DNA of 64,000 nt from assembly GCF_045037415.1 (NCBI RefSeq), contig NZ_CP173438.1; one strand, written 5' to 3'. This document shows positions 1-64,000 of this stretch, piece by piece (position 1 is the stretch's first letter; each line of letters begins with the position of its first letter). The translations under genes and the position numbers were made by a program. The notes under the pieces were generated by a model. That model saw nothing but the letters and a program-made list of their open reading frames with translations. It had not been told where the DNA came from and ran no database searches. This DNA comes from Escherichia coli (GTDB taxonomy: Bacteria; Pseudomonadota; Gammaproteobacteria; Enterobacterales; Enterobacteriaceae).

Positions 1-552
1 CCGCTGGAGCGCCAGGGCTTACAAAATCTGCTTAACGAGCGCAAGATTATTCGTGCGGCACAAGAAAACGGCACAGTTGCCATTAATAACCGAATCCCGC
101 TGCAATCTTTAACGGCGGCAAATATCATGGTTGAAGGTTCGATTATCGGTTATGAAAGCAACGTTAAATCGGGCGGTGTTGGGGCAAGATATTTTGGGAT
201 CGGTGCAGACACGCAATACCAGCTTGATCAGATTGCCGTGAACCTGCGTGTCGTCAATGTGAGTACCGGTGAGATCCTCTCCTCGGTGAACACCAGTAAG
301 ACGATACTTTCCTATGAAGTTCAGGCGGGGGTCTTCCGCTTTATTGACTACCAGCGCTTGCTGGAAGGGGAAGTAGGTTACACCTCGAACGAACCCGTTA
401 TGCTGTGCCTGATGTCGGCTATCGAAACAGGCGTCATTTTCCTGATTAATGATGGTATCGACCGCGGCCTTTGGGATTTGCAAAATAAAACAGAACGGCA
501 GAATGACATTCTGGTGAAATACCGCCATATGTCGGTTCCACCGGAATCCTGA
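1..552 (+). CDS. csgG: Curli secretion lipoprotein CsgG, 5'-truncated by window edge (C-terminal ~183 codons present)
   Basis: Frame 1 is open from position 1 to TGA at 550-552; translation matches CsgG C-terminus (…KYRHMSVPPES); the ORF-track start at 127 is an internal Met. Confidence 0.9.
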   Translation, partial: PLERQGLQNLLNERKIIRAAQENGTVAINNRIPLQSLTAANIMVEGSIIGYESNVKSGGVGARYFGIGADTQYQLDQIAVNLRVVNVSTGEILSSVNTSKTILSYEVQAGVFRFIDYQRLLEGEVGYTSNEPVMLCLMSAIETGVIFLINDGIDRGLWDLQNKTERQNDILVKYRHMSVPPES

Positions 553-563
553 TAGATAAAAAC

Positions 564-589
564 GCCGGAATTAATAATCCGGCATTTTA
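564..589. terminator. Bidirectional rho-independent terminator between convergent csgG and ycdZ
   Basis: Stem gccgga/tccggc (564-569/579-584) flanked by A-run upstream and T-run downstream, so it can terminate on either strand. Confidence 0.6.
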
Positions 590-603
590 CTGTTTAAGCG
601 AAA

Positions 604-631
604 GCGTGAGTGCCCCTCACGCTTTATTTTT
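604..631 (+). terminator. Second hairpin plus T-run downstream of csgG; overlaps ycdZ stop codon
   Basis: gcgtgag…tcacgc stem followed by tttattttt. Confidence 0.45.
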
Positions 632-1108
632 GATTTGCTGCTCACGGTGAGCGGTCTTCGTACTACGCGCCGCCAGCCACAGGCCGCTGTTTTTCATTGC
701 GTAACCAAATACCAGTCCAAGCGCCAGCGAAGGTAACACCAGTTTCCAGTCCCCCTGCCCGGCAAACGTCGCGCATGCGCCTATAAACGTCCCCGGAACA
801 AATGAAAGCAGCAGCTGTTTGGCCTGAATACACATCAGAAACGCGACAATACCGGTTATTACATAACCGAGAATTTCCAGATGTGGTGCCAGTGCACTAC
901 CGTAAATAATGACCATCGCCCACACCACGCCACTAAGCAGGGTTGCAGCGGAGATCGCCAGCCCTTTCAGCCCACCTTGCGGGCAGGCAAAGTAGGCCGT
1001 ACAGCCCAGGAAGCCCGCCCAGCTTAGTAAGCCCAGGGAAACAGCCACCCATCCCCAGATACCGGAGAGAATGCCTGTTGTGATTGCAATAGAGAGAAGT
1101 ATGTTCAT
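617..1108 (-). CDS. ycdZ: Inner-membrane protein YcdZ (DUF1097)
   Basis: ORF 617..1156; start set at ATG 1106-1108 giving 163 aa beginning MNILLSIAITTG; hydrophobic multi-TM sequence. Confidence 0.85.
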   Translation of the reverse strand: MNILLSIAITTGILSGIWGWVAVSLGLLSWAGFLGCTAYFACPQGGLKGLAISAATLLSGVVWAMVIIYGSALAPHLEILGYVITGIVAFLMCIQAKQLLLSFVPGTFIGACATFAGQGDWKLVLPSLALGLVFGYAMKNSGLWLAARSTKTAHREQQIKNKA

Positions 1109-1209
1109 GCCGCGCATGATAGCAGAAAACGCGGCCATGAATGAGATCGAGCACACATTTTATGCAACAACAAATTATCAGTTGCAGTTATGAGTGATGC
1201 AGATCACAT

Positions 1210-1764
1210 TTACTCTTCAGAATCTTCTTCCAGCTCGTCCCACATTGCACTAATAGCATCGCGGGTTAGCGGTGCCATGGTGCGCCAGAAAGGCGTAGTT
1301 GCATGGGCCTCCACTTTGCCAAGGAACGCACCACACCAGGGTAACAGATACTCACTGAACAGTGTTTCCAGTGCTTCGCTCTCATCTTCCGTTGACTGAT
1401 CTTCCAGCCAGGAAGCCGCAAGCAGCAATGTGCCGATGTGATCGGCTGGCGTATCCGCTAGTGGCATCCCTCGTTCGGAAAGAAAAGCGCGCACTTCCGC
1501 TTCCGTTGCGCCCTCAACCCATGCGCTACGATATGGCGGCACAGCACATTCATCGCCGATAAACAACGCATTGTAATCGGCAGAGACTTGCGTCATATCA
1601 CAGCTTTTCTGTAAACGCGTCAGTAACTCATCCTGCTCCAGTGGCCAGTTCGCAGCCAGTTTCCCCTCACGAATCAGGGTAAACAACGGCACCAGTAAAG
1701 GATCTTGCGGTTGGCGGTAATAGAGCGAACCCAGCACACGACAGAGGATAGAAAACTCGTTCAT
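1210..1764 (-). CDS. ycdY: TorD-family chaperone YcdY (partner of YcdX)
   Basis: 184-aa ORF MNEFSILCRVLGSLYYRQ…; 23 bp downstream of ycdX in same orientation. Confidence 0.9.
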   Translation of the reverse strand: MNEFSILCRVLGSLYYRQPQDPLLVPLFTLIREGKLAANWPLEQDELLTRLQKSCDMTQVSADYNALFIGDECAVPPYRSAWVEGATEAEVRAFLSERGMPLADTPADHIGTLLLAASWLEDQSTEDESEALETLFSEYLLPWCGAFLGKVEAHATTPFWRTMAPLTRDAISAMWDELEEDSEE

Positions 1765-1787
1765 TAATATATTTCCATTACTAGTAA

Positions 1788-2525
1788 TTAAAGGTCTGCA
1801 AATTCCGCAATCGGTGCCATACCGCGAGATTCAAGGAAGTTCAGTAAGCGGCGCGGAGAAACATTCAAAATGCGTTCTGGCGGAAAATCTACCGCGTCGA
1901 GGATTTTAAGACACTCTTCAAATTCCCCCATGGTAAATGCAGTGTGAGAATCCGAGCCTAATGCCACCCAACCTCCAGCGTCACGTACCGCTGCAGCTAC
2001 CGCACGACAGTTGTCTTCACTGCCCTTACGTGAGTGTAAAAATGAGGAATTATTGATTTCCAGCGCCACCTGATATTTCGCGGCTGCTTCAGCAACGGCT
2101 TTAACATCTATCTCATATTTCGGATTTCCGGGATGGCTTATTATATGCACATTGCCGCTGGCGATAGTGGCGATCATCGCTTGTGTATTGGTTGCTTTGT
2201 CATGTGGCGCAAAAACCGGCTCATGAAAACCGGCAATAATCAGATCCAGCGAATCAAACATTTTGCCGCTGCAATCAATTTCACCATCAACATTTTTAAT
2301 GTTAGCTTCGATGCCGCGCAGGATCCCTACCCCATCAACCACTCGCGGCCAGATACGCATGTTAATGAAGTGCCAGTGATGCGGCGCATCTTCCATATCC
2401 GGGCCATGATCGGTGATCGCAAAAAGTTTAATGCCCTTTTGTTTGGCCTGGGCAATGTAATCACTCAATGTGCTATATGCATGCGTGCTGGCAACGGTAT
2501 GCATATGAAGGTCGACGGGATACAT
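1788..2525 (-). CDS. ycdX: PHP-family zinc phosphoesterase YcdX
   Basis: 245-aa [21 protein letters not shown]… with PHP-domain His motifs. Confidence 0.9.
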
Positions 2526-2579
2526 AACTCTCTCCTGTATTCAATTCCCGCCAAGGATAGCAGGAAACCTGATGCTTTA

Positions 2580-3557
<978 letters not shown>

Positions 3558-3751
3558 TTATCGTTATGATCTACAAAGGCCACCAGCATAACAAATCCGT
3601 GGTCGGTGACAAAAAAAGCAAATTTCGCTTATTAAAACTACATATTGATTGAAGTTTGAATAATCGAGCGATTTTTTAAAAAAGTTTGTTGACCTCAGGT
3701 CATGATTTCCCTAAATTAGCGCCCGTTCCAGCAAGACAGGAACGACAATTT

Positions 3752-3839
3752 GGTGAGGTGTCCGAGTGGCTGAAGGAGCACGCCTGGAAAGTGTGTATAC
3801 GGCAACGTATCGGGGGTTCGAATCCCCCCCTCACCGCCA
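3752..3839 (+). tRNA. serX: tRNA-Ser (GGA anticodon), serX-type
   Basis: 88-nt sequence GGTGAGGTGTCCGAGTGGCTGAAGG…GGTTCGAATCCCCCCCTCACCGCCA with long variable arm and encoded CCA. Confidence 0.95.
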
Positions 3840-3850
3840 TATTTAAAGAA

Positions 3851-3880
3851 GAGCTCGTACGAAAGTACGAGCTTTTTTTT
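3851..3880 (+). terminator. serX rho-independent terminator
   Basis: Stem gagctcgtac/gtacgagc with GAAA loop followed by T8. Confidence 0.8.
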
Positions 3881-3943
3881 CGTATATTGCATACACCGGG
3901 GGGATGAGAAGCCCCAGGCGGAGGTTGACAACTAGCGACAGAC

Positions 3944-5311
3944 TCATTCATCATCCTTGCGGTTGATAAGAATTTCTGCCTCTTTTACTACCACCTTATT
4001 ACGCCCGGTCTCTTTCGCCTCGTAAAGTGCGTTATCAGCCAGTTGATAGATCTCCTTAGGGTTTAACTCATTTTTCTGCGTTACAACAGCGCCAATACTA
4101 ATCGTCACTTTTTGTGGTATGGCGTATTCAGGATTATCGCCAGTTAAACGTTCAACATTTTCCCGAATCCTTTCCGCTAAAGCTTTCGCACATTCAGTAT
4201 CGATCTCCGTCAGCAAGACGCCAAACTCTTCGCCGCCAACGCGCGCTAAAAGGTCATCTGGTCGTATGCTTTTCCCAATGATATTCACCACTGTCTTTAT
4301 CACTTGATCGCCAACCGGATGTCCCCAGGTGTCGTTGACTTTTTTGAAGTGGTCAATATCCATAATCATGACGCAATAAGGTGTTTTTTTGGCCGATGCT
4401 GATTGAACCGTCAGTTCATTAAAAAAATAATTTCTGTTGAATATATTGGTTAAGGGATCGCGATGTGCAATGTCCTTTGTTACTCGTAGCGCACTGAATA
4501 TATGGCACATAAAAATTACCAAAACGGTTAACTTACTGACTACTTCAATAGTGCGACTAATATACCAAATGGACACGCTATACCTGCTCATAAATAACAG
4601 AGAGATATTGTACAGCACGGCACAAAAAGCAATCACCGACACCCCGTTCCAGATATCACAGCGTAAACCATTAAAGTATAGATTAACCGAAAGCAAGGTT
4701 AACCACATGAAAATCATTATGGTAACATATGAGGCTTTCCAAACCACCTGACCATTTTCATTGGTTAACTCGGCAATGTGTAAATCGTAGCTCTCATAAT
4801 GGCTAGAAAATATGTGAGCAACTATCGGCCCCCCAAGAACAAAAAACAAACTTATGCACAAAGTCACTTTTTTGGAAAATAAATTGCGCTGTTTTGTGTT
4901 TTCACTAACTTTATTTATCAATGCCAGAAATATTAACATGCACAAACTCATCTGACGAAACAAATAATAAATTGCAATGTCATTTTGAACAACACTGCTT
5001 GTCAAACGCCCCTCAATAATTTGCTGAATGATAATGACGGTTTTAACAAAGTAAATCAAACAACTTAGAAAAGCCAAACTAAGTATACAGTTTGAAAATT
5101 GCCTACGGTCATAAATGAAATACAACTGCATAAAAATAAATGCAACAGTATCGATAAAAAATAAAGCAATCATAACCATCAGATAGGTTGATCGTGGAAC
5201 AACTTCCTCAACGGTTGGCTGATTGAACCAACTATTAACCAAAACCAATGCAAGCCCAAACAATAAGCTCACTAATACAGTACTACTAATTCCCAAATAG
5301 TCTTTTTCCAT
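3944..5311 (-). CDS. dgcT: Membrane-anchored GGDEF diguanylate cyclase DgcT (YcdT)
   Basis: ORF 3944..5434; start set at ATG 5309-5311 (MEKDYLGISS…); multi-TM N-terminus and C-terminal GGDEF domain (RVGGEEFG); strongly AT-rich. Confidence 0.85.
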   Translation of the reverse strand: MEKDYLGISSTVLVSLLFGLALVLVNSWFNQPTVEEVVPRSTYLMVMIALFFIDTVAFIFMQLYFIYDRRQFSNCILSLAFLSCLIYFVKTVIIIQQIIEGRLTSSVVQNDIAIYYLFRQMSLCMLIFLALINKVSENTKQRNLFSKKVTLCISLFFVLGGPIVAHIFSSHYESYDLHIAELTNENGQVVWKASYVTIMIFMWLTLLSVNLYFNGLRCDIWNGVSVIAFCAVLYNISLLFMSRYSVSIWYISRTIEVVSKLTVLVIFMCHIFSALRVTKDIAHRDPLTNIFNRNYFFNELTVQSASAKKTPYCVMIMDIDHFKKVNDTWGHPVGDQVIKTVVNIIGKSIRPDDLLARVGGEEFGVLLTEIDTECAKALAERIRENVERLTGDNPEYAIPQKVTISIGAVVTQKNELNPKEIYQLADNALYEAKETGRNKVVVKEAEILINRKDDE

Positions 5312-5662
5312 AAAGCTACACCAACCTGTAGGTTGTAGATCCCTTTTTATTATTAATAGATATAAGAACTGTACTGTTGTCAATATGAAAATCCACCCAC
5401 AAACAATACCGATGATGATAGTTGCAGAATGCAATTATTATCACTTTAATGCTTTATACATTTTTTGCTGCAAGGCAGGCGCAAATACTTATAAAAGATT
5501 ATAATAAAATCCTTATAAAGCATTAATTAATAGATACATTAGGAATAACAATTAAATCCGTGAGTGCAGTAGCGCTGCCTTTCATCAGGACTTTCGAAAA
5601 ATCCGAAATCATGCATCGGAATTTACTGATTTAATTATTTTAATCCTAATTTATTTTGAAAA

Positions 5663-5896
5663 AGGTATTGGGATTTATGCCGTATTCCTGAAGATCCTCA
5701 TCATTGGAATGGATTTTCGGGCGAGAAAAGGATTTTATATGGACACTCTGCTCATCATTTCTTCTTCTCATCATCAACAATTCACGTCTCTCTTCCGCGT
5801 TTAATAACGGATTATGAGATGCAAAAATATCTTTCTTTTCAGTTACCTGTAATTAGATACAGAGAGAGATTTTGGCAATACATGGAGTAATACAGG
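5663..5896 (+). promoter_or_regulatory. Probable pgaA 5' leader with GGA (CsrA-type) motifs, including at the SD/start codon
   Basis: AT-rich 594-bp divergent ycdT/pgaA intergenic; GGA motifs at about 5727, 5884, 5894; leader extent taken from literature memory (~234 nt), not visible in sequence. Confidence 0.35.
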
Positions 5897-8320
5897 ATGT
5901 ATTCAAGTAGCAGAAAAAGGTGCCCGAAAACCAAATGGGCTTTGAAAATTCTTACTGCTGCATTTTTAGCAGCGAGTCCCGCGGCGAAGAGTGCTGTTAA
6001 TAACGCCTATGATGCATTGATTATTGAAGCTCGCAAAGGAAATACTCAGCCAGCTTTGTCATGGTTTGCACAAAAATCAACACTCAGTAATAACCAAATT
6101 GCTGACTGGTTACAGATTGCCTTATGGGCCGGGCAAGATAAACAGGTTATTACCGTTTACAACCGCTATCGTCATCAGCAATTACCAGCGCGTGGTTATG
6201 CAGCTGTCGCCGTCGCTTATCGTAACCTGCAACAATGGCAAAACTCGCTTACACTGTGGCAAAAGGCGCTCTCTCTGGAGCCGCAAAATAAGGATTATCA
6301 ACGGGGACAAATTTTAACCCTGGCAGATGCGGGTCACTATGATACTGCGCTGTTTAAACTTAAGCAGCTTAAATCTGGAGCACCGGACAAAGCCAATTTA
6401 CTCGCAGAAGCCTATATCTATAAACTGACGGGGCGTTATCAGGATGAATTACGGGCGATGACAGAGTCATTACCTGAAAATGCATCTAAGCAACAATATC
6501 CCACAGAATACGTGCTGGCATTACGTAATAATCAACTAGCTGCCGCGATTGACGATGCCAATTTAACGCCAGATATTCGCGCTGATATTCATGCCGAACT
6601 GGTCAGACTGTCGTTTATGCCTACGCGCAGTGAAAATGAACGTTATGCCATTGCCGATCGCGCCCTCGCCCAATACGCTGCATTAGAAATTCTGTGGCAC
6701 GATAACCCAGACCGCACTGCCCAGTACCAGCGTATTCAGGTTGATCATCTTGGCGCGTTATTAACTCGCGATCGTTATAGAGACGTTATTTCTCACTATC
6801 AGCGTTTAAAAAAGACGGGGCAAATTATTCCGCCCTGGGCGCTATATTGGGTTGCGTCGGCTTATCTCAAAGATCAGCAGCCGAAAAAAGCACAGTCAAT
6901 AATGACCGAGCTCTTTTATAACAAGGAAACCATTGCCACGGATTTATCCGATGAAGAACTTGCGGATCTCTTTTACAGCCACCTGGAGAGTGAAAATTAT
7001 CCCGGCGCGCTAACTGTCACCAAACATACCATTAATACTTCGCCGCCTTTCCTTCGGCTAATGGGCACGCCTACGAGCATCCCGAATGATACCTGGTTAC
7101 AGGGGCATTCGTTTCTCTCAACCGTAGCAAAATATAGTAATGATCTTCCTCAAGCTGAAATAACAACCAGAGAACTTGCTTATAACGCACCAGGAAATCA
7201 GGGACTGCGCATCGATTACGCGAGTGTGTTACAAGCCCGCGGTTGGCCTCGTGCGGCAGAAAATGAATTAAAAAAAGCAGAAGTGATCGAGCCACGTAAT
7301 ATTAATCTGGAGGTTGAACAAGCCTGGACAGCATTAACGTTACAAGAATGGCAGCAGGCAGCTGTCTTAACCCACGATGTTGTCGAACGTGAACCGCAAG
7401 ATCCCGGCGTTGTACGATTAAAACGTGCGGTTGATGTACATAATCTTGCAGAGCTTCGTATCGCTGGCTCAACAGGAATTGATGCCGAAGGTCCAGATAG
7501 TGGCAAACATGATGTCGACTTAACCACCATCGTTTATTCACCACCGCTGAATGATAACTGGCGCGGTTTTGCTGGATTCGGTTATGCCGATGGACAATTT
7601 AGCGAAGGAAAAGGGATTGTTCGCGACTGGCTGGCAGGTGTTGAGTGGCGGTCACGTAATATCTGGCTCGAGGCGGAGTACGCTGAACGCTTTTTCAATC
7701 ATGAGCATAAACCCGGCGCGCGCCTGTCTGGCTGGTATGATTTTAATGATAACTGGCGTATTGGTTCGCAACTGGAACGCCTCTCTCACCGCGTTCCATT
7801 ACGGGCAATGAAAAATGGTGTTACAGGCAACAGCGCACAGGCTTATGTTCGCTGGTATCAAAATGAGCGGCGTAAGTACGGTGTCTCCTGGGCTTTCACT
7901 GATTTTTCCGACAGTAACCAGCGTCATGAAGTCTCAATTGAGGGTCAAGAACGCATCTGGTCTTCACCATATTTGATTGTCGATTTCCTACCCAATCTGT
8001 ATTACGAACAAAATACAGAACACGACACCCCATACTACAACCCTATAAAAATGTTCGATATTGTTCCGGCATTTGAGGCAAGTCATTTGTTATGGCGAAG
8101 CTATGAAAATAGCTGGGAGCAAATATTCAGCGCAGGTGTTGGTGCCTCCTGGCAAAAACATTATGGCACGGATGTCGTCACCCAACTCGGCTACGGGCAA
8201 CGTATTAGCTGGAATGACGTGATTGATGCTGGCGCAACGCTACGCTGGGAAAAACGACCTTATGACGGTGACAGAGAACACAACTTATACGTTGAATTCG
8301 ATATGACATTCAGATTTTAA
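5897..8320 (+). CDS. pgaA: PGA (poly-beta-1,6-GlcNAc) outer-membrane export porin PgaA
   Basis: 807-aa ORF with signal peptide, TPR region and C-terminal beta-barrel; heads pgaABCD. Confidence 0.95.
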   Translation: MYSSSRKRCPKTKWALKILTAAFLAASPAAKSAVNNAYDALIIEARKGNTQPALSWFAQKSTLSNNQIADWLQIALWAGQDKQVITVYNRYRHQQLPARGYAAVAVAYRNLQQWQNSLTLWQKALSLEPQNKDYQRGQILTLADAGHYDTALFKLKQLKSGAPDKANLLAEAYIYKLTGRYQDELRAMTESLPENASKQQYPTEYVLALRNNQLAAAIDDANLTPDIRADIHAELVRLSFMPTRSENERYAIADRALAQYAALEILWHDNPDRTAQYQRIQVDHLGALLTRDRYRDVISHYQRLKKTGQIIPPWALYWVASAYLKDQQPKKAQSIMTELFYNKETIATDLSDEELADLFYSHLESENYPGALTVTKHTINTSPPFLRLMGTPTSIPNDTWLQGHSFLSTVAKYSNDLPQAEITTRELAYNAPGNQGLRIDYASVLQARGWPRAAENELKKAEVIEPRNINLEVEQAWTALTLQEWQQAAVLTHDVVEREPQDPGVVRLKRAVDVHNLAELRIAGSTGIDAEGPDSGKHDVDLTTIVYSPPLNDNWRGFAGFGYADGQFSEGKGIVRDWLAGVEWRSRNIWLEAEYAERFFNHEHKPGARLSGWYDFNDNWRIGSQLERLSHRVPLRAMKNGVTGNSAQAYVRWYQNERRKYGVSWAFTDFSDSNQRHEVSIEGQERIWSSPYLIVDFLPNLYYEQNTEHDTPYYNPIKMFDIVPAFEASHLLWRSYENSWEQIFSAGVGASWQKHYGTDVVTQLGYGQRISWNDVIDAGATLRWEKRPYDGDREHNLYVEFDMTFRF

Positions 8321-8328
8321 GGATAAAT

Positions 8329-10347
8329 ATGTTACGTAATGGAAATAAATATCTCCTGATGCTGGTGAGTATAATTATGCTCACCGCGTGCATTAGCCAG
8401 TCAAGAACATCATTTATACCGCCACAGGATCGCGAATCTTTACTCGCCGAGCAACCGTGGCCACATAATGGTTTTGTGGTGATTTCATGGCATAACGTTG
8501 AAGACGAAGCTGCCGACCAGCGTTTTATGTCAGTGCGAACATCAGCACTGCGTGAACAATTTGCCTGGCTGCGCGAGAACGGTTATCAACCGGTCAGTAT
8601 TGCTCAAATTCGTGAAGCACATCGAGGAGGAAAACCGCTACCGGAAAAAGCAGTAGTGCTGACTTTTGATGACGGCTACCAGAGTTTTTATACCCGTGTC
8701 TTCCCAATTCTTCAGGCCTTCCAGTGGCCGGCTGTATGGGCTCCCGTCGGCAGTTGGGTCGATACTCCAGCGGATAAACAAGTGAAATTTGGCGATGAGA
8801 TGGTCAGTCGAGAATATTTTGCCACGTGGCAACAAGTGCGAGAAGTTGCGCGTTCCCGGCTCGTTGAGGTCGCTTCTCATACATGGGATTCTCACTACGG
8901 TATTCAGGCTAATGCCACCGGCAGCTTATTGCCTGCATATGTAAATCGTGCATATTTTACTGACCACGCACGGTATGAAACCGCAGCAGAATACCGGGAA
9001 AGAATTCGCCTGGATGCTGTAAAAATGACGGAATACCTGCGTACAAAGGCTGAGGTAAATCCACACGTTTTTGTTTGGCCTTATGGCGAAGCGAATGGCA
9101 TAGCAATAGCGGAATTAAAAAAACTCGGTTATGACATGTTCTTCACCCTTGAATCAGGTTTGGCAAATGCGTCGCAATTAGATTCCATTCCGCGAGTATT
9201 AATCGCCAATAATCCCTCATTAAAAGAGTTTGCCCAGCAAATTATTACCGTACAGGAAAAACCACTACAACGGGTAATGCATATCGATCTTGATTACGTT
9301 TATGACGAAAACCGCCAGCAAATGGATCGCAATATTGATGTGCTAATTCAGCGGGTAAAAGATATGCAAATATCTACCGTGTATTTGCAAGCATTTGCTG
9401 ATCCCGATGGTGATGGGCTGGTTAAAGAGGTCTGGTTTCCAAATCGTTTGCTACCAATGAAAGCAGATATTTTTAGTCGGGTTGCCTGGCAATTGCGTAC
9501 CCGCTCAGGTGTAAACATCTATGCGTGGATGCCGGTATTAAGCTGGGATTTAGATCCCACATTAACGCGAGTAAAATACTTACCAACTGGGGAGAAAAAA
9601 GCACAAATTCATCCTGAACAATACCGCCGTCTCTCTCCTTTCGATGACAGGGTCAGAGCACAAGTTGGTATGTTATATGATGATCTTGCCGGACATGCTG
9701 CTTTTGATGGCATATTGTTCCACGATGATGCTTTGCTTTCAGATTATGAAGATGCCAGTGCAGCGGCTATCGCGGCTTATCAGCAAGCTGGCTTTAGCGG
9801 GAGTCTGAGCGAAATTCGACAAAACCCGGAGCAATTTAAACAGTGGACCCGCTTTAAAAGTCGTGCGTTAGCTGACTTCACTTTAGAACTTAGTGCGCGC
9901 GTAAAAGCCATTCGTGGTCCACATGTTAAAACTGCACGAAATATTTTTGCACTTCCGGTAATACAACCTGAAAGTGAAGCCTGGTTTGCACAGAATTATG
10001 CTGATTTCCTAAAAAGCTATGACTGGACCGCTATTATGGCTATGCCTTATATGGAAGGCGTCACAGAAAAATCGGCTGATCAATGGTTAATACAATTGAC
10101 CAATCAGATGAAAAGCATCCCGCAGGCTAAAGACAAATCAATTTTAGAATTACAGGCACAAAACTGGCAGAAAAATGGTCAGCATCAGGCTATTTCTTCA
10201 CAACAACTCGCTCACTGGATGAGCCTATTACAACTGAATGGAGTGAAAAATTATGGTTATTATCCCGACAATTTTCTGCATAACCAACCTGAAATAGACG
10301 TTATTCGTCCTGAGTTTTCAACAGCCTGGTATCCGAAAAATGATTAA
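8329..10347 (+). CDS. pgaB: PGA N-deacetylase lipoprotein PgaB
   Basis: 672-aa ORF with lipobox (LTACIS) and polysaccharide deacetylase domain. Confidence 0.95.
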
Positions 10348-11665
10348 TCGCATCGTATCGTTTTTTATATTATGTCTGGTGTTATGCATACCCCTATGCG
10401 TAGCGTACTTTCACTCTGGTGAACTGATGATGAGGTTCGTTTTCTTCTGGCCGTTTTTTATGTCCATTATGTGGATTATTGGCGGCGTCTATTTCTGGGT
10501 CTATCGTGAACGCCACTGGCCGTGGGGAGAAAACGCACCAGCCCCCCAGTTGAAAGATAATCCATCTATCTCCATTATCATTCCCTGTTTTAATGAGGAG
10601 AAAAACGTTGAAGAAACCATACATGCCGCTTTAGCACAGCGTTATGAGAACATTGAAGTTATTGCCGTAAATGATGGTTCAACAGACAAAACCCGTGCCA
10701 TCCTGGATCGCATGGCTGCACAAATTCCCCGTCTGCGGGTCATTCATCTGGCGCAAAACCAGGGGAAAGCCATTGCGCTTAAAACCGGAGCTGCCGCGGC
10801 GAAAAGTGAATATCTGGTGTGCATTGATGGCGACGCGTTATTAGACCGCGATGCAGCGGCATATATTGTGGAACCGATGTTGTACAACCCGCGTGTGGGT
10901 GCCGTAACCGGTAATCCTCGTATTCGCACACGTTCTACCCTGGTGGGTAAAATTCAGGTTGGCGAGTATTCCTCAATTATTGGTTTGATCAAGCGGACCC
11001 AGCGTATCTATGGAAACGTATTTACCGTTTCCGGTGTTATTGCCGCATTTCGTCGCAGCGCCCTGGCAGAAGTGGGTTACTGGAGTGACGATATGATCAC
11101 CGAAGATATTGATATTAGCTGGAAGCTGCAGTTGAATCAGTGGACGATTTTTTACGAGCCACGGGCGCTGTGCTGGATATTAATGCCTGAAACGTTAAAA
11201 GGGCTGTGGAATCAGCGCCTGCGCTGGGCTCAGGGCGGTGCAGAAGTATTCCTCAAAAATATGACAAGGTTGTGGCGCAAAGAAAACTTTCGAATGTGGC
11301 CACTGTTTTTTGAATACTGTCTGACGACAATATGGGCCTTTACCTGCCTGGTCGGTTTCATTATTTACGCAGCCCAACTTGCAGGTGTACCGTTAAATAT
11401 TGAATTGACACATATCGCAGCGACACATACTGCCGGAATATTATTGTGTACGTTATGTTTACTGCAATTTATTGTCAGTCTGGTGATTGAGAATCGCTAT
11501 GAGCACAATCTGGCTTCATCGCTTTTCTGGATTATTTGGTTCCCGGTTATTTTCTGGATGCTAAGCCTGGCAACGACGTTGGTATCATTTACACGAGTCA
11601 TGTTGATGCCTAAAAAACAACGCGCTCGTTGGGTAAGTCCCGATCGTGGGATTCTGAGAGGTTAA
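10340..11665 (+). CDS. pgaC: PGA synthase glycosyltransferase (GT2) PgaC
   Basis: 441-aa ORF overlapping pgaB by 8 nt; GT2 motifs (DGSTD, QRLRW). Confidence 0.95.
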
Positions 11666-11666
11666 T

Positions 11667-12080
11667 ATGAACAATCTAATTATTACGACCCGACAATCGC
11701 CAGTACGTTTACTGGTTGATTATGTTGCCACAACTATCTTGTGGACATTATTTGCTTTATTCATATTCTTATTCGCCATTGATCTGCTGACGGGTTATTT
11801 CTGGCAAAGCGAGGCCAGAAGCCGACTTCAGTTCTATTTTTTGCTGGCAGTGGTGAATGCCGTCGTGTTAATCGTCTGGGCGTTGTACAATAAGCTGCGT
11901 TTTCAAAAACAGCAGCATCATGCAGCATACCAATATACGCCGCAAGAATATGCAGAGAGCTTAGCAATACCTGATGAGCTTTATCAGCAACTACAAAAAA
12001 GCCACAGGATGAGCGTACATTTCACCAGCCAGGGACAAATAAAAATGGTGGTTTCAGAAAAAACGCTAGTCCGGGTATAA
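11667..12080 (+). CDS. pgaD: PGA synthase accessory subunit PgaD
   Basis: 137-aa two-TM ORF immediately after pgaC. Confidence 0.9.
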
Positions 12081-12093
12081 ACACCCAAAACAA

Positions 12094-12112
12094 AGCCCGG
12101 TTCGCCCGGGCT
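12094..12112 (-). terminator. phoH rho-independent terminator (also lies 3' of pgaD)
   Basis: Stem agcccgg/ccgggct followed on minus strand by ttgttttgggtgt. Confidence 0.55.
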
Positions 12113-12129
12113 CTGCACCGATAATACAC

Positions 12130-13194
12130 TTAACTGTATGCATGTAGCGTACGTTGGCAAAGTGCCGAACGTACGCAATCCTCTTTACCGAATCGGACGA
12201 TCCCGACCATTTCATCCTCTTCGAAACGTTCCAGCGCGTCACTTAATCCGGAGCGCACGCCGCGAGGCAAATCGCATTGCGTGATATCACCGTTGACGAT
12301 AACCGTCACGTTCTCCCCGAGGCGGGTTAAAAACATTTTCATTTGCGCGGCAGTCACATTCTGCGCCTCGTCAAGAATGACGACTGCATTTTCAAAGGTA
12401 CGTCCACGCATATAGGCGAACGGCGCAATTTCCACCTTCCCTATTTCCGGTCGCAGGCAGTACTGCATAAAGGAAGCCCCTAAGCGACGGACCAGCACGT
12501 CGTAGACCGGGCGAAAATAGGGAGCAAACTTTTCTGCGATATCACCAGGTAAGAAACCAAGATCTTCATCGGCTTGCAGAACTGGACGGGTGACGATAAT
12601 CCTGTCAACATCCTTATGTATCAGGGCCTCTGCCGCTTTTGCTGCGCTGATCCAGGTTTTTCCGCACCCGGCTTCACCCGTGGCAAATATCAGCTGCTTA
12701 CTCTCAATAGCCTTCAGATAGTGCAATTGCGCTTCATTTCGCGCGAGGATGGGCGAGGTATCGCGACTGTCGCGGGCCATACCAATGGCTTCTACGCCGC
12801 TCATTTGCACAAGCGAGGTGACCGATTCTTCTTCACGCTGCTTATGGCTGCGCGAATCCCGTCTCAGCACACGTTTTGCCTCGCGACGAGCTTTGATCAC
12901 TGCTTTTTGTCTTCCCATGGAGAGCACCTTGAGTTGTTTGTATTCATCACACGCGCCGTTGGCAGCGCGATTATGCGCACGAACATCAGAGGGTTGGCTT
13001 CCTTGTAAGCCATAGTTTGCTTTTGGATAAAATGCCGAAAAACGGCTACGCGCACCGTTTACGGCGTCGGTAACACATGAAAAGAAAGGATGAGGTTGAA
13101 AATACAAAGTGACGAGATGACTACCGGAGGAGAAATCTCCGCGAGTGGTGGCGCGCTGATTCTCTAAAACATGTCCAGTACAGGACGTTACCAT
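12130..13194 (-). CDS. phoH: PhoH, phosphate-starvation-inducible ATPase
   Basis: 354-aa ORF with Walker A GEAGCGKT. Confidence 0.9.
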   Translation of the reverse strand: MVTSCTGHVLENQRATTRGDFSSGSHLVTLYFQPHPFFSCVTDAVNGARSRFSAFYPKANYGLQGSQPSDVRAHNRAANGACDEYKQLKVLSMGRQKAVIKARREAKRVLRRDSRSHKQREEESVTSLVQMSGVEAIGMARDSRDTSPILARNEAQLHYLKAIESKQLIFATGEAGCGKTWISAAKAAEALIHKDVDRIIVTRPVLQADEDLGFLPGDIAEKFAPYFRPVYDVLVRRLGASFMQYCLRPEIGKVEIAPFAYMRGRTFENAVVILDEAQNVTAAQMKMFLTRLGENVTVIVNGDITQCDLPRGVRSGLSDALERFEEDEMVGIVRFGKEDCVRSALCQRTLHAYS

Positions 13195-13343
13195 CCGCGA
13201 TCTCCATAGTGACTGACTATCACTGCCGGGAACTTCCGCTGCTACTTAATAAGTACAACAGATTTCGCATTCATTGCAACAATATATTCACTTATATTTA
13301 ACCATAAAACACCATTTCAGTGACATTAGTTTCTACTGGAAAG

Positions 13344-13361
13344 ATGACAGAGTGATGACAG
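13344..13361 (-). promoter_or_regulatory. Pho box (PhoB site) upstream of phoH
   Basis: Minus strand reads CTGTCAT-CACT-CTGTCAT, two 7-bp direct repeats with 4-bp spacer, about 150 bp upstream of phoH start. Confidence 0.55.
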
Positions 13362-13414
13362 TGATGAAAAAAGCTGTGTGCTTTCAGCAGGATTCGCGGT
13401 ACTGGTAAAAGCTT

Positions 13415-13533
13415 GCCGGATGCGGCGTGAACGCCTTATCCGGCCTACCGACCCGCACCGATTGTAGGCATGATAAGACGCGCAAGCGTCGCATCAGCGC
13501 ACGAACGCCTGGTGCGGCGTAAACGCCTTATAC
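13415..13533. repeat. REP/BIME cluster between phoH and efeB
   Basis: GCCGGATGCGGCGTGAACGCCTTATCCGGCCTAC followed by an inverted GTAGGC…GCGTCGCATCAGCGC copy. Confidence 0.6.
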
Positions 13534-13544
13534 GCCTAAAAACA

Positions 13545-14816
13545 TTAAACCCGCAATAATGCGCTTCCGAGATAATCGTTCGCGTCCTTCACACCCGGCA
13601 GCGCAAAGAAATAGCCGCCACCGATAGGTTTGACATATTCCTCCAGCGCCTCGCCATTCAACCTTTTTTGTACTGTCAGGAAGCCCTTTTCCAGATCGTG
13701 TTGGTAGCAGACAAACAGTAGCCCCATATCGAGTTGCCCGGAATTGGTGACGCCCAACGAATAACTGTAGCCACGACGCAGCATCAGGCTGGACTCGCTC
13801 TCCGCCGTGCGGGGATTCGCCAGCCGGATATGGCTGTCCAGCGCAATCACCTTCCCTTCCGGATCGCTAGCGTAATCGGGAACATCATGCTCATGCTGCA
13901 TGCCCAGCGGCGCACCGGTTTGCTTATCACGACCAAATATCGTCTGCTGCTCTTTCAGCGGCGTTCTGTCCCAAAATTCCACTCGAAACTGAATCAAGCG
14001 TACTGCCTGATAGCTGCCACCGATTGTCCACGCAGGCTCCTGCTGATCTGCCGTCACCCACACCACTTTTTGCATCAACTTCGCATTCTGGCTATCGGGA
14101 TTGGCGGTGCCGTCTTTAAAGCCCAGCAAATTTATCGGCGTCTCTTTGCCTTTACTACGCGCTGCGTGGTCGGAAATAAACCCTTCCCGCTTCCAGCGCA
14201 CGCTGAGCAAATCCGGCGTGTGTTTGATGATATCGCGCAGCGCATGGATCACCGTGTCCTGGGTGTTGGCGCAAATTTGTAGCAACACATCACCATGACA
14301 TAACGCCGCATCCAGCGAGTCGTTGGGGAAACGCGTCATCTTCTGCAACTTTTTTGGCATCTGTGGCGCAAGGCCAAAGCGCTCATCAAACAATGAGTGA
14401 CCCACCGATAACGTGATGGTGAGATTATCGGGCGCAATGTAGCCGCCAAGAATGCCGGAATCGAGTGGTGGCAGGCGCGGATTTGGCGTTTCTGGTGCCG
14501 CTCCGCCCTGAGTCAGAAAAGCAAAACGCTGAGTCAACAAGCGAAACAACCGTTCAAGATCGGCTTTATCGCTGGCAAGCACATCAAACGCCACCAGCAT
14601 CATTGCAGCCTGTTGTGGTGTCAGGATCCCTGCCTGATGCTCACCATAAAACGGCTGTTTCTCATTGCGTGCATCCGGTGAAAGCGTACCCGGCGCACTT
14701 TGCGTTTTTTGTGCATGAGCAACCGGACAACTTCCCGCCAGCGCCAGCGCACCAATCCCTTTCAGTAAACGTCGGCGTGACGGTTCATTCACGCCGTTTT
14801 CATCTTCATACTGCAT
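13545..14816 (-). CDS. efeB: Dye-decolorizing/deferrochelatase peroxidase EfeB (Tat-secreted)
   Basis: 423-aa ORF with twin-arginine signal (SRRRLLKG). Confidence 0.9.
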
Positions 14817-14821
14817 AACGC

Positions 14822-15949
14822 TTAGTCCAGCCCCAGCACACCACGAAGTTGCGCCAGATCTTCCGCCAGCGCAGTAATCGGTCCTTTCAGTGCGTTCCGG
14901 TCGGCATCGGTCAGTTTGTCGTAATTTTCAAAACCCTCTTTAGTGCGGTATTTCGCCAGAATGGTATCGACCTTTTTGAAGTTGGCATCGACTTTTGCCA
15001 ACAGTTCCGGATTCGCTTTTTGTAGTTGTGGACGCAGCAGATCGACAATTTTCTGCGAGCCTTCAACGTTAGCCTGGAAATCCCACAGATCGGTGTGGCT
15101 GTAGCGATCTTCTTCACCGCTGATTTTGCTGGCCGCCACTTCCTCAATCAGTCCGGCTGCACCGCCGACCACTTTTGAAGGAGGGAAAGCCAGTTCACTG
15201 ATGCGTTTTTGCAAATCGACCACATCGGTATAAAGCTGGTCAGCATACTTATCCATCCCTTTGGTGGTGTTATCGCCAAACAATGCTTTTTCCAGACGGT
15301 GGAAACCGGTGAATTTTGGATCGGCGGCTTTTTGCTCGTAATCATCTTCACGGGCGTCAATGCTGCCATCCAGATCGGAGAACAGTTCAGCAATCGGTTC
15401 GATGCGCTCATAGTGCTGCCGCGTCGGCGCATACAGTGCTTTCGCTTTTTCGATATCGCCTGCTTTAATAGCGTCGGTAAAGGCTTTGGTGTCGGTCACC
15501 AGTTGCGTGGTTTCCGCCATGACATACGCTTTATATGCAGTAATTGCACCACCAAGACTTAACAGCGCATCACTTTGCGCCGCATCCGCCGTTGCTTCAC
15601 CTTTGACGATCAACTTCCCTTTCGGGTTAGTCAGCAGACCGCAGGTCATATCGTATTCGCCAGGCTGTAAATTCGCCGTCATTTTCTGGCTAAAACCAGG
15701 GGCGATATTTTCCCGCTCTTCCACCACCATCACGCCTTTGAGGATCTCCCACTCCAGCGCCTTCTGGCTGTGGTTCTGAATAATGAACTGTGTTTTCCCG
15801 GCGTTAACCGTAATGGTCATCGGCTCGCACTGCTTATCTGTCACAGTGACTTTGACTTGCGGAATATCGGCGGCGTTAGCCATAAAAGCAGAAGAGAACA
15901 GCGCAGCCACGCTCAACTGCAATGCGTTACGACGGAAGTTAATGGTCAT
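14822..15949 (-). CDS. efeO: Periplasmic iron-uptake protein EfeO
   Basis: 375-aa ORF with signal peptide; sits between efeU and efeB. Confidence 0.9.
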
Positions 15950-16006
15950 GACGAGACTATCCCTTTAAAGTATGTTGTAACTAAGCAAGAGTTTGCGTCG
16001 TATTTG

Positions 16007-16837
16007 CTACACGGAGCGGGACGCAGTCGCCCCTGCGCGTGGTGGCAGAACAAATGCCACCAGCGCCGGGATGAGATAAATAAACCAGACGGCGACTTCG
16101 CTGACGCTCGGTGCTTCCTGATAGCCAAAAATCCCTTCCATCAGTGTGCCAAACAGCGAGTGAGTTGAGAGCACCGCGCTCATATCGAAGGCGATTTCCT
16201 GAAAGTGGTTCCACAATCCGGCTTCATGAAATGCGCGAATGGCACCAGCTGCCAGCCCTGCGGCGACGAAGAGAATAAACAGACTGGTCCATTTAAAAAA
16301 TGCACCAAGATTGAGGCGAATACCGCCCCAGTAGAGCAGGAAGCCAAGCACCACGGCTGTAGCAAGACCGAGCATTGCACCCAGCGGCGGCCAGACCCCG
16401 ACATCTTGTTGAAATGCCGCCAGCAGGAAAAAGACCGACTCCAGCCCTTCCCTTGCAACGGCAAAAAAGACCATCATCACCAGCGCCCAGCCATGATGAT
16501 TTCCACGCTGCAATGCGCTATCGACCGCCTGCTCCAGTTGTACTTTGACGTTGCGCGACACTTTGCGCATCCAGAAAACCATCCAGGTAAGGATCACCAC
16601 GGCGATCACCGCCACAATGCCTTCAAACAGTTCCTGTTCTTTTTGCGGAAATTCGCCGGTGGTTTCGTTAATGAAGATACCCAAGCCCAGGCACAACGCA
16701 GCGGCAAGCAACACGCCAATCCACATTACACCAATCCATCGGCCTCGCTGGGTACGCTTAAGATAGCTGGCAATCAAACTGACAATCAGCGCGGCTTCAA
16801 GTCCTTCGCGCAACATAATGAGAAACGGAACAAACAT
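16007..16837 (-). CDS. efeU: Ferrous-iron permease EfeU (FTR1 family), reading frame intact
   Basis: ORF 16007..16846; start set at ATG 16835-16837 (MFVPFLIMLREGLEA…) giving 276 aa; two REGLE motifs; no frameshift. Confidence 0.85.
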   Translation of the reverse strand: MFVPFLIMLREGLEAALIVSLIASYLKRTQRGRWIGVMWIGVLLAAALCLGLGIFINETTGEFPQKEQELFEGIVAVIAVVILTWMVFWMRKVSRNVKVQLEQAVDSALQRGNHHGWALVMMVFFAVAREGLESVFFLLAAFQQDVGVWPPLGAMLGLATAVVLGFLLYWGGIRLNLGAFFKWTSLFILFVAAGLAAGAIRAFHEAGLWNHFQEIAFDMSAVLSTHSLFGTLMEGIFGYQEAPSVSEVAVWFIYLIPALVAFVLPPRAGATASRSV

Positions 16838-16896
16838 GCCACCCACCCTTAAACGTTTTTCTTAGTCAATCTATGCAAAGAAAAGTAAATCGCAGT

Positions 16897-16958
16897 GATA
16901 GCGATTATCATTACGATGAAGAAAAATACAAGTGAAATGTAGTGATAATGATGAGAAG
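16897..16958. promoter_or_regulatory. Candidate Fur boxes in efeU promoter region
   Basis: GATAgcGATtATCATTAcg (16897-16915) and GATAATGATgag (16944-16955) resemble the Fur consensus GATAATGATAATCATTATC. Confidence 0.45.
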
Positions 16959-16971
16959 ATGTAAAAATATT

Positions 16972-17012
16972 TTGAGAAAAAACGCAGAGGGCAATCACTG
17001 ATTGCCCTCTGC
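16972..17012 (-). terminator. putP rho-independent terminator
   Basis: Stem GCAGAGGGCAATCA/TGATTGCCCTCTGC followed on minus strand by TTTTTT. Confidence 0.7.
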
Positions 17013-17056
17013 CTGCTTCCTGTTATGACGTGAAATTTTCGGTAAAACGCCTTCCC

Positions 17057-18565
<1,509 letters not shown>

Positions 18566-18753
18566 CTAAAGTCTCCAAAAAATTATTATCGGCAATGTCG
18601 AAACTTGCCGTTATATCTGCCACCGGAACGGGGTAACAGAGTTTATGTTTTACCAGGGCGACCGTATCCTGCCGGAAGCGCTGGTTATTCACAATCGATT
18701 TAACACACCATTTACATTAAATTTTAGTGCTCAGCGACACTATTTTTCATCAG

Positions 18754-18961
18754 GTTGCACTCTCTCACATTTTTTGCGGTTGCACCTTTCAAAAATGTTA
18801 ACTGCCGCAGAGAAAAAGTCTGAGTTATTTTTTTAATCCCTGTCATATCGATTTCGTTTATTAACATTTCATTCATTTTTAAGCTTGCTACGCAGGTCAC
18901 ATTTAACATGGTTGCACAAAGTTGCAACATCATGGATATTTCACGATAACGTTAAGTTGCA
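18754..18961. promoter_or_regulatory. put control region with five GTTGCA PutA operator motifs
   Basis: GTTGCA at 18754-18759, 18779-18784, 18911-18916, 18921-18926 (palindromic GTTGCAAC) and 18956-18961 in the putP/putA divergent intergenic. Confidence 0.7.
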
Positions 18962-18987
18962 CCTTTCAGAACAACAGGAGTAATGGC

Positions 18988-21900
18988 ATGGGAACCACCA
19001 CCATGGGGGTTAAGCTGGACGACGCGACGCGTGAGCGTATTAAGTCTGCTGCGACACGTATCGATCGCACACCACACTGGTTAATTAAACAGGCGATTTT
19101 TTCTTATCTTGAACAACTGGAAAACAGCGATACTCTCCCGGAGCTACCTGCGCTGCTTTCTGGCGCGGCCAATGAGAGCGATGAAGCACCGACTCCGGCA
19201 GAGGAACCACACCAGCCTTTCCTCGACTTTGCCGAACAAATATTGCCCCAGTCGGTTTCCCGCGCCGCGATCACCGCGGCCTATCGCCGCCCGGAAACCG
19301 AAGCGGTTTCTATGCTGCTGGAACAAGCTCGCCTGCCGCAGCCAGTTGCTGAACAGGCGCACAAACTGGCGTATCAACTGGCCGATAAACTGCGTAATCA
19401 AAAAAACGCCAGTGGTCGCGCAGGTATGGTTCAGGGGTTATTGCAGGAGTTTTCGTTGTCATCGCAGGAAGGCGTGGCGCTGATGTGTCTGGCGGAAGCG
19501 TTGTTGCGTATTCCCGACAAAGCCACCCGTGACGCGTTAATTCGCGACAAAATCAGTAACGGTAACTGGCAGTCACACATTGGTCGTAGCCCGTCCCTGT
19601 TTGTTAATGCCGCTACCTGGGGGCTGCTGTTTACCGGCAAACTGGTTTCCACCCATAACGAAGCCAGCCTCTCCCGCTCGCTGAACCGCATTATCGGTAA
19701 GAGCGGTGAACCGCTGATCCGCAAAGGTGTGGATATGGCGATGCGCCTGATGGGCGAGCAGTTCGTCACGGGCGAAACCATCGCGGAAGCGTTAGCCAAT
19801 GCCCGCAAACTGGAAGAGAAAGGTTTCCGTTACTCTTACGATATGCTGGGCGAAGCCGCACTGACTGCCGCAGACGCACAGGCGTATATGGTTTCCTATC
19901 AGCAGGCGATTCACGCCATTGGTAAAGCGTCTAACGGTCGTGGCATCTATGAAGGTCCGGGCATTTCAATCAAGCTGTCGGCGCTACATCCGCGTTATAG
20001 CCGCGCCCAGTATGACCGGGTAATGGAAGAGCTTTACCCGCGTCTGAAATCACTCACCCTGCTGGCGCGTCAGTACGATATTGGTATTAACATCGATGCC
20101 GAAGAGGCCGATCGCCTGGAGATCTCCCTCGATCTGCTGGAAAAACTCTGTTTCGAGCCTGAACTGGCAGGCTGGAACGGCATCGGTTTTGTTATTCAGG
20201 CTTATCAAAAACGCTGCCCGTTGGTGATCGATTACCTGATTGATCTCGCCACCCGCAGCCGTCGCCGTCTGATGATTCGCCTGGTGAAAGGCGCGTACTG
20301 GGATAGTGAAATCAAGCGTGCACAGATGGACGGCCTTGAAGGTTATCCGGTTTATACCCGCAAGGTGTATACCGACGTTTCTTATCTTGCCTGTGCGAAA
20401 AAACTGCTGGCGGTGCCAAATCTAATCTACCCGCAGTTCGCGACGCACAACGCCCATACGCTGGCGGCAATTTATCAACTGGCGGGTCAAAACTACTACC
20501 CGGGTCAGTACGAGTTCCAGTGCCTGCATGGTATGGGCGAGCCACTGTATGAGCAGGTCACCGGGAAAGTTGCCGACGGCAAACTTAACCGTCCGTGTCG
20601 TATTTATGCTCCGGTCGGTACACATGAAACGCTGCTGGCATATCTGGTGCGCCGCCTGCTGGAAAACGGTGCTAACACCTCGTTTGTTAACCGTATTGCC
20701 GACACCTCTTTGCCACTGGATGAACTGGTCGCCGATCCAGTCACTGCTGTAGAAAAACTGGCGCAACAGGAAGGGCAAACTGGATTACCGCATCCGAAAA
20801 TTCCCCTGCCGCGCGATCTTTACGGTCACGGGCGCGACAACTCGGCAGGGCTGGATCTCGCTAACGAACACCGTCTGGCCTCGCTCTCTTCAGCCCTGCT
20901 CAATAGTGCACTGCAAAAATGGCAGTCCTTGCCAATGCTGGAACAACCGGTAGCGGCAGGTGAGATGTCGCCCGTTATTAACCCTGCGGAACCGAAAGAT
21001 ATTGTGGGCTATGTGCGTGAAGCCACGCCGCGTGAAGTAGAACAGGCGCTGGAAAGTGCGGTTAATAACGCGCCAATCTGGTTTGCCACTCCTCCGGCTG
21101 AACGCGCGGCAATTTTGCATCGCGCTGCCGTGCTAATGGAAAGCCAGATGCAGCAACTGATTGGTATTCTGGTGCGTGAAGCCGGAAAAACCTTCAGTAA
21201 CGCCATTGCCGAAGTGCGCGAAGCGGTCGATTTTCTCCACTACTATGCCGGACAGGTGCGGGATGATTTCGCTAACGAAACCCACCGTCCATTAGGGCCT
21301 GTGGTATGTATCAGTCCGTGGAACTTCCCGCTGGCTATTTTCACCGGACAGATCGCTGCCGCACTGGCGGCAGGTAACAGCGTGCTGGCAAAACCGGCAG
21401 AACAAACGCCGCTGATTGCCGCGCAAGGGATCGCCATTTTGCTGGAAGCGGGTGTACCGCCAGGCGTGGTGCAATTGCTGCCAGGTCGGGGTGAAACCGT
21501 GGGCGCGCAACTGACGGGTGATGATCGCGTGCGCGGGGTGATGTTTACCGGTTCAACCGAAGTCGCTACGTTACTGCAGCGCAATATCGCCAGCCGCCTG
21601 GACGCTCAGGGTCGCCCTATTCCGCTCATCGCTGAAACCGGCGGCATGAACGCGATGATTGTCGATTCTTCAGCACTGACCGAACAAGTCGTAATAGATG
21701 TGCTGGCCTCGGCGTTCGACAGTGCAGGTCAGCGTTGTTCGGCACTGCGCGTGCTGTGCCTGCAAGATGAGATTGCCGACCACACGCTGAAAATGCTGCG
21801 CGGCGCAATGGCCGAATGCCGGATGGGTAATCCGGGTCGCCTGACCACCGATATCGGTCCGGTGATTGATAGCGAAGCGAAAGCCAATATCGAGCGTCAT

Positions 21901-22950
21901 ATTCAGACCATGCGTAGTAAAGGCCGTCAGGTGTTCCAGGCGGTGCGGGAAAACAGCGAAGATGCCCGTGAATGGCAAAGCGGCACCTTTGTCGCTCCGA
22001 CGCTGATCGAACTGGATGACTTTGCCGAATTACAAAAAGAGGTCTTTGGTCCGGTGTTGCATGTGGTGCGTTACAACCGTAACCAGCTCCCAGAGCTGAT
22101 CGAGCAGATTAACGCTTCCGGTTATGGTCTGACGCTTGGCGTCCATACGCGCATTGATGAAACCATCGCCCAGGTCACTGGCTCGGCGCATGTCGGTAAT
22201 CTGTACGTTAACCGTAATATGGTGGGCGCAGTGGTTGGGGTGCAACCGTTCGGCGGCGAAGGATTGTCCGGCACCGGGCCGAAAGCAGGCGGTCCGCTCT
22301 ATCTCTACCGTCTGCTGGCGAATCGCCCGGAAAGTGCGCTGGCGGTGACGCTCGCGCGTCAGGATGCGGAGTATCCGGTCGATGCGCAGTTGAAAGCCGC
22401 ATTGACTCAGCCGCTAAATGCACTGCGGGAATGGGCGGCAAACCGTCCAGAATTGCAGGCGTTATGTACGCAATATGGCGAGTTGGCGCAGGCAGGAACA
22501 CAACGATTGTTGCCAGGGCCGACGGGTGAACGCAACACCTGGACGCTGCTGCCGCGTGAGCGCGTGTTGTGTATTGCGGATGATGAACAGGATGCGCTGA
22601 CTCAGCTCGCCGCCGTGCTGGCGGTGGGTAGCCAGGTGCTGTGGCCGGATAATGCGCTGCATCGTCAGTTAGTGAAGGCATTGCCATCGGCAGTCAGCGA
22701 ACGTATTCAACTGGCGAAAGCGGAAAATATAACCGCTCAACCATTTGATGCGGTGATCTTCCACGGTGATTCGGATCAGCTTCGCGCATTGTGTGAAGCC
22801 GTTGCCGCGCGGGATGGTGCAATTGTTTCGGTGCAGGGTTTTGCCCGTGGCGAAAGCAATATCCTTCTGGAACGGCTGTATATCGAGCGTTCGCTGAGTG
22901 TGAATACCGCTGCCGCTGGCGGTAACGCCAGTTTAATGACGATCGGTTAA
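18988..22950 (+). CDS. putA: Bifunctional proline dehydrogenase / P5C dehydrogenase and repressor PutA
   Basis: ORF track starts at TTG 18922; start set at ATG 18988 (MGTTTMGVKLDD…) with GGAG 7 nt upstream, giving 1320 aa. Confidence 0.95.
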   Translation: MGTTTMGVKLDDATRERIKSAATRIDRTPHWLIKQAIFSYLEQLENSDTLPELPALLSGAANESDEAPTPAEEPHQPFLDFAEQILPQSVSRAAITAAYRRPETEAVSMLLEQARLPQPVAEQAHKLAYQLADKLRNQKNASGRAGMVQGLLQEFSLSSQEGVALMCLAEALLRIPDKATRDALIRDKISNGNWQSHIGRSPSLFVNAATWGLLFTGKLVSTHNEASLSRSLNRIIGKSGEPLIRKGVDMAMRLMGEQFVTGETIAEALANARKLEEKGFRYSYDMLGEAALTAADAQAYMVSYQQAIHAIGKASNGRGIYEGPGISIKLSALHPRYSRAQYDRVMEELYPRLKSLTLLARQYDIGINIDAEEADRLEISLDLLEKLCFEPELAGWNGIGFVIQAYQKRCPLVIDYLIDLATRSRRRLMIRLVKGAYWDSEIKRAQMDGLEGYPVYTRKVYTDVSYLACAKKLLAVPNLIYPQFATHNAHTLAAIYQLAGQNYYPGQYEFQCLHGMGEPLYEQVTGKVADGKLNRPCRIYAPVGTHETLLAYLVRRLLENGANTSFVNRIADTSLPLDELVADPVTAVEKLAQQEGQTGLPHPKIPLPRDLYGHGRDNSAGLDLANEHRLASLSSALLNSALQKWQSLPMLEQPVAAGEMSPVINPAEPKDIVGYVREATPREVEQALESAVNNAPIWFATPPAERAAILHRAAVLMESQMQQLIGILVREAGKTFSNAIAEVREAVDFLHYYAGQVRDDFANETHRPLGPVVCISPWNFPLAIFTGQIAAALAAGNSVLAKPAEQTPLIAAQGIAILLEAGVPPGVVQLLPGRGETVGAQLTGDDRVRGVMFTGSTEVATLLQRNIASRLDAQGRPIPLIAETGGMNAMIVDSSALTEQVVIDVLASAFDSAGQRCSALRVLCLQDEIADHTLKMLRGAMAECRMGNPGRLTTDIGPVIDSEAKANIERHIQTMRSKGRQVFQAVRENSEDAREWQSGTFVAPTLIELDDFAELQKEVFGPVLHVVRYNRNQLPELIEQINASGYGLTLGVHTRIDETIAQVTGSAHVGNLYVNRNMVGAVVGVQPFGGEGLSGTGPKAGGPLYLYRLLANRPESALAVTLARQDAEYPVDAQLKAALTQPLNALREWAANRPELQALCTQYGELAQAGTQRLLPGPTGERNTWTLLPRERVLCIADDEQDALTQLAAVLAVGSQVLWPDNALHRQLVKALPSAVSERIQLAKAENITAQPFDAVIFHGDSDQLRALCEAVAARDGAIVSVQGFARGESNILLERLYIERSLSVNTAAAGGNASLMTIG

Positions 22951-22989
22951 ACAGGTAGCCGGAGGATGTTACACCTTCCTCCGGCACCA

Positions 22990-23628
22990 TTAGCGTGGTC
23001 GAATCCCCTCAATAATAATCCGCTGCACGTTTTCAACCGTTTGATTGAAAAATACCTCATCGCGCAACGTCGCGCCTGTCACCGCCTCCACCTGAGGGGC
23101 AAAATCGGCGTAATGTTGAGTGGAAGCCCAAATCATAAAAATCAAATGCTGCGGATCAATCGGCGCGAGTTTGCCGCTTTTAACCCAACCGGCAATCAGC
23201 GCCGATTTCTCATCAATTAATGCCTTCAAATCGCCCGTCAGTTCATCCATTAACAGCGGTGCACCTGCCAGCATCTCCATACAGAACAGGCGCGAAGCCT
23301 GCGGATAATCGCGGGAAACTTCCAGCTTCAGACGGATGTACTCTTTGATCGCCGCCAGCGGGGCGAAATCTTCTCGAAACGCTTTTAACGGTGCCAGCCA
23401 GATATCGAGAATCTGCCGCAGTACGGCTATATACAGCGCCTCTTTTGACGGAAAGTAATACAGCAGATTGGTTTTTGAAACACCCGCCAACTCCGCGATC
23501 TGCTCCAGCCTTGTGCCGTGAAAACCGAATTGTGAAAAAGTGTCCAGTGCTGCGCTAAGAATCGCTTTTTTCTTCGCGCTCACTGCGCGCGAACGTTTAC
23601 CCGTTGTTTTCACTGCGCCTTGCGTCAT
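22990..23628 (-). CDS. rutR: TetR-family pyrimidine-utilisation regulator RutR
   Basis: ORF 22990..23655; start set at ATG 23626-23628 (MTQGAVKTTGKR…), 212 aa. Confidence 0.9.
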   Translation of the reverse strand: MTQGAVKTTGKRSRAVSAKKKAILSAALDTFSQFGFHGTRLEQIAELAGVSKTNLLYYFPSKEALYIAVLRQILDIWLAPLKAFREDFAPLAAIKEYIRLKLEVSRDYPQASRLFCMEMLAGAPLLMDELTGDLKALIDEKSALIAGWVKSGKLAPIDPQHLIFMIWASTQHYADFAPQVEAVTGATLRDEVFFNQTVENVQRIIIEGIRPR

Positions 23629-23734
23629 GCGCTCTCCCCTCTTGTAGATTGGCAACAGGATAGCAAAACCCCCGCCCGGCCTCGACCTTCTGCACTCTCA
23701 TCGCGCACGAATGCATGTTTTATGTGCAACTGTT

Positions 23735-23750
23735 TTGACCGTTTAGTCCA
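23735..23750. promoter_or_regulatory. Candidate RutR operator
   Basis: TTGACCGTTTAGTCCA, imperfect match to the RutR box TTGACCAnnTGGTCAA, in the rutR-rutA intergenic. Confidence 0.35.
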
Positions 23751-23814
23751 CTTTTTTTCAGGCATTTTAGACAACTTAACATTAACACATTAATAACATT
23801 CACTTTTTAAAAAC

Positions 23815-23830
23815 TGGCATCCGCTTTGCA
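23815..23830 (+). promoter_or_regulatory. sigma54 (-24/-12) promoter for rutA operon
   Basis: TGGCAT-N5-TTGCA matches TGGCAC-N5-TTGCW; the rut operon is known to be NtrC/sigma54-dependent. Confidence 0.65.
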
Positions 23831-23858
23831 AACAAGCCATTACGCGGCTGAAAAGGAT

Positions 23859-25699
<1,841 letters not shown>

Positions 25700-25710
25700 G
25701 GAGTTTAACG

Positions 25711-26097
25711 ATGCCAAAATCCGTAATTATTCCTGCTGGCAGCAGCGCACCGCTGGCCCCCTTCGTTCCCGGCACGCTGGCTGATGGCGTGGTGTATGTC
25801 TCCGGTACGCTGGCTTTTGATCAACATAACAACGTGCTGTTTGCCGATGACCCAAAGGCGCAAACCCGCCACGTTCTGGAAACCATCCGCAAGGTCATCG
25901 AGACGGCGGGTGGCACGATGGCGGATGTGACTTTCAACAGCATCTTTATTACCGACTGGAAAAATTACGCCGCGATTAACGAAATCTACGCCGAGTTTTT
26001 CCCGGGTGACAAACCGGCGCGATTCTGCATTCAGTGCGGACTGGTAAAACCTGACGCGCTGGTGGAAATCGCCACAATTGCGCATATCGCCAAGTGA
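25711..26097 (+). CDS. rutC: RidA/YjgF-family aminoacrylate deaminase RutC
   Basis: 128-aa ORF. Confidence 0.9.
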
Positions 26098-26104
26098 GGC
26101 CGCG

Positions 26105-38569: not shown

Positions 38570-39262
38570 ATGCCACATCACATTGTTATTGTTGAAGATG
38601 AGCCGGTTACCCAGGCGCGATTACAATCTTACTTCACTCAGGAGGGGTATACCGTTTCCGTTACGGCGAGCGGTGCCGGGCTGCGGGAAATTATGCAGAA
38701 TCAGCCGGTGGATTTGATTCTGCTGGATATCAATTTGCCCGATGAAAATGGCCTGATGTTAACCCGCGCCCTGCGAGAACGCTCAACGGTAGGGATTATT
38801 CTGGTTACCGGACGCAGCGATCGGATTGACCGTATTGTTGGGCTGGAAATGGGCGCAGACGATTACGTCACCAAACCGCTGGAGCTGCGCGAACTGGTGG
38901 TACGAGTGAAAAATTTGCTCTGGCGAATCGACCTCGCGCGACAGGCGCAACCGCACACTCAGGACAACTGCTATCGCTTTGCCGGTTATTGCCTGAATGT
39001 GTCGCGCCATACGCTGGAGCGGGATGGCGAGCCGATTAAACTGACCCGCGCAGAGTATGAAATGCTGGTGGCATTTGTGACTAATCCGGGCGAAATTCTC
39101 AGCCGTGAACGTCTGCTGCGTATGCTCTCTGCGCGTCGGGTGGAAAACCCTGACCTGCGCACCGTCGATGTGTTAATTCGTCGTTTACGCCATAAACTCA
39201 GTGCGGATTTACTGGTGACACAACATGGCGAAGGTTATTTCTTAGCCGCTGATGTGTGCTGA
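38570..39262 (+). CDS. torR: Response regulator TorR (OmpR family)
   Basis: 230-aa ORF MPHHIVIVEDEPVTQ…. Confidence 0.95.
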   Translation: MPHHIVIVEDEPVTQARLQSYFTQEGYTVSVTASGAGLREIMQNQPVDLILLDINLPDENGLMLTRALRERSTVGIILVTGRSDRIDRIVGLEMGADDYVTKPLELRELVVRVKNLLWRIDLARQAQPHTQDNCYRFAGYCLNVSRHTLERDGEPIKLTRAEYEMLVAFVTNPGEILSRERLLRMLSARRVENPDLRTVDVLIRRLRHKLSADLLVTQHGEGYFLAADVC

Positions 39263-40263
39263 TAAAAATAAACCGGACGAAATCCCCCTGGTGACAGCGA
39301 GCGGCGGATATGTTCGCGGTCGGCATTTTTCGGCGTCATGACTAAAATCGGTGGGCTGACATTATCAGACACCGATTGCCCCTGTAATTGCCTGATGGCC
39401 TGCTCAACCGCCAGTTCCCCTTGCCAGACCATTTGATCGCTGGCAGCCATAATCACTCTTCCCCGCTTCAACCCGCGATACACCTGATGTGAAAGATAAA
39501 ACGACACCACGGTAAGCGGCGTTTTCAGGTTACGCCCTTCCCCCATTGCCGCCTCTGCCGCAATGGCCGTTCCGGCAACGACGTCGATTTCTGGATGGCG
39601 TTCCAGCATCTCCTGCAACAGGTTACGCTGGATTTCAATATCGTTATCACCGAGCGCAATATCAACAATACGCACCGGGCTTCCGGCAATGGCTGCGCGA
39701 AAACCCTCTACCATCTCCTTACTGCCCCCGGCGTTATCGGGGCCGGGCATCAACAGCACGTTCAGTGGTTTACCGTGCGCCCATTGCACCAGATATCGCC
39801 CTGGTTGATAGCCCATCTGAAACCAGGGCACACCAACGCGGCTTTTCACGTGGGGAGCATCAATAGCATTTACCAGTTCGATCACCGGCAGATTTGCTAC
39901 CTGCTTTTGCAGATCGGGAAATGACGTCGTGCTACTACCGAGCAAAATGGCCTCTGCGCCCCACTGTTTACACTGGTCGATTTGTGCTTGCTGGGTAGCC
40001 AACTGGCTGTAGCCGCCTGCCTCCAGCACTTTTAAATCCACACCGTAGCGGCGAGCAGCCTCCTGCATACCATAGTTCAACGATAACCAGTATGAATCTT
40101 TCAGGCTGGGATAAAGCGCGCACAGTTTCCATGCGCGTTTGGCTTTAAGCGGCGTAGAGGCTTGCACCGTGAAATGCTGCGCATCATGCCAGCGCAACAG
40201 GTTATCAGCCGAAAATGCCGATAACATGAAAAGGGAAAGAAGTAAAAATAGCAGTACGCGCAT
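39235..40263 (-). CDS. torT: Periplasmic TMAO-binding protein TorT
   Basis: 342-aa ORF with signal peptide; 3' end overlaps torR 3' end (convergent). Confidence 0.9.
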
Positions 40264-40345
40264 GATAGCCTCATCAATAATAAGGCTTTATGCTAGATGC
40301 ATTCCGCTTTGCGACTCAACCTTTTTCACCTTAAGTGCACCGACC

Positions 40346-43078
40346 GTGAATTTAACCCTGACCCGAAGACTCTGGATGGGCTTTGCCCTGATGGCGCTGT
40401 TAACCCTGACCAGTACCCTGGTGGGATGGTACAACCTGCGCTTTATCAGCCAGGTGGAAAAAGACAACACTCAGGCATTGATTCCTACCATGAATATGGC
40501 GCGCCAGTTGAGCGAAGCCAGCGCCTGGGAACTTTTCGCCGCGCAGAACCTGACCAGTGCCGATAACGAAAAGATGTGGCAGGCGCAGGGGCGAATGCTC
40601 ACCGCACAAAGTCTGAAGATTAATGCGTTGCTGCAAGCGTTACGGGAACAAGGTTTTGACACCACCGCTATTGAACAACAGGAGCAGGAGATCTCCCGTT
40701 CGTTACGTCAGCAAGGGGAACTGGTGGGGCAGCGTTTGCAACTTCGCCAGCAACAACAGCAACTCAGTCAGCAGATAGTCGCCGCCGCCGATGAAATCGC
40801 ACGCCTGGCGCAAGGTCAGGCGAATAATGCGGCAACCTCCGCCGGAGCGACCCAGGCCGGGATTTACGATTTGATCGAACAACATCAGCGTCAAGCCGCA
40901 GAAAGTGCACTCGATCGGCTGATTGATATCGATCTTGAGTATGTTAACCAGATGAATGAACTGCGCCTTAGCGCCCTGCGGGTGCAGCAAATGGTGATGA
41001 ATCTGGGGCTGGAACAGATCCAGAAAAATGCGCCAACGCTGGAAAAGCAGCTCAATAATGCGGTGAAAATTCTGCAACGTCGGCAAATACGCATTGAAGA
41101 TCCGGGTGTTCGTACTCAGGTAGCAACAACGTTAACTACCGTTAGCCAATATAGCGATTTGCTGGCGCTGTATCAGCAGGACAGTGAAATCAGCAATCAC
41201 CTGCAAACTCTCGCCCAAAATAACATCGCCCAATTCGCGCAGTTTAGTAGCGAAGTCAGTCAGCTGGTCGACACCATTGAGCTGCGTAATCAGCACGGGC
41301 TGGCTCATCTGGAAAAAGCCAGTGCACGCGGGCAATACAGCCTGTTATTGCTGGGATTAGTTTCTCTTTGCGCACTGATTCTGATCCTCTGGCGCGTGGT
41401 TTATCGCTCAGTCACGCGCCCTCTTGCAGAACAAACGCAGGCGCTGCAACGCTTGCTGGATGGTGATATCGACTCCCCTTTCCCGGAAACCGCTGGCGTA
41501 CGGGAACTGGATACCATCGGGCGGCTGATGGATGCGTTTCGCAGCAGTGTTCATGCACTGAATCGCCACCGCGAACAGCTGGCGGCGCAGGTCAAAGCGC
41601 GTACAGCTGAATTGCAGGAACTGGTGATAGAACACCGACAGGCACGGGCGGAAGCAGAAAAAGCCAGCCAGGCAAAATCGGCGTTTCTGGCGGCGATGAG
41701 CCATGAGATCCGCACACCGCTGTACGGTATTCTCGGCACCGCACAGCTGCTGGCAGATAACCCCGCACTTAACGCCCAGCGCGATGATTTGCGGGCGATT
41801 ACCGACTCTGGTGAATCGTTGCTGACCATCCTCAACGATATTCTCGATTATTCGGCTATCGAAGCAGGCGGCAAGAATGTTTCGGTCAGCGATGAACCCT
41901 TTGAACCGCGCCCGCTGCTGGAAAGTACCCTGCAATTAATGAGCGGAAGGGTGAAAGGTCGCCCGATTCGCCTGGCAACAGAAATTGCCGACGATGTACC
42001 GACTGCGTTAATGGGCGATCCGCGGCGTATTCGTCAGGTCATTACCAACCTGTTGAGCAACGCCCTGCGTTTCACCGACGAAGGGCACATTATTCTGCGT
42101 AGTCGCATTGATGGCGAACAATGGCTGGTCGAAGTGGAAGACAGCGGCTGCGGTATTGATCCCGCGAAACTGGCTGAAATCTTCCAGCCATTTGTTCAGG
42201 TTAGCGGCAAACGCGGCGGCACCGGGCTGGGGCTGACTATCAGTAGCCGTCTGGCCCAGGCGATGGGCGGCGAATTGAGCGCCACCAGCACGCCGGAGGT
42301 TGGAAGCTGTTTTTGTTTACGCGTGCCGTTACGTGTTGCCACTGCACCCGTGCCAAAAACAGTCAATCAGGCGGTGCGTCTGGACGGTTTACGTTTGCTG
42401 TTAATTGAAGATAACCCGCTAACCCAGCGGATTACCGTTGAGATGTTGAACAGCAGTGGGGCGCAGGTCGTTGCCGTAGGAAATGCCGCGCAGGCTTTAG
42501 AGACACTGCAAAATAGTGAACCGTTTGCTGCCGCACTGGTGGATTTTGATCTACCGGATATCGACGGCATTACGCTTGCCCGACAACTGGCACAGCAATA
42601 TCCGTCGCTGGTTTTGATTGGCTTTAGCGCCCATGTCATTGACGAAACACTGCGACAGCGTACCAGTTCGCTATTTCGCGGGATTATCCCTAAACCGGTG
42701 CCGCGTGAAGTGCTCGGTCAATTACTGGCGCACTATCTCCAACTGCAAGTCAATAACGATCAACCACTGGATGTATCGCAACTCAATGAAGATGCTCATT
42801 TAATGGGGGCGGAGAAGATCCACGAATGGCTGATATTATTTAAACAACATGCCCTGCCGCTTCTCGATGAAATCGACATTGCCCGCGCCAGTCAGGATAA
42901 CGAGAAAATAAAGCGTGCCGCACATCAGCTAAAAAGCAGTTGCTCGAGTCTGGGAATGCGTAGCGCCAGCCAGCAATGCGCACAACTGGAGCAGCAGCCA
43001 TTATCTGCCCCCCTTCCACACGAAGAAATTACACGCAGTGTTGCCGCTCTGGAAGCATGGTTAATAAGAAAGACCTGA
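40346..43078 (+). CDS. torS: Hybrid sensor kinase TorS; start uncertain
   Basis: ORF track starts at 40139 and overlaps torT; start set at GTG 40346 ([13 protein letters not shown]…); alternative ATG at 40376; HAMP, HisKA/ATPase, receiver and HPt domains. Confidence 0.85.
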
Positions 43079-43160
43079 ACGCGATTTGAATCAATATCAG
43101 CCAGTTAAGAACAACTAGAATAGTGGCATTTGGTATGCAACTTAACGGACTGGCAAAATC

Positions 43161-44234
43161 ATGGCAGAGAAAAAAAGAACCCGCTGGCAACGGCGGCCAG
43201 GCACGACGGGCGGCAAATTACCGTGGAATGACTGGCGCAATGCCACGACCTGGCGTAAAGCGACGCAATTATTACTGTTGGCAATTAATATTTATATTGC
43301 CATCACGTTCTGGTATTGGGTGCGCTATTACGAAACGGCAGGTAGTACGACATTTGTCACCAGACCGGGTGGTATCGAAGGCTGGCTACCGATTGCCGGT
43401 CTGATGAATCTGAAATATAGCCTTGCAACAGGTCAGTTACCGTCCGTCCACGCCGCCGCGATGCTGTTATTGGTCGCTTTTATCGTCATCAGTCTATTAC
43501 TCAAAAAGGCCTTTTGTTCATGGTTATGCCCGGTTGGTACGCTTTCGGAATTAATCGGCGATCTCGGTAACAAACTGTTTGGTCGGCAATTTGTCCTTCC
43601 CCGCTGGCTGGATATTCCTCTGCGCGGCGTGAAGTATTTGCTGTTGAGTTTTTTTCTCTATATCGCGTTATTGATGCCCGCTCAGGCGATTCACTATTTT
43701 ATGTTGTCGCCCTACAGCGTGGTGATGGACGTTAAAATGCTCGATTTCTTTCGTCATATGGGGACCGCGACATTAATCAGCATGATCGTTTTGCTGATTG
43801 CCAGCCTGTTTATTCGCCATGCCTGGTGTCGTTATCTTTGCCCATATGGCGCGCTGATGGGCGTGGTTTCGCTATTATCGCCGTTTAAGATTCGTCGCAA
43901 TGCCGAAAGTTGTATCGATTGTGGCAAATGCGCAAAAAGTTGCCCATCACGGATCCCGGTCGATAAATTAATTCAGGTACGAACAGTGGAATGTACCGGC
44001 TGTATGACTTGCGTAGAGTCATGTCCGGTAGCCTCAACATTGGCCTTTTCACTGCAAAAACCTGCGGCAAATAAAAAAGCCTTTGCGTTGTCTGGCTGGT
44101 TAATGACGCTACTGGTTATGGGGATTATGTTTGCGGCGATTGGTTACGCAATGTATGCGGGAGTATGGCAAAGCCCGGTGCCGGAGGAATTGTACCAACG
44201 CTTAATTCCGCAATCGCCAATGATTGGTCACTAA
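43161..44234 (+). CDS. yccM: NapH/MauN-like polyferredoxin membrane protein YccM
   Basis: 357-aa ORF; two CxxCxxCxxxCP motifs (CIDCGKCAKSCP, CTGCMTCVESCP) and two CxxxCP motifs (CSWLCP, CRYLCP). Confidence 0.85.
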   Translation: MAEKKRTRWQRRPGTTGGKLPWNDWRNATTWRKATQLLLLAINIYIAITFWYWVRYYETAGSTTFVTRPGGIEGWLPIAGLMNLKYSLATGQLPSVHAAAMLLLVAFIVISLLLKKAFCSWLCPVGTLSELIGDLGNKLFGRQFVLPRWLDIPLRGVKYLLLSFFLYIALLMPAQAIHYFMLSPYSVVMDVKMLDFFRHMGTATLISMIVLLIASLFIRHAWCRYLCPYGALMGVVSLLSPFKIRRNAESCIDCGKCAKSCPSRIPVDKLIQVRTVECTGCMTCVESCPVASTLAFSLQKPAANKKAFALSGWLMTLLVMGIMFAAIGYAMYAGVWQSPVPEELYQRLIPQSPMIGH

Positions 44235-44282
44235 ATTAGCAACAAGCGGAACATCACCTCGCACGGGGTGATGTTCACAAAA

Positions 44283-44456
44283 TCACATTATTTTGATTTT
44301 GACATCATAACTTTCAAGCCCGGTCATTTTTTCTCGTGCGGTGAAGCGAATTTCAGAGACTTCTTTCCCTGTATTCTTGTTCAGCTCGGCGATTTTTTGC
44401 GCGATAAAGTCGGCGATTTCCGTTTCGGCTTGTTTTTTTAACTCTTCAATATTCAC
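44283..44456 (-). CDS. gnsA: Small protein GnsA, GTG start
   Basis: Reverse-strand translation VNIEELKKQAETEIADFIAQKIAELNKNTGKEVSEIRFTAREKMTGLESYDVKIKIM, 57 aa; not in ORF track. Confidence 0.75.
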   Translation of the reverse strand: MNIEELKKQAETEIADFIAQKIAELNKNTGKEVSEIRFTAREKMTGLESYDVKIKIM

Positions 44457-44676
44457 TGTTAACCTCTTCTGGTCTTAAAAGACAGCAACACGCCAGTAAG
44501 GTGTTGGTTCCCGGTACCCTGGTCAGGTAAGAAATGTTATAAGCCATCTCCCCGAAAGATTCAATAATCAACAGGTTATCGCTTACTATACATACAGCGT
44601 TGAAGAAAAATAAGGCAGATATAAAAAAGGCTCCACGAGGGAGCCTGATATTATTTTGTGAAATCCAGCGGCGCAT
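44446..44676 (-). CDS. ymcE: Dubious small ORF YmcE
   Basis: 76-aa frame MRRWISQNNIRLPRGAFF…; a strong terminator-like hairpin lies inside its 5' end. Confidence 0.35.
   Translation of the reverse strand: MRRWISQNNIRLPRGAFFISALFFFNAVCIVSDNLLIIESFGEMAYNISYLTRVPGTNTLLACCCLLRPEEVNSEY
44621..44645 (-). terminator. Probable rho-independent terminator of the cspG transcript
   Basis: Stem ggctcc/ggagcc with 5-nt loop followed on minus strand by T-run (plus-strand A-run 44622-44628). Confidence 0.5.
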
Positions 44677-44849
44677 GGTCAGTGCGTATTTGCAGCGCAA
44701 CGTTATCAAAGGTGATCATCGTCGATTTACAAAAAATGCACTTTGCACCCAAAGGGTTTCGCTCCGTCACATCGAATGCCGATGTGCGGTACTGTGAACC
44801 ATGGCAACATGGACAGCGGAAATGGAGATGTTGAGTAATAACGGCAACC

Positions 44850-45062
44850 TTAGAGCGTAACAACGTTCGCTGCCGCGGGACCACGTTGCCCCTGCTCAAT
44901 AGAAAATTCAACTTTCTGATTTTCGTTCAGCGTGCGGAATTCATTGCTCTGGATGGCAGTGAAATGGACGAAAACGTCTTTGCTGCCATCATCAGGAGTG
45001 ATAAAGCCAAAACCTTTATCTGCGTTAAACCATTTTACTAAACCAGTCATTTTATTAGACAT
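44850..45062 (-). CDS. cspG: Cold-shock protein CspG
   Basis: 70-aa [24 protein letters not shown]…. Confidence 0.9.
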
Positions 45063-45347
45063 ATTTTACTTCCTTCATTTTGGGCCTTTCGGCAAACAGG
45101 GCTTTAATACAGAAACTACTTAGTGTTCAGGAGAGAGACTCAAAAGAAGGGGATAATGCCTGATAATGAGAACTGCTTTAGTAAACTACTTTGTATGCTG
45201 TCTGTCTTTCAAACCGACGCAGCTATTAACGCATGATAATTGAGATTAAGCAAATTTTATTTTAGCCGTCCGGCGGTCTTAAATATCGCTGGCTTTATTT
45301 TATTAACCCCGTATAGTGCAGCGCAGTATTTTCAGTAAGGAATTTGT

Positions 45348-45560
45348 TTGTCCCGTAAAATGACAGGAATTGTCAAAACCTTTGATCGCAAAAGCGGCAA
45401 AGGATTCATTATCCCCTCCGACGGTCGTAAAGAAGTCCAGGTCCATATTTCCGCATTCACTCCCCGCGACGCAGAAGTGCTTATACCAGGATTACGCGTG
45501 GAATTTTGCCGCGTAAATGGCCTGCGTGGACCAACAGCGGCAAATGTTTATTTGTCTTGA
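45348..45560 (+). CDS. cspH: CspA-family protein CspH; start uncertain
   Basis: ORF-track start is TTG at 45348 ([12 protein letters not shown]…); alternative ATG at 45360. Confidence 0.8.
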
Positions 45561-46858
45561 TGGAGAGCGCACGCTGGTATGCGTACTTCATTCACGATTT
45601 GCGTAAAACCGGCCAACGAACACATGCCCTGCGCATTTCGCTCTTCACATCCTGCCAGGGTCAGTTTCACCTCTCCGGGCGGCGTATTTAATGACAGCGG
45701 CGTTTTATCACGCATCTGCTGTAAAGTCTGGAAGACCAGCGAAACCTGAATCCACTGGCTGTTATCGCTGAGCCGACGCCAGCGTTCAAACACCAGTTCA
45801 CCCCCTGGCGGCGTGTTATCCGGCTGACCTGGAAGCGTCCAGTTGAGCTCCAGTGCGCCGCCGAGATTTGCCAGATTAGTATCGTGTCCGGCGATAAACA
45901 GCACTGAAGTGGGTAATGTCACACCATACACCTGTTTTTGCGGTGGATGGGGCGCCAACGCTGTCATGATCAAATCCAATAACGGGGTGGCGCGACTGCG
46001 GGCAACCTCTGGTGTGCGTTGCAGCAAATAAAACTGCGCGTTATGTAGACTTAGCAAGGTGTTCCACTGGTGTGAATCGGTGATCCTTCCCCACCCCGGC
46101 TCCGGCATTCCCTGTGCTTGTTGCAGGAGAAATATCTCCGTCAGCATTGATGCGAGGCTTACCGCACCGGTTAATGAGACATTGTCGGCGCTCACCTTGA
46201 GTTCCGATGGTAATGCCTGCGTTAATGAACAGCTTTCGTCCTGTTTCTCACGGTTAAGGCACAAGTTTGATTGCGGGAAATTAAGCACCCGTTCCAGTTC
46301 GCGAAACGCCGTTTGCCGATGCCCGGTAAAGTCAGCAATTGACCCTCCTGCCCTACTGAGGATCGCGTCAGTCACGTTCGCGTTATCCAGTTGGCAAACG
46401 CCAGTTTTTAGAGGATTAAATAACGGATCGGGACTGGACGTATCTGCCTGGGTATGTACGGTTATTGCACAGTCAGGTGCCAGCCCGGCGGCGAAGGCTT
46501 CGCCTGTTTTACGGGTACGTTCGTCGACATCAGCAATAATCGCGACCTGACCTGGCTGCGGGCAGCCCTCTTTTGCCAGCAATCCGTCGGCCACCAGACG
46601 CTGGCGTTGGTAATGTCCGAGATAAGCGATTAGCTCACCACCGCGCGGTGTCAGCCAACCCAGTTTTACCGGCCAGGTTGGCCATGCGTCAGGGGTGACA
46701 TCCTGCATCAGTTGCGTGGCCTTGGTTGGTGCACGCACACCGTGACGACTGACAATCACCACACTTTCCAGCTTCAGCTCCGGCTCACTCTGAGCGAATG
46801 CAGATTTCGGTGTTAACGGAATCAGAAGAGATAAGAATGGGATCAAGATCGCTTTCAT
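45548..46858 (-). CDS. appA: Periplasmic acid phosphatase/phytase AppA
   Basis: ORF 45548..46888; start set at ATG 46856-46858 ([12 protein letters not shown]…); RHGVRAP motif; 3' end overlaps cspH 3' end by 13 bp. Confidence 0.9.
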
Positions 46859-46896
46859 CGATATGTTTCCGCTTTTCATATCCGACATTATTGATT

Positions 46897-46928
46897 GCCT
46901 GATGCGACGCTAATGCGCCTCATCAGGC
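46897..46928. repeat. REP-like palindrome between appX and appA
   Basis: GCCTGATGCGACGCTAATGCGCCTCATCAGGC. Confidence 0.4.
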
Positions 46929-46937
46929 TTACCTTCG

Positions 46938-47030
46938 TTAACTTTTCAGACGCGGGTCCAGCCATACCAACACAAGGGTGGAGAGCGAACACATCAACAA
47001 AATGCCGACGAACCAAAGTAAATACCACAT
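46938..47030 (-). CDS. appX: Cytochrome bd-II small subunit AppX (YccB)
   Basis: Reverse-strand 30-aa hydrophobic ORF MWYLLWFVGILLMCSLSTLVLVWLDPRLKS directly after appB; not in ORF track. Confidence 0.7.
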   Translation of the reverse strand: MWYLLWFVGILLMCSLSTLVLVWLDPRLKS

Positions 47031-47042
47031 TGTTCCTGCTCC

Positions 47043-48179
47043 TTAGTACAGCTCGTTTTCGTTACGGCGGAGAGTTTCTGTCGTCATGCGCCCCCACATT
47101 TTGTAGTAGCTCCAGAGAGTGTAGAGCAACACAATGGGCAAAAATATCAGCACGATTACCAACATAATGCTCAGCGTCAGCTGACTGGAAGTGCTGTCCC
47201 ACAACGTCAGGCTGGAGATCGGACTCACGCTTGACGGCATGACAAAGGGGAACAGCGTGATGCCTGCCGTGAAAATCACGCCAAATTGCATCAATGACGC
47301 CATCAAAAATCCCCAACCCGGGCGACCACGATAAATCGCCATCACCGTCAGCAATGGGCAGAAGAACCCCAGCAGCGGGAAGATCCACAAAACGGGCGAT
47401 TCGACGAAATTATTCATCCAGGCACCAGGTAGCACTGCCACCAGTTTCATTAATGGATTGGAAGGACCGTTAGCATCCTGGGCGAGCAGCACAAAGCCAT
47501 CAATACCAACCCACAGCCAGTAACCCGCCAGCAAAAAGCACAGCATCACCAGTAGTGCGGCGCGTTTGGTCGCCAGCTGTGAACGCAGATGAATCACACC
47601 AACAGTTTTCAGTTGTAACCAGACGCCACCTTGCAAAATCACCATCCCAAGACTGAGCAATCCACACAATAAAGGGAATGGCGTCAGCAGTTGCCAGAAG
47701 CTGCCGAGATATTCCACGCGTAATTGCGGTGTGAAAGCAAACGGCACGCCGAGCAGCAAGTTGCCGAATGCAATACCGAAGACTACCGGCGGCACCAGAC
47801 TGCCGATGACCAGTCCGGCATCCCACATTTTACGCCAGCGTGCATCGGCGATTTTTCCGCGATAATCAAAGGCCAGCGGGCGGAAGAACAGCGAGCACAG
47901 CACCAGAATCATCGCCACATAAAAGCCGGAAAACGCCGCTGCATACACTCTGGGCCAGGCGGCAAATAATGCCCCACCTGCGAGGATCAACCAGACCTGA
48001 TTGCCTTCCCAGTGCGCGCCAACGCTGTTTATCACTATCCGACGTTCATCATCATTACGCGCCACCAGCGGCAGCAGACAGCCGATCCCCATGTCAAATC
48101 CGTCGGAGATCATAAAGACCACCAGGATCACGCCAATCAGCAGCCACCAGATGAAACGCAATGTTTCATAATCAAACAT
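47043..48179 (-). CDS. appB: Cytochrome bd-II oxidase subunit II AppB
   Basis: 378-aa [20 protein letters not shown]…. Confidence 0.95.
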
Positions 48180-48190
48180 GATTTTCTCCT

Positions 48191-49735
48191 TTACCCCTGT
48201 TGCTGCGTCGGTTGTTCACTCTGCATCGCGCTCGGCCCCAGACGGGCATATTTCTGCATCAGGTAGACTTCGGCGATTAAGAACAGGGTGTAAAGCCCTA
48301 CGATCATGATCAGTGAGAAAGCCAGTTGTCCTGTGGTTAAGGCGGAGTGCGCGGAGTATGTCGGTAAGATGTCCTGTATCGCCCACGGCTGACGACCAAA
48401 CTCGGTCATAAACCATCCGGCTTCAATCGCAATCCACGGCAGCGGCAAACTCCAGAGCGCCATTTTCAGCACCCAGCGATGCTGGTCGATTTTGCCACGC
48501 AGCGTCTGGACAAGCGCAATCAGCATCACCAGTAGCAGCAGGGAACCACAGCCCACCATGATGCGGAAACTCCAGAATACCGGCGCAACCTGAGGTATCG
48601 CGCCACGCATCGCCGCCTGGTACTGTGCGGCTGTGACATGATTCATATCCGGCGCATAGCGGGAGAGCAACATGCCGTAACCCAGGTCGCCTTCCAGCTC
48701 CCGGAATGCCTGCAACACATGCGGCTCACGATTGCCTTGCGATATTTCCTGCATTAACAGCCAGGCCATACGTCCACGTTGCAAGCGAGGGTAGGTTTCA
48801 GCCATCAAATTCTTCAGACCCGGCACGGGTTTATCTAATGAGTGAGTGGCGAGGATCCCTAGCAGCGCGGGAATTTTGATGGCAAAGGCGTTACGCTCTT
48901 GATCCTGTTCCGGCCAGGCAACCACATGGAACGGTGCAGGTGCAGGTTCTGTTTGCCACTCCCCTTCCATCGCCGCCAGTTTTACCGGTTGTACTTGCGC
49001 GACTTCATACGCAGAACTGTCTCCGAGTTGCAGCGTACCGATAATCGCCAGAGTACCGAAGACGGAACCGATGGCAAACGAGCGTAATGCGACATCGCGC
49101 TCCCGTCCGCGCAGTAAATACCAGGCGCTGATCGCCATAATAAACATAGCCCCGGTCACGTATCCCGCCATTACGGTGTGCACAAATTTCACCTGGCTGA
49201 CCGGGTTAAAGACCAGCTCGCTGAAACTGGTCATCTCCATACGCAGGGTGTCGATATCAAAATGCGCACCAGTCGGGTATTGCATCCAACCGTTGGCATT
49301 CAATATCCACAACGCAGAGAGATTTGAACCGAACGCCACCAGCCACGTCACCAGCAGGTGCTGGTATTTATTCAGCCGTTGCCAGCCGAAGAAGAACAGC
49401 CCGACAAAGGTGGATTCGAGGAAGAAGGCCATTAATGCTTCCATCGCCAGTGGTGCGCCAAAAATATCGCCCACATAGTTGGAATAGAATGACCAGTTAG
49501 TACCAAACTGAAACTCCATCGTCAGGCCGGTAGCCACGCCAAGAGCAAAGTTGATACCGAAGAGCTTACCCCAGAAGCGCGTCATATCGCGGTAGATTGT
49601 TTTGCCGGTGACCACGTAAATGGTTTCCATGATAGCCAGCAAAAAAATCAGCCCCAGGGTAAGGGGTACAAATAAAAAGTGATACAGCGCGGTCAGAGCA
49701 AACTGCCAGCGCGATAAATCAATGACATCCCACAT
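48191..49735 (-). CDS. appC: Cytochrome bd-II oxidase subunit I AppC
   Basis: ORF-track start is GTG 49741; start set at ATG 49733-49735 ([14 protein letters not shown]…), 514 aa. Confidence 0.95.
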
Positions 49736-49868
49736 GCGCACTCCTGTAGGCGAAGAGAGAAAAATAACCCGTTAATGGTAGATCTCCCTCTTTATCCTGA
49801 AACTCTACGACCAGAGGTATTCGCCGATTGCGATATTCATAAGCCTGAAAGCGATACTTACCGTCTTT

Positions 49869-50726
49869 TTACGTCGGTGCACCTTCCGCCAGCCACTGGC
49901 ATACCTCGCTAAGCCGCTGCGCAGAGTCGACCAAATCTTCTGGCGCTGCCAGCACCACTTCCGGTATTGGGCAGATTTCATAACTTTCCAGTAACGGGCC
50001 TTTTAAGGTGTCCGTACAGCGTAAATGCCAGACATGGCGTAACCCCGTGGCGTTGATATAGCTCTCGCCATAGCCAATGGTACGAATCTGAATATTTCCC
50101 GGCCCACAGAGACGTGAGAGAAAAAGCCGGTCAGCTTCGCTGATGGGTAATTGCGTCAGATTAATGCTGTGCGGCTGTGCGTCGGGGTTACGTACATGTG
50201 CCAGTAATTCATGGGCCAACGGTAGGCCATTCATCAGGCCATCAATGGGCGGCGGTAACAGCGAATCTGTCGGCAAGACGTTTTGCGTTGCCGCCTGCCA
50301 CAACGCCAGCGGTGCGCAGCCAGCCTCCAGTTTGTCTTCCAGCAACTGTTCGCCGTGACGTCTGCGTACCCGCCATAATCCGCAGAAGATCGCCTCCTGA
50401 ATTTCACTTTCACTACCATCAGCCTGCTGAATGCGCACTGACACTTCCCCTTCCCCGAGAAGCGTATTGATAAAGTGACGATCGTCGGCGTTGAGATTTA
50501 ACAGATCGACTGCCAGTACCTCGCCCAACGGCGGCTGGCGTTCGCTTAGTTGATGTTGTAACTCGTTTAACAGCGCAATCACCTGCGGGCTGTGAGCACA
50601 TTGCTCCAGGGCCGCCATACTCGGTTCATCATTCACCTGACAGGTGATCGGCAGTGGATTCATGCTGAAACTGTCATCGTTCAGTTGCGTTCCTGGCCCC
50701 AGCAGATGGAAAAAAGTTTCGCTCAT
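49869..50726 (-). CDS. hyaF: Hydrogenase-1 maturation protein HyaF
   Basis: ORF 49869..50786; start set at ATG 50724-50726 ([12 protein letters not shown]…) overlapping hyaE stop. Confidence 0.9.
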
Positions 50727-51121
50727 GAGGCACGCTCCTGCTGCGGTTCGACAAGTCCGCGCATCAGGTTTATCAGTTCCGCCCACGGGTGAATACCATT
50801 CAGCACGCCGCGATAGTTTCCGCAGGTAAATACTAATGTGGCGGGAAAGCGAAAGACGCCAAAGCGATCGCCGATGGCTTCGCTCTGCTCAAGGTCAGCA
50901 ATCGCTACCTGCCATGTATAATCGGGAAACTCGCGCAATAATTCGCCAATCATTACCGGATTATCGCTGACCTCTGGCGTGCGTTTCGGATCGCTGCTTA
51001 ATAACACCACGCCGTCTGGCGCTTGCGTAAGCCAGTCGTCAAGACGGGATTCACTGATCGGCGTCCAGCCGCGCGCCAGCATTCGTTGCCACAACGCATC
51101 AAATGGCGTGTCGTTGCTCAT
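50723..51121 (-). CDS. hyaE: Hydrogenase-1 chaperone HyaE
   Basis: 132-aa [17 protein letters not shown]…. Confidence 0.9.
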
Positions 51122-51705
51122 CCCTGCTCCTCCAGTGTCATCCGGTACTGGCGCAAACGAATGCCTTCGTAATTTTCCATCGACAGACAGTCATAATTGA
51201 GACAGCGCGATTCATTAGCCGGTTGCGGCACAATTCCCCACGCAGCCAGCTGCGCCAGCGCCGCCTGTTCCGCGGCGGGCAGTTGCTCCCGCGCCAGTTC
51301 GCTCAGGCTGCCGCCGTAGTCGTCGAGCATTGCGGGTTGCAGACCGACGAGGGCAATATGTGCTGGCAGATGTCCGCGGATATCTGCCAGCGCCAGCACT
51401 TCGGAGAAACTGTTCTGGTGCAGGCTCATTTTCTTCGCGCTGAGATAAGCCGGAATGCGTTCTCCGGCATACGTTCGTAGCGTTCCGGGTTCCAGCCCGT
51501 AATCAATGGCATCGAGAATCAACAGATGACTGGCGCTTTCGACATACCCCAGCAAGTTCAGTCCTTGGGTGCCGCCATCGACAATCTCCACATCCTCGGG
51601 CCAGTGGTAATGGGCATACAGCCGTTCCGCCACCCGCACGCCGAAGCCTTCATCGGCCCACAGCAGGTTGCCCAGCCCCATTACCACCACGCGTTGCTCG
51701 CTCAT
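51118..51705 (-). CDS. hyaD: Hydrogenase-1 maturation endopeptidase HyaD
   Basis: 195-aa [25 protein letters not shown]…. Confidence 0.9.
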
Positions 51706-52409
51706 GAACGCTCCTTGTTACTTATTTTGCCAAATTTGTGGCTACGGTAGCCGTTGACCATAGTGGAGATCACCGTGTCGTCGGACATGATGTCTTCACG
51801 CAGCGCCATGTAGACATGGCCGATCACAAATGCGCCAATCAGCCACATCCCCAGCCGATGCCAGCTGTGAATGTCCATTGAGTTGCCGCCCGTCCAGTAG
51901 AAAAATTCCACCACATAACGGAACGGCGCAAAAATAGCGTACTGGCTGTGTTCGCTGTACAGCGCAAAGCCGGTGATGATCATAAAAACTGACATCAGGA
52001 AATAGCCGAACATCGCCGCCTGGGCGATGGGGTTATGGCCTATATCGGCACTCGGACGTTTTGCCAGAAACAGATACCAGCGGATTTCATACCACACGCC
52101 CTGCCACCAGCTTTTACGCCATACCGGCACGATAAACAGCTCGCGGGAGTAACGATTGCCAACAAAAGCCCAGTAGATCCGCATCAGCAAAACCACGGTA
52201 AAAATCATCCCGGCGCTGAAGTGAATTAACCTGATGTAGCCCATATAGAACAGATATGTCGCCTCGCCGCTGACGGAAGGTAGCGGCTTGCCGATAAAGT
52301 AACCGGTGACCATCAACACCGCCATGCATAACACTGTCAGCCAGTGCCATATCCGCACGGGTGCTTCAAAGACATAGTGACTGACAACGTTGTCGCTTTT
52401 CTGTTGCAT
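51702..52409 (-). CDS. hyaC: Hydrogenase-1 cytochrome b subunit HyaC
   Basis: 235-aa multi-TM ORF. Confidence 0.9.
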
Positions 52410-52427
52410 GATGATTCTCCTTCGCTG

Positions 52428-54221
52428 TTAACGCACCTGCACGGAGATAAGCTCGCTACCGTCGTCGCCCAGCACGTGTGTTGAACAGGCGAGGCACGGG
52501 TCAAAGCTGTGCAGAGTACGCAGGATCTCCAGCGGTTGCTCGGGGATCGCCATTTTGGTGTTCATCAGCGCCGCTTCATAAGCGCCAATCTGCCCTTTGG
52601 GATCGCGCGGGCTGGCGTTCCAGGTGGTCGGCACCACGCACTGATAGAGATCAATCTTGCCATCGCGAATGGCAGCCCAGTGGCCTAACGCCCCGCGCGG
52701 CGCTTCGGTAAAACCGACACCACGGCACTCTGTCGGCCAGGTTGCTGGTTCCCATTTTTCCGTGGAAGCGGTGGCAAGATTGCCGTTTTTCAGGTTGGTC
52801 ATCAGTTTATCGAAGAAATACTGCAACTTACCTGCGGCCCACTGCGCTTCGTGCGCGCGACACAAAATGCGGCCCAACGTTGACTGGATGCCGGAAAGCG
52901 GCAGTTTCAACGCCGACATCATACGATCGACCGACTCAACGGTCGCAGCATCGCCTTTGTGATAAGCGATTAACGTGCGTGCCAGCGGCCCCACTTCCAT
53001 CGCGTTACCGCGCCAGCGTGGCGCTTTGATCCACGAGTAGCGTTCCTGTTCATTCAGCTGCTGAATGTTGGTATCGCTGCCTTTGACATCGCCGGGGTTG
53101 TACCACGGGTCGGTAATGCCATCGAACGGATGACGCCCAACCTGATCGTTGGGATAACGATACCAGGCATGGTCAACAAACTCCTGCACCTGCTGCGGAT
53201 CAACTAAATCCACTGGCAGTACATTGTTGAAGTCGCCGTTAATCACCGCGCCGCCAGGCATCAGCAGACTTTTCTCGCCAAAGTCGTTGGCGATATCAGG
53301 GAACGCGCCGTAACTGAGGACGCATTTATCAGAAAGCCCCGTGCCGATTTCGCTCCACGGTTTGTTGAACTGACCGATGGCTAAGGCGTCGGGGATCATC
53401 ACGTTGTTAATGAAATCCGCCGTGCGGGTGATAATCAACTGCACCAGGTTCAGGCGTTCCATATTGACTGCCCCGACCGCGCCGCTTTCGTCAATGTTAA
53501 TGGCGCAAGGCATCCCACCGACAATCCAGTTTGGATGCGGGTTTTTACCGCCAAAGACCGCGTGGATTTTGACAATTTCACGCTGGAAATCGAGAGCTTC
53601 GAGATAGTGGGCAAAGCCCATCAGGTTGGCTTCTGGCGGCAGTTTGTACTGCGGGTGCCCCCAGTAGCCATTGCGGAAGATCCCCAACTGGCCGCCTTCA
53701 ACGAATTTCTTCAGGCGGTTTTGTACGTCGAAGAAATAGCCAGGGGATGATTTCGGCCATGAGGAGAGGCTTTGCGCCAGTTCGGAGGTTTTCCGCGGGT
53801 CGGCTTTCAGCGCATCTAACACATCGATCCAATCCATCCCGGCAAGCTGATAGAAGTGCACCAGATGATCGTGGCACCAGAGCGTTGCCAGCATAATGTT
53901 GCGGATGATATTGGCGTTGTCCGGCACTTTAATACCGATGGCATCTTCGATGGCGTAAACCGAAGCCAGGGCGTGTACGCCAGTACAGACGCCGCAGATA
54001 CGTTCAACGAACGCCCACGCATCGCGCGGGTCACGCCCTTGCAGAATGATCTCCAGCCCGCGAAACATGGTGCCGCAGGAGACGGCATTGGTGATCACAT
54101 TCTGATCGTTAATATTCACTTCGCAGCGCATGTGGCCTTCAATGCGCGTAATCGGGTCGACCACCAGGCGGCGTCCGGCATTGTTGATGGTGTATCCCTG
54201 AGTTTCGTACTGAGTGCTCAT
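52428..54221 (-). CDS. hyaB: [NiFe] hydrogenase-1 large subunit HyaB
   Basis: 597-aa ORF with N-terminal RxCGxC motif ([10 protein letters not shown]) and C-terminal DPCLACSTH. Confidence 0.95.
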
Positions 54222-55336
54222 GCCTGTTTATCCTCATTGCCTGGCTGATGTTCGGTTTCTGTAGGTTGCTGGTTATGACGTCTGCGCTGGTCAACGGCGC
54301 TGGCGACTGCGTGCACACCAACAGCCGCTGCCACCACGCCAAGCGCGGTTAAACCGACGGTGTCGGCGGTGGAATGGGTACCCATTTGTGGAATATCGAC
54401 CACGCGGCTGTAGAACGAACCGCGATCCCAGAAACCATTTTCCGCACAACCCAGGCAGCCGTGACCTGACTGGATCGGGAAGGAAACGCCATCGTTCCAG
54501 CGTGTGGAGGAACAGGCGTTATAGGTGGTAGGCCCTTTGCAGCCCATTTTGTACAGGCAGTAACCTTTGCGGGCAGCGTCATCATCCCAACTCTGGACGA
54601 ACTCTCCGGCGTCGAAGTGAGCGCGGCGATAGCATTTATCGTGGATACGCTGACCATAAAACATCAGTGGACGGCCCATTCTGTCGACATCCGGCAGACG
54701 ATCAAACGTCACCATGTAAGTAATGATGGCGCTCATCACATCCGGGATCGGCGGGCAGCCAGGTACTTTGATAATGGGTTTGTCGGTGATGACTTTGTCG
54801 ATAGGCGTTGCCTGCGTCGGATTAGGTCGCGCGGCCTGAACGCAGCCCCAGGACGCGCAGGTTCCCCAGGCGATAATCGCACTGGCTCCAGCGGCGGCAC
54901 GCTTGAGTTTCTCAATAAACGGTCGTCCGCTGCTGATACAGAACATCCCCTGCTCGCCCAGCGGCGGATTACCTTCTACTGCGAGGATATATTTGCCATT
55001 GTATTGCGCGATGATGTCTTCAAAGACTTCTTCCGCCTGGGTTCCGGCGGCAGCCATCAAAGTATCGTCGTAATCGAGGGAAATCAGGGAAAGGATGACG
55101 TCCTTCGCCAGTGGGTGAGCGGAGCGGATAAAAGATTCGGTACAGCAGGTGCATTCCAGGCCGTGGATCCATACCACCGGAATGCGCGGTTTATTCTCCA
55201 GCGCCCAGGCAATCTTTGGTGCCATTCCCGCGCCTAATCCCAGCGACGTGGCAGCCAGACTACAATATTTGAGAAAGCTGCGCCGGGTAACGCCCTGACG
55301 CCGCATGGCCTGGTAAAATGTTTCCTCGTTATTCAT
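54218..55336 (-). CDS. hyaA: [NiFe] hydrogenase-1 small subunit HyaA (Tat signal)
   Basis: ORF 54218..55417; start set at ATG 55334-55336 ([24 protein letters not shown]…), 372 aa. Confidence 0.9.
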
Positions 55337-55763
55337 ATCGCACGTCTCTTCTCCTTGCGACACCGGCAGAACACCGGGCGCACATGGTCGGCAAGCGACG
55401 TCCCTGTAGCAAGGCAAACCATCGCTTCACGTGAGATGCTGAAAACGAAAGCTCATCCTTCTGCACTGGCGCACGTCGCCAGAAAGTATTGTTAATAAAG
55501 CGTAGTGAAACTTTTGCACAAAACAATACAAACTGTGTGGATTTATCTTTTAGCGATAAAAATGGACCTATTTTTCTTTTTGCCGGGTGGTGGGGATGTT
55601 TAGCCGGTTGCTAAACGAGTAAATAGAGAAGGAATTCATGGTGATGAAATGATCAATCTGCTGTTGTTTCACGCTATCAATGCACTTTTGGCTATTTTTC
55701 AGGCAAACAAACAAATTAGGGGTTTACACGCCGCATCGGGATGTTTATAGTGCGCGTCATTCC

Positions 55764-55851
55764 GGAAGTGTGGCCGAGCGGTTGAAGGCACCGGTCTTGA
55801 AAACCGGCGACCCGAAAGGGTTCCAGAGTTCGAATCTCTGCGCTTCCGCCA
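55764..55851 (+). tRNA. serT: tRNA-Ser (UGA anticodon), serT-type
   Basis: 88-nt GGAAGTGTGGCCGAGCGGTTGAAGG…GGTTCCAGAGTTCGAATCTCTGCGCTTCCGCCA; anticodon loop CTTGAAA; -10 TATAGT with GC-rich discriminator just upstream. Confidence 0.95.
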
Positions 55852-55859
55852 AATAAGAT

Positions 55860-55895
55860 AAGGGGTTAGCTAAATGCTAACCCCTTTTTCTTTTG
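55860..55895 (+). terminator. serT rho-independent terminator
   Basis: Stem aaggggttagc/gctaacccctt followed by TTTTTCTTTT. Confidence 0.8.
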
Positions 55896-56059
55896 CCTGT
55901 CGAAATTCTCAGGGCGTTATATCACTGCCTAATGACCTGATAATCCGCTGTTAAACCTGTTCCAGATCAAATGCGTAAAGATGGGTAAAACTTCTGGGTG
56001 CCCTTACGCATTATCATTATGCTGCTTAATTAATTACATCTGTCATAGAGAGTGACTCA

Positions 56060-56719
56060 ATGGATCGTATAGTTAGTTCTTCACATGACCGTACATCGCT
56101 GCTTAGCACCCATAAGGTGCTGCGTAATACCTATTTTCTGCTGAGCCTGACGCTGGCCTTTTCGGCGATTACCGCAACTGCCAGTACGGTGCTGATGCTG
56201 CCATCTCCGGGTCTGATTCTGACGCTGGTGGGTATGTATGGTTTGATGTTCCTGACCTACAAAACGGCGAATAAGCCGACCGGGATTATCTCCGCATTCG
56301 CCTTTACCGGTTTTCTGGGTTATATCCTCGGACCAATTCTGAACACCTATCTGTCTGCCGGAATGGGTGACGTAATCGCTATGGCACTGGGCGGAACGGC
56401 GTTAGTGTTCTTCTGCTGCTCTGCGTATGTGCTGACCACCCGCAAAGATATGTCTTTCCTCGGCGGTATGCTGATGGCGGGTATTGTGGTGGTGCTGATT
56501 GGTATGGTTGCTAATATCTTCCTGCAACTGCCTGCTCTGCATCTGGCGATCAGCGCGGTCTTCATTCTGATCTCCTCTGGCGCTATCTTGTTTGAAACCA
56601 GCAACATCATTCATGGCGGTGAAACGAACTATATTCGTGCCACGGTTAGCCTGTATGTTTCGCTGTACAACATCTTCGTCAGCCTGCTGAGCATTCTGGG
56701 CTTCGCCAGCCGCGATTAA
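56060..56719 (+). CDS. yccA: BAX-inhibitor-1 family membrane protein YccA
   Basis: 219-aa seven-[20 protein letters not shown]…. Confidence 0.9.
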
Positions 56720-56741
56720 TCTCGCCCAGGGTTACTTACCG

Positions 56742-56771
56742 AGCCTCGCTTTATGCGGGGCTTTGTTTTTT
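56742..56771 (+). terminator. yccA rho-independent terminator
   Basis: Stem agcctcgc/gcggggct (one G-U pair) followed by TTTGTTTTTT. Confidence 0.65.
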
Positions 56772-56810
56772 GTTACACTGCCGCCAGTCTGATTAAGGTA
56801 GTAAAGAATT

Positions 56811-57140
56811 ATGCTGATCTTCGAAGGTAAAGAGATAGAAACGGATACCGAAGGCTATCTCAAAGAAAGCAGCCAGTGGAGTGAGCCGCTGGCGGTGGTG
56901 ATTGCAGAAAACGAAGGGATTACTCTGTCGCCAGAACACTGGGAAGTGGTGCGTTTTGTGCGTGATTTCTATCTGGAATTCAATACTTCTCCGGCGATTC
57001 GTATGCTGGTAAAAGCGATGGCGAATAAATTTGGCGAAGAGAAAGGCAATAGCCGCTATCTGTACCGACTGTTCCCGAAAGGTCCGGCAAAGCAAGCCAC
57101 CAAAATTGCTGGCCTGCCTAAACCGGTAAAATGCATTTAA
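56811..57140 (+). CDS. tusE: Sulfur-relay protein TusE (DsrC-like)
   Basis: 109-aa [22 protein letters not shown]…. Confidence 0.9.
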
Positions 57141-57415
57141 CGGATACGAAAATCCGTTAACTCCCCGGAGGGATGATGCGGCTCGCTGAGCACCCGTTCC
57201 ACACGCGCAGAACGCGGGCCGCCACTTTTTAACCACTGCATTAATTTTTCCACCTGCCCTTCTTCACCGCAGGCAACCACTTCCACGCTGCCATCGTCAA
57301 GATTTTTGGCGTACCCGGTTAGTCCCAGTTTTTTCGCTTCGTACTGCGTGGTGTAGCGGAATCCTACGCCCTGAACTCGCCCGTAAACCCAGGCAATTAT
57401 GCAGACTTTCGACAT
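57137..57415 (-). CDS. yccX: Acylphosphatase YccX
   Basis: ORF 57137..57628; start set at ATG 57413-57415 ([20 protein letters not shown]…), 92 aa; stop overlaps tusE stop by 4 bp. Confidence 0.85.
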
Positions 57416-57509
57416 TGCTGCTCTCCTTATCCTTAATGGACGCGTTGCAAATCCATGGAAAACTCCGGACAATGACGCCCATTTCTTTGCATCGACAGAA
57501 AAGTAAATT

Positions 57510-58700
57510 ATGAGTGTACGTTTAGTGTTAGCCAAAGGGCGCGAAAAATCATTACTTCGTCGCCATCCGTGGGTCTTTTCCGGGGCCGTTGCCCGCATGG
57601 AAGGTAAAGCCAGCCTCGGTGAAACCATCGATATTGTTGATCATCAGGGAAAATGGTTAGCACGCGGCGCTTATTCGCCAGCTTCGCAAATCCGGGCGCG
57701 CGTCTGGACGTTTGACCCGTCTGAGTCTATCGACATTGCTTTTTTTACCCGCCGTTTGCAGCAAGCACAAAAATGGCGTGACTGGCTGGCGCAAAAAGAT
57801 GGCCTCGACAGCTATCGTTTAATCGCCGGTGAATCTGATGGCCTGCCGGGTATTACTATCGATCGTTTCGGTAATTTTCTGGTGCTGCAATTGCTGAGTG
57901 CTGGCGCAGAGTATCAGCGCGCGGCATTAATTAGCGCCCTGCAAACGTTGTACCCGGAATGTGCCATTTACGATCGCAGCGACGTCGCGGTACGTAAAAA
58001 AGAAGGGATGGAGCTGACTCAGGGCCCCATCACCGGCGAGTTGCCGCCTGCCCTGCTGCCGATTGAAGAACACGGCATGAAACTGCTGGTGGATATTCAG
58101 CACGGGCACAAAACGGGCTACTACCTGGACCAGCGTGACAGCCGCCTGGCTACCCGCCGCTACGTCGAAAATAAACGCGTACTTAACTGTTTCTCCTATA
58201 CCGGTGGTTTCGCCGTATCGGCATTGATGGGCGGTTGCAGCCAGGTTGTCAGCGTTGATACCTCCCAGGAAGCGCTGGATATTGCACGGCAGAACGTTGA
58301 GCTGAACAAACTGGATCTGAGCAAGGCAGAGTTTGTCCGTGATGATGTCTTTAAATTGCTGCGTACTTATCGCGATCGCGGTGAAAAATTTGATGTTATC
58401 GTGATGGACCCGCCGAAGTTTGTTGAGAATAAAAGCCAGTTGATGGGCGCGTGCCGTGGCTATAAAGACATCAACATGCTGGCGATTCAGTTGCTGAATG
58501 AAGGCGGTGTTCTCCTGACTTTCTCCTGTTCCGGTCTGATGACCAGCGATTTATTTCAGAAAATCATCGCGGATGCCGCAATTGATGCCGGTCGTGATGT
58601 ACAATTTATAGAGCAGTTCCGTCAGGCCGCCGATCATCCGGTGATCGCTACCTACCCGGAAGGGCTATATCTGAAAGGGTTTGCCTGTCGCGTCATGTAA
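57510..58700 (+). CDS. rlmI: 23S rRNA m5C1962 methyltransferase RlmI
   Basis: 396-aa [26 protein letters not shown]… with PUA and SAM-methyltransferase regions. Confidence 0.9.
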
Positions 58701-59075
<375 letters not shown>

Positions 59076-59088
59076 TTCTCATAAACAT

Positions 59089-59126
59089 ACCCGGAAGGTT
59101 TTCGCCTTCCGGGTATTTTTTATTTT
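59089..59126 (+). terminator. hspQ rho-independent terminator; T-run overlaps yccU stop
   Basis: Stem acccggaagg/ccttccgggt followed by ATTTTTTATTTT. Confidence 0.75.
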
Positions 59127-59533
59127 GCCAGGCCCAGGCGAGGGATCTCAATAGCCGGGCAGCGATCCATCACCACATTTAACCCGGCATCCCGTGCCAG
59201 TACTGCCGCTTGCTCATTAATCACCCCCAGTTGCATCCAGAGGGTTTTCGCGCCAATGGCGATAGCTTCCTGCGCCACGCCCCACGCCGCTTCTGAATTA
59301 CGGAAAACATCGACCATATCGACTTTTTCCGGAACGTCTGCCAGCGTGCCATACCCCTGCTGGCCCAGCAGTGTTTTGCCGGCAACTTTTGGCGAAACAG
59401 GAATGACGTGATACCCCTGGTCGAGTAGATATTTCATCACGCGATAGCTGGGACGATCGGGTTTGTCGCTTGCCCCCACCAGCGCAATGGTGTGAGTGGA
59501 CGTTAAAATGCCTGCAATATCGGTTTCTTTCAT
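59120..59533 (-). CDS. yccU: CoA-binding-domain protein YccU
   Basis: ORF 59120..59614; start set at ATG 59531-59533 ([12 protein letters not shown]…), 137 aa. Confidence 0.85.
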
Positions 59534-59705
59534 TATTTCCTCCAGACTGTTTAACAAAGTGTACGACAAAGCCGACATGCCAACCATGCAGCTAATACGA
59601 ATGAATGAGAGCAAAAGCGGGAAATATGTCTATATGTTAGTAAGTATGATTAAAGAAAAATTTTGACACATTATTATTCGGGCGGTCTTTTAACAGGAGC
59701 TATCT

Positions 59706-60368
59706 ATGAAAACCGGCATCGTGACCACCTTGATTGCATTATGTTTGCCGGTATCCGTTTTTGCCACCACGCTGCGGCTTTCTACTGATGTCGATCTTCT
59801 GGTACTCGACGGTAAGAAGGTTTCCAGCTCTCTGCTGCGCGGTGCGGACAGCATTGAACTGGACAATGGACCGCATCAGTTAGTGTTTCGCGTTGAGAAG
59901 ACGATTCATCTTTCCAATAGTGAAGAACGGCTCTATATCTCCCCTCCACTGGTGGTTAGTTTTAATACCCAGCTCATCAACCAGGTCAATTTTCGCCTGC
60001 CTCGCCTGGAGAATGAGCGGGAAGCTAACCATTTTGATGCCGCGCCGCGCCTTGAATTGTTGGATGGCGATGCGACGCCGATTCCGGTAAAGCTGGATAT
60101 TCTCGCCATTACCTCAACGGCAAAAACGATTGATTATGAGGTCGAGGTTGAACGCTATAACAAATCCGCGAAACGCGCTTCACTACCGCAATTTGCCACG
60201 ATGATGGCAGATGACAGTACGCTGCTTTCGGGTGTTTCCGAGCTGGATGCTATTCCACCGCAGTCTCAGGTGCTCACAGAACAACGGCTGAAGTATTGGT
60301 TTAAACTGGCTGACCCACAAACGCGAAATACTTTCCTGCAATGGGCGGAAAAACAACCATCCTCCTGA
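59706..60368 (+). CDS. yccT: Periplasmic protein YccT (DUF2057)
   Basis: 220-aa ORF with signal peptide. Confidence 0.85.
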
Positions 60369-60377
60369 GATTTTTGT

Positions 60378-60396
60378 GCCTGTGCGCAGGCTTTTT
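60378..60396 (+). terminator. yccT terminator
   Basis: Stem gcctg/caggc with 4-nt loop followed by TTTTT. Confidence 0.55.
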
Positions 60397-60463
60397 CAGT
60401 CTTTATCTTGCAGCGATAAGTACTTACAGTAATCTGTAGGAAAGTTAACTACGGATGTACATT

Positions 60464-60922
60464 ATGGAACTGACGACTCGCACTTTACCTTCGCGGAAAC
60501 ATATTGCGCTGGTGGCACACGATCACTGCAAACAAATGCTGATGAGCTGGGTGGAACGGCATCAACCGTTACTGGAACAACACGTACTGTATGCAACAGG
60601 CACTACCGGTAACTTAATTTCCCGCGCGACCGGCATGAACGTCAACGCGATGTTGAGTGGCCCAATGGGGGGTGACCAGCAGGTTGGCGCATTGATCTCA
60701 GAAGGGAAAATTGATGTATTGATTTTCTTCTGGGACCCACTAAATGCCGTGCCGCACGATCCTGACGTGAAAGCCTTGCTGCGTCTGGCAACGGTATGGA
60801 ACATTCCGGTCGCCACCAACGTGGCAACGGCAGACTTCATTATCCAGTCACCGCATTTTAACGACGCGGTCGATATTCTGATCCCCGATTATCAGCGTTA
60901 TCTCGCGGACCGTCTGAAGTAA
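60464..60922 (+). CDS. mgsA: Methylglyoxal synthase MgsA
   Basis: ORF 60455..60922; start set at ATG 60464 ([20 protein letters not shown]…), 152 aa. Confidence 0.9.
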
Positions 60923-60928
60923 TATTGC

Positions 60929-60950
60929 ACAGGTGGCAAACGCCACCTGT
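60929..60950. terminator. Bidirectional terminator between convergent mgsA and helD
   Basis: Perfect 9-bp stem acaggtggc/gccacctgt with AAAC loop, T-rich after on plus strand and AT-rich on minus. Confidence 0.6.
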
Positions 60951-60953
60951 TTC

Positions 60954-64000: not shown

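Follow-up and report, generated by a model that had tools for sequence, protein, structure and literature searches.

The genes tusE and yccX of Escherichia coli end on opposite strands within the same 4 bp. This arrangement is most likely a passive, frozen tail-to-tail overlap, in which the transcripts end inside the partner gene and no terminator is conserved. The overlap itself is real, ordinary and already known from annotation, RNA-seq and Term-seq, and the class to which it belongs has been described, together with the termination problem that it poses, since 2007. The present analysis adds that the overlap is frozen across the Enterobacteriaceae, with only doubly synonymous changes of the shared tetramer (79 of 81 loci), that yccX lost a Tyr codon in E. 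coli and E. albertii beside the intact overlap, and that the hairpin found at the junction in the DNA analysed here is a minority allele. The locus could be used as a small natural test case of how convergent transcripts end without intergenic space.

The overlap and its conservation

The window is a stretch of 64,000 nucleotides of E. coli DNA (contig NZ_CP173438.1, assembly GCF_045037415.1). From position 17054 to its end at 64000 it is colinear with strain SK1144 (NZ_AP018784.2) apart from 3 mismatches, so that RefSeq coordinates transfer directly to the window. The RefSeq annotation of SK1144 gives window-equivalent positions of 56811-57140 for tusE and 57137-57415 for yccX. At the edge of the colinear part, the IS1A copy that SK1144 carries between efeU and putP is missing in the window (17054-17062); the two BLAST segments overlap there by 9 bp, the length that a target-site duplication of IS1 would leave. 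The genes and the overlap are as follows.

56811..57140, + strand: tusE coding sequence, 109 aa, DsrC-family sulfur-relay protein (ORF list, RefSeq annotation, Pfam)
57137..57415, - strand: yccX coding sequence, 92 aa, acylphosphatase (RefSeq annotation, Pfam)
57137..57140, no strand assigned: TTAA holding both stop codons, 4-nt overlap of the coding sequences (sequence)

The stop codon TAA of tusE occupies 57138-57140 and that of yccX, also TAA, is the reverse complement of 57137-57139, as read from the ORF list and the sequence. A first-pass annotation, made from the sequence alone, had placed the two stops within the same 4 bp; the ORF list and RefSeq bear this out, and the layout is the same in K-12 MG1655, where yccX lies at 1030064-1030342 (+), tusE at 1030339-1030668 (-) and the overlap at 1030339-1030342. 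With coding sequences on opposite strands and stop codons within one of the tetramers CTAA, TTAA, CTAG or TTAG, the pair belongs to the YTAR class.

Both overlapping reading frames are genuine protein-coding genes, with Pfam matches that reach the C-termini and orthologues at the loci of 80 species. TusE matches the DsrC family (PF04358) with E=4.5e-45 over residues 4-109 of 109, and YccX matches the Acylphosphatase family (PF00708) with E=5.6e-27 over residues 8-91 of 92. An annotation artefact, in which one of the genes ended earlier or was unreal, was considered and found no support. It is vanishingly improbable: stop codons are unambiguous, unlike start codons, the Pfam matches run from end to end, and both reading frames are kept together with their overlap in 79 of the 81 loci.

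These loci come from a TusE scan with one genome per species, from which the 80 closest Enterobacteriaceae loci were taken (TusE identity of at least 84%); the window makes 81. The exact 4-nt convergent overlap is present in 79 of them, and the tetramer varies across the set only among TTAA, TTAG, CTAA and CTAG. Base 1 of the tetramer falls on the third position of the final Ile codon in tusE (ATT or ATC) and, on the other strand, pairs with base 3 of the yccX stop. Base 4 completes the tusE stop and pairs with the third base of the final yccX codon. All the changes seen are therefore silent in both genes. The sole loci that lack the overlap are those of Cedecea colo (L055:1801-1850), where a 7-nt tandem duplication of TATTTAG sets the stops 3 nt apart, and Entomohabitans teleogrylli (L052:1801-1850), where a 4-nt insertion leaves a gap of 0 with adjacent TAA and TCA stops.

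Judged by this distribution, the overlap is old and inherited rather than a chance or strain-specific accident. Because both C-termini lie inside conserved domains, an insertion or deletion there would be likely to impair one or both proteins, and such constraint on the C-termini would be enough to explain the frozen arrangement.

The C-terminus of YccX reads ...DFRIR* in E. coli and E. albertii and ...F(S/G)IRY* in all other sampled Enterobacteriaceae. A 3-nt deletion beside the overlap (window 57140-57145) took the terminal Tyr codon of yccX and left the overlap undisturbed; this loss in E. coli and E. albertii helped to create the palindrome at the junction that is described below. Frameshifted copies of tusE and yccX occur in a 27-kb record labelled as a plasmid (NZ_CP098186.1, 7733-7869; L088). 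Five places labelled as plasmid match the chromosomal segment of the window, and these may be mis-assemblies.

Transcript ends in K-12

Overlapping stop codons make each full-length mRNA antisense to the partner, so that any termination takes place inside the partner's coding sequence. For two overlapping genes it is physically impossible that both translatable mRNAs end before the partner gene. The first-pass annotation had reasoned in the same way, that each transcript must read antisense into the other gene unless it ends within coding sequence, and had proposed RNA-seq and Term-seq as the check. The logic is sound. Published K-12 data largely answer the question: the transcript from the tusE strand runs antisense into yccX, with a Term-seq end 86 nt inside that gene, in agreement with the convergent overlap seen by RNA-seq.

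The Term-seq data of Adams et al. 2021 (PMC7815308, suppl. file 1) contain a tusE-strand 3' end, classed as "antisense yccX", at K-12 position 1030253 (LB, OD 0.4) and at 1030252 in a second condition. The caption of that file speaks of 40 bp upstream, whereas the sequence column holds 61 nt, in which the 3' end is preceded by 50 nt and followed by 10 nt; this register was verified on the SgrS terminator. By coordinates and alignment, K-12 1030253(-) corresponds to window 57226, which puts this end 86 nt downstream of the tusE stop and 66 nt downstream of the junction hairpin. All transcript data are from K-12, which carries the weak-hairpin allele. Two features follow from the transfer of this end to the window and from folding of the region.

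57141..57226, + strand: putative 86-nt 3' extension of tusE, antisense to yccX codons (K-12 Term-seq end, transferred)
57178..57223, + strand: predicted GC-rich 9-bp stem GCGGCUCGC / GCGGGCCGC with a 27-nt loop (MFE folds)

The mapped 3' end lies 3 nt downstream of the predicted stem (arms at 57178-57186 and 57215-57223), and the sequence that follows the stem is CACUUUUUAACC in the window and CACUCUUUAACC in K-12. By the predicted fold, the end at +86 would be compatible with weak intrinsic termination as well as with trimming by an exonuclease that halts at a stable stem.

Conserved RNA structure in the 3' extension of tusE was considered as a candidate and rejected, since RNAalifold on the 81-species alignment and counting of pairs found nothing conserved or covarying. 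The RNAalifold consensus has an energy of -0.62 kcal/mol and no compensatory pairs, which is essentially no structure. For the E. coli helices, the paired share of cells in the same alignment is 63.6%, as compared with 62.5% in shuffles. Taken singly, helix 1 reaches 48% and helix 2 reaches 62%, and RNAalifold predicts no such helix. Across genera, only the codon-invariant positions of the stem at 57178-57223 pair, and the third-codon positions are mostly unpaired.

At its read-count threshold, the table of Adams et al. lists no 3' end in any condition in the K-12 range 10303xx, and no 3' end of the yccX strand in this region. Their list of Rho termination regions (suppl. file 2) has no entry in K-12 1029700-1030699. 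The missing yccX-strand end and the missing Rho region may both simply reflect thresholds, and the absence of a listed Rho region is no proof of Rho-independence. The TERMITe supplements make no mention of tusE or yccX. ExcludonFinder (NAR 2025, PMC12288877) counts yccX-tusE, as well as torT-torR, with the 165 convergent transcript overlaps that it detects in at least 50% of a set of 58 RNA-seq samples from MG1655. In a review of RyhB MAPS data, yccX/tusE figures as one of the tail-to-tail pairs, with possible co-purification of the mRNAs via overlapping UTRs.

On the larger scale, yccX is the sole opposite-strand gene within the co-directional run yccA-tusE-(yccX)-rlmI-hspQ (window 56811-59075). 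Read-through from tusE would reach rlmI in the sense direction; the tusE-yccX-rlmI trio is absent from the three noncontiguous operons that ExcludonFinder lists.

The hairpin at the junction

The first-pass annotation had also stated that no terminator intervenes between the two genes. This holds in that the intergenic space is zero, but in the strain analysed here a terminator-like, perfect 9-bp hairpin is situated at the junction itself.

57137..57160, no strand assigned: perfect 9-bp inverted repeat TTAACGGAT-N6-ATCCGTTAA (repeat finding)
57127..57136, - strand: weak U-rich tail AUGCAUUUUA after the hairpin, antisense to the last tusE codons (consensus terminator scan)

The repeat begins exactly at the overlap and coincides with the last 7 sense codons of yccX and its stop (...LTDFRIR*). 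The hairpin can form in either transcript, with folding energies of -10.2 kcal/mol (+) and -10.9 kcal/mol (-) and z-scores of -2.9 and -2.6, respectively. AT pairs make up most of its stem, and GC pairs 3 of 9. A consensus scan finds the hairpin terminator-like on the - strand, with the tail ATGCATTTTA; the tail rule of the scan is 5 T in an 8-base window, which the yccX-strand AUGCAUUUUA passes. On the + strand the hairpin is followed by CUCCCCGGAG, which has no U-tract and is therefore no tail of an intrinsic terminator. In total the scan finds 3 sites in this region, no more than in shuffled sequence (2.8 +/- 2.0).

Perfect hairpins of at least 9 bp occur at 9 loci in the window, as compared with about 1.6 expected. 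When mapped onto the annotation, the other eight (window 601, 3852, 16986, 30839, 44250, 55861, 59089 and 60929) lie at the 3' ends of genes or tRNAs. They are GC-rich and terminator-like, most have T-rich tails, and several are found in the convergent gaps yccJ/agp, yccM/gnsA, hspQ/yccU and mgsA/helD. This enrichment at 3' ends makes a hairpin placed exactly on a convergent junction somewhat suspicious. The convergent gap cbpM/torD holds a tandem array (window 33878-34120) of 2.4 copies of a 101-bp unit with 91% matches; the unit contains REP-like palindromes (GCCTGATGCGACGC... and GCCGGATAAGGCG...).

Of 5426 complete E. coli genomes, 1180 (22%) carry the window allele of the hairpin. The K-12 allele, ATCGGTTAA, is present in 2755 of the 5426 and differs by a synonymous Thr codon (ACC vs ACG) that puts one mismatch into the stem. 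It folds with -4.1/-5.6 kcal/mol and a z-score of about 0 (+0.3 for -4.1), no better than shuffles, and a third allele, ATCGGCTAA, folds worse than that of K-12. A hairpin-forming element in the shared convergent region is thus present in the window allele and weak or absent in the K-12 allele. The junction hairpin is absent from other genera. Taken together, the polymorphism, this absence and the lack of a consensus structure argue against a selected element.

The reading that best accommodates these observations is that of a passive overlap. The two opposite-strand stop codons share a YTAR tetramer as an inherited member of the commonest overlap class. With both proteins functional to their last residues, insertions and deletions at the junction would probably be damaging, and only doubly silent changes occur. 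In K-12, transcripts from the tusE strand reach about 86 nt into yccX and stop shortly past the GC-rich stem, where the end could arise by weak intrinsic termination or by 3' trimming to that stem, and yccX transcripts must extend at least past their own stop codon into the 3' end of tusE. The two extensions would make the mRNAs complementary over roughly 100 nt at their 3' ends, and the published convergent excludon listing amounts to the same. The perfect hairpin of the window would be a lineage-specific by-product of the synonymous Thr codon ACG (vs ACC), and at most a weak yccX terminator.

Could the hairpin nevertheless be functional in the lineage of the window, either as a weak intrinsic terminator of yccX or as a pause site for collision-driven bidirectional termination? 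Its perfect 9-bp stem with a 6-nt loop, an energy of -10.9 kcal/mol and a z-score of -2.6 would suit such a role, as would its terminator-like score on the - strand and its position exactly at the convergent junction, given that the other eight perfect hairpins of the window are all at gene 3' ends; the collision model, moreover, requires a hairpin in the overlap region and needs no U-tract. Against this, the stem is AT-rich (3/9 GC), the + strand has no U-tract, and the tail on the - strand is just AUGCAUUUUA. The hairpin occurs in 22% of E. coli genomes and is broken in the K-12 and third alleles, and it is absent, with no covariation, in other genera. A terminating ribosome occupies and unwinds the last codons of its message, and the stem, which is made of the last codons of yccX, would probably be opened by it. 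The tusE-strand end mapped in K-12 is 66 nt downstream of the hairpin, with no yccX-strand end next to the hairpin in the list; the table of Adams et al. shows, for the K-12 allele, neither an RNA 3' end at the U-tract of the hairpin nor sharp 3' ends of both strands there. A functional hairpin is on balance unlikely. Improbable too is the evolutionary form of the idea, by which the single synonymous change ACC->ACG at 57155 would have given a derived lineage of E. coli, to which the window and about 22% of complete genomes belong, a working terminator hairpin or pause element exactly on the frozen 4-nt overlap. If this were true, the hairpin would shorten the tusE/yccX antisense overlap in that lineage relative to K-12, and the alleles would form a natural series for the birth of a terminator inside the last codons of a gene.

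The overlap might instead be kept as a regulatory excludon, in which complementary 3' ends of about 100 nt bring about mutual antagonism through RNase III cleavage or transcriptional interference. The overlap of transcripts in most K-12 RNA-seq samples is consistent with this, as are the naming of the pair in the RyhB MAPS top list, where co-purification via overlapping UTRs may be indirect, and the conservation of the 4-nt overlap across the family. The last of these is, however, explained by constraint on the protein C-termini alone. ExcludonFinder reports coverage overlap only, and data on reciprocal expression or RNase III are not part of it for tusE/yccX; in the papers searched neither mutually exclusive expression nor RNase III processing of the overlap was found. 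Beyond the coding constraint there is no conserved RNA structure or sequence. The two genes serve tRNA thiolation and an acylphosphatase, between which we know of no functional link. A regulatory role is unlikely, and the passive, frozen overlap remains the preferred reading.

Comparison with other convergent pairs and known systems

Coding sequences overlap in 3 of the 11 convergent pairs in the window. The two besides tusE/yccX are given below.

39235..39262, no strand assigned: 28-bp convergent overlap of torR(+) and torT(-) (torR 38570-39262, torT 39235-40263)
45548..45560, no strand assigned: 13-bp convergent overlap of cspH(+) and appA(-) (cspH 45348-45560, appA 45548-46858)

The first-pass annotation had seen the same arrangement in all three. 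The other two are indeed convergent overlaps of coding sequences, but at 28 and 13 bp they are not of the 4-bp, stop-on-stop kind. The cspH/appA junction is lineage-specific: a 301-nt query across it (window 45548-45569) matches without a break in 1673 of 5426 E. coli genomes, and in the others the match splits at about query position 159-170. In K-12, other genes, which we take to be those of the gfc-etk region, lie between cspH and appA. The appA gene is annotated at 436 aa in the window. Close to torR/torT, torS (window 40346-43089) is a frameshifted pseudogene in the near-identical SK1144 annotation, and its long reading frame in the window ends at 43078 rather than 43089.

With canonical terminators of the window (such as 30839-30863 in yccJ/agp, 59089-59114 in hspQ/yccU and 60929-60950 in mgsA/helD) the tusE/yccX junction shares a perfect 9-bp stem-loop and its place between convergent genes. 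The canonical stems are intergenic, rich in GC and bordered by T-runs, whereas that of tusE/yccX is part of a coding sequence, consists mostly of AT pairs and is followed by a U-tail, and a weak one, on one strand only.

Ju and co-workers are said to have described in 2019, by SEnd-seq, overlapping bidirectional terminators at convergent gene pairs. In the collision model proposed for such sites (Liu lab, bioRxiv 10.1101/2022.10.23.513370; pair ynaJ-uspE), termination needs a hairpin in the overlap region and not a U-tract. Like the terminators of the ynaJ-uspE type, tusE/yccX is a convergent pair with a palindrome at the junction that can be folded in both transcripts. Unlike them, its hairpin is inside coding sequence and polymorphic, and the 3' end mapped on the tusE strand in K-12, instead of marking a shared boundary, falls 66 nt downstream of the hairpin. 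The locus resembles the collision-model terminators only superficially.

As for convergent excludons, yccX-tusE is itself on the published list (PMC12288877). That listing, however, denotes an overlap of RNA-seq coverage, whereas a functional excludon is defined by mutual repression and RNase III processing.

Convergent overlaps were surveyed by Lillo & Krakauer 2007 (Biol Direct 2:22, PMC2174442), who found 4 bp to be the modal overlap length and counted 58 convergent overlaps in E. coli. A Rho-independent terminator was predicted for only 23 of the 116 genes involved (20%), and the terminators of such genes must, as these authors stated, lie inside the partner's coding sequence. The tusE/yccX pair belongs to their 4-nt class (CTAA, TTAA, CTAG, TTAG) and does not differ from it in kind; across species it uses all four of the tetramers that the class permits.
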